A stretch of DNA of 64,000 nt from the NCBI RefSeq assembly GCF_032191835.1, contig NC_083237.1:25234001-25298000 (forward strand), given 5' to 3'. Each line of letters begins with the position of its first letter. The stretch's first letter is position 1. A program made the translations under genes and the position numbers. This DNA is from Heteronotia binoei. Its lineage: Eukaryota. Shown here in pieces: positions 1-64,000 of this stretch. The notes under the pieces are model-generated. The model was not told the origin of the DNA. It ran no database searches and saw only the letters and a program-made list of their open reading frames with translations.

Positions 1-2678
1 GCCCTGCCTGCTGGCAACCCCCGCCCCAGGCTTGCCCCTCTAAAAGTATTCTGATCTTAATTCATGGCATTTGCCTCTTAGCACCGTGTGAAGAATCCCT
101 GCCCAAACAGCTGCTTCTAGCATCTCTTTCATTTTCCTTTGCAACTGGCAAGGCCCCTTCCCAGCTGTTCTGGTGTGCAGATTTCAGGCAAAGCTGCCAA
201 ACCCCCAGCCTTGCATTACACTGCCCCCTGTTTCCTGGAACCTGGACAACAGTCCACTTTTGCTATAACACAGCTGTGCCCAGCAATTTCTGAAGCCCCT
301 GCATTCTCTGCTCTTTGCAGTAGCCAGGAAAACCTTTCTCATAAGGGTCCATTAGTGGCTCATTCTAATATCTGAAGCACCTGGGAAAGGGGGGGTAGCT
401 CGGCAACAGTCCCAGAATCCTCTGGATTTACAGGGAGAAACAGGTGGGGGCAGATGGCAGCGCAAGATAAATGAGAAAGGGTGTGAAAGAACACCCGGGC
501 AGCATGCATGAAGAAGTGGCCAGGGGTGAGAAATAGTGTAGGCACAGCCGGAAAAAACCTGTAGGCACAGAGTCAAAGGATATTAATAAACATCATCCTG
601 GAGGATATGTGAAGGAGGGTGGACAAATGCAGAGTACAAAGGGTGGGCCCAGCATTCTTATCCATTTACAAGACAAGCGTCTCTTTCGGTGTCTATCTGT
701 AGACTGGCTGTATTAAATTATGTCGCTACAGTCTGAGTTAAGAGTGTGTGGTGGGAGACAGAAGACAGCTATAGTGTATTATATGGAAAAGGCTGAACAA
801 GAACCTGAATGGTCTTTTGCTTGTGTGTACACATGCATGCATGCCTGTGACAGACTTTCAGATGAGCATTCTGGTATGATGCGGTGTGCATACAAGGTGA
901 AGATCAGAGCCACAGTCAGAGAATCTGTCCTAAAGGGGTGAGTTACAAATTGTGTTAACTGGCCCTGGGCATTTAACAAGATAGAACCTCAACCATAGTG
1001 TGAAGCTGTGGAGTTAAACAGTCTTTTTTATGGCATGTGTGAAAGATGTGGCAAAAAAATCAGGCAGCATTGTCCATGCTGGCTATTGGATGCAATGGTA
1101 GTATAGTGCCATGTTGGCTAGAGGGCTGCCAATTGAGATGGAAGCAGATTTTTGATGTAGGCGTGGCCAGAATGAAAGCTGTAGTATATAGGGAACAATC
1201 AGATAATTCACACAATCTTGTGTGACAACCACAATCTTGCAGAATCTACAGGAGTATGTACTACATGACAGTATATTTGTGCCAGGGTATGAGCACAACA
1301 CTGGGAAGTGTGGCTGTCCTTTGTGCATGTGTGTAGTCATTGTGTATCAAATAAGTACACAGTAAAGCACTGAATGGAGAGTCTGCATAAACACATTGTG
1401 TACGTCCACCAGAGGATGCAGACAACAAATACTCATTGTATGAACAGGAAACTGCATACTCTGCTCAGTCAATGTGCATCATTTCCAAATGGTATTGGGG
1501 GATACGTGTGTTTCACATATTGACCAGTAAAGTGTAAAGATATTCCAAGTGGCTAACTTGCATAATGAGCAGGCAATATGTGAAATGTCTGTTTGGGTGA
1601 TAAAGTTGTACATATTCCCTGTAATTTGGGGATAATACACACTTCGTATGCAAAATTCCCCATTTTATCCTGTCTGTGAACGTTCCCCGTGCTGTTCTAT
1701 GAATCTGCACAACAGTCAGAGTTTATGGACATTCGCCATTCAGTGTACCTTAACCAGAGCTTGCAGATAGCCACATCATTTGAAAATATGTTCATTTAAC
1801 AACAAAACCACTTAGTAGAAAAGTATGTTGAGAAATATTTTGTCTTTCCCAAGGGCTGCAGCAGATACAGCCAGAGAGATGTTTTAAGGATTGGCAGGTT
1901 CACTGGGGGAAAATGTTACTACTGTCTTTTGGTATAATCTGGGGGAGGGGGATGTGGGAGTATAAATGGGTGTTGCCACCAATCTCTAAGTACCTATATT
2001 TCACCTTGCTTGGTGGTTTGCATTTTGAATGGCGTCATTTCTTGGCTGGCTGGTTGTGTGCACATTTCCACACAAGTTAACACTGGCATTGGTAACTCAT
2101 ATTTCACATGTCTTTAGCATCAGCCAGGTACTAAGTGCACTTGTTGCATTGTTGGCACGCAGTCTGCGCTGCACAATCTGCCGTGCGCCTCAGCCTCTCA
2201 GACTGACCACACCCAAACCAGCTAATCCATTTGCTAGGAGGTGCCTCCACCAGCCAACCCCCTCCTCAAGGGAAGAAAACACAGGAGACAAACCAGAGAG
2301 AGCCATTCATTCTAACAGCTGCACGTCTGGAAGGAGGGACAGCCAGCCAACAGCCATGCATGTGGTCCCTCTCTCAAGTGGGAGAGACAATTGCCTCAAC
2401 ACAAACACTAATAATGCCTCCAGCATGCCAATCAGGCAGATGTGCTTCAACCATCCTCGCCTCCTCCGTCTTCATAACAGCCTCCAGAGGTAGATCATTA
2501 ACACTGCCATGTGACAGATGGGGAACTGAGGCTGGGAATAGTTTCATTTCATGCCTGAGCCGGGGCTTGAACTGACTCCTTTGAGGTTCATAGCTAAGCT
2601 AACCCGTTTGCTGAACTACACAAGCAATGGGTCACTTTGCTTTGACACACATTGTGGAATTAAGGGGCATCCACTAAA

Positions 2679-2705
2679 ACATCTATCTATCTATCTATCT
2701 ATCTA

Positions 2706-2743
<38 letters not shown>

Positions 2744-2817
2744 ATCCACCTACCTATCATCCACCTACCTATCAATCATCCATCCATCTATCTATCCTAT
2801 CCTATGCATCTGCATGT

Positions 2818-2848
<31 letters not shown>
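2679..2848. repeat. Compound microsatellite (TCTA)n/(TCTG)n followed by (CA)n
   Basis: Directly visible tandem tetranucleotide and dinucleotide runs. Confidence 0.95.
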
Positions 2849-2850
<2 letters not shown>

Positions 2851-4899
2851 GCCTGGAGAGATGGTCATTGACACTCACACAAGAAGAGTCAACTGAGCAA
2901 CATCACAGCCAGAGAGGAGACTGTGAGTGAAACAGTCAGCAGACAGACAGCCACTGACCCACACAGAGTGGAGAGAACCAACCATCTGCACGCGCGCACA
3001 CACAAAAAGGGAGAGCCACGGATACAGAAACACGAGGCAGGGTGGATATATAACCCCTGGCACATATACACTGACATAATGATCAGCAAGAAGAGACGGA
3101 GACTGATGCACTCTAAGAAGCAAAGAGGATCGTTGACAGTATGTACAGTCAGAAGGGAGAAACAGCAATTAATACACACAGAGCTCCTTCAAGGACACAC
3201 CTGCTTAGTAAGATGTTAAATCTCATAGTTTCCACGTGTGAGAAGACCACAAGCGACAAAAAGAAGCACATTATCAGACTCCACGCACCCAGCAATGTGG
3301 AGTTCCAACACTAGATATTTATAGACAAAGACATATGCACTCGCTCTCTCTTTCAAAGGTCATATTCGCTATCAGATTGAGCCATACCAATGACCCATCT
3401 TCACCTAGTACCTGAACTCTGGCAGGTCAGCATTCAGAGTTTTTTGGGCTTTTTTAGCAACAAGCCTCTTCAAATGAAGAGTATTGCTTCATTGCTCACA
3501 ACCATGCAGCTTACTGCACCGACCCCATTTCACACCCTAGGAGAAAAGGGCAAACATATATTTTGAACTGGCAGACACAGACTGCTCCTGGGATTGCACA
3601 GAGAAGGAAGGCATTTCCCCCTCCCTCAGTTTTGCAGTCTACCTGTGGACCACACCAAAACACCTACCCACTAAAGCGGTTTAAAGAAGGGATGAGAATG
3701 GAAGCAACTCACACATCATTTAGCAAAAGCCTGTGCCTCCTTAGGGATTCATACCACCTTCTCCACCCTGAAAACACGGCTCCTGGGGAAGCCAAAGTGG
3801 CAGTTGGGAAGTGCCTCTCACTGTGCCCACCTCTACTACTCCTGCTCAGCCTTACTGGTTGTTGCCAACCTGATCTTTTCTTCCAATATTCTCTTTAACA
3901 TACACAGCCCCCTTTGGTGGGGGCAGTTTGAAAAATCCTGCAACAGAGAGTTTCACAGATCATGCATTGTGTGTGGATGGCAAACCCTTTAGGGAGATCC
4001 TAGTAGACAGTAGGTGGCAGATCTGAGAGCAGGGAATAGGGAATTCTGACTTGAACACACACCAGTAGATCCTGCCAGTGGCCCCAGGAAACAGCACCCC
4101 CCAGTGACATAGTCCTTCTTAGCCTAACCCTATCGTTGCATCTTTTCTCTCACTTTCATTCCCCCTGCATCTATCTTTTCTCTCCCCTGCCAATTTTTCT
4201 ATTAAAAAAACCTCAGATACTGCACTGCTATTTCTGTCACAAAAGAGATGGATGGCTATTTCCAGGGCCTAGCATTAGGATGTATGTATGAGAAAGAGAG
4301 TTTTGCATACAAGGCAGCATGCAGGAGGTGGGCACATGAAAATCCAACTGCATCAGCAAAGGAAAGATGACCCAGGCATCCTGCTTCCAAGAGTCCTCTC
4401 CAACTCACAAGGACCAAGCTTCCCTCCAATAATTCATAAGCACTGAGGGTAATATCCATGTAACCTCAGCCTAGAAAAACCTAGGTGCCAATCCAGTCAG
4501 ACCCCCTTGTCTAGTGAAATTGCCTAACAGACAATAGGCCCAAGCGAAAAAGCACTTGAGTGTATGGGAGGGTGCTAATGGGAGAGGAAAATGTGGGTGG
4601 CATGAGGGGTCTAGGGGAAGCTCACTGGGGGTGTGAAGGGGGACTCTGGGGGTGTGAAGGGGGAGCCAAGATGGCCTGGGAAGGTGGTGAGGGCTGAAAT
4701 TTGAGATCAGAAAGGCTAACCAGGGCTCCTGGGTTGTCTTCCAGTCCTGCCCCATTGTAAGATGCCAGATACAACAATTTCTCACTCATTCATCTGTCCT
4801 GGGGAGGGGAGGGGACAAGGTAAGATTTTGCTTTCCTCTTGTCTCTCTATGCTTTTGAAGTGCAGTGGAAGGGGGGGGGGGTGCCCTGTTTAAATTACT

Positions 4900-5650
4900 G
4901 CTAGATAAATCACTCCCCAGCACTACGTAGGAGTCCTTCTACCTGTCCAGACCAAACCCATAAGAAGAGACTGCTTGGGCCGGCCCTCCAAGCCTTTGCG
5001 AGGCAGAGGAACGCCCCCAACCCAGGACCTATCCCAGCCGGCCGGGAGAAGGGCAGCGGCCCAGGCGTCCCCTCCCCTGCCATCTTGGGCGCCTTGTCTG
5101 CCGAGAGGCGTGGCCCCTCGAGCGGCCTTCGAAGCCGGAGCTGCCCCGGGCTCCTCACCTCCGCCCGCCGCCTCTCGCCTGGGAAGGCGAGCCTCTGGCC
5201 TCCGGGGCCCCAAGGGGCCTCCTCGCCTCGCCTCGCGCGCCGCCACCAGCCCGCTCGCCTTCAGAGGGCGCATGGCCCGGCGGGCGTCGAAAGGCCCGGG
5301 CGGGAAGCGGCCGGCCTGGCTCCTCCTCCGCGGGGAAAAGCCCTGCCTCGGGTAGGGGGCTCCCCGCCTCCAGGCACGACCTCCCCCTCCTGCGGAGCTT
5401 TCACCAGGGCCCCTCGCTGCCCTCGCCTCCCGCCCAGGCTCGCTCTAACCACTCGGCTCTGCTCCCCCCCACCCCAGCGGCCGGGAAGCTCTCCCCCCCC
5501 CCCGCCCCTTTGCTGCGCCCCACACAAAGCCGCACAACCCCAAGAGCAGCCGCCGCTCTGGGAACAGAAGGGAATTCGCCGGTGTGTCCCCCCCCCCCCC
5601 CCACCGTGTCTCTCCTCGAGGAGGTAGACGGAGATGCCCTTCAATTGGAT
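4900..5650. promoter_or_regulatory. CpG island, probably within the 5' non-coding region of GRIN2D (minus strand)
   Basis: Very GC- and CpG-rich stretch with a minus-strand donor GAG|gtgagg near 5158. GRIN2D is assigned only from mammalian synteny (head-to-head with KDELR1); no GRIN2D coding sequence is in the window. Confidence 0.5.
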
Positions 5651-6449
5651 TCTTTTTAGGAAAAAAAAAGCATACAGACTATAGACTTCTCTATGAATAA
5701 AAAACCAGACGCTGCAACCCAGTCTGCGCGCCCCTTTCTGTCTCTGGGATTCTTTTGCAGTTACAAATTAATTCAGCATAATAACAAGGGGGTAAAAAAA
5801 ATCACCTTTTTGCATCTCACACTCTTGCAGTCGTGGATGATCAATGCCACAAACAAATCACGCGTGAGTGTACGCACGCATACACACATACACGAGAAAG
5901 AATCGGGGGGAGGGGCTCACCCATTCTTCCCCTGCAAACCCAGCCCCCTTTGAAATCGCAACCCCAGCCTAGGTTTCCCATTCCCGCCGCCCCCCGCCGC
6001 ATGAAAGACACAGGTCAACACTGTAAAAATCACCCCCCCACACACACACACACCAAGGGTCAGCCATGCATTGATCACAGCATCTTCCATATCATCAATA
6101 TCATTTTTTTTTGGGGGGGGGGGGGGAGAGCTTCACTTCCCAAAGGAGTCTCCCCCCCTTCTGTTTTTTTAAAGCCGGGATCCTGGGAGAAGCCCCCTCC
6201 CCTTATTCAAGCAGCAATCCCCGCCTGATCTCCTGCACAACAAAACCAGACCGACCTTCGGCTTTGAAGGGGGGGGGGGGGGAACGGTTTCAAAAAGAGG
6301 AGCGGGTCTTACCTATTCATGACAACTCCCGAGGAAAGAATAACCCAGGATCGGAAGGACAGCAAATTTTTTCTCCGCGTCTGGAAAGAGATAATTTTTT
6401 TCCTCCTTGATTTTTTTTTGGGGTGTGTGTGTGAAAAAAAATGTATTCC

Positions 6450-7500
6450 TATTTTTTAAGATCTCTTCTCCTGCGGGGGAATCAAAGAAACGCTAAATCC
6501 AACCAGCCACGGGAGCAGCATCTCCCCCCCCCTTCCGCTTCTCTCCCCCCCTCCCCGCCAAATTTCTTTCGGATCTTTATTCACCGCTCAGGGCCCCCCC
6601 GCCGCCTTTTCTCCCCCCGCCGCGTCTGTCTCCGTTCAAGGTTGTTGCAGGCTTCCGCGTTACACATGTTGCATCCCAAAGTTAAAGCAGAAACCGGCGT
6701 CGGAGCGGGCGGATGGTCGCCTGCAGGAGAGAGAAAAAAGGCAAAGTCTCTTGCAAGCAGCCTTTCCCTGGGGCCTGGAGCCCAGAAATCTCTGCATCGC
6801 TTAGAGAGTTGAGTTATTTATTTCTTTTATAAACCGCCCCCCCTCCGCGTTACCCCCCTTCCCGGGTCACCTTTCTAAAAACATACGGCGGTGCAAGAGG
6901 GGGGAAGGAGCGAGAAGGGGAGGGGAGGGGGGCTGATATATTTTTATTCCTCTAACGCAGACAAGACCACGTCGTCTGTTCTTTTCCCCTCTCGCGCAAG
7001 AGAAAGATACACGCGCGCGCACACACACACCCGAGCGGGTCATTAGCATTCAGCACCAATAACCACATCGGCACCACCAACAGCAGCAGCAGCAGCAGCG
7101 GCGGCTGGGTGGAAAGCGAGAGCCGGTGAAACACGCCGCTGCAGTCCTGGGCGCTGGGGGATCGGATCGGATCCTGGCTTCCTTGGCATGTGGATTCAGA
7201 CCAGGGAGGGAGGAGGGAGAGCGAGTGTTCTGGGGCGCTAGAAGAGGCCGAAGTGCGGAAGGAAGGAAAGGTGCGATCTTGGCCCCGCAGAAGGGGAGAT
7301 CCCTCACCGTCGCGGTGCGAAAAAGGAAAAAAAAATACTGCAGAGAGAAGGTGAAGTTTGACTGTCTCGGCTGCAAAATCCACATTCTGCCCCCTACGCC
7401 CCCTCCGAGCGCCCATACATACACAATCAGAGGCCCAAAGAGCGAGGTTAGGGGGGGGGGAGCTCGCGGTTATTTGCATAGGTTAAATAATTAAAATATA
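6450..7500 (-). promoter_or_regulatory. CpG-rich promoter/5'-UTR region with candidate minus-strand non-coding exons (e.g. 6585-6720)
   Basis: Polypyrimidine acceptor ...ttttttctctctcctgcag before 6720 and donor GCG|gtgaat after 6585. Further donors at 6871 (AAG|gtgacc) and 7308 (ACG|gtgagg). (CAG)n at about 7078-7100 and ATTTGCAT octamer at about 7472. Confidence 0.45.
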
Positions 7501-8014
7501 TGTAAATGGAAATGCCTATTGCTTAGCAAAAAAACAAACATACGAGCAAAAAAAAAAAAAGCAGCAGCTGGGTTGCAGAGGGAGAGACGGCGGAAAGGGG
7601 ACCATGCCCAGCCCTGGCTGTCATCTGCTCTGACATGAAGAAAAAAAACCCCGGGGGTGCTTGGCCTGGACAAAGCGGTTATTTAAAAAGCAAAATAGGC
7701 GTGTGAAACGGAGAATACAGCCTGACACTAAAGGTCAGAGAAACTCACAAGGTAAATCCCCGGTAGGATCACAGGCTGGAGGGTTCTGCGAGGCTGAGAA
7801 GCTAAGCAGGGCAGAGTGTGACAAGGAAAGGGGAAAACCTGTGGTAGTACACCTAGGGAAGGGATAGAGGGCGCTGCAGGGCCGGGGCCCAGCTGCCATC
7901 GGTAGTTCTGCGGGAAGCAAAGCGAAGGGTTTGAGCCACTGTGAATAAGGGCAGGTAAGCCCACATTGGATCAAAGGAATCCCGTTTGGAGTTTGAGCCT
8001 TTCGCCATCACAGC

Positions 8015-8247
8015 TGGGAGGGTCCGGGGCTCAGTGGTAGAACATTTGCTTGGCATGTGGAAGATCTCAAGTTCAATCCCAGGCAACGCCAGTTAAAAGG
8101 ACCAGCTAAAAGGACTATCTCCAGTTAAAAAGATGTGAAAGACCTCTGCTTGAGATCCAGGAGAGCTGCTGCCAGTCTGAGTCAAAAATACTGATTTTGA
8201 TAGAGCAGTGGTCTGATCTGGTAGAAGGCAGCTTCATGGGTTCATGA
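8015..8247 (+). mobile_element. tRNA-derived SINE with CR1-like 3' tail
   Basis: tRNA-like head (ggctcagtggtagaac...gttcaatccc), a body shared with copies at about 11465-11635 (-) and 52140-52346 (+), and a tail (ggcagcttcatg) resembling the CR1 3' UTR at 52660-52710. Confidence 0.75.
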
Positions 8248-9919
8248 GGTAGTGACTGCTTTATGTGGATGTGTATAACCCACCCTGTTCCAAGGGGTCT
8301 GGTTGGATCATGATAGGGTACCCCTGAGAAAGCTCACACAAAACCACTCACTCCTAGCGTTTCAGTCAGAGAACGTCTGTTTCAAAAGCCAAATAGAGCC
8401 ATTGACATAACTCTCCCTAGACTGTTCCCATAAACCATCTCTGTGACATCCATGCCTCTTCATGAAAACTTAAAGCAGTCTTGCAAGATTCAGGCATGTG
8501 ATGCGGACCGTAGGGTGCAGAGAGTGGGAGAGAAGGAGCTGCCACTGTGCCACTTCTAAAGTCCTGCGTAGTTTTGTTTTGTTTTTATTTCAGCACCAGA
8601 ACTATGTATGGCACATGTTATGGGGGAAGGTCCATAACCAACATCACTGGCTGTTCAGAACTGGGATGGGAAGCATTGCTCCCTGGCTCCAGTCAAGGTG
8701 ATCTTGTGTGCTATTGGAACCCCCCTCCCCAAGGGCAGTATCTCCTTTGAAGGTCACATTTGCTGCACCCACTTGAATTGCCTCTGCTATTCTTCATGGT
8801 GCACCGGGGGAGGGGGGAGAATTTCCTAAGGCAAGCAAGAATTGAATGCATCTTGTTGTCTGCCTTGGCTCTTGCATGGGCCCCTGTTACTTCCTCCTCC
8901 TCTGGGGAGCAGCTCACAATTCCACCCATCCCCGCCCCAAACAATTTCTGATGGCTCCTGTCACCTTTGATCCTTATGATTCTGAGGGAAGCATCTTAAC
9001 TTGTAAGTAATTCCTCATGATCAATTGATCAGCAGGGAAAGGGCCCTTCTCTCTTTCTCATTTTTGGTCTCAGACTGCAATTTGTTCCTGTGCCTGCTCA
9101 AGAACACACTCCTCAGATGAGGGATTGATTATAATCTCTTAAACTGAGGCAGGGCTCTGTATACTTGAGATGCCCAAGCTCAGATATTAACATTTTGAAA
9201 TGGAGAGAAGGCAGACGGCTCTTGCTTTCTGCTTCAGATGCCACTGCTGAGCAATACAATGTGCTTTAAAAGGGGGGGGGGGTGAGTGTCTGCTGCAGGA
9301 TGTGCATCCCACTGCAGAGTGGCAGCTTGTAAAACAGTAGTTCAGGAAATGATATCTTTGTCTCTTTGCGAGGGAGTGGTCTCTCTCTGGTTGGACCAAG
9401 ATAGGGTGCAGGAAGAAAGGCAGATAGTTTGCTCCTTCCAGCAAATGCATAGATTGCTGCTTTAAATATTGGTCACAAAAAGGCCCCCAACTTGGAACAG
9501 CCACATATTTTAGATGCACCAGTTGGGAGACTTGATAAGGATGGAGGACAGAACAATCCAGGGGGGAGAGTCATTTTCCATATCTGGTTGCTCTCTCCAA
9601 CTCGCACCTTTCTTCCCCAACCCTCTCAAAGGATGAGCATGGCAAAGTGGTTACAGTGTCAAACTAGAACCTGGGACCATACAGTTTGAATCCCTTGCAC
9701 AGCCATGAAAGCCTGCTGGATGATCCTGGGCTGTCACAATGACTCAGGTCTGCGGCTGTGAAGATTAAATGGTGAAGGGATTTTGTGAAAAGCCACTGTG
9801 GGAGAGAAAAGTCAAAGTAAATAAATAAATAAAAGTGTGATATAAAAACAAATCACATCCTGAAATCCTCCTCTCCACTGTCCTGGAGGACGGAACCTCC
9901 CTCTATCCGGTCCCTGCAC

Positions 9920-10127
9920 TGGGGTTGCCAGCTCTGGGTTGGGAAATACCTGGAGATTGGGGGTGGAGCCTGGGAAGTGTAGAATCTGGGGAAGGGAGGG
10001 ATCTCAGCAGGGTATAATTCTCCAGAGTCCACCCTCCCCCAAAGCAGTAATTTCCTCCAGGGCAACTGATCTCTGACACCTGGAGATCAGTTCTCACTCA
10101 GGCCTCCCCTGGAGAATGGCAGCCCTA
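9920..10127. mobile_element. hAT-type MITE of the TAGGGTTGCCA-TIR family (old copy)
   Basis: Degenerate terminal inverted repeats (TIRs) tggggttgcca ... tggcagcccta; TSD only partly conserved. Related pieces at 1-21, 18040-18965 and 56790-56908. Confidence 0.65.
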
Positions 10128-11464
10128 CTCTCCATCCAGCCACTTGCTAAGCCATTACAGCAGCTAGGCACCCTCTGGGTGGTGAGAGGCCTTCCCTGTT
10201 TCAAGGCTGGGGGGTGGCTGTTTAGACAGGAACCCTTGCTTTGCCCTCAGATGCAGCCCCCTCTGGAGTGGAGGAGGTGGTTCCTTCTCTGCCTCCCAGC
10301 TGCCCATGTGCTCTTCCCCCCCTCCCTGCCCCAACTCCTCCTCCACAGCATAGAGCTTCTGCTGCACCATTCAAAGAATTAGGGTTGGGAAGTTTCAGCA
10401 GAGAGGCATGAAGTGGGGGAGTGTTTTGGCCGAGCCCTTCTAGCAGCAGCGGGAAAGCAGAACAGCTCAGAGGAACAAAGAAACCCCTTTTCTATTCATG
10501 ACGTTCGACTTTTGCTGGCAGGGAACAAGGGAATGAGGAAGAAAGGGAGAAAAAATAGATGCGAGAGAATGAAAATGTCCAGCGCCAGAGTTCCAGCTGC
10601 CTTTAATGAGAGAGATCTGCTCTCACTTCGGGGGGAAGGAAGTGGGGGCTAAAAGGAGAGAGCCAGGGAGGGAAAGCGGGACTCCTGGGTTCTCTGAGTC
10701 GGTGTGTGGGTGGTAGGGAGGGCAGAGTGGACACATATGGAGGAAACCCAAACTCCTGGCTTCTCAGAAGCTTATTCCAATGTATGTTTTCCCCCACAGA
10801 AGAACATTTTGGGAGAGGGGGGCCAAGAGGCACATAGGAAGCATTACATCAGGATGAAAAAGCCACAGGAATGTTTTAGGTGACATCCATTAAAAGAAGG
10901 CTGCCAGAGAATAGAGTCTTTTACGTCGCAAATCCCATTTCAAGCAAATTGGCAGGAAAAATTCATGAGCAGGAAACTAGATTTCTGCTCACATTTGCTC
11001 TCCAATCTTTCCCAGAAATTCCCTGTGGATTTTCTTAATACTCATGTAACTTTTTTTGATAGGCCATTCCCTCATGAGTATTTCTTTGCAGAGGAAATGT
11101 TACATCAGACTCACTGAAGGGAGCAGGGCCGGATGTAGAGGTTAAACGCAGCAGGAAGGGGGGGCATAGGGGAAGAATCCAATGTTTCATTAGACAGAAA
11201 GTTGGTGGTAGTTCAAAACACGGATTGCTGCGCGCGTATCCTACGGCTGTCTCTGCAAAATAGGTTCTGTAGGTTTTTCATATTGTTTCCAAACCTACAA
11301 TACCTATTTGACCAGGTAACAAGGGAATAAAACAAATGTGCATGTATAAGATGAAAATGAAGCATCCCTCAAACTCTTTTAAAACTGTTCAGTCTTCATG
11401 CTAGCAGTCAAATATCTTGTGGATATTTCACATGAACCCATCGCAGCTATCTAACACTGAGTCA

Positions 11465-11635
11465 GGTCTTTGGTCCATCAAGGTCAGTATTGTCTACTCA
11501 AACTGGCAGCAGCCCTCCAGTGCCCCAGGGGGTGGTCTTTCATGTCAGCCGCTACTTGATCCTTTTGAGCTGGAGATGCCTGGGACTAAATCAGGGGACT
11601 TCTTTATGCAAAGCAAATGCTCAGTCACTGATCCA
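11465..11635 (-). mobile_element. tRNA-derived SINE (same family as 8015-8247)
   Basis: Reverse-complement similarity to the 8015 and 52140 copies. Confidence 0.7.
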
Positions 11636-12039
11636 GAAAGAACTAACCCACAAGATTGTCTGATGCTGCAGGGTGAGCAGATTAGCATACTTCTATGAAA
11701 GCACACATAACCCCCCGATTAAACACATACCTCCTGTGATAAATATCTACTGCTAAAATAGGCTGTAAAAAATTTCCACTAGAAGAAACATTACTAAGAG
11801 AAATGAGCATTGATACAGAGATACATATACATTATCTAAACATTTCCAGGTGTGCATGTTCCCAGTAAAACGCCTCCTGAGCCCTGGGATAAAAATTGCC
11901 TGGCTAGATCAGATTTAGATCCGTTTAGTCCTAAATTCTATTTCCATTGACAACTTGCAGGCTATGAAGGCTTTCTTCTTGTGTTGTCTACAGCATCTGT
12001 TATTCTAAAGTAACAGTAGCCTTGGTATATGGATGCTCC

Positions 12040-12243
12040 ACCCTGACCTGGATGGTTGAAGAAAATCTACTCTTGTCAGATACTGGAAGCTGAGCAGAGC
12101 CAGTCCTGGTTTACGCTTGGAGGGGGGAACCACCAAGGAAGTCCAGGGTTGCTATGCAGAGGCCCACAGTGGCAAACCACCTCTGTCTATCACTTGCCTT
12201 GAAAACTCTACAAGGCTGTGACTTGGCAGCATTCTTCACCACC
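12040..12243 (+). mobile_element. 5S rRNA-derived SINE (5S-Sauria-like)
   Basis: Degenerate 5S head (cttgtcagatactggaagctgagcag...ctggttta...tgga) followed by the family body (ccaagga...cttgccttgaaaac). Confidence 0.7.
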
Positions 12244-12639
12244 ATATAGAAGCTCCATCTCATGAAAACCAGCTGCTGATAGGTGGTAATGGATGGTAGA
12301 GGGACAAGACTTGGAAGTCTTCCCCTTCACTTATTTGTCTGTCTTTTAAAAAAGCCATTGCTGATATTGTCCATCACCACTACTTGGGGGAGTGGGGTAA
12401 ATTTCATGAATGAGTTCTGGCCTTTTGAAGAAGGCCTGCTGTTTGTCCCCCCTCCCCAAACCTACTGCCAAGACCTTTAATTGGATGACCTTGAGAGTTT
12501 ATACATCTCAGCCATATCCCCATGTAGTCATCTTTTTCTCCTCTAAATTAAAAGGCCTGAAAATGATACAACAAGAAATACCTTGCAGGAACAAGCTACT
12601 GTCTACACACAAATATTATTTCTCCATCATACAAATTCA

Positions 12640-12872
12640 CAGAGCTTTTTTTGAGCAGGAACACAGTCCCTGCTGGCTTAGTGTCAGGGATGTGGCCTAG
12701 TATGCAAATGAGTGTGAAGCAATAGTGCCGTCAGGGGTGTGGCCTAATATGCAAATGAGTTCCTGCTGGGCTTTTCCCACAAAAGCCCTATGTGGCACAA
12801 TGGTGCCATCAGGGGGTGTGGTCTAATATGCAAATGAGTTCCTGCTGGGCTTTTTCCTACAAAAAAGGCCTG
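12640..12872. mobile_element. hAT MITE (CAGGGCTTTTTT TIR) with three tandem octamer-containing units
   Basis: TIRs cagagctttttt / aaaaaaggcctg; TSD caaattca/cacattca (7/8); three copies of gtgtggcctaatatgcaaatgag. Confidence 0.85.
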
Positions 12873-13307
12873 CACATTCACATGCAGAAATAACTCTTAC
12901 ACGTGCCCACATCCACCAAATTTGTGTGTGGGTAGCAATGGAGGTACACATGCCTATAAAGATAACATACTTTCATATGCTACTGACAGATACTTCTACC
13001 ACAGGTATTTTGATACTGAGACTTTGGTTGAATTTTTGGCAGACTCTTCCCTTCATACTGCCTCTCCTCACTCAGAGACTATTAAGCCTATCACATCCAC
13101 AGTCAAATCAACTACCAGCAACAAAGCAGCAGCCCAGAGCAAAGGTGTAAGCCAGAATAAACAGTCTGAAGCCTGGGGTCTCTTATGGAACAAATGTGAC
13201 ACAGTCATCTCTGGAGAGGCTTCATCCCTGCTATAGAGACCACTTAGGTTCCTCCCCCTGCCAAGAAACTCCAGACTGACTGCAATAATTCACTGCTTCC
13301 CACCCTT

Positions 13308-13710
13308 AAGAACATAAGAATCAGATTCATAGTCCACCCAGTCCAGCATCCTGTGTTACATGGTGGCCAACAAGTTCCTCTGGATGGCCAACATCCGGGC
13401 TGAGGCCTTCCTCTGATGTTGCCTCCTGGCACTGGTATCCAGATGTGGATGTTCCCCTCAGTCACCATGGCTAGTAGCCACTGATAGACTTATCCTCCAT
13501 GAATCTGTCTAATCCCCTTCTTTGCCTGTGGCTACATCGTCTAGCAACAAATTCCACATTTTAGTCACTCATGATTGTATAAAGAAGTATTTCCTTTTGT
13601 TTGCCCTTATCTACTTTCCATTGGCTTCATTGGATGCTCTCAGGTTAGTATTCTGGAAGATGGATAAAAAGTTCTGTCTGTCTACTGTATATTGCCCCAA
13701 TATATATCCA
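13308..13710 (-). mobile_element. CR1 LINE 3' fragment
   Basis: aagaacataagaa tail and a 3' region that is the reverse complement of the CR1 at 45540-46083/52509-52715. Confidence 0.75.
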
Positions 13711-14220
13711 ATCTGTCTACCTTGGCCCTGAAATCCTTAGTGCTTAATGTAAACGACACAGAAGAAAGAGATAATGAGGATCAAGCCATGTTATTATTCT
13801 TGGAAGCCTTATGTCTTAAGTCTTAAAAGACAGCATGTAATTGCTTAGAGATATGGGGAAAGCATTCTGTACATGTTCAGAGGCACTGTTAATGATTTCT
13901 CCCTGTTCCCAGGCAGACCAGATCTGGTACTGAAAACTGGTTGCAGGACAGAGGTCTAGTGTTCCACCTCTCCTCACTAATTCAAGACCACCTCCTGCCA
14001 TATGAACTTGCCCATACTCTCAGGTACAGATTTGTGCTTCTTTCTCTTCATCAGAGGTGAGATGGGTGTAGGACTACTCTCTTCAGTTCCAGAAGGTAGA
14101 ATATTACATTATATTCTGAGCATACTGTTTTAAATCTTGTGCTGGCTTAATTGCAGAAGTCTGCCTTTTAAAAAACTGCAATTTGGTTTTATTATACTGT
14201 TGTTTTAGTATTATTTGATG

Positions 14221-14445
14221 AAGAAGGAGTAGGAGTTGGATTTATACTCTGCCCTTCACTCGGAGTCTCAGAGCAGCTTACAATCTCCAAAACAGACACC
14301 CTGTGAGGCAGGTGGGGCTGAGAGAGCTTTGAGAGAACTGTGACTGACCCAGGGTCACCCAGATGGCTGCAGATGGAGAAGTGGGGAATCAAACCCAGTT
14401 CTCCAGATTAGCGTCCGCTGCTCTTAACCGCTAAACTGAACTGGT
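14221..14445 (-). mobile_element. MIR/Ther1-derived SINE (Squam3-like)
   Basis: tRNA head on minus strand, CORE-like segment (cagccccacctgcctcacagggtgtc) and L2-like tail. Related copies at about 9630-9835, 14921-15115 and 59820-60050. Confidence 0.75.
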
Positions 14446-16939
14446 TGTTTGGTTTTATGTATAGCTAAGCAAGGTAATCTCTGATTAGTATTTGGATGGG
14501 AGACCACCAAGGAAATCCAGGGCTGCAACATACAGGCAGGCAATGTCAAATCAGCATGTCTCTTGCTTTGAAAACCCTACAGGGTGACCATAAACTGGCT
14601 GTGACTTTATGCACTTTCTACCACCACATGCACAGTTTGTTGGGTGCCTGGGCTGTTAGAGAACAGAAAGATGGAAGATACATATTTTAGGCAGAGAAAT
14701 AACATAGGCTATAGTGCTATCTTAAGCAAGTACAGCCTGCTAAATCTACTGATGTCAGTGGGTCTAGAAGGGAGTAAGTCTGTTTATGACTGCAGTGCTA
14801 AGCCCTGTGATTCCCAAGCCCCAGACTTCCTGCTTGGGTACTCATTCCTCCCCCCCCAACCCTATTTATTTTGGTTCCCAACATCCCGTGCCCTAATTTA
14901 TGAGACCCCTCCCACCAGCAGGAGCCAGTGTTGCATAATGGTTAGAGTCTTGGATTAGGATCTGAGACCTGGATTCAATTTCCTGCTCTGCTTTGAAGGG
15001 TTGGCAGGTGACCTTGGGGCAGTCATCCATTCTCAGCCGCACCTACCTCACAGGGTTGTTGTGTGGTTAAAACTGAGGATGGGTGTGCAATTTATGCTGC
15101 TCACCATATGAAGGAAAGGTGGGTGTGTGTGTTTTTTAAAGGAAGAAATAAGAACGTAGAGTCTAGAATCTTCCCCCACTGAAAATACAATGCTCTCCTC
15201 TTTCTTCCCGCCCTGCCCAGCACAGCTGCAGTTTCTGCAATGGTTTAGTTGTGGAAAGTGGAAAGATGAGCAATTATTTTTATTGCCCCTGTATGAGTCG
15301 GAAAATGGTACCATCTGGCCTTGGGGGTCTCTGTGGTGGAGAAGGGGGAAGAGAATGATTCATTAATTCCCCCCCCCAACCCCCACCCGTGATGGTTGCC
15401 ATTGGCAGTTGCTGCCTGGCAAAATTCATGTCTCCCTGCTTTTTAAACACTTTGTTAATTGCTTTTTCGGATACGCTCCGCTCCGCACGAATGAGACCAG
15501 AATAACTATTATGCCCTGGGAAGTAGAATTCCTGAGTTCTCCGGAACAGTGATGAGAACCCTGTGAGATATAGGGGGGGGGGGGGGCATTCTGGAGGCTG
15601 AAGTCTAGTGGATTAAACATGGAGGGATTGGATATCAGAGCACCTGATCCACTGGAACAGTAAGGGGTGGCTTGGAGAGTCCGAGAAAGGGGGGATCCCT
15701 TGGCTTTGCAATGAGGCAAGGCACTGGGATTGGAGTCTGCTGAAAGAATGTGTGTGGCAGGGGATGAACTTAGAGAGTTGTGGCTCTGGGGGCTTTCCCT
15801 GTGCCTTGTCTCCTTCCTCTTGGAAAGGGCTAGGAAAGGGGATGGGCTTTCTTTCCCCAGCACTGAAAGCCAAATAAAAACTATGCCATGAACTATGGAG
15901 CCGTTGCTACTAGGCACACTTCAGATGCACATCATTGTCATGCTACATCTGTGGATGTGGCAGCTCTCAGAGTGCAGCTGACAGGAATGTGGCACATTCC
16001 CTATGCTAATCTCCGAAATGCAAAAGCAGCCATAGGCTGCTCACTTGGATAGGGGGGCAGGGGGCGCGCTGTTCCCATCTCTGACACCCCAGAGAAAAGT
16101 AGGACACGGCTTACTTTGAATGGGAATTTTTTTTGTTGAAGTGGAAATGTGGTGTTTCTGACTTTGTGATCTGCTTAGATACTTTTAACAGCCCTTTTAG
16201 AAATCTTCTCCTCCCACCCTTGTGAGAAAATTGTGTTCTAATAGGTTGTATATGAGAAGAAAACCCCTCCCCTTGATTTACTTTTTCGCTTTAGAGGATA
16301 CACAGCATAACCTAAATGCAGACCAAACCTACTCCTGCTTCAACTAACCGCAGGTCTCATTATCACAAGGAACACTCCAAGATGTTCTTCCTGGCTGAAA
16401 CACCAGATGGGTACCCAGGCAGGCAGTGGCGAAGAAGGAAATGCAAATAACCAAGGGTCTGGATTAACCCAGCTCTCTGAACTTCAACTGTCTGGGAATT
16501 TGCCACTGTAGGGAAATGCTTCAAGCTAAAGCCGCCTGTTACGAAACAGCTACCACCCTGAGGTGACAACTGGAGAGGCATTTGCCAAAGCTGGAGTGTT
16601 ACACACAGCACTTACTCCAGATGCTTGGTCTGTAGCCACTGTGCTAGAGACAGACTAAACTTCCTAAACATTCAAGACTCCAGCTTGCCTACAGTGTGTT
16701 CTACATTTAAAATTTCTCCTAAATGCTTCCCAACTGATGGGATACCGTGTCCACCTGTGGATGATGTTAGTTTAAAACACCAGTGAAAAATGGAAGGGTT
16801 GGAGACAGACAAGGCATCAATTCTGAGGTTGTACTGCCCCCTTTTGCCCAACATGGAGATGACAAATGAGGGAAAGTAAAATCACTGCTTAATTGGGAAA
16901 GAAAGAAAGAAGGTTCTTCCTTTCATTTCTGCTGAAATG

Positions 16940-17119
16940 CAGGGCTTTTTTTGAGCAGGAACGCACAAGAACGCAGTTCTGGCTGGCTTGGTGTCAGAGG
17001 GTGTGGCCTAATATGCAAATAAGTTATAAAAAAGCCCTGTGTGAAACAATGGGTGTCAGGGTATGTGGCCTAATATGCAAATGAGTTCCTGCTGGGCAAT
17101 TTATACCAAAAAAGCCCTG
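16940..17119. mobile_element. hAT MITE (CAGGGCTTTTTT TIR) with two octamer units
   Basis: Perfect TIRs CAGGGCTTTTTT/AAAAAAGCCCTG and perfect 8-bp TSD CTGAAATG (16932-16939 and 17120-17127). Confidence 0.92.
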
Positions 17120-17649
17120 CTGAAATGTATTAGTGTTGCATACAAAGTAAAGGCTGTTTTACATGAGAAATTCTTGTGCAGAAATCGCTCTGTGAAACAG
17201 TGTCTGCTAATCCTGGATAGATTGTTATTAAAATGTGCTGTTTTCGATATGTACAGCTGCTGTAAACCATGACTGAGTGAAGCTTCCTGCTACATAAAGG
17301 TATTTTGTGCATGAAGTACCATTTGATGTGACTGTCAACTCCTCAGAGTCACACAAAGTCCTACCCCAAAGGAAGTTCTGCACAGAAATTTCTTAATGTA
17401 TGGCCCTAGAAAAGAACCCATGTGCTGTTCGCCTTGAATGCTAAAACCAGGGCCCCTGGCTTCTAGCTGCACAGTAGACTGCCAACGCAATTTTTCTGGC
17501 AGCTTTGCTCTTGCTGGTTCACATACAAACTGGTTTCCCCTTCCTCTGTAACCCCCATGAGGCCTGCTAACTACACTGCACTGCAAGCTTTTATCTATTT
17601 ACTTATCATGCCAGCTGGGACTGTGTTGCTGTGCATTCCTGCTAAAAAA

Positions 17650-17935
17650 AACCCCCTGAAGTCGAGCACAGCGGACATCCCTCGGGCCAGAGACCACCAG
17701 TAGATTTTGATCTACTGAGCGTAATGTTCTTCTGGGGGTATATTGAGAGAGGGTATGTTGGTCCCAGACTGTTAAGGGCCTTAATGGTCAGCACCAGAAC
17801 CATGCTGGATCCAGTACTCCACCGGAAGCCAATGCAGCTCATATAGCACAGGTCAAATATGTGCTGTGTGGCAGGCCCCTGTGGCATTCTGCACCAGTTG
17901 GAGTTTCGGGGTCAACCTCAAGGGAAGGCTCATGT
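17650..17935 (-). mobile_element. Old degraded L2 LINE fragment
   Basis: Similarity to the C-terminal part of the L2 copies at 18964 and 61941 (ggcattctgcaccagttggagtttc...; ggtcagcaccagaacc). Confidence 0.6.
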
Positions 17936-18963
17936 GGAGCAAGGCCTTTTCTTGCACTTGAGAAGCAGAGAAAAGATCAAGAATCAGTGAGCCCCAAGAG
18001 GCTGCGCAAAACTTAGTGGCTGACCCTTATTCAGAACTTTAGGGCTGCCAAAGTCAGAAGGGGAAATTCCTGGAGACTTGGGGGTGGAGCCTGGAGAGGG
18101 TGGGGTTTGGAGAGAGACCTCAGTGGTATAGTTGCCAGCCTACAAGTGAGGAGAACCTATTCTGTCTATACAAAGAATGAGCTAGAGCCTTATGAGAAAA
18201 TGACATGAGTTGTGGGTTCCATCTGAAGCAACGATCAAGGCAATGAAACTTTTTTACATCAGGCAACATGGACCAGCTTTGTATGAATGAACTGATTCTT
18301 TTTGCTTACATATTAATGAAACACTAGAGACTGATTTGAGAAATCTATCTGATGTGAGGATTATGTGTTATTTTTGGTGTGGAACCCTTAAGAAGTGCCT
18401 GCGTGCACAGAAATAATCTTCTGCAGACTGCTTGAATGTTTATTCTGTTAATGAGTTGCTTTCAGACTTCTTTGAACTTCCATTAAATGTTTGTGAATGA
18501 GTTCTCTGAAGACTGTTTTGGAATGTCAATGGCACCTGAGAGTGTATATGTTTTATCGGTCCTGGCAGTGGGCTCTTAGGCATGAACTGTGAAAGTTACA
18601 GATTTTACAAACATACAGAGTAGTTTTCATTACCTGATAATATTTTTCTCATAATAAATATTTTGTTTGAGCAGCATGTGTTTGACAGTTTAACCCAGAC
18701 TTTTTTTTGTTAGAACTTAACCTTCAAGTGAGGCCTGGAGATCTGATGGAACAACAAATGATCTCTAGGTTACATAAATCAGCTCCTATGGAGCAAATGA
18801 CTACTTTGGAGGGTGGGTTATATGGTACTATTCCCCTCTCTCTCCATACTTCACCCCCAAATCTCTAGGAATTTCCCAAGCTGGAGTAGGCAACCCTACA
18901 CAGAAACCACCTCCCAAAGCAGCCATCTTCTCAGGGGAGCTGATCTCTGTTGTCTGGAAATCA

Positions 18964-19945
18964 GTAGGCAGGTCCCAGGCCATATAGGGCTTTAAAGGTA
19001 ATGACCAGCACCTTGTACCGGACTCGGTATGTTATTGGGAGCCAGTGCAGAGCCCGAAGACCCGGCCGAATGTGCCCCCATCTTGGAAGGCCCAATAACA
19101 GCCGGGCCACGGCATTCTGCACCAGCTGCAATTTCCGAGTTCGGCACAGGGGCAGCCCCATGTAGAGGGCATTGCAGTAGTCCAACCTCGAGGTGACCGT
19201 AGCATGGATCACTGTTGCTAGGTCGTCGCGATCCAGGAAGGGAGCCAGCTGCCTTGCCCGCCTAAGATGAAAAAACGCGGACTTGGCAGTGGCTGCTATC
19301 TGATGCTTCCCTATCTTTAGGGAAGGCTCCAATAGCACCCCCAGGCTCTTGACCCTATCCGCCGCCGTCAGCGGCGCACCGTCAAAAGCTGGCAAGGGGA
19401 TTTCCCCCCCCCCCCCCGGTCCTCGATGACCCAAGCAAAGGACCTCTGTCTTCGCAGGATTTAATCTCAGTCCACTCAGTCTGAGCCACTCAGCCACGGC
19501 CTGTAGTGCCCGATCCAGATTTTCTGGGGTGCAGACCGGCCGGCCGTCCATAAGCAGATAAAGCTGGGTGTCATCAGCATACTGGTGACACCCCAGCCCA
19601 TACCTTCGGGCAATCTGGGCAAGGGGTCGCATATAGATGTTAAATAACATCGGGGAGAGAACCGCTCCCTGGGGCACTCCACAGTCAAGTGTGCGCCTCC
19701 GGGATAGCTCCCCCGCAATTGCGACCCTTTGTCCCCGACCTTCAAGGAAAGAGGAAAGCCACTGCAAGGCCAGCCCCTGAATCCCCACGTCGGCGAGGCG
19801 GCAAGTCAGTAACCGATGGTCGACCGTATCGAACGCCACCGATAGGTCCAACAGCATCAGCACTGCCGAGCCACCCCAGTCCAGATGCCGTTGAAGGTCA
19901 TCTACCAGGGCAACCAACACCGTCTCCGTCCCATGGTCCAGGTGA
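18964..19945 (-). mobile_element. L2-clade LINE internal fragment with open RT frame (ORF 18961-19920)
   Basis: RT motifs LLDLSVAFDTVDH, GVPQGAVLSP and HQYADD; C-terminal SRLDYCNALY typical of the L2 clade; truncated at both ends. Confidence 0.9.
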
Positions 19946-20135
19946 GCCCAATCTTATCAGATCTCTGAAGTTAAGCATAGCTGGCCTTAGTCTAAGTGCT
20001 TGGATGGGAAACTATCAAGGAAGTCAGATGCTTTTATGCACATGAAGGCAACAGCAAACAATGTTTGCTCATGTCTTGCCTTGAAAACCCTGTGGGGTCA
20101 CCATAAGGTGGCTACAACGATAGCACTTTGCAGAC
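19937..20135 (+). mobile_element. 5S rRNA-derived SINE
   Basis: gagcccaatcttatcagatctctgaagttaagc...tgcttggatgggaaac resembles 5S rRNA boxes A and C; family tail gtggggtcaccataag. Confidence 0.75.
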
Positions 20136-20290
20136 ACAAGTTTCCATTGTGAAGATGCCTGGGATGTAACCTGAGATGTGGGTTCTCCTCAGTTCCCATG
20201 CCTGGGGTGCCTGATTCGGATCATGAGTGGCAGGTGTGGAGAAGTTACTTCTGCTCTCCCCCCTCCCCTGTTTTCATTGCTGTTTCCATT

Positions 20291-20688
20291 GTGTGAAAGA
20301 AAGCTGACAGGAAGAAAACAGATTCTTTTGAAATGTGGTGTTGGAGAAGAGTTTTACAGATACCATGAACTACCAAAGAGACAACTGGGTTCTAGACCAA
20401 ATCAAGCCTGAACTCTCCCTCAAAGCTACAATGACTAAACTGAGGCAATCATATTTTGGTCACATTATGGGAAGACAAGAGTCAGTCGGAAAAGACAAAA
20501 ATGCTTGGGAAAGTTGAAGGCAGCAAGAAAAGATGAAAACCCAACATGAGATAGACTCAATAAAGGAAGCAACAACCATCATTTTGCAAGGCCTCAGAAT
20601 AGCTGTTAACGACAGGTTGTTTGGGAGGACACTAATTCATTGGGTTGTGAGTCAGAAGCAACTGGACAGCACTTAACGCACACACACA
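20291..20688 (+). mobile_element. BovB-type RTE LINE 3' fragment
   Basis: Remnant translation DSFEMWCWRRVLQIP and a typical BovB 3' end (gagtcagaagcaactggacagcacttaac) with a CA tail. Confidence 0.8.
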
Positions 20689-21197
20689 ATATTCCCATTG
20701 GGAAAACCCATGAGTATACTTGGGATTCCTAATGCTCCCAGGCATTATTAGATCAGGAGAATAGTGTAGCTGAGAAAGCTTCAAGCCCCTTCTCCACATA
20801 TGCTACATTTGCAAAATCTAAATTGGACACCTCACCAAACTGAGGAAAAACCACAGTTCATGTGTAACCAAGAAAAAAATTAAGACAAGGCAATTACATG
20901 TACTGTGTGTGTGTAGGATGGTTACTGTTTCACATTTGTCAAAACACCATGCTCCTTTCTGAGCTCTCCTGTAGATACCCTACCACAATTCCTCTAGGGT
21001 AGCACCCTCCCCCTCCCAGCTGGTGGTGTCCCTTTTAAAAACACAGCACCCTCTACTAAATCAGAACCCTTCCTAGATCCATTTGCTAGAGTCTAAAGTC
21101 TTTTAGAGAGCAATCCTAAACAGGTCTGCTCTGAACTTTACTACAGCCTGTTCAATGGGGCTTACTCCCAGGAAAGTGTCTTTAGGATTGCACTGTT

Positions 21198-21397
21198 AGC
21201 CCTGACCTGGATAGCCCAGTCAAGCCCGATCTTGTCAGAACTCAGAAACTAAGCAAAGTCACCCCTGGTTAGTATTTGGACCACCCAAGGAGTTAAAACT
21301 GGGTTGATACAGAGGCAGGTGAGGGCAAAGCACCTCTGAACATCTCATGCCTTGAAAATACCCTACCAGGTCGTCCTAAGTCGGCAGCGACTTGACC
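21198..21397 (+). mobile_element. 5S rRNA-derived SINE with RTE/Sauria-like tail
   Basis: gcccgatcttgtcagaactcagaaactaagc...cctggttagtatttgg matches the vertebrate 5S internal promoter; 3' end ggtcgtcctaagtcggcagcgacttgac resembles RTE/Sauria SINE tails. Confidence 0.8.
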
Positions 21398-21719
21398 ACA
21401 GGAAGCCTTCTTGGCCACCTCCCTGAAATATGGCAACACATCCATCCCCCACTTCTTTGCAGGGCATTTTTAAAATTTAGTTCCCCCACCTCACCGAGTT
21501 TTCATCATTTCTGCAGAACTGGGGACGCAGAAGAAGCTACAGATCACTAGTGTGTGTGGTACCTGACTAGACTGAAGCAAGGGCTCTTTACGGTTTCTGA
21601 GATGGGTATGGCCTCCGAGAACACAGGACATGTAGCTCTCCACAGCCCCCCGTATAACTCCACTCCCAACCCCATTTTAATAGGAGGCTAAAGTTCTGCT
21701 ATCATTTCCCCCAATAGTT

Positions 21720-21910
21720 AAGCGCACGTGTGATTTGTGTTTGCAGGAAACTTCCTGCTCCAGATGCTCCAGCAAGCTCAGATCTTCCCCACTTAATCGT
21801 TCCGTACCAAGCGCCTCTGTGCTTTCTCCATTCATATCCCCTCCTTTCTCCTTAGTAAACCCAGCCCCACTGTGGGTGTGGAAAACCTCCTCTCTCTCCG
21901 CCCCCTTTTG
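21720..21910 (+). promoter_or_regulatory. Probable proximal promoter of KDELR1
   Basis: E-box CACGTG (21725-21730), ETS-type ACTTCCTG (21750-21757) and GC box TCCGCCCCC (21897-21905), 200-380 bp upstream of the ATG. Motif presence only. Confidence 0.45.
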
Positions 21911-22103
21911 GGGCCTGCCTTCCCAGACATCCTCCTTAGGAATACGGACACAACGCTTAGCTTGATTTGTATCAAAAAGAAGAAACCCAAAATTAAGGAT
22001 TCTGGGGATCTGCTCCTTTCCGGACCGCCGTCGTTCCCCATTCTTTCTGCAGGTTTCCAACTGGGAAGTTTAAACAAGCCTCTCTACTAAACGCCCGGAA
22101 AAG

Positions 22104-22194
22104 ATGAATATATTCCGCTTCCTAGGAGACATTTCTCATCTATTAGCTATAATCATCTTGCTGTTGAAGATCTGGAAGACGAGATCATGTGCTG
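22104..22194 (+). CDS. KDELR1: KDEL receptor 1, coding exon 1 (91 bp)
   Basis: [30 protein letters not shown]; donor G|gtaaga. The five exons join to 639 bp (212 aa plus stop) closely matching recalled human KDELR1; synteny with SYNGR4/TMEM143 supports the paralog call. Confidence 0.97.
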
Positions 22195-23910
22195 GTAAGA
22201 CAGGAGGCTATTCTGCTTGTTCCCGTTATAGTTCTCTACAGGAATGTAAAATGCCCATTATTTCCTGTGTGAGAGTGGTGATCACATACAATGAATGTGT
22301 CGAATCTTCTCTAAGCCAATCTGTAATTGACTAATTTACGCTTTGTAACTTACTAGGCTCACTGGTCCCGCCTCCTTTCTTCCCTCCCATTCTCTTGATA
22401 GTCTTTTAAAGTGATGAGTTGGCTTTAACTTTTTTTTTTAAAAAAAGCTGTTGAATTTTTTTTAAGTAAATAAAACCTGACAGTTGATTAACTCCACTCC
22501 TTCCTTTTTCTAAATATTTGTTTCAGGAACTCAAATAAATGATTGGAATTATCAAATGCATCCCTGCTGTGGTTTCTCTGCCCACCCAACTTGGAAATTA
22601 ATTTTGAGACTTTTTTTTTTTTTTTAAGTTGGCACTGATAGATTCGAGGGAGACAAGATGTGCTTGGTTTTCTTTAGAAAAATAAACTCCCCAGTGTTTT
22701 AAGAGGCTGGTTGAAAAAACATTATTATTTGCAAAGGCCTTTTCTTTGCTAAATGGTTCCCTTTCAAACGGGATGTGTGCAGTCTGATCCTATGCGTCCT
22801 GACTTGGAAGAATTTACTTGTTTGTTTAATGGAGCTTACTCCTGGGTAAGTGTGTGCAGGATTGCAGCCTTACAGGAAATACCATGTATTCGTATGCTTA
22901 GGAAGTTGGTGGTAGTTTGAAAAAAATTTTGACATCATTTTTTAATGTTTACATAAAACAGGAAAACTGAAGAAACTTTATTTGGAATAAGTTGGGAATT
23001 TACTTTGTATTTAACCGTGGCCACAGGTTGCACTTGGAGACACTGACTATTTTTTCTTAAGGCAGAGGCTGACTTTATTAAAGCCTGTGACAAAGCATAG
23101 GGATGGAATGTTTAGTTGCAAGAAACTTTATCTGTGGTTTTTACAGAGTGCATTCAATTTACCTTAACAAAAGAGGCCTAGCATTTGTTTATGAATTCTG
23201 ATATTCTTATATGCAATGCTTTTTAAATAAAAGATATATTTCTGCACGACTTGTGTGTGTGTGAGAGAGAGGTACAAAACACTGGGTTTTGTAAGGGGAA
23301 GAAAGTGTCTAAAATGGGAATCTAACTTAAAATGTAATTTTGTCCCTTGATGGATGAAACTTGTGGAATTTCATAGGAACAAGCCTGCTGCAGGGAATTG
23401 TGTTGGCTCTGGGTAAAGGGATGAGTGAGGTTGTGAAAATTAGTTTGGGTTAAAGAAAGCATTAACTATTCTCAGCCTTCTACAGAGTGGAAGATGGAAT
23501 ATTTAGGCTTCACAATTGCTTGAATGATGGCAGTTTCTATAAAGAGTAAGAGGGTGGGCCAGAGGGAAGCCACCAAATGAATGTTCATATAGATTTCCTC
23601 AGGCTGAGCAGGAGACTTCCCCCTTCTGTGCAGAACTGGGAAAGACCGTGGATTATCTCTTAAAGCAGGCCTCATGATATATTAGCAATGGATTGTATAA
23701 ATCCTGGTGATGATTAATCTATCCTGGCTCTATGTTGTTGTTGTTGGGGGGGATCATTTAAGACATTTAACTTCCTAGCTCCCCATGTGTTGATGGATGT
23801 TTCAACTCCTCTGGGCCACTGTCCCCAAGAAAATCTATTGTTTTACAGATATCCCCATCTTTCACTTGTGGTTATATGTGAGTTTCACTACCTTCTGTTT
23901 TTCCATGCAG

Positions 23911-24011
23911 GGATTTCTGGAAAGAGCCAAGTTCTCTTTGCCATTGTCTTCACTACTCGGTACCTAGATTTATTTACCAACTACATCTCCTTGTACAACA
24001 CATCCATGAAG
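23911..24011 (+). CDS. KDELR1: KDELR1 coding exon 2 (101 bp)
   Basis: ttccatgcag|GGATTTCT...AAG|gtacag; [34 protein letters not shown]. Confidence 0.97.
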
Positions 24012-24727
24012 GTACAGGCTTGATGCTGGACTGGATAAGTCTGACTTTGACTTGGGAATGGACAGGAAGAAAGCGTGATAGGATAGTGATGAGATGCTTA
24101 GAATGGAGAGAAGGCCTCATTATCGGAGCTTATTCTTCCAGGCCAAGCTTTGCCTGAATTAACTTGGTGTCACCATTGGGAAAGGCATCTCTCTGCAACA
24201 AAAGGGGATAGGGACTTGCTTTTTTAAATGAAAGGTTTACGTTGGAGAACCTGATACAATGATATAACAGCAAACACAGCAATAAAATGATATTCTATTG
24301 CCAATTTTTCTTTTGAGTGAAAACAGCCTGGTGGCCTGGGGAGAGGGATGCCCCTGCCAGGGCACTGGGGCATGGAAACCTGCCATGTGGAAGGCCCATT
24401 GCCACTGCACTGTATCAGCAGTCACAGCAGCAACAGGGAAACAACACAAGCCTTGGCCCTCTGTGGGAAACACCCTTGTTATGTGTAAACAGTTTGGGGT
24501 GGGTGGGGGGTTGGTTTGAAGCTAAAGGGGGCACTCAAACCTAAAAGGGGGAGGTATAAACAAAAACTTGTTAAAATTTAGCTAAAGGGCATATTAAGCT
24601 TGAGGTCAGATTTCCTAGGAAGGTGTGGAGTCCCAGAATATGAAGAAAGGTATACTTTAGCTAGCTAGAAAGCAGTGGGAGAATGTGTGTACCTAGTTTG
24701 CTCCTCAATTGTTTTTGTCTCCTTTAG

Positions 24728-24886
24728 GTGGTTTACATTGCGTGCTCTTATGCCACGGTATGGATGATCTATAGCAAATTCAAAGCCACCTACGATGGCA
24801 ACCACGATACTTTCCGGGTGGAGTTTCTGGTTATTCCCACAGCAGTGTTAGCCTTCCTAATGAACCATGATTTCACTCCTCTGGAG
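24728..24886 (+). CDS. KDELR1: KDELR1 coding exon 3 (159 bp)
   Basis: ctcctttag|GTG...GAG|gtaaca; VVYIACSYATVWMIYSKFKATYDGNHDTFRVEFLVIPTAVLAFLMNHDFTPLE. Confidence 0.97.
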
Positions 24887-25322
24887 GTAACAAAGTCTTT
24901 TCCACTAACAACCAAACCTGACACCTGCTTCCCGTTCTACTCCTAAAAATGTTTTTTCACCTTAACTGGTGACAACATTTCAGCATTCCATCCAATGACA
25001 GGTGCCTCTCAGTATGTCTGCCATGCTGGGCTATCATGCAAATATAAGAAGCTGCCTTATACCAGGTCAGACTTTTGATCCATCAAGCTCAGTACTGCCT
25101 GTTCTGGCACACAGCTGCTCTCCAAGGTCTCTGGCAGAGAAAGGTACCAGGAACCAGAGATCCTTTAAACATGTTATTTTTCTCATACTACATCTCTCAT
25201 TAGATCAGGGGTGTCGAACTCATTTGTTATGAGGGCCAGATCTGACATAAATGAGACCTTGTTGGGCCAGGCCATGTTGGACTGGGCCATCTGTGTACCT
25301 ATTTAAGATTAGGTAACAGAGA

Positions 25323-25440
25323 CAGGGCTTTTTTTGAGCAGGAACACACAGGAACGCAGTTTCGGCTGGCTTTGTGTCAGAGGGTGTGGTCTAATATGCA
25401 AATAAGTTCCTGCTGGGCTTTTTCTACCAAAACCCCCCTG
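25323..25440. mobile_element. hAT MITE (CAGGGCTTTTTT family) nested in the 25206-26023 element
   Basis: Perfect 8-bp TSD AACAGAGA (25315-25322 and 25441-25448); one octamer unit. Confidence 0.9.
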
Positions 25441-25462
25441 AACAGAGATATAAACTTTATAA

Positions 25463-25639
25463 NNNNNNNNNNNNNNNNNNNNNNNNNNNNNNNNNNNNNN
25501 NNNNNNNNNNNNNNNNNNNNNNNNNNNNNNNNNNNNNNNNNNNNNNNNNNNNNNNNNNNNNNNNNNNNNNNNNNNNNNNNNNNNNNNNNNNNNNNNNNNN
25601 NNNNNNNNNNNNNNNNNNNNNNNNNNNNNNNNNNNNNNN
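25463..25639. other. Assembly gap (177 N)
   Basis: Run of N in the sequence. Confidence 1.
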
Positions 25640-26607
25640 AAAACATTAGCACTCATTGGTCTTAAAGGTGCTTTCTTTGTATTTCTCTCATGGAATCCAG
25701 GGAACTGAGCAAAGGAAGCTCTGGCTCTTTTCTTCCTTCCCCAGGGGACCAGGAGGAGGAGGAGCCTCAGCCAACAGAAGGAGAGAGGCTTGGCTCAGTA
25801 GTTCTGCTGTGTGATTGAGAGAGCCTAGCAGAGCAAACTATCCCTCCCCCTCTCCTCCCCAGGGGAGGAGCCTCAGCCAATTGCTCTGTAGCTCCTGTGC
25901 AATTGAGCAAGCCTGGCAAAGCAAGCTGTGATGCAGAAGGAAGCAAGAGAGAGGAAGAAGCAGATGACAGCCATTTGCTCAGGGGCCTGATTTGACCCCT
26001 AGGCCGCATGTTTGACACCCCTGCATTAAATCTTGGTTGGCCTGGATTAGTCCTTGGATGGGAGACCACCAAGGAAGTCCCAGGTTGCTACACAAGGGCA
26101 GGCAATGGCAATCCATCTCTGTTTATCTCTTGGTTGAAAACCCACAGCGCTGCTGTTGGTTGGCTGTGCCCAGATAACTCTTTCCAGCACATCTCCACAG
26201 GTTGCTGCTTATTCTGGTTTAATGCACTTCCCCTATGTGTGTGCTTTCTCTTTTTAGGATTAAAGGCTGGGGTTTAATCTTGGTTTGAAAATGATATTGA
26301 TTTGTTCAGTCGCTCTTAGGAACTCCTACAGAACTGCATTTATGCAAAATCAGCGTCTAGGGGATTGGTGGTATAGGATTGTGGTAAAACTGGTCAGAAG
26401 AATGTTAGAAAGAGGGCTCTGAAAGCTGGCAGAATAAATCAGTGAGTGGAGGAGAGAGAGGGATGGTGGATTGGTTTATTACTGTTCAGTCAACTGTCTT
26501 TTAAAAAGGAGAAAGTCTGATAATAGAGGCATAGGGAAGGTCTGCGCTAATGGAGATGCAGGGCAAGGCAACAGCTGGAAAGAGGGACCTTTCAGGATAC
26601 TTATCCC

Positions 26608-26726
26608 CGGGGCTTTTTTGTAGAAAAGGCCCAGCAGGAACTCATTTGCATATTAGCCCCCACACACACCAAGCCAGCCGGAACTGTGTTCCTGTGCATT
26701 CCTGCTTTTTTTTTTTTAAAGCCTTG
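26608..26726. mobile_element. hAT MITE (CAGGGCTTTTTT family)
   Basis: Degenerate TIRs, ATTTGCAT unit, TSD cttatccc/tttatcct (6/8). Confidence 0.75.
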
Positions 26727-27776
26727 TTTATCCTATTATCCTCAACGAGGTACTAGATTTTGTATGAAACACCCTGAGAGGAAGTGAAACAGGGATGGTG
26801 AGCCAAGAGGTCATCAGATGAGATGCAGGCTGCAGCAGCCCCTTATGATATTTTCAGTGACAAATTCACATGCAAGTGAGCTGGTGCAGAATACCCTGAA
26901 TTTCTGGAGTATCCATCAAATACATTTTACAACAATGGATGGCTTAAAACAAATGTCCGCTTTTCTGCAACAAGACGGAAGAGAGAAAAGACACAGGAGG
27001 CTCGTGCATATCCTAGGCAGCTTCCATGTGGACGCTTTGCTTCCTTGGCCCTCCCAAACTGGAGTGTGATAGGGGGTGGGTGGTTTGAGCAGCCACATGA
27101 CACCATCAAGCAATCCAGATTTCCCCTTGCTTTGCTGTAGCTTTTCCCGTAAACCTCCTTAGCATGGTGTTTCTAGAAAGATCACAATCAAAGTAGTTTT
27201 GTCCATGTGGGCAGGAAGGTGCAGAGTTTTGAACCTACCCACCCACATCAGTTGTAGTTTCCTTCAGTATTCCCTTACACCTGCTTATTTCCCCCCTCCC
27301 GTGCGACTTGTGGGATTCTTTTTTCCAGCTTAAAAAAATCAGTAGTTGCTGTATTGCTACAGCATCATGATACTGTTGCAATAGACCTGCTACTTTGTTT
27401 TAAGCTGGCAAAAAGTGCTTCAGTGGGGAGGGGAATGGTGGGCACAAGGGAATTCCAAGGAAGGGAACAAGGGATGGTGGGCTCAAGGGAATTCCCAGGT
27501 GGATGCTCCATTGCCATTGCAAATGCCTCTGCATTCACAGCAGCAGTGACTGAAAAAGGGGGAATTGTTGCTGTATGAATCTGTTCTTTAAAAGCTCAAA
27601 AGCAACACTGTGTTTGTGGTTGGGGAAAGTCTGAAATGGGCACAGCGGCGCTGGACAAGGGGAGGGGATTAATCCTTTCCTTATGTGCCTTTTGCCCAAT
27701 GTCAGCTCCCTCCCCATCAGCTGCTGTTTGCTCCTGTGTCTGGTTTGTGGGGCCAGGATGCTGACTTAGATGGATC

Positions 27777-28218
27777 CAGGGGTCATTTCATAGAAAAAGA
27801 GGTGCTGGAGCTCATTAGCATCACTCATTTACATATGCCACACACCCGACATCACCAGAAGGTGTACTAAATTATATCAGCTCAGTATCTATCTTAAAAT
27901 GCTTCTTGAATTATAATTGTCATAATAAAACTTTAATCCCGTCATATTTTTAAGATTATTTTTTCCTATGTGGCCACAGTGGCATGATGAAGATCTGTCT
28001 GTTTTATATGTTTTGGTTATTTTCCCATTTTTGTGGGGGAAAATATTAGAAAGTTTGTCAAATCTTAGAGCTCAGTAAAATTCTCACAGGAGGTTTGAAC
28101 TATGGAGCCCAGAAGCAAGTATGGGGAGGAGGGGGGGCCTGTAAGAAAGAAAGAGCACAATAAAATTTAGAAGTTCCAGAGCTCTGCTCCTGTGAGCTCC
28201 TGCCCAAAATGAGGCCTG
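27777..28218. mobile_element. Non-autonomous hAT element
   Basis: Ends caggggtcattt / aaatgaggcctg with perfect 8-bp TSD GATGGATC (27769-27776 and 28219-28226). Confidence 0.85.
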
Positions 28219-28629
28219 GATGGATCACGTTTCTGAATTTGAAAGATGCTTCTTACATCCAGACTCCATGTTATATTGCTGTAAGCTACACCTTTGGGAT
28301 TCAGGAAGGAGGGGATGACAACCAAGCCTGAAACCACAATGCAGGTTTGGAAGAGTTAGACCCCACCCCCTAGTACTATTTTTAGCCTTTTTAATCATGG
28401 ATCTTTCAGGCCATATATGTGGCCCTAAAACTTTTTAAAATGTTTATTATATAAGCTACACAACTTTCGAAGAACAGAGTATAAACATTTTTTTTAGAAA
28501 TAAAAATATTCAGACTACTGCTGTGATGGCAGCACATGTTTTTTGGATATTATAAGCTGGCCCTAAACTAAGCTTCCTTATCAGAAATACGTTTGCTGAT
28601 CAAACAATCTTTTTCTTGTTCTCCTCCAG

Positions 28630-28882
28630 ATTCTTTGGACGTTTTCCATCTACCTTGAGTCAGTGGCTATCTTGCCACAACTCTTTATGGTTAGTAAGAC
28701 GGGTGAGGCAGAGACCATCACAAGTCACTATCTCTTCGCCTTGGGTGTCTACCGTGCTCTCTATCTATTCAACTGGATCTGGCGTTATCAGTTTGAGGGC
28801 TTCTTTGACCTCATTGCCATTGTGGCTGGCTTGGTGCAAACTGTACTCTATTGCGATTTCTTCTACCTCTACATTACAAAAG
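28630..28882 (+). CDS. KDELR1: KDELR1 coding exon 4 (253 bp)
   Basis: ctcctccag|ATTCTTTGG...AAAG|gtactt; [39 protein letters not shown]...[11 protein letters not shown]. Confidence 0.97.
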
Positions 28883-29718
28883 GTACTTTAAAACCAACAT
28901 CTCTTGGTTTTCTAGGAGGCGAGATGGGTAGGAGTCAGAATGAGGGGGATTAGGGGAGTGAAGACTTCTCTGTGAAGCCTGTCTGTGTGTGTATAGTTGC
29001 TGAAAATCAGAAACGTTATCTTGAAAAAGAGATGCAGTTAATTAAAGGTCACTAGAGGGCACTCAACAGCAGGAATCGAACCAGACCTTCTTTGGTGGCA
29101 TGTACCTCTTAATTAAGTTGTGAATGCTTTCCTGGGAATACTTGTTTGGAATAAGCCGTCTATAAAATTAAATTTGAAAATGCTCATTGTATGATGGCAA
29201 TGTATTAGCCGCTCAGCTATCTTCCACCCTGAGACAAGGAATAAATGGCTTAATATAAATAACTTGAATGATCCAAAGTGTACCTTATTAGAATTTATTC
29301 CTGTGGAATTTAATAGGCCAATCCTGTTGTTAGGCACAGAAAACTGCTTTTTCAGGACATGAGGGGAGACCCTTACAAAGCAACAAACTCTCAGTTATGT
29401 AGTTATATTAATATATATTTTACCATCATAGTGGAATCATTTGGATTTTCTGCCTTAGGCATCAAAATATTAAAGTCTGTGTCCGCTTTTTAAAGTCTGA
29501 AATGTTTATATTTGGTATATATATCTGTATCCTACATATGTGAAAGTAAAAGCACAATTTGCAGATATGACCAAGTATTTTTGGTGCCTGGTATAGAGTT
29601 CTTATTTAATAATTTTTGTTCTGAAATGTTCCTCCTCAGAGGCAATTTAATTTCAGTAGTAGGCAAGGATTCCTACCAACCTCCCTAAAATTTTCATATA
29701 TGCGTTTTCTTTCTTCAG

Positions 29719-29753
29719 TTCTAAAGGGCAAGAAGTTGAGTTTGCCAGCATAG
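29719..29753 (+). CDS. KDELR1: KDELR1 last coding exon (35 bp including TAG)
   Basis: ttcttcag|TTCTAAAGGGCAAGAAGTTGAGTTTGCCAGCATAG gives (V)LKGKKLSLPA*. Candidate poly(A) signals at about 30387, 30446 (AATAAA) and 30603 (ATTAAA). Confidence 0.97.
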
Positions 29754-32522
29754 TACTGAGACCATAACAAGATCCTTTGATTGAGGAAGAAGCTGAAGAG
29801 AATTATCACAGGAAGTTAACAACATGCAGAAGTTCTGATTTTTAAAAAACAAATGAACCACCACGTTAATCACGTTGGTCTATACTTGACCGTGAACTTT
29901 TATCTAAGGGAGTGTGATTTGGGACAAAACAATGATGGTCCTTTTGTTCAAGAGACTGATGCATATGGGGGGTGAGATGAGGTATGAATTTAGTGTATAG
30001 ATTTCTCCAAAGGTATTTTTGATCATTCTTTTCCTCCCTTTCTGTTGCTCTTGACTCTTCTTATTTTGTTGATGAACCAGCACAGGTAGGAAATACACTT
30101 TTTTCCCCCTTTTTAAAGAAAACTGGGCATCTTTTCTTACTTTAGATTCACATTTTGGATTGTTATGCTGACAACTGTTAAAATCTGAACTTTTTCATTT
30201 GCAAGGGGCCTAGTACTATCTGAATAACCAGCTGGAAACACAAATTTAATCTCAGATTCCTTCAGACAGTGGTTTTTGGAGGATCATTTTCTTGAGTAGT
30301 CAGACAAGTGACTACAAGTGACCTTTAAATATTGTCACTCCTTACTCCTGTACATTTGATGATTTCTTCATCCACTTGAAATAGAAAAATAAACAACTCC
30401 TCCTCCCCCACTAATTAGTGCCTTTGTGGGAGGGTTGGGAATTTAAATAAAGAGAATTTTTTTTGTTGCCTGTGTGTATTGTCATCTTTGTGCTTCTCTG
30501 TTCAGTGTGACTGTTTGCATTTCCCATGCTAATCTTTCATACAGTGGTTGTTTTGATTTATATTCCAAATTGTGTCTGCCTTTCTTTTGCAGCTTCTTTT
30601 ACATTAAATGTTTGTTGAGACAGCATACATTTTCTGTGGCTGCCACACTTGTGTGATTCTCAGACACCACCTCACAGCAACATATCTTAGCAAATAACAA
30701 GTTTATGTGTGTTTTTACATGACACTAAAAAGACTGTCCGGAGCAAATTATGTTATGTGCGGATGATGCCCATGTGAGACAGAATATGGAATATATGCTG
30801 AAAACACATTCTGGCCAGCATGGGCTACTGATTTTATGGCACAATCCTATTTGTAGTCACTTGAAAACAAATCTCACTGAATTCAATTAGGTTTACTTCC
30901 AAGTACACAGGTTTATAGCATGTGCCATTATAAATCTCGTGTAAAAACACTTTAGGAAATAATTAGAATTATTCATGGTAAAGGAAATCTTACTGATTAA
31001 TGTCAAACTTAAGGCAATGTATTAACCTGTGTCATGGGTGTTGCCTGGAAGTAGAATGCATTAAGAGGAATCAAGGGGAAGAAGTTCTCTGTCTGCAAAG
31101 TCAGTCCAAACATGCATCTTAGTAGGAGTGAAACAGATAGGAATCGCCAGTATCAGTTAAACCAATAGAATAGTAGAATTAATTTTTTTAGAAGTTTTTT
31201 AAAACTTGGTTTCTGGTCCTGATTTATCTGTAGTCCAGGGTGTGTCCCAGTTCAGAAAGGCTCAGATCATAACACAAATGGGGATATTTTCAACATACAG
31301 ATCTTCACTTGCAAAATACGCAGAGGGCCACTTGCATGTCACAGCATCTCTCAGTGGAGAGGGTGAGGATGAGTTAAGACATGGGATGTGCTCCCTCAGC
31401 TTTTCTTTCAAACTACAAAGTCACAAAAGTACTGTGAAGAAAAGCCAAGCTCCTAATTTTATAGAGAATCTGCAAGGTTTTGGTTTTATGTAGCTTACTG
31501 TAGGCAAGTATATTGACAGGGCTAGAGTTTGTTACATACATTAGTTCAGCAGCATTTCTGTATATAGTGATCAAGAAAAAACATTGTTTTCTGACTGTTT
31601 GGATATGAGAGTTAAATACTTGCTATGAAAAGCTGATTTTTTTTTCAGCAATCATTACTGGGTGATGTGACACTTGCAGGATGGTTCACATGTGTAAGCT
31701 AGCTATTTATTTTGTCCAAGAGACTGCATGGAGAAATATCAGTGTGGAAGGATGATGTAGTCTGTGGCAGCCAGCAACTAGCAAAAAAGCCATCATGATT
31801 ATGGTAAAACCTGTGCATTCAGCCTGGTCCATGCTTAAGTTCTTCCACACAATCCCATACACAGAAAGAATTTCCTTAAGGAAATCATCTGGCTTATGTG
31901 AGTGTATCAATTCAGTAAGAAGTGAATACATGGACTCCTCAGCACAAGCCTTGCTGTTTTTTCCTTGACTGAGGTAAGCAGCAGTTGCTGCCAGCTGACT
32001 GCTTTTCCTGCCCCTAATATGGATGGATGTCCTGGCCTGCCAGTTTGCAAAAAACAGCAGTGCTGTTTTCAGCTGGGATAACAGCATGGTACTATGGCAG
32101 TTGGAGATGTGTGTTCCTTAGTTCTCTTCTCTGGTTATAAAAAGGATTTTATGGCAGAGAGAGATAAACTCTGTGCAGTAGCAATAAAAAGCACTGTGCA
32201 TCTATCTGGACTATTTGTGCTGGCTTTAAAGGGCTGTATCTAGTATATGCTTCCACACTTGAGTAAGAGCCTGGACAAGTTGAGCAGGAAGTGAGTGATC
32301 GCCCTGATTTTGCAAAGCCGAGCTATGTTATTTAGCATGTAGGCTGGCTCTTGTCTTTTCTCTTCCTCTCCCTCTTAGAATGGTTTCTTGTTCCTCTAAT
32401 TTTCATATTGCTTACAGCAGTGGCAAGCTTATATAAAAACAATTGAATGTTCTGATAGAGCAATGGATACTCTCTCTCTCTCCCTCTCTCTCTCTTTATT
32501 CATTACATGAATAAATAATTGC

Positions 32523-32741
32523 CTAGGCATCAGTATTCATTAAGGTCAGTCGGTTGGGCACAGGAGTGGATGGGTAAGAGGCAGCACCCGTGTTATCAGG
32601 GTACCCCACGTTGCTGGGAAACGAGGTGGCAGTGGAAGAGGAAAGGGTGGTCAAGGCAACAGATCCTTCATCCAAAGACCGCTTGTAGGGAATAGGTGGC
32701 TCAGCCCAGAGGTTTTTCAGACCGAGGAAGGCCAGGTACAC
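32523..32741 (-). CDS. SYNGR4: Synaptogyrin-4, last coding exon (219 bp including TAG)
   Basis: ctccctccag|GTGTACCTG; VYLAFLGLKNLWAEPPIPYKRSLDEGSVALTTL... matches the recalled human AYLAFQDLRNDAPVPYKRFLDEGGMVLTTL. The four exons total 690 bp (229 aa plus stop) with consistent phases. Confidence 0.92.
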   Translation of the reverse strand: MYLAFLGLKNLWAEPPIPYKRSLDEGSVALTTLSSSTATSFPSNVGYPDNTGAASYPSTPVPNRLTLMNTDA

Positions 32742-33349
32742 CTGGAGGGAGAAGAGGCGGTGGGTCAGGCACCTGTATTTAACTACGCAAAAGGTTGACC
32801 TCCACCCCACCCCTGCTGATAGTAAACTTCAGAGTCCAGGAACATAAAGAAGAGAGGTGAGTATGGGCTAATTGGCAAGAATATTGATGCTGGTTTCTAA
32901 AAAAACTGGATTACAGAGAGTTAATATTAGATGAATAACTAAATTTTGGCATTTAAAATTAATAGTGTGAGGACATCCTCTAAAGTTCTGTGCATAAGTA
33001 CAGTGCATGGTAAATAACTAATATTAACTCTTTTAAGAATGTGATTTGGTTTATAACAAAATCATTTTCTGTTAGAAACACAAACCATAAATGGATAACA
33101 TTCCTTTAGAAAAAATTAAGTCAGGGTAGAAAAAAAGGTTTTTGATTTTATATACACTTTCTGGGTATTTAAAAAGAAGCTTTCAACTAATGATTATGCC
33201 TAGGTAAATTGGAAGTCTTTTGTGTTTAAAACATTAATTGTGCAAAGTGTTCATTTTCATAATTGTTGGACAATTAAATCTGTATCAAATCTTCAAATTC
33301 CTGAGATACCAACAACTGATTAGTAACATGCATTATAACCTTAGAATAC

Positions 33350-33472
33350 AGTTTCACAGGGTAGCCATGTTGGTCTGCACTAGAAGAGCTAAATTTGAGC
33401 CCAGTAGCACCTCAGAGACAGCAAGATTTTGGTGGTGTGAGCTTTCAAGAGTCAAAGATTCCTTTATCAGAT
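33350..33472 (-). mobile_element. Penelope-like element terminal-repeat remnant
   Basis: gggtagccatgttggtctg...gtagcacctcagagac...gagctttc... pattern with a degenerate hammerhead core (ctgataa...gaaagct) on the minus strand. Confidence 0.6.
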
Positions 33473-35717
33473 AACCTTAAAACAGCCAATGTAGCTAGAC
33501 CAATGTGGCATGCACAACCATAAAATGGCTGTAACAATGCAGAGCCAACCACAAAATGTCAGGGACCGAGGCTATGTATAACTCTTGGTAGTAGCTCTTC
33601 AATATTTCAATCAGAAGCTCTGCTAAAAAGGATGCCTTTTAAAATTAACACATTGTTTAAAATATTTTTTGCATACACACTAAGTAAATATATGGAGCTA
33701 TCTAAGAAAGTATCACCTTGCATTATCTGTCTTCATTTTGCAGGCATCTAACACATGTACACAAAAGGGAAAGGGAAAAATGCTCCCTCGGTGTTGGAGA
33801 GAGCTTCTTGTATATATGTACAATAAGAGAGCTATTCTGGCCACATTTTGATAGGAACATAAAACCACTGTCAGCATTATATCATAATCAGCCCACTTTC
33901 TAAAACACTTAGTGAGCTTCAGGAAAGATGTCCATGGCACTCATAGGCACCAAGTTGGAGACCCCTGCTCTGGTATTTTTGGCACATGTAAAGGCTTGTG
34001 TAGTTGTTGATACAGTGCAATGGCAATAAGACTTCCACATGGCAGATTTTTCCATGTCTCAAGTCTGTTGGCAGCAGCCAGTCCCCTCTCCCCAACCAGA
34101 CTGTTCTACATTTCTCAGATGGGGGGTTTAATGGCAATTGGATAGTCTTATTACTTTATAACAATATGTCTTTCTCTGAATTCCCAGCTTTCATTTTTTT
34201 AAAGGATGTTCTTTGAGAAGATATAAGGGGAAGATATAAGACATCTGCAATAGAAAGGATCTCCTGAATTACTTTTTTTAAAAATTAAAGCTGGGAGTTC
34301 AGAGAACCTGACTGACATAATTATAACAGTATTCAATTGCCAATTAAAACAAAAACTAAAAAACCTCACCTTCTGGTAGTGGAAGAATGGCTGCTACAGG
34401 GACTAAGACATGGGAAAGGGCTGGCATGTGGGCAGGACTGGAAAAATTCAGACTTTCCCAACCACCTGGTAAAAATCCAGGTATTTCTGTGATATCCAAA
34501 AACTCTGTCACAACCAGGTTTGGGAAAGATCAAAGAAAAGCTAGGGAGGTGTGTGAATGGATCATAATGCTGTAAGAAAAGGGGGGGGGGGGAAACCCAG
34601 TTCCCAACTGCATTGAAAACAGGTAATAATAACATGAATGGAGAAAGTCTGTGTATAGGTAAGGGAGCATAAATATTCAACTGGAAATGCTGGTCTAGTA
34701 TATTTTTACATGTTTTTAATAAATATAAAGTGGTACATGCAAGCCAGGTGATGGCTGTGTGATTCAGAGAAATGACAAGTAGTTTTGGGGAGACAAAGGC
34801 AACTGGGAAGCGATGTGGGGCTGAGTATAGAGAAGCAGACAGCTGATCTGTAAAGAAAGACAAATAACAGGAACTAAAACTATGTTGGAATACAAAACAG
34901 TATTAATTTTATTTGGCTTTTGCAAGTAAAATACCTGGGTTAAGTTAGCAAGAAAAATAACTGGGTTATTTTGTTCTTTTGTAAGAAAAAACTGTGATTT
35001 TTCTGGGAAGCCTGAGAATATTGAACATTAAATAATAATTGTTAAATGTGAACAAAAATCAAAACCATCAGCCCTGGAAATAAGATAGCCAATCCAATTT
35101 TTCTGGTTTTGTCATTGTTCTTAAATATACTGCAATTGTAACTACCTCTTCTGAAGCTGACCGCAAATCTTCCAGTTTCGCATTGAAGTTGTAAATAAGA
35201 CTTTGATCAAAGTGTGCTTTCAACAAATTCAACTTATTTGGCTGCCATGGTAAAGTAGAGGGAATTAAATTGCCCTGTGCTTGACTGGAGGTCAGATTAG
35301 CTGTTTCAAATTATCCCTGCTAGAGTTAAAATCTTTGTTAACTGCTCAGCCTTCCTCATCTAGTGTACTGGAGCCATGGGTTAAAGTCCTGAATTGCCAG
35401 CTTATAAATGGAGTCCTGAATTGCTCTGGTTTGTTCTGTGCCAGCTTATAAATGAAGGTCTACTGCAACTGCTCTTATGTGAAGGCTCCTCCTGATTAAT
35501 TCTGCAGCTTGTTGATGGGAAGTGTGAGTCACCTCATTCCACAAGGAATGAACGAATAAACATGCTCTGAAAGAGCTCAGTCCTCAGGCAACTTCTCAAC
35601 ACACTCTGGAATTGGTGGAAATGTATTGAGGCCTTAAAAATAATTCAGGGAATAGGCAACCCTCCCTATTTTCTTTGTGTTCTAAATAAGCATCTTTGCT
35701 GACTGTGCTGGATTCCT

Positions 35718-35757
35718 CATCTGATGAAGTGTGCTTAAGAGCACACGAAAGCTTATG
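35718..35757 (+). ncRNA. Minimal type I hammerhead ribozyme motif in a Penelope-like remnant (35715-35805)
   Basis: CAU-CUGAUGA-A-GUGUGC(UUAAGA)GCACAC-GAAA-GCU-U-AUG: intact core, perfect 6-bp stem II, palindromic AAGCUU stem III, 3-bp stem I. Confidence 0.7.
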
Positions 35758-37150
35758 TTCTAAATAAAAATTGGTTGGTCTTAAAGGTGCAACTTGACTC
35801 CTGCTTTAAGCATCTTGTATGTGAGCCTGCACCAAAAATAGGTTTGTAGTATGTGTCTGATTATTTCAATAGAGATTAGCATCATAGACCTAATGGTTAT
35901 CTAATCTAATGATTTCTGCCATATGGCACACAGGCAGAGTTCTTCAAATTTGTGCATTATCTGTCTTTACTGGGAGGCTGAATTAGCATACAATATATCA
36001 CCTAATCTTTTAGCCCACAGATCTTTAATTTTTAGACACCCAGGACCTATCTTTGATCCTATCTGAAACATGCAACTCACAACTTGCTTTTTTAAAAATA
36101 TGGTCTTTATCTCCCACTATCTCCCCAACATTATGAATGCCATTCCACTGCTTTCATCCTGCATTAAGATGAAAGTTTAATATAACCATCCTAAGAGGTG
36201 TACTTCAATATGTTCTGCGATGTCATATGAGAGGCTTAGACACACCACTGTTTCCAGGATTAATTTAGACGTTTCCACTGTACAATCTGAAAGATTTAAT
36301 GTATTGTTACAGGGGACTTACCTCTAGGATAGCATGTGACATCAGATATTGTTTTAAAAAATCATACCACTGGTATATAGGCTGCCTACCAATTAATCTG
36401 TATGGTTAGAAAAGCTGTTATCAGTCAATAGGAGTTCCTCAAGTATCTCCATTCTAACCAATTAAGATTCTGAGATAAGAAAGATCAGAAAGGGATTTTT
36501 GTGTATACGTGTGCATTGCCATATGTAACAGGTCGATGTCAAGGGCTGAGAAGCTGTTTATCTACATTATCCTAATTTTTGTGTGTGCTTTAAGGCTTTT
36601 CTTAAATGAATTTTACTAGCAGCCAATTTGCCTGCTCTGAATATGTGTCTATTTTTCCATTCTAGTCAATGGATTATTGCTCTGAACTGTCTGCTCAAAA
36701 TGCTACCAAAAACAACTCTAGACCAGTAAGAAGACATCCTTAACCATGCTTTTTGCCCTCTCATTTGCCCTCACATCACTAACGTGATAATGCATCCTGC
36801 TACTGTGAGTCAATTTGGCAGTCACGCTAAACACTCAAACTCCAAATCATGTGCAATGAGACTGTAATAAGATACTAGTTTGTCTTGGCTCAGTTTAAGT
36901 ATAATTTGGGCATGCTGCAGAGGATTAGCTTAGCTACTTGTGTAGGGAAAACACTAACCCCTTCTGCCTCCCTTATCTGTTATAGTGACTAGAGCTGGTA
37001 TGACCTGCTTCTTGGAAGGAGTCAATTTTGGCTCTTGTAAGATGGGGTGTCCTTTTTTCTATTGCAGCTCTGTAGGAATATGCCTCCATAGCTTTCTCAA
37101 TAGGTAGTCTCTTCACACTGAAGTAAAAAAGGGGTACTTTACTGACTCAC

Positions 37151-37287
37151 CCAGCATGGAATGGAGAAGAAGGCAAAGGTGATGCTAGCCCGTGCAGCAC
37201 TAGCTCCCAGCAGGTAGTGGTGAGTTGACCGGTTCCACTGATGTGCTAGGAAACAGAACCCAACAGACCACAGACCTGTCCAGATGA
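37151..37287 (-). CDS. SYNGR4: SYNGR4 coding exon 3 (137 bp)
   Basis: ttttctttgcag|TCATCTGG...TGCTGG|gtgagt; IWTGLWSVGFCFLAHQWNRSTHHYLLGASAARASITFAFFSIPCW (MARVEL domain). Not in the supplied ORF track. Confidence 0.93.
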
Positions 37288-37442
37288 CTGCAAAGAAAAT
37301 TTTACAGTATCATACAAGCACTTGAAGGTACACATAACATCCTAGAGCATAACATCCTGAGACACTGGTAATTTGGAGGATAGAGTGAAATAATGTTATC
37401 AGCCACTTCTTGCTACCCATTCACAGTTATCTTAGATTCAAC

Positions 37443-37603
37443 TGGATAGCCATGTTAGTTTGATGTGACAGAATACAGTGTGAGTCCAGACGCACCTTTG
37501 AAGACCAACAAATTATTATTTATGGTACGGTATAAGCTTTTGTGCGCACACACTCTTTTTCAATGTATTTGAAGAAGTATCCATGCACATGAAAGCTTAT
37601 ACC
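37443..37603. mobile_element. Penelope-like remnant with two inverted degenerate hammerhead motifs
   Basis: ggatagccatgttag...gcacctttgaagaccaac...; perfect inverted repeat ggtataagcttt (37529-37540) / aaagcttatacc (37592-37603). Confidence 0.6.
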
Positions 37604-38438
37604 CAGGGAGGTTTGAGATTAGTCAAACCTCCACTTTGCATTTTAATAGTCCCCCACCCCTCAGAGAACAAGGGTGGGGTTGGGGTGAAATCTGCACAAC
37701 TGCTTTCCAGCCAACTCACCTTCATACATGTGAATGGATCTAGTAGGAGAGATAATGCATGGTTCAAGCAGGGAACAGTGACTTGGAGGGATTAAGGCTA
37801 GAAAGTCTTCAGGAAGGAGAATTCTAGAGAACTCCAGGAAAACCCTCTTTGAGCTAGAGTGATCTGATCAGGGGGTGGAGAAAGGAAGGAGATAAAACTC
37901 CAGGGAGCCAGGAGGAAGCCCTCTTTTACTGGGATGCTGAGTCTATGAGTGGACACAGTTCCACAGGGTCTTTAAGACAGAGATGTTCCACCAGGCTTTT
38001 GGTTGAGGACAGCAATAGTTGCCACTCTGGCTGGGGCATGGAGGACATTCAAAGAAGTGGCTTGATAGCCTGCCTGTCTCCCAACTCTGGTATTCTCTGA
38101 AGGTCTCCCATCCAAATACTTGCCAGAAACTGTGTGCAAAAACTGTGCAAATTCACTCCTCAGGCTATCACAAGCTAGTGCACAAGAGGCATTAACAAAT
38201 CATATTAGGGGTGAACCCTGCTTAGCTTCTGATCTGACTACATTGGGCTTGTCTGGATTATTCAGGTCAGGGCAAAACTTTGTTGGTCTTAAAGATACCA
38301 CTGGGCTAGAACTTTGTTCATTGTCAGTTATTATTCCTCTTGAAATAACTTTTCTGAAGAAAAAAAAAACCTGTCAGCCCCCAGAAAGCTGAACATTTAC
38401 TCCTCAGACTCTCTCGGCTTGGCTTCGCGAACGAAGAT

Positions 38439-41400
38439 TTAAGAAGGGTGCAATAGTCCACGTCTGCTGCAGGCTCGCTGGTGGCTGACAAGACCAATGC
38501 GGGACAGGCAGGTCCGGCCACAGTGGCTGCAGGGAAAAGTCTGATTTAGGGTTGGTGCTGTAGCAGTGCGATTCTTCCTCAATCTCCTTTTGTCCTCAAG
38601 ACCAGCTATGCGTGCGTTCTCAAAGGAAGAGACAGCCTGGTGGATGGTGTGCCTCCATGCTTTGCGATCTGAGGCTAGGTCAGACCACTGGTGATGGTTG
38701 ATGCGACAGGTGCCAAGGGATTTCTTCAAGGAGTCCTTGTACCTCTTCTTTGGTGCCCCTCTATTTCGATGGCCGGTGGAGAGTTCGCCATACAGGGCAA
38801 TCTTGGGAAGGCGGTGGTTTTCCATCCTAGAAATATGCCCTGCCCAGCGCAGCTGCGTCTTCAGCAGCAGTGCCTCGATGCTGGTAACCTCCGCCCGCTT
38901 GAGGACTTCAGTGTTGGTCACAAAGTCACTCCAGTGGATGTTGAGGATGGTGCGAAGGCAGCGCTGATTAAAGCGCTCGAGGAGTCGCAGGTGATGACGG
39001 TATAAAACCCAAGATTCGGAGCCGTAGATGAGGGTTGTCATCACAATCGCTTTGTAAACATTGATCTTTGTGCCTTTTTTCAGATGCTTGTTGCTCCACA
39101 CTCTTTTGTGCAGTCGGCCAAAGGCACGGTTTGCCTTTGCCAGCCTGTTGTCAATCTCCTTGTCGATCTTGGCATCTGAGGAGATGATGCACCCCAGGTA
39201 GCTGAACTGCTGGACTGTCTTCAGAACTGATTCACCCACAGTGATGCAGGGAGGGTGATAATCTTCCTGGGGTGCAGGCTGGTGGAGAACTTCTGTCTTC
39301 TTCAGACTAACTTCTAGGCCGAATAGCTTGGCAGCCTCTGCAAAGCAGGACGTCATATGCTGCAGAGCTGATACCGAGTGGGAGACGAGTGCAGCATCAT
39401 CAGCAAACAGTAGCTCTCGGATGAGTTTTTCCATTGTCTTGGAGTGGGCGATAGCGGATGTAGACACCATCATCATCATCTAGATCTACTGCGGCTCTTT
39501 GAAGCATCATGCTAAAGAAGATCGTAAAGAGAGTTGGCGCGAGAACGCAGCCTTGCTTTACACCTGTGCCTATTGGGAAGGGCTCCGAGAGGTCGTTACA
39601 GTGTCTGACTTGGCCTCGCTGGTCTTCGTGTAGCTGGATGATCATGCTGAGGAACCTTGGGGGACATCCTAAACGTTCCAAGATTTGCCACAGGCCTTTC
39701 CTGCTAACAGTATCGAAAGCTTTGGTAAGGTCGACAAAAGTCACATACAGAGCTTTGTTCTGTTCCCTGCATTTCTCTTGGAGCTGCCTGAGAACAAATA
39801 CCATGTCGGTGGTGCTCCTGTTAGCTCTGAAGCCGCACTGGCTCTCTGGGAGGAGTTCTTCTGCAATGGTGGGCACCAGTCTGTTCAGGAGTATTCTGGC
39901 AAGGATTTTGCCTGCGATGGAGAGCAGGGTTATCCCCCGGTAGTTGGAGCAGTCTGACTTTTCCCCTTTGTTTTTGTATAGGGTGATGATGATTGCATCG
40001 CGAAAGTCCTGTGGTAATTTGCCTTGTTCCCAGCAGCTGACAAGTACTTTGTGAAGTGAGCTATGTAGTACTGTGCCCCCATGCTTCCAGATCTCTGGTG
40101 GAATTCCATCAACTCCTGCTGCCTTGCCACTTTTCAGTTGCTTGATGGCTTTAACAGTCTCTTCTAGGGTGGGGATCTCATCCAACTCTGTTTTCACTGG
40201 TTGATGTGGGGTGAGGTGGATTGCTGAATCTTGAACTACGCGGTTGGCACTGAAGAGAACCTGAAAATACTCCGACCACCGGTTCAGTATGGATGCCTTG
40301 TCTGTGAGGAGCACTTGGCCGTCTGCACTACGCAAGGGACTCTGAGCCTGATATGATGGACCATATACTGCCTTCAGGGCTTCGTAGAACCCTCTTAAAT
40401 CACCAGTGTCTGCACACAGCTGGGTTCTCTCTGCAAGCTTGGTCCACCAATCGTTCTGAATGTCTCGAAGCTTGCGCTGGAGGTTGCTACATGCAGCGCG
40501 AAAGGTTGCTTTTTTCCCAGGACAGGAGAGCTGAGCAAGATGTGCTTGGTAGGCAGATCTCTTTTTCGCCAGTAAATCTTGGATCTCTTGATTGTTCTCA
40601 TCAAACCAGTCCTTGTTCTTCCTTGTGGAGAACCCGAGGACTTCTTCAGAGATCTGCAGGACGGTAGTTTTTAGGTGTTCCCAGAGTGCTTCTGGAGAAG
40701 GGTCTGTGGGGCAACTGGGGTCCTCAATTCTTGACTGGAGTTTTGCCTGGAAGGCAGCTTTAACTTCGGCTGACTGGAGACTGCCAACCTGAAACTTCCT
40801 CCGAGGGATACCTCCTCTCCTGGGTGTGGGTTTAAAGTGAAGACGGAGATTGCAGCGTACAAGACGATGATCCGTATGACATTCTGCACTGGGCATTACT
40901 CGGGTGTGTAAGACATCTCGAAGGTCTCTCCGGCGCACCAGAATGTAGTCGATAAGGTGCCAGTGCTTGGACCGTGGGTGCATCCAGGTTGTCTTCAGAC
41001 TGTTCTTCTGCTGGAAGATAGTGTTGGTGATGGTGAGCTGGTGCTCCATGCAGAATTCTAGCAGGAGGCGCCCGTTGTCATTGCAGTTGCCAATGCCGTG
41101 TTTGCCAAGTACTCCTTTCCAGGCTTCCCAGTCTTTACCTACTCTGGCATTGAAGTCGCCAAGGATGATCACCTTGTCCTCTGTAGGGGTCTTCCGTACG
41201 AGGTTGTGTAGATCAGCATAGAACTTGTTCTTTTCTGCAGGATCTGCTTGAAGGGTTGGGGCATACACACTGAAGAGTGTTGCATGCTGCTTGTTTTGAA
41301 GTGGGAGGCGCATGGACATGATGCGATCTGAGTGACCTGTTGGCAGGTTTTCGAGTTTGGAGGCAATGGAGTTCCTGACCATGAAGCCAACGCCAGAAAG

Positions 41401-41700
41401 GCGGCTCTCAGCCTTTGACTTACCTGACCAGTAGAGGGTATAGCCAGCACCGTGTTCTTGAAGACTACCTTCCTCAGGGAAACGGACCTCACTGAGCGCT
41501 GCTATGTCGATATTCAACCTGAGAAGTTCGTGGGCAACTAGAGCAGAGCGTCGTTCAGGGCGACCACTGTCTACTGTGTCAAGCATGGTTCTGATGTTCC
41601 AACACGCAAGCTTTAGTCTTTGCACACTTTGTGAGGCAGGTGCATGCCTTTTCTTTGTTGTTATTTTTTGACCGCAAGTAAGGATGCCCGTTGACCGCGG
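38439..41700 (-). pseudogene. RTE endonuclease/RT ORF broken by one frameshifting internal deletion near 39448
   Basis: ORFs 39400-41625 (WNIRT, LSEVR, ILGDFNA, TDH, FVDLTKAFDTV, GVKQGCVLAP) and 38439-39479 (LLFADD) are otherwise stop-free. Junction GVYIRYR|HSKTMEK lacks the usual TDG.LFNL motif. Confidence 0.9.
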
Positions 41701-42245
41701 CTAGCCAACTGGGGTGGGGGAGATGAGCTTTGTTTAGGCCACCTTTTCTAGGCCCCTCTCCGTGTGGAGCAAGCAGTGCTGTCCCTAGATAAGGCTGCTT
41801 GGTCATTCAGGGTGCTGCCGAAAAATGCTTTCGTCTCCGGGTTAGCATCAGGCGACCAATACCCTGAACCGCCTACATGCAGGATCGGGACTGCGGCTTC
41901 CAGTGGCACCTTCCACCTGCCGTTTCGCCCCTTACCCATCGCTGCAGGACTTGATGCATTGTAGGTTGTGGATGTGGATATGCCCTTCAGGCCTGCGCAG
42001 AGGAATTTTTTAGGTGAAGCGCAGTGTGCGCGGTACTGGCTCCACCCTTTCACCTGGGGGTCATCTGCCATGGCCCAGTAAGCCGGGACGCCGGCAGCGA
42101 GTCCTCCAGGTGGTAGGTGTTACATTAACGAGCTCTATCTGCCCGGGTTTGATGTTAGAGTTTTCCTTCTCTTAGGCTGGCGAGGTTGGTGGGCCCAGCC
42201 TGCCCATCCGGTTATACCGCCGGACAATTCGGTCGCACCATGACG

Positions 42246-42458
42246 TAGCAAACTCTGTGAAAAACGGGGGGGACCAGCGAGAAGGTGTTGCTATGGATGT
42301 AGTAATGCAGGAGAGGCCATTGCAGTGACCATCTGCCAGGCATAGCCAGACAGTGACCACGCGGCGTTCACTACACCGGGAGAGGAGAGGCTATGTATTG
42401 CGCATACACTTTCCCTGGGGGGGTAGGATACCCAGAGGGAGCCCACCCACCCCGCCCC
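42246..42458 (-). ncRNA. Candidate HDV-like self-cleaving ribozyme at the RTE 5' end
   Basis: Minus strand: P2 UAGCAAC (42293-87), P3 ACC, L3 UUCUCGCU, P3' GGU, P1' CCCCCCC, GU, J4/2 CAGA, P2' GUUUGCUA (42253-46). The G-rich element terminus is the P1 candidate. Confidence 0.65.
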
Positions 42459-42795
42459 CAGCCCCCAGAAAGCTGAACATTTACTCCTCAGACTATCACA
42501 AGCTATTGCACAAGAAGCATTAACAAAACATAACAAGGGACTTATTTAAAAATAGCAAATGTTGAAAACAGCAACTACCTCCTCAGTTTTGTTTCAAACC
42601 TGAGCACGGCAGGTGCAAATCAATTCTTGGCTCATTAGTATTTTGTATTTGTATATAATTCAGGGCTGAGAAGGAACCTAGGACATATTACGGAAGCATA
42701 GACATTTCAGAAACCACAAATTCTACCTTGTGAAGTGAACTGTCTTTACCACATTAACCAATAGAATAAACTTCATTATTAAATTTCATTTTTAT

Positions 42796-42912
42796 CACAG
42801 CTTTTTTTGTAGAAAAGCTCAGCAGGAACTCATTTGCATATTAAGTCACACCCTCTGACACCAAGCCAGTCGGAACTGTGTTCCTTTGTGTTCCTGCTCA
42901 AAAAAAGACCTG
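42796..42912. mobile_element. hAT MITE (CAGGGCTTTTTT family)
   Basis: cacagctttttttgtag ... ctcaaaaaaagacctg with an ATTTGCAT unit. Confidence 0.75.
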
Positions 42913-44960
42913 GTTTTAATTAGCCGAGATCAAGAGACCCATTTATGCCAATGCAAAGCAATTAGTTTTATGCTGCCAGTTTAACAGGAATGGATTATTA
43001 AGACCACTAGAAGTTCACCTCCAAAGTTAAAATATTGTGTTCTCTTCTACTGTGCCAGTGCAGCTTATGTAAGTTTTTTAGTGTTACTATTGTACTAATC
43101 TGAATGATTCTTATGGCACAGAAAACCTGAACAATTTTGTAGTGAGCACCAAAAAAGGGGGCTCCAGTCGCAGCAATATAACTGCTTCTAGAACAAATCA
43201 AACAAGCTCTACTTCTAATAAAAGCTCTTGCTTTCATGGATAAACTGACTGCCTTCAGGAATCAGAAAGGCAATCACTCCCTAAAACAAACAATGCTGCA
43301 CAGTTGGCAGGTGTATTAAAAAGAGGTTTTTGCCTTTTTAGCTGATGAACAATAAGGAATAGAGGAAAACTGCCAGATTGCATCAGATTGTCTTATCCTT
43401 CAGGCAGCCAAATATCCTGTCTCCAATATGGCCAGTGCCAGATGTTTCAGAGGCAAGAACTTCATGATAAACAGGTGCAGGATAATCTTTTCTCTGCTAA
43501 TCCATAATTGTTAGAGATTTGGCTTTAAACCCAGAGACACAAGACTGTATTGCTCTTCCTAAGAAATCCATTATTCCACCTCTGGGTCAAACTGCTAAAT
43601 TTTTGACCTCCATTTCTCCCTGGGTTTCATATTTGCATGGTAAAAAGCATTTATGACATGCTATAAATATGCCATTTTTATGCTTTAGTTAATTCACTTC
43701 ATTCTTGAATTCTGAGAGGAGGAAACTGCACTAGCTGTGTTCTACCACAGAAGGAAATAAAGGACAAGATTAATGTGCTAGTCAGCATGAGATCTGGTTA
43801 GAGGACTAAAAGAATCATCAGCCTACTTTAGAAAAGCATAGATTCAGGAACAGATGTGCTCCTGGACAAAATTAGGAAGGCAAAGATATAGGAATGGATG
43901 GGCAAAAAAAGAGAGACAGGTATTAGGGTGGAAGTATAGTGGACATTATCAGGATGGGCAGGGATCCTGGAAGAGATTGCACATTGTTCAAAGAGCTTAA
44001 AATGAACAAACCTTTTGCTGAAATATTGTGAGAAGGCTATCAAGCAGAAAATCTACTCAATAGGCCAAGTTAAACTATTCTGGAAAAGGTAGGAAGAGCC
44101 TTGATAGGCAGTACAGAAAGCCAGATTTGCCTCAGCGGTATAAATTTTGCCAGAATAAACAAAAAGGTAAAGGTAGTGCTTGCAGAATAGACCTATGTAA
44201 ATACTGATGCCAGGGCCTAAGAAACGCTTCACACAGGTATATACCAGATATATACGCTGCACTGCTTGAAACACTCTTTTGCTGTGATCATGCTTCTCAA
44301 ATAAACCCTGACAGCAAGGAGTGAGACAGCATGTGGAAATGACAGTCTTCTGTGTGGAACAAGTATTTCCTCATTGTTTCCTTGTCTGTCTTCAGGTGTT
44401 GTCATGTCTTTTGTGAGCCCTGAAGCTCAACAGCTGTCTCAAGAGATGAGACAACAGGCAGAGGAACAACAAGACAATACATTACTCAGTCTGTATAAAA
44501 GGCAGTGTTCCACCAGCAGCATCAGGTCAACTACAGGTAAAAGATCTTTTAAGGAGAACATAAAACAAAGCAATGCAGTAGCTTTGCACCAATTTATAGG
44601 CTGTAGCTCTGCTATTTAAAAAAGAGGCCAGTATTCTTCTCTGTAGTTTGGTGTTTTGGCGGGATTGTTGTCAATACCTTGAATACCCCTTCCTGTCAAA
44701 TGGTAAAAAGCTGCAATGGGAATGATAACAGAGCAATTAATGATAAGTTGTTGAAGAAACTTAGGTTTAGTAGATACAAGGAGAGGTTGTGTGGAAGGCA
44801 AAAAAAAGTTAAATGGAAATTGCCTTAGTGATAGGTTTTGGGGGCAAAAAAGCTAGATTTGTCACAGAAGACCCTGCAGTTGTATTAGGCCATTATCACC
44901 AGTAACTGCATATTCTAAAATTGTCACTCAATTAATTTGTGGGAAAGGAAGACTACTTAC

Positions 44961-45198
44961 TGGAGAAGGTCACGTCCAATACAAGAATGGCATATTTGAA
45001 CTTGTGATTAGTCATAGTAGAGTCGAAGATATCAAAACCCAAAAACAGAAAGCTCTGGAAGAAACAGAGTGCACCCACTGTAATGCCATAGCAGCATGCT
45101 GCTTCATTTTCATTCAGCACACAGTGTAGTTCTGAGGAGGTTGCCAGGTTTTGGTACCCTTCATTCACCAAGGAGGCAAATACAGTCAAAGAGAAAAC
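44961..45198 (-). CDS. SYNGR4: SYNGR4 coding exon 2 (238 bp)
   Basis: ctctttcag|GTTTTC...TTCTCCA|gtaagt; VFSLTVFASLVNEGYQN...HCVLNENEAACCYGITVG...LDVTFS (synaptogyrin MARVEL domain). Confidence 0.95.
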
Positions 45199-45539
45199 CT
45201 GAAAGAGGAGAGAAACAGGGCAATTCAGCATGAATGTTGCCAGCATATCATATGAGCCTTCTCAAGTGTTACCTATGTGTTTTCACAATTAATCCATCAT
45301 ATATTTGTAACCACTCCAAGAACTGAAATGCATAAAGCAGGCACAAAGTTGATGGGCAGGAAGTCAGATATGTACTCCTTCATCTTCCATGTTGCCTTAG
45401 TGAAAGTCTCTGGTTCTCTGCAGATTTGGACACATTTGTGACATCTGTATAAATCCCTTCCTTCAAATTAAGCCACTGAACCTAAGATTTTAGTAGGCAT
45501 TAGCTCAATGGTGCCCAACAAATCAGTCAGTATCATAAT

Positions 45540-46083
45540 GACCCTGTATAAATTGATGGTGCGGTCTCATTTGGAATACTGTGTAGAGTTCTGGTAACCG
45601 ACATCACACCTCAAAAAGGATATTATAGCATTGGAAAAAGTCCAGTAAAGGGCAACTAGAATGATTAAAGGTTTGGAACACTTTTCCTATGAAGAAAGGT
45701 TAAAATGCTTGGGGCTCTTTAGCTTGGGAGAAACGTCGACTGTGGGGTGACATGATAGAGGTTACAAGATTATGCATGGGATGGAGAAAGCCGCCCTGAG
45801 CCTGCCCCGGCGGGGAGGGCGGGATATAAATAAAATTTTGTTGTTGTTGTTGTTGTAGAGAAAGAAGTACTTTTCTCCCTTTCTCACAATACAAGAACTT
45901 GTGGGCATTCAATGACATTGTTGAGCAGTTGGGTTAGAATGGAAAAAAGGAAGTACTTCTTCACCCAAAGGGTGATTAACATGTGGAATTCACTGCCACA
46001 GAAGGTGGCGGCTACAAGCATAGACAGCTTCAAGAGGGGATTGGATAAAAATATGGAGCACAGGTCCATCAGTGGCTATTAGC
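45540..46083 (+). mobile_element. CR1 LINE 3' fragment, left part (continues at 52509-52715)
   Basis: ORF2 C-terminal remnant; ...agtggctattagc resumes as cacagcatatta... after the copia insertion and ends with ctcttatgttctta. Confidence 0.85.
45791..45855 (+). mobile_element. Extremely 5'-truncated L2 tail inserted in the CR1
   Basis: ccgccctgagcc...gggagggcgggatataaataaa(ttg)n matches the 3' terminus of the L2 at 61704-61770. Confidence 0.75.
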
Positions 46084-46489
46084 TGTTAGGGAAATTCTGT
46101 TTGAAATTCTATTTCTTTATCTCAAACAGTGCGATGAATCACTTGATCAAATAATCATTGAGAGGCATTTAACATGAAAAAGCAAAAACATATTTATTTC
46201 TACAGGAAAAGGGTACTGAGAGATGACAATAACAAACACTAAAGAACTACATCCTCACACTAGAAGATCATGTGCTTAATGGAGGCTACTTCCTCCTGCT
46301 TCTTGACCTCTGTGCCTGAACAAAGGACAAAACAAAGGTTTTCCCACTTCTAGACCTTGATTGACAGCAGTCAGTATCTTCTTCCTAGGTCATGCAGACA
46401 ATAGGCAATCAGGCACAGTGTTAACCCTATAATGACTGGAACTTTAGAACATTGCAAAGGACATACAGAACAGATATATATTTCCAACA
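46084..46489 (-). repeat. Copia 3' LTR (406 bp), preceded on the minus strand by polypurine tract GAAAAGGGG
   Basis: Direct repeat of 51904-52503; the PPT is the complement of cccctttt c at 46490-46498. Confidence 0.93.
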
Positions 46490-46536
46490 CCCCTTTTCAA
46501 TGTCTAATATCAAAGTCATTATACATTCAATAGTCA

Positions 46537-47900
46537 TTACTCAGTATTCACTGTAACATTCACATCAACTAGATTCATAATTTCACATAAACGATCAAAT
46601 CTAGCACAAGGCAATGACTTTGTAAGTATATCAGCTACCATAGCTTCTGTATAACAATATTCTATCTTAATCAGCCTCTTCTGGTGTAGATCCTTCACTA
46701 GCTCACATTTAATACCAATAGATCTACTTCCGGCTGTTCTAATTTCCCCTTTACATATAGCAATACACGCTTGGTTATTTTCAAACATTACAGGTTCTTT
46801 TATCTTGAAGTCTTTCAGCAGATGAAAAATCCATTCAAGTTCACTGCAGGCACTGGCTGCTGACACACACTCAGTTTCTGCTGTAGATTGTGCCACTATA
46901 GTCTGTTTTCTGCTAGTCCGTTCTACAAGTCCATTTCCGTAGAAGAACAAGTATCCACTGGTCGATCTGTAATTGCACGATTCTTCTGCATAGTTGGCAT
47001 CCATGTATCCAACTAGTCTGGGATTCTCAAAAGGTTCAGTGATCAGCCTTAAGTCCATAGTCCCTTTTAAGTATCTGGCAAGCTTCTTTACTGCATTCCA
47101 ATCATGGTGATTAGGCGAACTTACTTTTCTGCTCAGTATTCTGACAGCGGCTGTAATATCAGGTCTGGTAGTTTTACTCAGGTACAGGAGTTTTCCTATA
47201 GCTTCTCTGTACTCTCCAATGTCTTTGAGTGGTTGACCACCCTGAGCTCTCAGATATGCAGGTTCAAGAGGTATTTTAGATTCTTTACAGTATCTCATGC
47301 CAAGAGATTCTATAACGTCCATAATCTTTTGTCTTTGGCACAGTTGAAAGAGTCTGTCCTTGAGTCTCTCAATCTGTATTCCTAGGTAGTGTTTAATATC
47401 TCCAAGTCTTTTGACTTCAACCTCTTTGTTCAGCATTTCAACAATGTCCTTAATGCCCTCTTTGTTCTTGCAGCTCACAACCAAATTGTCAATGTAAACC
47501 AGAATGTACTGATATTCTCCATCTTTAAGCCTAGTGTCTAGGGTTCAGCTTTCCCTTGCTCAAATCCTTGTTGCTGTAGTAGTCCAGTTATTTTGTCATA
47601 CCAGCTTTTTGCAGCTTGTTTTAAACCATACAGTCCTTTGTGGAGTTTGAAAACACAGTTCTCTTTGCCAGGCACTTGAAAACCTTCAGGTATTTCCATA
47701 TAGATTTCTTCTGATAACTCACCATTAAGAAATGCTATCTTAATGTCTAGGTGCTCTATGAGCATATTTCTAGATGATGCCACACTCAGTAGTGTTTTAA
47801 GTGTAGCACTATTGATAACTGGTGCAAAAGTCTCTGAATAATCAATTCCAAATTCTTGTGCATAGCCTTTGGCTACTAGCCTTGCTTTGTACGTCTATAG
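46537..47900 (-). pseudogene. Copia RT/RNase H remnant
   Basis: HLDIKIAFLNG, KLHKGLYGLKQAAKSW, YLGIQI, TRPDI, YMDANYA, STAETE and MVADILTK motifs; fragmented. Confidence 0.9.
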
Positions 47901-48166
47901 TTCCATCATCTTTGTACTTTATTTTGTAAACCCATTTGCATCCAATAGGCTTTCTTCCTGCAGGTAGCTTTGTAAGAGTCCATACATCTTTTTCATAAAT
48001 GAACAGTATCTCTTGTTCCATTGCTTGAATCCATTTCTCCTATTCTTCATTAGGTAAATCACACACTTGTTTCCAGTTCTTGGGTTCCTCTTTAGGTTTC
48101 ACAGTCTCTATAAATATCACAGTATCCATGTTTCTGTGGTGGTTGCTCTTTTGTGCTTCTTTCTGA

Positions 48167-49311
48167 TCATCTAAAAATGAGTGGAGGTTCTGTCGCTCCC
48201 TGCAGTACGATCCCCATTTCCCCTTCTGGTTCAGTACAGTCTTCAGAAGGTAGACCTGCCGGTTCACCGGTGGTCACTACAGGTAACCAGGTACACCAAT
48301 CTTCAGAAACATCATCATTAACCTCAGGATCAGATTCAGGTACACAGGGTGCTCTAGGCAAATTACTGTCATCCACAAACACAACATTACAATGTTTGGT
48401 CTTATTCAGCTTTGGATCATAGACTCCGTAGCCTTTTCCCACTGAGGGATATCCTACTATGAATCCAATCTCAGTCCTTGCATCAAGCTTCCCTCTATTT
48501 TCTCTAGGAACATATGCATAGGCTTTTGCTCCAAAAGTTTTGATACGCTTAAGTCCTGGCTTCCTGCCAAACCAAGGCTGGAACGGAGTAATTCCTGTTA
48601 CTTTTGAAGGTATTCTATTGTGGATATACACTGCTGTATTTACAGCTTCAGCCCACAGGCCTTTAGGTAATCCAGAATGCATGAGCATTGCTCTGGTCAT
48701 TTCCTGTAACACACGATTAAGTCTTTCCGCACTCCCATTCTGCTGTGGAGTGTATCGGACAGTCACTTTGTGTTCAATCCCTTCTGCTTTCAGAAATTTC
48801 TTGAACTCACTGTTGCAATATTCACCACCTCCATCTGTCAGCAAGCTTTGAGGTGCACGCCCAAATCTGCTTTTAACCATGGCAACATATTCTTTAAATT
48901 TTTCAAGAGTCTCATCTTTTGATTTGAGCATATAGACAGTGCTATATTTTGTCTTTGCCTCTGTGAATACTGAGAAAAATTTATTTCTCCCAATCAAAGC
49001 TTTTATAGGCCCAATAACATCACAGAATATTGTCTCAAAAAACCTTTCATTATGCACACTGCTTTTTCCACTGAAGCAAGGTGCAGTTCCTTTTGCTCTA
49101 GACAAACATCACATCTTTCCTTGGATTTATCACAATGCACAACATCAAGGCCACAATCCTTTAGCAACTTCTCAACATTCTGCATGCTTCTGTGTGCTAA
49201 CTTTACATGCCAAATATAAACACATCTCCTATGGTCACACTTTTTGCATTCAGTCTGGCAAACAGTCTTTTCCACAACATCAACAGCATCTGACCTTTCA
49301 CTTAAGTCCAT
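48167..49311 (-). pseudogene. Copia GAG-pre-integrase/integrase remnant
   Basis: WHVKLAH...CDVC (HHCC zinc finger), CDVIGP, TDGGGEY, PQQNGSAERLNR and GKLDAR motifs. Confidence 0.9.
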
Positions 49312-49391
49312 AATATAATGAGCTCCATTTCTTTCATCCAGTTTAAAACTAATTCCAGAATTCTTCTGAATAATTTCACCTTCATCAAGAT

Positions 49392-50207
49392 TAGGGTTCC
49401 CAACCCTCCCGCCCTGGCGGGGGACCCCAGGATTTCCAGCCTCTTCCCCCAGCCTCGGCCGCCCCTCGGGGCTCCCTCCCTCCCTCGCAAGCTCAGGCCG
49501 GCCAGCTCACTCTTGCTCTGTCCCTTTGCAGCTGCAAGGACGCCGATGGCACGGAGCTGTGCAGTGAGATCCACTTCTATGCCCGCGTGAATTCCAAGGT
49601 GAGCCGCTCAGCCCCGGCGTGTCCGCGCTTGACCTGGTCGCTCTGAAGCTGCAGCAGCGCCGCAAAGCTGGAGGCTGGGGAGGATCTCCCCCGTGCGCAG
49701 CGCTGCAGATAGGGTTGCCAATCCCCAGGTGGGGGCAGGGGATCCCCCGGTTTGGAGGCCCTCCCCCTGCTTCAGGGTCGTCAGAAAGTGGTGGGAGAGG
49801 GAAATGTCTGCTGGGAACTCTATTATTCCCTATGGAGATTTATTCCCATAGAAAATCATGGAGAATTGATCCGCGGGTATCTGGGGCTCTGGGGGGGGGC
49901 TGTTTTTTGGGGTAGAGGCGCCAAATTTTCAATATAGCATCTAGTGCCTCTCCTCAAAATATCCCCCAAGTTTCAAAAAGATTGGACCAATTCTATGAGC
50001 CCCAAAAGAAGGTGCCCCTAGCCTTCATTATTTCCTATGGAAGGAAGGAATTGAAAAGGTGTGCTGTCCCTTTAAATGTGATGGCCAGAACTCCCTTCGG
50101 AGTTCAGTTATGCTTGTCACACCCTTGCTCCTGGCTCCACCCCTAATGTCTCCTGGCTCCTCCCCCAAAGTCCCCAGATATTTCTTGAATTGAACTTGGC
50201 AACCCTA
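49392..50207. mobile_element. Compound hAT-type non-autonomous element (two left ends, one right end) carrying captured host DNA
   Basis: Outer left TIR TAGGGTTCCCAA (49392), inner left TIR TAGGGTTGCCAA (49710), right TIR TTGGCAACCCTA (ends 50207). Perfect TSD ATCAAGAT (49384-49391 and 50208-50215) only around the outer ends. Confidence 0.9.
49532..49598 (+). pseudogene. PTGES3L: Captured 67-bp exon resembling PTGES3L (p23-like), with its splice sites
   Basis: tctgtccctttgcag|C TGC AAG...TCC AAG|gtgagc translates to CKDADGTELCSEIHFYARVNSK versus recalled human PTGES3L [22 protein letters not shown] (16/22 identical). Confidence 0.85.
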
Positions 50208-51475
50208 ATCAAGATATACAGCATAATTATTTCTTAGAAGCACTTGGCTTGAAAGTAAATTCTCAATTGATTCAGGTGCATAAGCTACATATTTCAATCT
50301 TCCTGGCATTAAATCTCCATCAGTGGTAAGGAATTTCATTTTGATCTCACCCACACCACAAACTTGTAAGGGTTTCTGGTTGGCACCTGTAATTTCAGGT
50401 CTCTGACTTTCATCGAACTCTGAAAACATGCCTTTATATCGACAAATATGCATAGCAGATTCACTATCAATCAAAAATCTTCCTCTTTCACCAATAAAAT
50501 TCACATTATTAACATGCATGGAACTTTCTCTGTTTTTTTTCTTTGTTCCCACCTGGGCCATGCGGCTTGGAAAAATTTCTGGCTGCTATTATTTCTATGG
50601 CCACGAGATGGCGCCCGTGTTCCCTCATTTGAAACATGTGCTTTAACATTACTATTCCTTTGCTCAGTAGCAGCATCACAGTTATTACAATATCTTGCGA
50701 TATGGCCTTTTTGCCCACATCTATGGCATATTATATCTCTTCTTGACTTATTCCTATACTGTGGTTTCAGGCTTAAAGCAGACATAGAGTCAGTTTCAAG
50801 CTTAAAGCAGACATATAATCAGTTCAGTGTCCTTGTCCCCAGATCTGGAAGCTGCTTCCTCCTTGATAGCATTTAACAGGCCATCCAGACTCAAAGCCTT
50901 TTGCAGTCCTAAAATCATCTTAATTGGCTTGTAAATACTGGGTAGAGCTTTCAATATAGTTGAGATTAAGTCTCTTTCTGCAATAGCCTCACCAAGCTCC
51001 TGTAGTCTGGATTACATGCACATAAATTCCTTCAGATGTTTAGTCACATTCTCCCCTTCTTGCACTTGAAAACCAACATTTTGCCCTTTAAATCATGAAT
51101 AGTGCTTGTGGGAGTTTTGTTATATTTAAGGCATTCAAGCATTTGTTTTGCAGTTTTAAGAGTATGCAATTCCTTAATAGATTCTAAAATGAGAGTTTTT
51201 GCAAAACCATCTAGCCGTTTAAAATCTGATTTTTCTTGCTCATTCTAAGGGGGATTTTCAGACAAAACTTGCTCAGCTTCATAAATCTCAAGTCTTTGCG
51301 TTAGGAGCGAGAGCCAGAATGAGAAATTATTCTTAGTTAACTTCAGGGTACTAAATCCTATCATAGGTAGGTTACTCACAATTCCAAAACCAAGATTTGC
51401 AGTGGCTGCTCCTGAAAATGTGGAAACACAAAATCCAGTTGCTCCTCTCTCTGGGCTCGACATTTTGCACAGCAA
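50205..51475 (-). pseudogene. Copia gag/protease remnant
   Basis: KLTKNNFSFW (gag N-terminus), CHRCGQKGHIARYC zinc knuckle, FLIDSESAMHIC (protease with DSG mutated). Confidence 0.85.
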
Positions 51476-51879
51476 TCAGGCAGGACAGGGTTAAAGATTC
51501 TTCCTTCCACACTGGAGAGAAAAGGCAGCTGAATGTGCGCGCATGGTTGCAGCAAGGCTCTTCCAAGGTCTCTGACGTAATCCACAGAAAAAGGGTTAAA
51601 AAGCACCAAAAATTCTCTTTCTAGCACATCTGAGACTTTTAGACAAAAGCAGCAGCGTTTCCAGATCGAGACAATCTGAATTCAACGCTCATTTAAGTCA
51701 GAACGCTCTCAGTAATGGCAAGAGAAAAAAAGACGTCGTTTTAAAATTGAGGCTTCTGCACAGCATAGCAGCTTTTTGCCTATTGGTTTCTAACAGCTCT
51801 CAAAGGTGATCCAGATTTTAAAAAATCATTTAGATTTCAAAAAACAGTCCATGCTATAAGCTACCAGCTTGATGGCAGG

Positions 51880-51899
51880 AACCATCTGCTCTGCTATCA
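51880..51899 (-). other. Primer-binding site complementary to the initiator tRNA-Met 3' end
   Basis: Minus strand TGATAGCAGAGCAGATGGTT versus the tRNA-iMet complement TGGTAGCAGAGGATGGTT (one mismatch, 2-nt insertion), 4 nt inside the 5' LTR end. Confidence 0.75.
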
Positions 51900-51903
51900 A
51901 TTT

Positions 51904-52503
51904 TGTTAGGGAAATTCTGTTTGAAAGTTATTTCTTTATCTCAAACAGTGTGATGAATCAATGGATCAAATAATCATTGAGAGGAATTTAACATGAAAAA
52001 GCAAAAACATATTTATTACGACAGGGAAAGGGTACTGGGAGATGGAAATAATAAGGAACTACATCCTCACACTAGAAGATCATGTGCTTAATGGAGGCTA
52101 CTTTCTCCTTCTTCTTGACCTCTCTGCCTGAACAAAGGAAGTCACCTGACTAACTGACCAAACAGACAAAGCAGAAGGTCCCAGGTCCCTGGCATCTCCA
52201 AAAAAGGGTCCAGGCAAATAGGTGTGAAAAACCTCAGCTTGAGACCCTGGAGAGCCGCTGCCAGTCTGGGAAGACAATACTGACTTTGATGGACCAAGGG
52301 TCTGATTCAGTATAAGGCAGCTTCATATGTTCATATGTTCATGTTCAACAGATTTTCCCACTTCTAGACCCTGATTGACAGCAGTCAGTATCTTCTTCCT
52401 AGGTCATGCAGACAATAGGGAATCAGGCACAGTGTTAACCCTATAATGACTGAAACTTTAGAATATTGCAAAGGACATACAGAACAGATATATATTTCCA
52501 ACA
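51904..52503 (-). repeat. Copia 5' LTR (600 bp including a SINE insertion at about 52140-52346)
   Basis: About 19 substitutions plus a few indels versus the other LTR by manual count (roughly 5 percent). Confidence 0.93.
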
Positions 52504-53629
52504 TTAGCCACAGCATATTATTGGAACTGTCTGGGGCAGTGATGCTCTGTATTCTTGGTGCTTGAGCGGGGGGGGGCAAAGTGGAAGGGCTTCTAGCCCC
52601 ACTTGTGATCCTCCTGATGGCACTTGGGGGTTTTTTGGCCACTGTGTAACACAGAGTGTTGGACTGGATGGGCCATTGGCCTGATCCAACACGGCTTCTC
52701 TTATGTTCTTAATATGGAACAGCATGGTGGACACCACAAAACGGCTCTCGCAAAATATCAGGAAGTAAGGTAATGCATAACTCTAATAGTAAATCTTCAC
52801 ATTTCAAACAAATGCTCTCTTACCAGGTTACCTTTTAAACCTAATATATTGCTTGAAATATTTTCTTGCAGACATACAGCATACCTTCAGTGACACTGTG
52901 GACATCCTTCTGCTGTGATGGCAGTTGCTGCCAAAGCACATTTTTAAAAAATCCCATGGATGCCGCTTTGGGAACCCCTGTATTTTTAATTAAATTCTTA
53001 CAATTCTTACTATACTGTCTAGTTTCTAAACAGAAAGTTACGTTTTAAATACCAAAGTAGTAACACAAACAGAATAAGCCTCACATGCAAATTACATAGA
53101 ACAGATGCACAGCTAGAAATTTGTATCCAAGTGTTGATAACCTACAGTTACATGGGAGTGGGGCAAGGATGTGCACATCAACTCCAGGAAATCTATTCAT
53201 GCACTCATGTTCTTTATAGGATTGAAACTGTCAAGAAGTCCAAGCCTGAACTCCTTGGTTTCCCAAGGCTGATGTACACAAATAGCCAAACTTTTTTTAA
53301 AAATCATAATTTTTATTTAATATCTTTCAGAACAAAATTTTTAATCTGCGGACAACACAACACTCTAAAATCATACAGCAAGAAAAACTAGCTTAACTAA
53401 CGCATTTCTAAGACCTGTATTAGATGGCACAAACCTTAAGTTCAGTAGCCAAAGGCCATAGCTTATGTCGGTTGCACTATGACTATATCACACTTCAGGG
53501 CAGGCCTTTTAGTCCATCAGAACCCAGGCTAGCCTCCTTTCTCCAGACTCTTAGTTCAATTATAGTTTACTTGGCAAAGCAGCATCAGGTGATGATGACA
53601 TCCAATCAGAACATGTTCTTGCTGGAGCC

Positions 53630-54216
53630 CAGGGCTATCAAACACGCAGCCTGGGGGCCAAATCAGGCTCCTGGAAGGCTCCTATCAGGCCCCAAGCAAT
53701 TGGCTGTTGTCTGTTTTCCTTCTCCCTCTCTTGCTTCCTTCTGCATCACAGCTTGCTTTTCAAGGCTTGCTCAATAGCACAGGAGCTACAGAGCAAAGTC
53801 CCTATTTCTCCATTGTCTGAGGCTCCTCCCTTGGGGAAGGATAGTTTGCTTTGGCAGGTTCTCTCAATTGCACAGCAGAGCTACTAAGCCAAGCCTCTCC
53901 TCCTTCTATTGGCTGAGGCTCCCCCCCAAAACACTGGTCCTTTGGGGAAGAAAGGAAAGAGCCAGAGTTTCCTTTGCCCAGTTTCCTGGATCACATGGGA
54001 GAGATACAAAGAAAGCACTTTTAAGACTCATGAGTGCTAATGTTTTAAGCATGTTTTATTTTGGTTTTTTTTTAAATCTTTGTGTTTGTTTGTGCCCTTT
54101 ATAAAGTTTATATTTCTGCTACCTGGGATTACATTTAATGATGCTCATGGCCTGGCCCAACAAGGCCCCATTTATGTTGGATCTGGCCCTCATAACAAAC
54201 GAGTTCGACACCCCTG
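53630..54216. mobile_element. Non-autonomous hAT element, inverted paralog of 25206-26023
   Basis: Shared body (gagttcgacacccctg; aaacattagcactc; ggccccaagcaattggctg); TSD not clear. Confidence 0.8.
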
Positions 54217-54526
54217 CTCTAGAAAGTTATCCCATCACTCCTGATTCCCCCCTCCCATTCTATGGGCCAGTGGGTCACAGGTTTTCTTGAGCAGCTAATT
54301 ACCAAAATTCCAGCTCTGGCCTTGAAGATGATAAGGACTATGTATTTATTATTATTTCCTTAAGCTTCTATACCACCCTCCCTGCAAGCGAGCTCAGAGA
54401 GACCCAATTAGCAACATCTGCAAGATGGAATAAGCCCGTTAGTATTCACATTAACCCGTGAGAGGAATCAGGAGTGTTTTGTCTCAGAAATCTCTGAGTA
54501 TTTTTTGCCATCAGGCAAAGTGTTAC

Positions 54527-54708
54527 CAGGGCTTTTTATGAAGCAGGAATTCTTTTGCATATTAGGCCACACACCCCTGATGTAGCCAATCCTTCTGAAG
54601 CTTACAGTAGGCCCTGTATTAAGAGCTCTGTAAGCTCTTGAAGGATTGGCTACATTAGGGGTGTGTGGCCTAATATGCAAAGAAGTTCCTGCTACAAAAA
54701 AAGCCTTA
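54527..54708. mobile_element. Palindromic hAT MITE (CAGGGCTTTTT family)
   Basis: About 80-bp inverted arms (…tttgcatattaggccacacacccctgatgtagccaatccttc / gaaggattggctacattaggggtgtgtggcctaatatgcaaa…). Confidence 0.85.
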
Positions 54709-55067
54709 ACCATAACATTTCAGTTAAATACTTGGGAACAAAAACTGTAATTGTTGTAAATATCGTATAGCTATGATGAAGATGTTAGTGGGAAAGGCAA
54801 TTTTGATAGTATACTTTCTAGTAATAAGTTTTGTAGATACGGGTGAACATCACTTTGCAAATGCCCAAGACAATGTCTGCTGTCTTCTGTGTGTTCTGTT
54901 GCGAAAGGATATGTAGCATTTGTGAATACTATTCTAAAATAAATATTTGTTATGGAAATAACTGTTGATGGAATTATTTCTGATTGAAAACCAAGCCTGT
55001 GCCTATGTGAAATCTTCATTTAGAAATTATGAAGCTATCATTTATTTTTGCTGTCTTTTCTTCTCAC

Positions 55068-55163
55068 CCCGGCTAATGTTCTAGTAATGATCTGTGGTCT
55101 TAAGAAGAACTGCACCATGTCATGGCCTGAGAAATCCTGCAAGGCTGAGACCGCCTTCCTCAT
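55068..55163 (-). CDS. SYNGR4: SYNGR4 first coding exon (96 bp from ATG)
   Basis: MRKAVSALQDFSGHDMVQFFLRPQIITRTLAG|gtgaga versus recalled human MHIPKSLQELANSEAVQFLRRPKTITRVFEG. Upstream acceptor ttccttttacag near 55212. Not in the supplied ORF track. Confidence 0.9.
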
Positions 55164-57849
55164 TCTGTAGCTCCCTTTTGTCTCTAGAACAAACCTTGAT
55201 CTTGACAGATGCTGTAAAAGGAAGTTGGGAAAAATAAACTAAGAAAATAGAAGAATGCGATACTACTTTTATGAGATATGGGTACGGTCATATTAGTCAA
55301 CATTTGCTAGTATATTAAGGCTATTTCCCCAAATTTATAATAAGCTACTGTTTAGCAATACCCACCAATTTAGTGTTCTGTTTTTATCCTATACTAAATC
55401 CAAGGAGCTCAGAATGGCATAGATAGTTCTCCCCATTTCCAATTTACCCTCACACAGAGACATAAACTCCCAGATATTTTGAAACCATGGGGATGGGAAA
55501 AACACGAAATAAACTCGGGGGGGGGGGGGATTTGGGGTAGAATTAAAATATATGCAGTGCTTTAACAACATAAAATGCATCGTAGCAAGCAAAAAGAAAG
55601 GGTGTTACTTGGGCAAAAGCCTTCATAGACAGTCACAAATGCAGTAACAGCATATTTGGATTTTGAGTTAAACTTTGTAACATTGAAAACATTACATTGT
55701 TCTATTATCACATGTTATAACATACTGATTGTGGATAAAACTGGTCATATTTAAACAATATCCCTGAAAATGCTATAATTGCCTCCAGGAAGGCAAGGCA
55801 GCAAGCAATCTATCAATGTCTTGTGTCAATCCTTTGATGAAGTGTTGCAAAGATTGATCACAGAGGGTCAGGTGAAGAAGACAGCAGATAAAGTGTACCA
55901 ACTTCAACTTTCTCCTCTAATCTAAGATCATAAGTATTAGACTAGAGGAAGTCAAGCAGCAATTCCAAATAAGGCTTTGTCTGCTGTACCCAGAAAGATG
56001 ACGATGCCTTCTTCGTGAGCACAGAAATGCACCTTGGATTTAAGTGTTGTATATATCTACAGTATACAAAGAAATTATTTTCTAATATTTACATTAGACT
56101 CTCCATTCCATACACTGTGAGTAAAACCTTGTCTTGAAAAGCATTTAACTTATCCCAAAAGATAATATATCTCATAGTTTTGTTTTTTTTAGTACTTCCC
56201 AAAATGTCACCAGAAAGTATGTTTTTAATCTGAATTTTTCTGGGCTTTAATATCTCTGCTCACAACAACCCTGAGGTACATTAGGTTCACATTTCTCTCA
56301 ATTCTACTCATATACTGAAAGAAGTCAATAAAACTTGGTTTAGAGTGTCAATTCAGATTATATATTTGTTTGCTAAATTTAAATCCTGTTTTGAAGTTCA
56401 TATTATCTGACAATTCCTATATTATCTGACAATTCCGCTTGTACAAAGCTTGTGCAAAGCTTAATTTAATAGCCAGTCATATTGGTTAGGCAACATTAAT
56501 TCAATAATAAATTACGGTATTTTGAAGAAGCCTGTGCAGAAGAAAAGCTAATAGATTTATTTTCCTGAAACTGCATTGGTCTTAGTGCATTTATTACAGA
56601 TCTTGAGAACTACCCTGTCTGGGTGGCTAAAAAACAACAAAGATCTAGAAACATTTGTTAATCTTCCTGAGATAAGGCTATGCATTTGGCACTTTCAACG
56701 GTCACATATTTACTTCAGAATTTAAAGACATGGAAATACCCATTTATTAATGTTATGAGCAGAGTTCTAAATCAAGGTTCAGAAATACTTAAACATTTTA
56801 GGGTGGAGCCTGGGAAAGTGGGGTTTAGTGAAGGGAAACCTTGATAGGGTATAGCATCCAGTTGTAATTGTAGGGGATCAAGCCCCCACCATGAGGTTGG
56901 CAATCCTAGTTATGGATTTTAAGAACATTCACTTGGGGGAGAAGACTTGGTAAACATAAAATGACAGTATTTGGGACAGCACCTCATGCTGTGGGGAAGC
57001 CCTAATATCTGAAGTAGTGTTGTTCAATTGGTGCTCAAATTTGTTGTATGTGAATTCCCTGTGATTCTCAGTAAGCAAAATTATGAGTAGTGTGCTGCAT
57101 TCCTTTACTCTGTTGTGACAGCCTGTCCTGTTCTGAAAAACCAAAGGAGGTAATTGTGCTTTGTATTGTTACTGACCCTGAAGTGCACTGACAGACTAGC
57201 AACTAATGCGAACAACATTTTAACAAAGGCCAAAAAGAAAAAAAGCAGTGATCTGACAGGGCCAAATGCCAGGAAACAGGAGTGTTTTCTATCCGGACTG
57301 GATGTAGTACCATGGCTAAAGAAAATAAAAAATGAACTGTGACCCAGAAGATCTCCAGTTCAAATGTTCTAACCTCAGTAGGTAGTCTTAGACAATTGGC
57401 TCACTCTTTCTTGGCCTCAATAATAAGGGGTGGAGAAATAACAATACTGGTATGTTTTATAGCTATTAAGTAAGTACAAGAGAGTGTGCATGAGCACTGA
57501 AAGGGTTAATGTATCTCCACACCTCAAAACTACTTCATCACTACTATGATAAGTCTTGACAAATGTTTTCTCTATTTCTCACTAGACTGGTATGCCAACA
57601 TTTATGCCTTCTCTCTTCATTGCGAGGCGGACTACACTAGTATTTCATCAGAGATTTTTGGCAGACTACGCTAGTATCCCATCAAGATTTCTGGTACTAG
57701 AAATAGTTCCAGGAAGCTAGCGATGTTCGTATGCAGTACAAATGCAAGATTCGAGATCAACAGCACCTTTCTTGGTACCAGAAAGTTGACCTTTTGAGCC
57801 TGACTTCCCAGTTACTGATACAGGTGAAGGCACAAAGTTCTATAGGACC

Positions 57850-58900
57850 ATAAATACACGCATACCGCCCCCCTTTCCTTTGCAATTCTTTCAGATTTCA
57901 ATCCACTTTCCCCCTCACCAATGCCCTTTAAAGCTACGTTTTTCCCGCCTGTCAGATGTCTATATGCCGCATACGAAGTAGGAGGAGAACGCGTGTGAGA
58001 GAATTCGATGCCTGATTGGCTAGGCCAGGGAGGCCACGCCCCTTCTTTCTATTGCTCGCGCTCAGAGAGGTGGTTGGAAATGACGGTTGGGCGAAGGGGG
58101 TGGGCGCGCCGTTCCCAGAGTTGTGCGCGTGCAAACAGAAAAAAGCGGGCGAAAATATGCACCTGCGCGTCTTACGCCTGTTCCTAAACAGACAGGTCGT
58201 GCGTGTGTTTGTCAGTGAAAGTTACATTTCTTTCTTTTACAGAATTTATAGTCCTCCCTTTTCAGAAAGACTCTAAAGAAAACAATATTGTGTGTATGTG
58301 AAGCGTTCCTTCGTTCCCGCGCAAAGTATACCATAGAGTAGAAAAGCGCTAGACTGGCAAACACGCGGAAGTTCCGATCAAAAAATCCAAAGTAGCCGTC
58401 CTCTTGTAAGAATGTTCTGGCTCCGAACATCTCTATGGTGAAACCATTATATCGCTTTTGATGGGACGTTAGAAGGGAAAATTTTTTCGCTTGTAGGCCG
58501 GAAACGTTCAGAGAAACAGCGATCCTGCCCGACAAACTCTCTCTCTCTCTCCCTCCCTCCTGAGAGATACAAACTTGCTACGCAAGCGCGCCGCAGAGCG
58601 ACGAATTGGGCAGAAGCCGAAGCATGAGTGCGCCTGCGGAAGAAAAGCCCCGCCCCTGAGAACGGATAAGGAGCTGTAAAAACGAAAGACTAGTAGAGAC
58701 GTACGCATGCGTAGTAGTATCAATGTCAGTCTTCTATGTAAAGGTTAGAGCTCGTTGCTTTGCATGCTGGCTTTGCCCCTCGCGCGCCTCTGCTTTAAGC
58801 TGGCTACAAAGGGGATTGGAAGCTTTATTTATATTATGAGACACGGAAAGGAAACAACTGTTTAGATAAAATTTGTGGAGACGTCGTCGTGCAGGGTAGT
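57850..58900. promoter_or_regulatory. Bidirectional SYNGR4/TMEM143 promoter region (CpG-retaining)
   Basis: ATTGG (CCAAT) 58015-58019, CCACGCCCC 58034-58042, NRF1-like GCGCCTGCG and CGCATGCG, GC box near 58650; minus-strand donor TG|gtgagg at 57919; many CpGs. Confidence 0.7.
58080..58099 (+). CDS. TMEM143: Candidate TMEM143 first coding mini-exon (MTVGRRG)
   Basis: ATGACGGTTGGGCGAAGGGG|gtgggc; its phase 2 joins the A-ATG start of the next exon; recalled human protein starts MTVELWLR. The donor is weak. Confidence 0.5.
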
Positions 58901-59262
58901 GATGTCTGATGTAGAACATCATTTCAGCCAGCACTGAATGTAGCCATGATTGACCTTTGACCCCATTCTACTGGCCGAATTTAATTTGGGTTAAGGCCAT
59001 CTAAACTAGTAGACATGATCAAACGGTGCAAAATTGCTCTGTTGGTTCAGGTGCTGATCATCAGCAGTCTTTCGGTGGATTTTGGTCTCCTTGGTTCAGC
59101 TAAGCCATTTTGAAAAGACAGACTGCTTTAGTTCCCCTGACCATGGTATGCACCACCTCTACCTTGCTAGCAACATAAGGGATCCTTCAGAAGAAAAGTT
59201 GAAGGTGAATTTTGCTGGTTACTGTGTCTTTGTATTCATTGATGATCTTTGAACTCTCTTAG

Positions 59263-59458
59263 AATGCTGCATATGGTACGGTTAAGCCTAAAGGCTGGGA
59301 TTACCAGCTTGCCATCTCGTGGCAAAGCCTCCCTAGCTGCTAAAATGGTGCAATACCGGAAGATGCGGAAACCAACACAGCCACAGAACTGGACAGTGGA
59401 TTATCGGGAGCGATACATCCCCTTTTCCAAGGAGCAGCTTGTTAATACACTACTTAAG
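59263..59458 (+). CDS. TMEM143: TMEM143 exon (196 bp); gene continues beyond the window
   Basis: ctctcttag|A ATG CTG CAT...AAG|gtatca; [37 protein letters not shown] versus recalled human [37 protein letters not shown]. Confidence 0.92.
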
Positions 59459-61703
59459 GTATCATTGTTGCTGCGTTTGGGTTCCAAAACTTTGTGTATT
59501 CTTAGAATCTTGCCTTCTATTTTTTAAAAGTATTTTTAACTCATAACATTAGAAGTGTGAGAGCAGTGCTTTGTTAAGTCTCAAAAAGGTGGAGGCAGGG
59601 CTGAGTAGGATTTCTGGAGGTCAGGAATTATACACCAAGCCCCTTCCTACAGGCAGCGCATATGAATTTTGACATACTTACTTTGTGTAATTGATGCATA
59701 TCACAGAATTCCCAGAGTCTGACTATTTTGCTGTAGAATCATCTCTCTCTGCCTTTAACAAGGAATATATAAAGTGCAGTAGCCACTCACATCTTGAGAC
59801 ATTGCAATGCACAGTGTGACAGCCAGAAGAACTGGCATAGGGTAGGAATTAGAGTATTGGGCAAGGATCTGGATTTCCCAGGTTAGAATCCCCGCTCTTG
59901 GTGGGGAAGCTTTCAGAGTGACATTTGGTCAGTCACTCTATCATTCCCTAATCTGCCTCGCAGGGTGGTTGTTGAGAAGATAAAATGGAAGTGGGAAGAA
60001 CAGTGCTGTAAGCCACTTGGGGTCTCTGCTGGGAAGAAGTAGGATATAGATACCGAAGTGAAATAACTACAACTCTTAACACTTAGTGGTACAAATGGCA
60101 AAGTGCTGTGTAGGATAGTAAGGTCTCCATTAGGTAGCCAAAGTGGAGGTGAAGATTGAGCTCAAATACTGAAGGACTCTAACTGTGCTTCTGATAAAGC
60201 ACAGAAGAAGGTTCCATTTTCAGTTATCAGAATCTCCAGTTAATGAATCTCATGTTGCAAGTGCCAGGAAACACCTAGAGTTTTGCCTAAATCCTAGAGC
60301 ACCCCCATCAGTGTCATGCTGGCAATGTGACATCATTTCAAGGTGTTTGCCAGAAGTGATGCTGCATCACTGTCAGTGTCATTAATTTTTTTTCTCCTAT
60401 TAGCCCTCAGCAGATCCCTGGGAAATGAGAAGGAAGCAAAGGACATCTCCCTAGTGACATGGAGATCTTTTGGGGAGGAGGAGGGCCCAAGATTTTTATA
60501 AATTGCTAAAATATAAATGCCTTAGTTTTCTATAATATGAGTTGTGAATACAACATTCAGTATATCTAGAGAGAGCTGTAAACTACTGCCTTTTATGCCA
60601 CCTTAGCACATGCATGTTAGAGTTTACCAATAGAAAAATAGGAAAAAATAAAAGTTGAAAATCAAAACTGCAAATTTTCTAGTAAATAAAAGGAAGTGTG
60701 TATTTGAACACCAGCAGTCTCATTAGGATCATTAGCATATTTGGCTATCAAGTGGAGCTTCGTTACACTGAAGTCTTAACTAGTATGATATCACTGTACC
60801 CATTATTGCAAATAAACTGTTGACAAAACTAGTCATATGCAAAACATGCCCCTGAAAATCTGTTGTATGTCTGCTTTATACACTGGAGTGATTATCTAAT
60901 GGAAACCTTTTTGAGCTTGCAGGCCCCTTTGAAATTCTGACACAGCACAGGTTTTTAAATTTTGTTTAGCTGTTCTTTCAAACCACCACCCCGGCCTTGG
61001 TTTTCTGGTTTTTTCTCTCCGTGGCCTTAAAGAGGGCTGATGACAGGCAACTTTGTACAGAACGAAAGAAAGGAGGAGAGTTGGAAAGGGAATTAAGAAT
61101 CACTTGCTGTCCAGGATTGCAGTGTAGAGTTGTGTTGATTATGTCGTGTTCAGTGTTTTATTTATTTGATTTCTAGCCTATTGTGACCTGTGCAACAGGG
61201 CTCAGAGCAAGTAACAACAATATTCATAAAACAGTATAAATTTAAACTGGTAAAACAATTTTTGCAATACTACTGATAGCAAATAAGATACTGTAGGGAC
61301 TGTCTGGAAACATATATTTTTCTTTTAATGTAGGAGTGGATTATGACAGATGGCATCCAGTGCATACGAGCGACCTTTTCATTTCAGAAAGGATAGTCCT
61401 GCTTTATAAATCAGAGAGACAGGGTGGAAATACAGTATGGCTCTCTAAGCCCAGAGAGCCCCACCTTCAGAAGGTGGGTCAGAGACCACACACTGAGTCT
61501 TCCTGAAGTAATTTTGCTGACAAGCAGACAGAGGTAGCTGTAAAAAAGGCTGTTCCAACAGGAGCAGATATCTAAGAATGCAATTGAAGACATAGCTGTA
61601 TACTCTTATGTCTTACAATAACATCTGGAATATGCATCAAACCGATCTCTTATATTTTTATTTCCATCCAAGACTAATTTCTTACAGAATTGCCCACCCC
61701 AGC

Positions 61704-64000
61704 TATAATAATAATAATAATAAATTTATTTTTGTATCCCGCCCTCCCCCGCCAAAGGCGGGCTCAGGGCGGCTCACAGACATGGAATTCCATGATTCAA
61801 GTAAAATAATGTAAACAACAATTTTAAATATAAACAATTACATAATAAATTATTTAAAATAGCTAAAATAGATAAGATAGGTGCTATAAATTACTATAAG
61901 TCATAATATCCACAAGATGGTTAAATGGCTACACGTCAGATTAGTCAGGTTCTGTCTCAAAGGCAAGCTGGAAAAGAAATGTTTTGCAAGCCCTGCAGAA
62001 TTGGTTCAGGTCCCGCAGGGCTCGCACCATCTCTGGAAGATGATTCCACCATCGAGGGGCCATTACTGAGAAGGATTGCTCCCTGGTTGTCTTCAATCTA
62101 GCCTCTCTTGGCCCAGGGGTTGTTAGAAGATTTTGAGAGCTAGATCTCAGTGCTCTCTGGGGAACATATGGGGAGAGGCGGTCCCTTAGGTAGGCAGGTC
62201 CTCGGCCATATAGGGCTTTAAAGGTGATGACCAGCACTTTATAGCGAACACGGTACACAACCGGCAGCCAATGCAGATCCCGCAGCCCAGGCCGCACATG
62301 TTCCCACCGTGGTAGTCCAACTAGCAGCCTGGCCGCCGCGTTCTGGACTACCTGAAGTTTCCGTGTTCGGTATAAGGGCAGCCCCATGTAGAGGGCATTG
62401 CAGTAGTCTAGTCTTGAGGTGACCGTTGCGTGGATCACAGTTGCTAGGTCGCTGCGCTCCAAGAAGGGAGCCAACTGCCTCGCCCTCTTGAGGTGAAAGA
62501 AGGCGGATCTAGCAGTGGCAGCTATCTGGGCCTCCATTGATAAAGAGGATTCCAGTAGCACTCCCAGGCTCTTGACTTTGCGCACTGGTATCAGTGGCGC
62601 ACCGTCGAAAACCGGTAGGGTAATCTCCCCTCCCGGTCCGCCTCCCGGCCCGCCTCGATCCAGTTGTCGTCGGAGGTCATCCATGAGGGTGACCAAGACT
62701 GTTTCCGTCCCATGGCCCGGGTGAAAGCCGGACTGGCATGGGTCTAAGGTGGAAGCGTCCTCCAAAAAATCCTGTAACTGCAGCGCCACAGCCCTCTCAA
62801 TAATTTTGCCCCAAAAGGGCAAATTTGAGACCGGTCGGTAGTGTGCCAATTCGGCCGGGTCTGATGAAGCTTTTTTCAAGAGAGGGCGGACCAATGCCTC
62901 TTTCAGGGGTGTTGGGAAAGCACCCTCTGAAAGAGATCGATTTATAATATCCCGTATAGGATATCTTAGTTCCTCCTGGCAGGCCTTAATTAGCCAGGAG
63001 GGGCATGGGTCCAGATCACAAGTTGTGGATCGTGCAGTGCCAAGAATTCTGTCGACCTCCTCCAAGCTGAGCGGGTCGAAGCAATCCAGGGTTAAATCAG
63101 AAGACACGCATTGGGCTTCGAGTTCGCTTACTGCATCCAAGTTAGCAGGGCAGTCGTGGCGGAGCGATTGGACCTTATCAGCAAAGAATTTCGCAAAAGC
63201 CTCACAGCCAATCTCCAATTCCTTAGCTTTTGAGTTGCCCTGTGGCAATGTAGTAAGGTTCCGAATTATTCTAAATAATTGGGCCGGGCGCGAATTTGCA
63301 GATGCGATCTTGGCCGCAAAGTATGTTTTCTTTGCGGCCTTGATTGCCATCTCATAGGACTTCATAAACTTCCTATAAGATGTTCTAGTCGCTTCGTCAC
63401 GAGTACGCCACCATTGCCTCTCTAGCCGTCTAAGGCCTTGTTTCAGCTGGCGTAATTCCGGGGTATACCACGGGGCCAGCTTAGTCCGAGGTCGCAGAGG
63501 GCGCCGAGGTGCGATCTCCTCGATGGCCCTTGAGAGCCGGCTATTCCAGGTCTCAATCAGGTCATCGAGGGAGTCGCCAGAGGGCCAGGGATCCTGCAGA
63601 GCCATCTGGAACCGTTCTGGGTCCATTTGGCTCCGCGGGCGAGCCATAATCGGCTCCTCGCCTAAACAGGTTTGGGGAGGCATATCTACACAGGCCTTGA
63701 GGGCGAAGTGATCCGACCATGGCACCGCCTCTGCGGTTATATCGCTCACTACTATCCCAGCCGCAAAGATCAGGTCTAACATGTGTCCGGCCTGGTGGGT
63801 GGGGGTTACAACAAGTTGAGAGAGTCCCAGTGTCGCCATGGAAGACAGTAGGTCCGCCGCCTGACTGGAGGACGAGTCATCAGCATGGACGTTGAAGTCG
63901 CCCAGGATTATCAACCTTGGGTGCTCCAGCGCCCAGCCTGTCGCCGCCTCAAGCAGGGACGGTAAGGCGTTGGCTGGTGCATTAGGCGTACGGTACACCA
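61704..64000 (-). mobile_element. Young L2-clade LINE (runs off the window) with an in-frame deletion of the RT core
   Basis: 685-aa ORF 61941-63998 with LGDFNVH and SDH (APE), YRPVSNLPF, QSGF and SRLDYCNALY; intact 3' UTR and aataaat(tta)n tail; lacks DLSAAFD, PQG and YADD. Confidence 0.93.

What the first reader, a model, noticed from the sequence alone, without database searches (positions are those of the whole stretch)
49392..50207. Pack-type hAT transposon carrying a captured host exon (PTGES3L-like) with intact splice sites
Between an outer left TIR (49392) and an inner left TIR (49710) lie about 260 bp of GC/CpG-rich non-repeat DNA. It contains a 67-bp exon with polypyrimidine-AG and GTGAG flanks that encodes CKDADGTELCSEIHFYARVNSK, close to the recalled PTGES3L CS/p23-domain exon. 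Retained intron flanks mean DNA-level capture rather than retroposition. The perfect ATCAAGAT TSD surrounds only the outer ends, so the unit of two left ends plus one right end moved as one piece. A plausible model is compound transposition from MITE ends flanking this exon at the donor locus. Gene-fragment-carrying DNA transposons are well known in plants (Pack-MULEs and related) but little described in vertebrates. With a very abundant MITE family this could be a general exon-shuffling route in this lineage. The exon is antisense to SYNGR4 and to the copia.
Basis: partly seen in the sequence, partly recalled or inferred. Interest (0 to 1): 0.9.

Follow-up and report, generated by a model that had tools for sequence, protein, structure and literature searches.

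The report
Gecko hAT transposon carrying PTGES3L exon
An 816-bp cut-and-paste transposon shell in a gecko genome does carry a copy of one exon, plus parts of both neighbouring introns, of the co-chaperone-like gene PTGES3L; this kind of gene-fragment capture is already documented in animals, and this copy looks silent and decaying.

Summary
An 816-bp unit (49392-50207) has a perfect 8-bp duplication, ATCAAGAT, on both sides. Removing it restores one continuous reading frame of the copia retrotransposon it interrupts.

The unit has three parts:
- a diverged, truncated hAT-MITE left end of about 61 nt;
- 257 nt of GC- and CpG-rich host DNA;
- a complete 498-bp MITE.

The host DNA is the end of PTGES3L intron 2, the 67-nt exon 3 with both splice sites, and the start of intron 3. 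The Heteronotia binoei PTGES3L locus aligns across exon and introns (83.5% of aligned columns). Gekko and Phrynosoma align on the exon only.

The right inner junction is flush with the MITE terminus. The left one lies inside the fractured end, at a short microhomology. So the piece moved as a macrotransposon-like composite of fractured end, host DNA and intact element.

I found no sign of use. All seven RNA reads and one contig across the exon carry another allele. The exon is antisense to the host gene and is 67 nt long, so including it would shift the frame. It also has a substitution at an otherwise invariant residue.

Pack-TIR elements, mostly hAT, are already catalogued in animals, and this scan noted many in this genome. 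This is a new member of a known kind. The donor in the same genome and the copy number remain untested.

The parts
49384..49391 (.). Left copy of the 8-bp target site duplication, ATCAAGAT
   Evidence: Identical to 50208-50215. It fits the hAT target pattern nTnnnnAn, which I state from general knowledge of hAT elements.
49392..49452 (+). Outer, fractured left end: about 61 nt of a diverged hAT-MITE left end, with TIR TAGGGTTCCCAA at 49392-49403
   Evidence: It aligns in forward orientation with the left end of the inner MITE and of the H. binoei MITE over about 65 nt. The score is 21.5-23 against a shuffle mean of 8.4, sd 1.4, maximum 14.5. The ungapped match beyond the TIR is 29/54, reached by 6 of 20000 shuffles. 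It shows no such match to the right end.
49453..49531 (+). Copy of the 3' end of PTGES3L intron 2, with polypyrimidine tract and AG acceptor
   Evidence: It aligns with H. binoei PTGES3L locus L001 at about 2882-2948. The junction with the outer left end, at 49452-49457, lies in a short stretch that resembles both partners (GCCTCGG versus MITE GCTTCAGG and intron GTCTTGG).
49532..49598 (+). Copy of PTGES3L coding exon 3 (67 nt; CKDADGTELCSEIHFYARVNSK)
   Evidence: It shares 18/22 residues with Anolis, Hemicordylus and Heteronotia PTGES3L. Its boundaries coincide with the exon boundaries in L001 (2949-3015). At the nucleotide level it is 85% identical to H. binoei and about 80% to Gekko kuhli and Phrynosoma.
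49599..49709 (+). Copy of the 5' part of PTGES3L intron 3, starting with the GTGAG donor
   Evidence: It aligns with L001 3016-3139, and the homology stops at 49708/49709, directly at the inner TIR.
49710..50207 (+). Complete 498-bp hAT-type MITE (TIRs at 49710-49721 and 50196-50207, 12/12 complementary)
   Evidence: It is 93.7% identical over aligned columns to an independent copy in H. binoei PTGES3L intron 2. RNA-read depth runs to hundreds or thousands against 1-3 on the flanks, which shows an abundant family.
50208..50215 (.). Right copy of the target site duplication, ATCAAGAT
46110..52503 (-). Context: the old Ty1/copia-type LTR retrotransposon that received the insertion, hit at the end of its Pol_BBD (protease-region) domain
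   Evidence: Pfam finds RVT_2, rve, SH3_retrovirus, Pol_BBD and zf-CCHC on minus-strand ORFs. The LTRs at 46110-46489 and 51929-52503 are about 91-97% alike, and a SINE sits in the 5' LTR.

Best explanation
This is a non-autonomous hAT composite element, a Pack-TIR with a macrotransposon-like build. It consists of a fractured, diverged MITE left end (about 61 nt), 257 nt of the host gene PTGES3L (end of intron 2, all of exon 3, start of intron 3), and a complete 498-bp MITE.

What is shown:
- The whole 816 bp went into a copia element as one piece, using the outer left TIR and the MITE's right TIR, and made an 8-bp duplication.
- The cargo is genomic PTGES3L DNA, not a retrocopy.
- The right cargo junction is flush with the inner MITE's terminus.
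- The left cargo junction lies inside a MITE left end, at a microhomology.

What is inferred:
- A MITE had inserted by ordinary transposition just downstream of exon 3. This happened either in the PTGES3L gene itself or in an earlier copy of this fragment.
- A fractured left end became joined upstream of the exon, by microhomology-mediated repair, template switching or deletion.
- A hAT transposase supplied in trans then paired the fractured left end with the intact right end and moved everything between them.

The cargo now looks like a silent, decaying passenger, not a working exon.
For: - The TSD is perfect, and removing the unit restores the copia frame.
- The cargo aligns with the H. binoei PTGES3L locus through exon and both intron flanks: 193 of 231 aligned columns, with 3 indels. 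The homology ends exactly at the inner TIR.
- More distant squamates (Gekko kuhli, Phrynosoma) align on the exon only.
- The peptide hits PTGES3L alone among 1.84 billion representatives, apart from three repetitive proteins matched in many short stretches.
- The outer end is a true left end over about 65 nt.
- The interior is low-copy. RNA depth is 3-4 reads at the exon against hundreds to thousands on the MITE.
- An independent MITE of the same family, with its own 8-bp TSD GGGGGGCT, sits in intron 2 of the H. binoei gene, 29 nt from where the captured stretch begins. So this GC-rich part of the gene is a real target for the family.
- For decay: the copy has S where all 121 PTGES3L proteins compared have N ('NEI'), plus T and C at two other conserved positions.
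- For silence: 7 of 7 RNA reads and one contig over 49560 carry C, not this copy's T.
Against: - I could not examine the donor locus in the same genome. The assembly is not searchable with these tools, and no DNA run holds the stretch. So the two-step origin and the age of the capture are inferred.
- The nearest available parent, from H. binoei, differs by 16.5% in aligned columns. If the window is from that same species, the capture is old and the composite must have stayed mobile for some time. If the window is from a relative, the difference is mostly divergence between species.
- In the H. binoei locus the neighbouring MITE lies in the opposite orientation and on the other side of the exon. 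That arrangement cannot itself be the direct precursor.
- The inner junctions are not confirmed by reads.
Confidence: 0.85

Rival explanations
1. Gap filling on the spot, without transposition (the common route for single-copy Pack-TIRs in Tan et al. 2021). In this view a plain MITE already sat in the copia, broke internally, and the gap was filled by copying PTGES3L DNA.
For: Tan et al. find that most single-copy animal Pack-TIRs arise this way. The left cargo junction lies inside a TE end at a microhomology, as template switching would give.
Against: The two left ends are only about 70% alike, whereas a break in a single element would leave parts of one element. The right-hand part is a complete MITE starting at its very first TIR base, flush against the cargo. 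The TSD flanks the outer left end and the complete MITE's right end. So the whole unit, with two left ends of different ancestry, must have been inserted together.
Confidence: 0.07
2. This is one member of an older, multicopy Pack-hAT family. The exon was captured long ago, the composite has been copied around the genome since, and this is just one late insertion. In that sense the interior is 'ordinary repeat consensus', though of host origin.
For: If the window is H. binoei, cargo and parent differ by 16.5%. Transversions are 3.9%, similar to MITE-MITE pairs at 3.2% and to the copia LTR pair at up to about 5% (with a little non-LTR flank in that alignment). The cargo carries replacements at conserved residues. 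The RNA reads over the exon differ from this copy.
Against: RNA and contig depth over the interior is 100-1000 times lower than over the MITE, so any such family is small. The cargo keeps more CpG (21) than the H. binoei parent stretch (13), which is unexpected for long-methylated transposon DNA. Copy number could not be measured.
Confidence: 0.2
3. An assembly chimera, or a chance resemblance to PTGES3L.
For: No DNA reads were available to confirm the inner junctions.
Against: The outer junctions carry a perfect 8-bp TSD, and the copia frame closes exactly. Homology to a real PTGES3L locus runs for 257 nt through two introns and ends at the TIR base. The tblastn E-value is 6e-9 within the window.
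Confidence: 0.02

Closest known systems
Animal Pack-TIRs, especially Pack-hAT (Tan et al. 2021, Nat Commun, PMC8277862)
   Same: A TIR DNA transposon whose interior holds a short duplicated piece of a host gene, copied as DNA. The hAT superfamily carries most animal cases (208 of 370). Multicopy cases tend to capture GC-rich DNA, and the cargo is fragmentary.
   Different: Most catalogued cases are single elements filled in place. This one has two left ends of different ancestry plus one right end, and it clearly transposed as a unit after it was built. The parent copy was found only in a related or identical gecko's assembly, not shown in the same genome as that paper's criteria require.
Ac/fAc macrotransposons and composite insertions of maize (Huang & Dooner 2008; Wang et al. 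2022; Sharma & Peterson 2022, PMC9910405)
   Same: These are also hAT elements. A fractured end and an intact element lie close together, and the transposase pairs the outermost compatible ends. It moves both ends and the host DNA between them, making one 8-bp TSD.
   Different: The maize cases are 10-28 kb, were observed as they happened, and have the donor known. This one is 0.8 kb, built from MITEs in a vertebrate, and is known only from its end product.
Pack-MULEs of plants
   Same: Non-autonomous DNA transposons carrying GC-rich gene fragments, often from the 5' parts of genes with exon-intron structure kept (general knowledge; discussed in PMC8277862).
   Different: They belong to a different superfamily (Mutator, 9-bp TSD, long TIRs). 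They occur in thousands of copies and are often transcribed.
hobo-type hAT elements of Anolis with filler DNA (Novick et al. 2011, PMC3014272)
   Same: Lizard hAT elements with TAG... TIRs and 8-bp TSDs that incorporate extraneous DNA.
   Different: The filler described there is mostly other transposons, not a host exon with splice sites.

Membership tests
hAT superfamily, non-autonomous element (MITE) | 8-bp target site duplication | tested here: met
   ATCAAGAT lies on both sides. The independent copy in L001 has the TSD GGGGGGCT.
hAT superfamily, non-autonomous element (MITE) | Short terminal inverted repeats (about 10-25 bp), of the Ac/hobo type starting (T/C)AG | tested here: met
   TAGGGTTGCCAA / TTGGCAACCCTA are 12/12 complementary, and the outer end matches at 11/12.
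hAT superfamily, non-autonomous element (MITE) | Mobilised by a hAT (DDE, BED/hATC) transposase that recognises these ends | not testable with these tools
   The element holds no transposase ORF. An unchecked note of this scan (s1-333749) mentions a hAT transposase fossil as a possible parent of a local MITE family.
Pack-TIR (sense of Tan et al. 2021) | The interior between the TIRs derives from a non-TE host sequence | tested here: met
   The 257 nt align to PTGES3L intron 2, exon 3 and intron 3 of H. binoei. The interior is low-copy in RNA reads.
Pack-TIR (sense of Tan et al. 2021) | The parental copy is identified unambiguously in the same genome | not testable with these tools
   The assembly cannot be searched, and the runs do not hold the stretch. 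The parent is seen only in the H. binoei assembly, which may or may not be the window's own genome.
Macrotransposon / composite hAT element | Ends from two separate elements, host DNA between them, and one TSD around the outermost ends only | tested here: met
   The outer left end is about 70% like the inner left end, so it has separate ancestry. The inner MITE has no TSD of its own, and the outer TSD is perfect.
Macrotransposon / composite hAT element | A donor locus with the two elements in place around the host DNA | not tested
In H. binoei one MITE lies next to the exon, but on the other side and inverted.
Functional PTGES3L / p23 (CS-domain) gene | A complete CS-domain coding sequence under constraint | tested here: not met
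   Only one exon, 22 codons of about 150-170, is present in the window. It has S at the invariant N of 'NEI' and other replacements. No read carries this allele.

The most novel reading that the evidence does not exclude
This element may be one product of an unusually productive capture system in this gecko lineage. In that system abundant hAT MITEs land preferentially in CpG-rich 5' parts of genes. Fractured and intact ends then mobilise the DNA between them as mini-macrotransposons. The resulting rate would be far above the roughly 3.7 Pack-TIRs per genome reported for animals. This scan's unchecked notes already list more than ten Pack-hAT or composite candidates in about 560 windows of this genome. 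The H. binoei PTGES3L gene carries an independent MITE 29 nt from the captured stretch.
Probability: 0.3. Interest if true: 0.6.

Novelty: new member of a known kind. Interest (0 to 1): 0.35.

Why it matters
This is a clean, verifiable vertebrate example of a DNA transposon that copied an internal exon with both splice sites and then moved it. Its build, a fractured end plus an intact MITE, links animal Pack-TIRs to the macrotransposon mechanism worked out for maize Ac.

On its own it changes little. The class is known, the exon cannot be spliced in frame into a host gene, it lies antisense to the host gene, and it shows no expression.

Its value lies in a genome-wide count. If many such composites exist in this gecko, the lineage would be a good system for asking how often hAT MITEs duplicate promoters and exons in vertebrates.

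Tried and rejected
- Pfam and PDB searches with the 22-aa peptide gave nothing useful. The peptide is too short. Whole PTGES3L proteins also stay below Pfam's CS threshold.
- The search for homologous proteins with the 83-aa open stretch found nothing, because the length filter excludes full PTGES3L.
- Sequencing-run searches found no run holding the stretch. The 306-nt interior reached a share of 0.07 and the 10-kb stretch at most 0.18. So assembly junctions, copy number and the parent locus in the same genome could not be checked with DNA reads.
- RNA reads showed no listed splice joint at 49532 or 49598 and no read with this copy's allele. Most rows of that output were not shown, so absence is weakly supported.
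- The copia integrase search, meant to identify the species, gave only distant hits of 56% or less.
- I considered and rejected colinearity of the outer end with the H. binoei MITE terminus, TSD and spacer on the plus strand. The score was 10, no better than the shuffle mean of 9.
- Look-ups of isoform-X2 proteins of Hemicordylus and Paroedura found no gene on record.
- I did not finish rebuilding the SYNGR4-like protein to test whether the window is H. binoei. Only one MARVEL exon could be located.
- Rfam found nothing meaningful in the element.

Full report
**The observation**

- TAGGGTTCCCAA starts at 49392 and TAGGGTTGCCAA at 49710. Its perfect complement TTGGCAACCCTA ends at 50207.
- ATCAAGAT occurs immediately outside both outer ends, at 49384-49391 and 50208-50215.
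- The inner MITE has no duplication of its own.
- Removing 49392-50215 joins the flanks into one open minus-strand frame...SSQVLLRNNYAVYLDEGEIIQKNSGISFKLDERNG....
- That frame belongs to a Ty1/copia-type element, with RVT_2, rve, SH3_retrovirus, Pol_BBD and zf-CCHC domains. Its LTRs lie at 46110-46489 and 51929-52503 and are about 91-97% alike.

So the 816 bp is one insertion event, not an assembly seam. ATCAAGAT fits the usual hAT target pattern nTnnnnAn, which I state from general knowledge.

**What the interior is**

The 67-nt piece 49532-49598 lies between ...ctttgcag and gtgagc... and translates to CKDADGTELCSEIHFYARVNSK.

Pfam and PDB searches with 22 residues were blank. A word-indexed search failed on its length filter.

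An exhaustive phmmer of a 36-aa window translation against 1.84 billion representative proteins gave six hits.
- Three were 161-192-aa proteins matched once each over the same stretch (E 8e-5 to 8e-4).
- The other three were long repetitive proteins matched in many short pieces.
- The three short proteins are PTGES3L of Pseudonaja, Anolis sagrei and A. carolinensis.

Compared with the 121 proteins then held, nearly all of them PTGES3L, the peptide shares at most 18/22 residues, with Anolis, Hemicordylus and Heteronotia. It has S where every one of them has N in 'NEI'. Alternative isoforms in that set break exactly at S|CK and at NSK|, so the exon boundaries match.

**Proof of DNA-level capture**

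I fetched three PTGES3L gene loci: Heteronotia binoei (L001), Gekko kuhli (L003) and Phrynosoma platyrhinos (L004).
- Window 49454-49684 and 49686-49708 align with L001 2886-3090 and 3116-3138.
- A global alignment of 49453-49709 with L001 2882-3139 gives 193 matches, 38 mismatches (29 transitions, 9 transversions) and three indels.
- It covers the last ~79 nt of intron 2, exon 3 (L001 2949-3015) and the first ~110 nt of intron 3.
- Homology ends at ...GCGCTGCAG, one base before the inner TIR.
- Gekko and Phrynosoma align only on the exon plus a few bases, at about 80%.

The cargo is therefore genomic PTGES3L DNA from a Heteronotia-like gecko, and a retrocopy is excluded. tblastn finds no other PTGES3L exon in the window.

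**The two ends**

The outer end is more than a TIR-like 11-mer.
- It aligns in forward orientation with the left end of the inner MITE and of the L001 MITE over about 65 nt. The local score is 21.5-23, against a shuffle mean of 8.4, sd 1.4 and maximum 14.5.
- Ungapped, it matches 29 of 54 positions beyond the TIR, a level reached by 6 of 20000 shuffles.
- It is only about 70% like the inner left end, so it comes from a different, older or rarer element.
- RNA depth over it is about 2% of that over the MITE.

Its junction with the intron, at 49452-49457, lies in a stretch that resembles both partners (GCCTCGG; MITE GCTTCAGG; intron GTCTTGG). That is the signature of microhomology-mediated joining or template switching, not of integration. 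The right cargo junction, in contrast, is flush with the first base of a complete MITE, as transposase integration leaves it.

**Mechanism**

Shown: a fractured left end, 257 nt of PTGES3L and a whole MITE were inserted together, with one 8-bp TSD.

Inferred:
- A MITE had integrated downstream of exon 3, either in the gene or in an earlier copy of the fragment.
- A fractured left end was joined upstream by a repair event.
- A trans-acting hAT transposase paired the outermost compatible ends.

This is the logic of the Ac/fAc macrotransposons of maize (PMC9910405). It also fits the transposition-dependent route to Pack-TIRs discussed by Tan et al. (PMC8277862).

Filling in place is unlikely. The two left ends are too different to be parts of one element, and the right part is a complete MITE.

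The target preference is plausible. In H. binoei an independent MITE of this family lies in intron 2, 29 nt from the start of the captured stretch.
- It occupies L001 2357-2852, has the TSD GGGGGGCT, and is 93.7% identical to the window's MITE.
- It fills about 497 of the ~615 nt of that intron.
- It is inverted and on the other side of the exon, so that arrangement is not the direct precursor.

**Age and donor**

This part is unresolved.

L001 shares several repeat families with the window at 87-98% identity, whereas the Gekko and Phrynosoma loci share none. Earlier notes of this scan call the genome a gecko's. The window is therefore from Heteronotia or a close relative.

If it is H. binoei itself, parent and copy differ by 16.5%.
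- Transitions are 12.6%, inflated by CpG. Transversions are 3.9%.
- That transversion figure is comparable with MITE-MITE pairs at 3.2% and the copia LTR pair at up to about 5% (with a little non-LTR flank in that alignment).
- Capture, MITE burst and copia insertion would then all be of similar, considerable age.

If it is a relative, most of the difference is divergence between species.

The evidence pulls both ways.
- The copy keeps more CpG (21, o/e 0.73) than the H. binoei stretch (13, o/e 0.47), which argues against very long residence as methylated repeat DNA.
- The replacements at conserved residues argue for relaxed constraint.

**Expression**

I laid three RNA-seq runs (raw reads) and one RNA contig set on 46800-52700. 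All carry the species label that best holds the window's repeats.
- Depth is 1-3 on the copia and hundreds to thousands on the MITE.
- Only 3-4 reads per run cover the centre of the exon.
- All 7 reads and the one contig covering 49560 carry C, not this copy's T, and each has at least 4 further differences. They come from the parent gene or from another copy.
- No joint at the exon borders was among the listed rows, but most rows were not shown.

The exon lies antisense to the host gene, which has a MARVEL-domain exon at 44956-45246 on the minus strand. It is 67 nt long, entering in phase 2 and leaving in phase 0, so splicing it into a single intron would shift the frame. Nothing supports a function.

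**Comparison and novelty**

Gene-fragment capture by TIR transposons in animals is documented. Tan et al. report 370 Pack-TIRs in 100 genomes, 81 of them vertebrates, with 208 on hAT elements and multicopy cases in frog and alligator. Lizard hAT elements that take up foreign DNA are also known (PMC3014272).

This scan's own notes list many Pack-hAT or composite candidates in the same genome, and several were followed up as known-class Pack-TIRs. I did not check those notes here.

This element is a well-resolved new member of that class. Its distinctive point is the macrotransposon-like build and a complete internal exon with both splice sites. The more interesting question, whether this gecko lineage makes such composites unusually often, needs a genome-wide count.

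Noticed in passing
window 49386 | 50208 (RNA contig, run X4, record 5): A 708-nt contig from a copia copy 96-98% like this one bridges the insertion site without the 816-bp element. It carries 9 more letters than the simple empty site (ATC + 6 letters + ATCAAGAT, 17 nt where 8 are expected). This could be a hAT excision footprint (doubled TSD plus 1 nt) or a 3-codon variant among copia copies. The letters were not shown.
   Followed up: partly
L001 2357-2852 (H. binoei PTGES3L intron 2): An independent copy of the same MITE family, with its own 8-bp TSD GGGGGGCT, makes up about 497 of the ~615 nt of intron 2. It lies 29 nt from where the captured stretch begins and is inverted relative to the gene.
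   Followed up: yes
window 52140-52349: An insertion of about 200 bp interrupts the copia 5' LTR, shown by the LTR spacing jump from 5812 to 6014. RNA depth is very high, and a loose end reads GGTGGCTCAGTGGTAGAGCATCTGCTTGGG, a tRNA-like SINE head.
   Followed up: partly
window 52528-52711; L001 8320-8652 and 9379-9525: A tandem unit of about 56-67 nt just beyond the copia LTR. RNA reads show many 'goes back 49-58' joints, meaning copy-number variants among family members. The unit recurs in the H. binoei PTGES3L locus at 95-98.5% identity. It may be the VNTR-carrying element mentioned in other notes of this scan.
   Followed up: no
window 49778-50150: RNA reads and one contig join 49778 to 50119 or 50150, skipping 340-371 nt, with TACAGCCTTG as filler in some. 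This is a shorter internal-deletion subfamily of the same MITE. About 29% of family reads also carry 9 extra letters (CCAGGGGGT) after 49986, and the H. binoei copy carries a similar extra stretch there.
   Followed up: no
window 18040-18898: An 859-bp unit with related ends (TAGGGCTGCCAA ... TAGGCAACCCTA) and an AT-rich interior unlike a MITE. Its flanks show only a degenerate possible duplication (TCAGAACT / ACAGAAAC). It may be another cargo-carrying hAT relative.
   Followed up: no
window 56780-56908: A lone right end of a related hAT MITE family (TTGGCAATCCTA) with no matching left end nearby.
   Followed up: no
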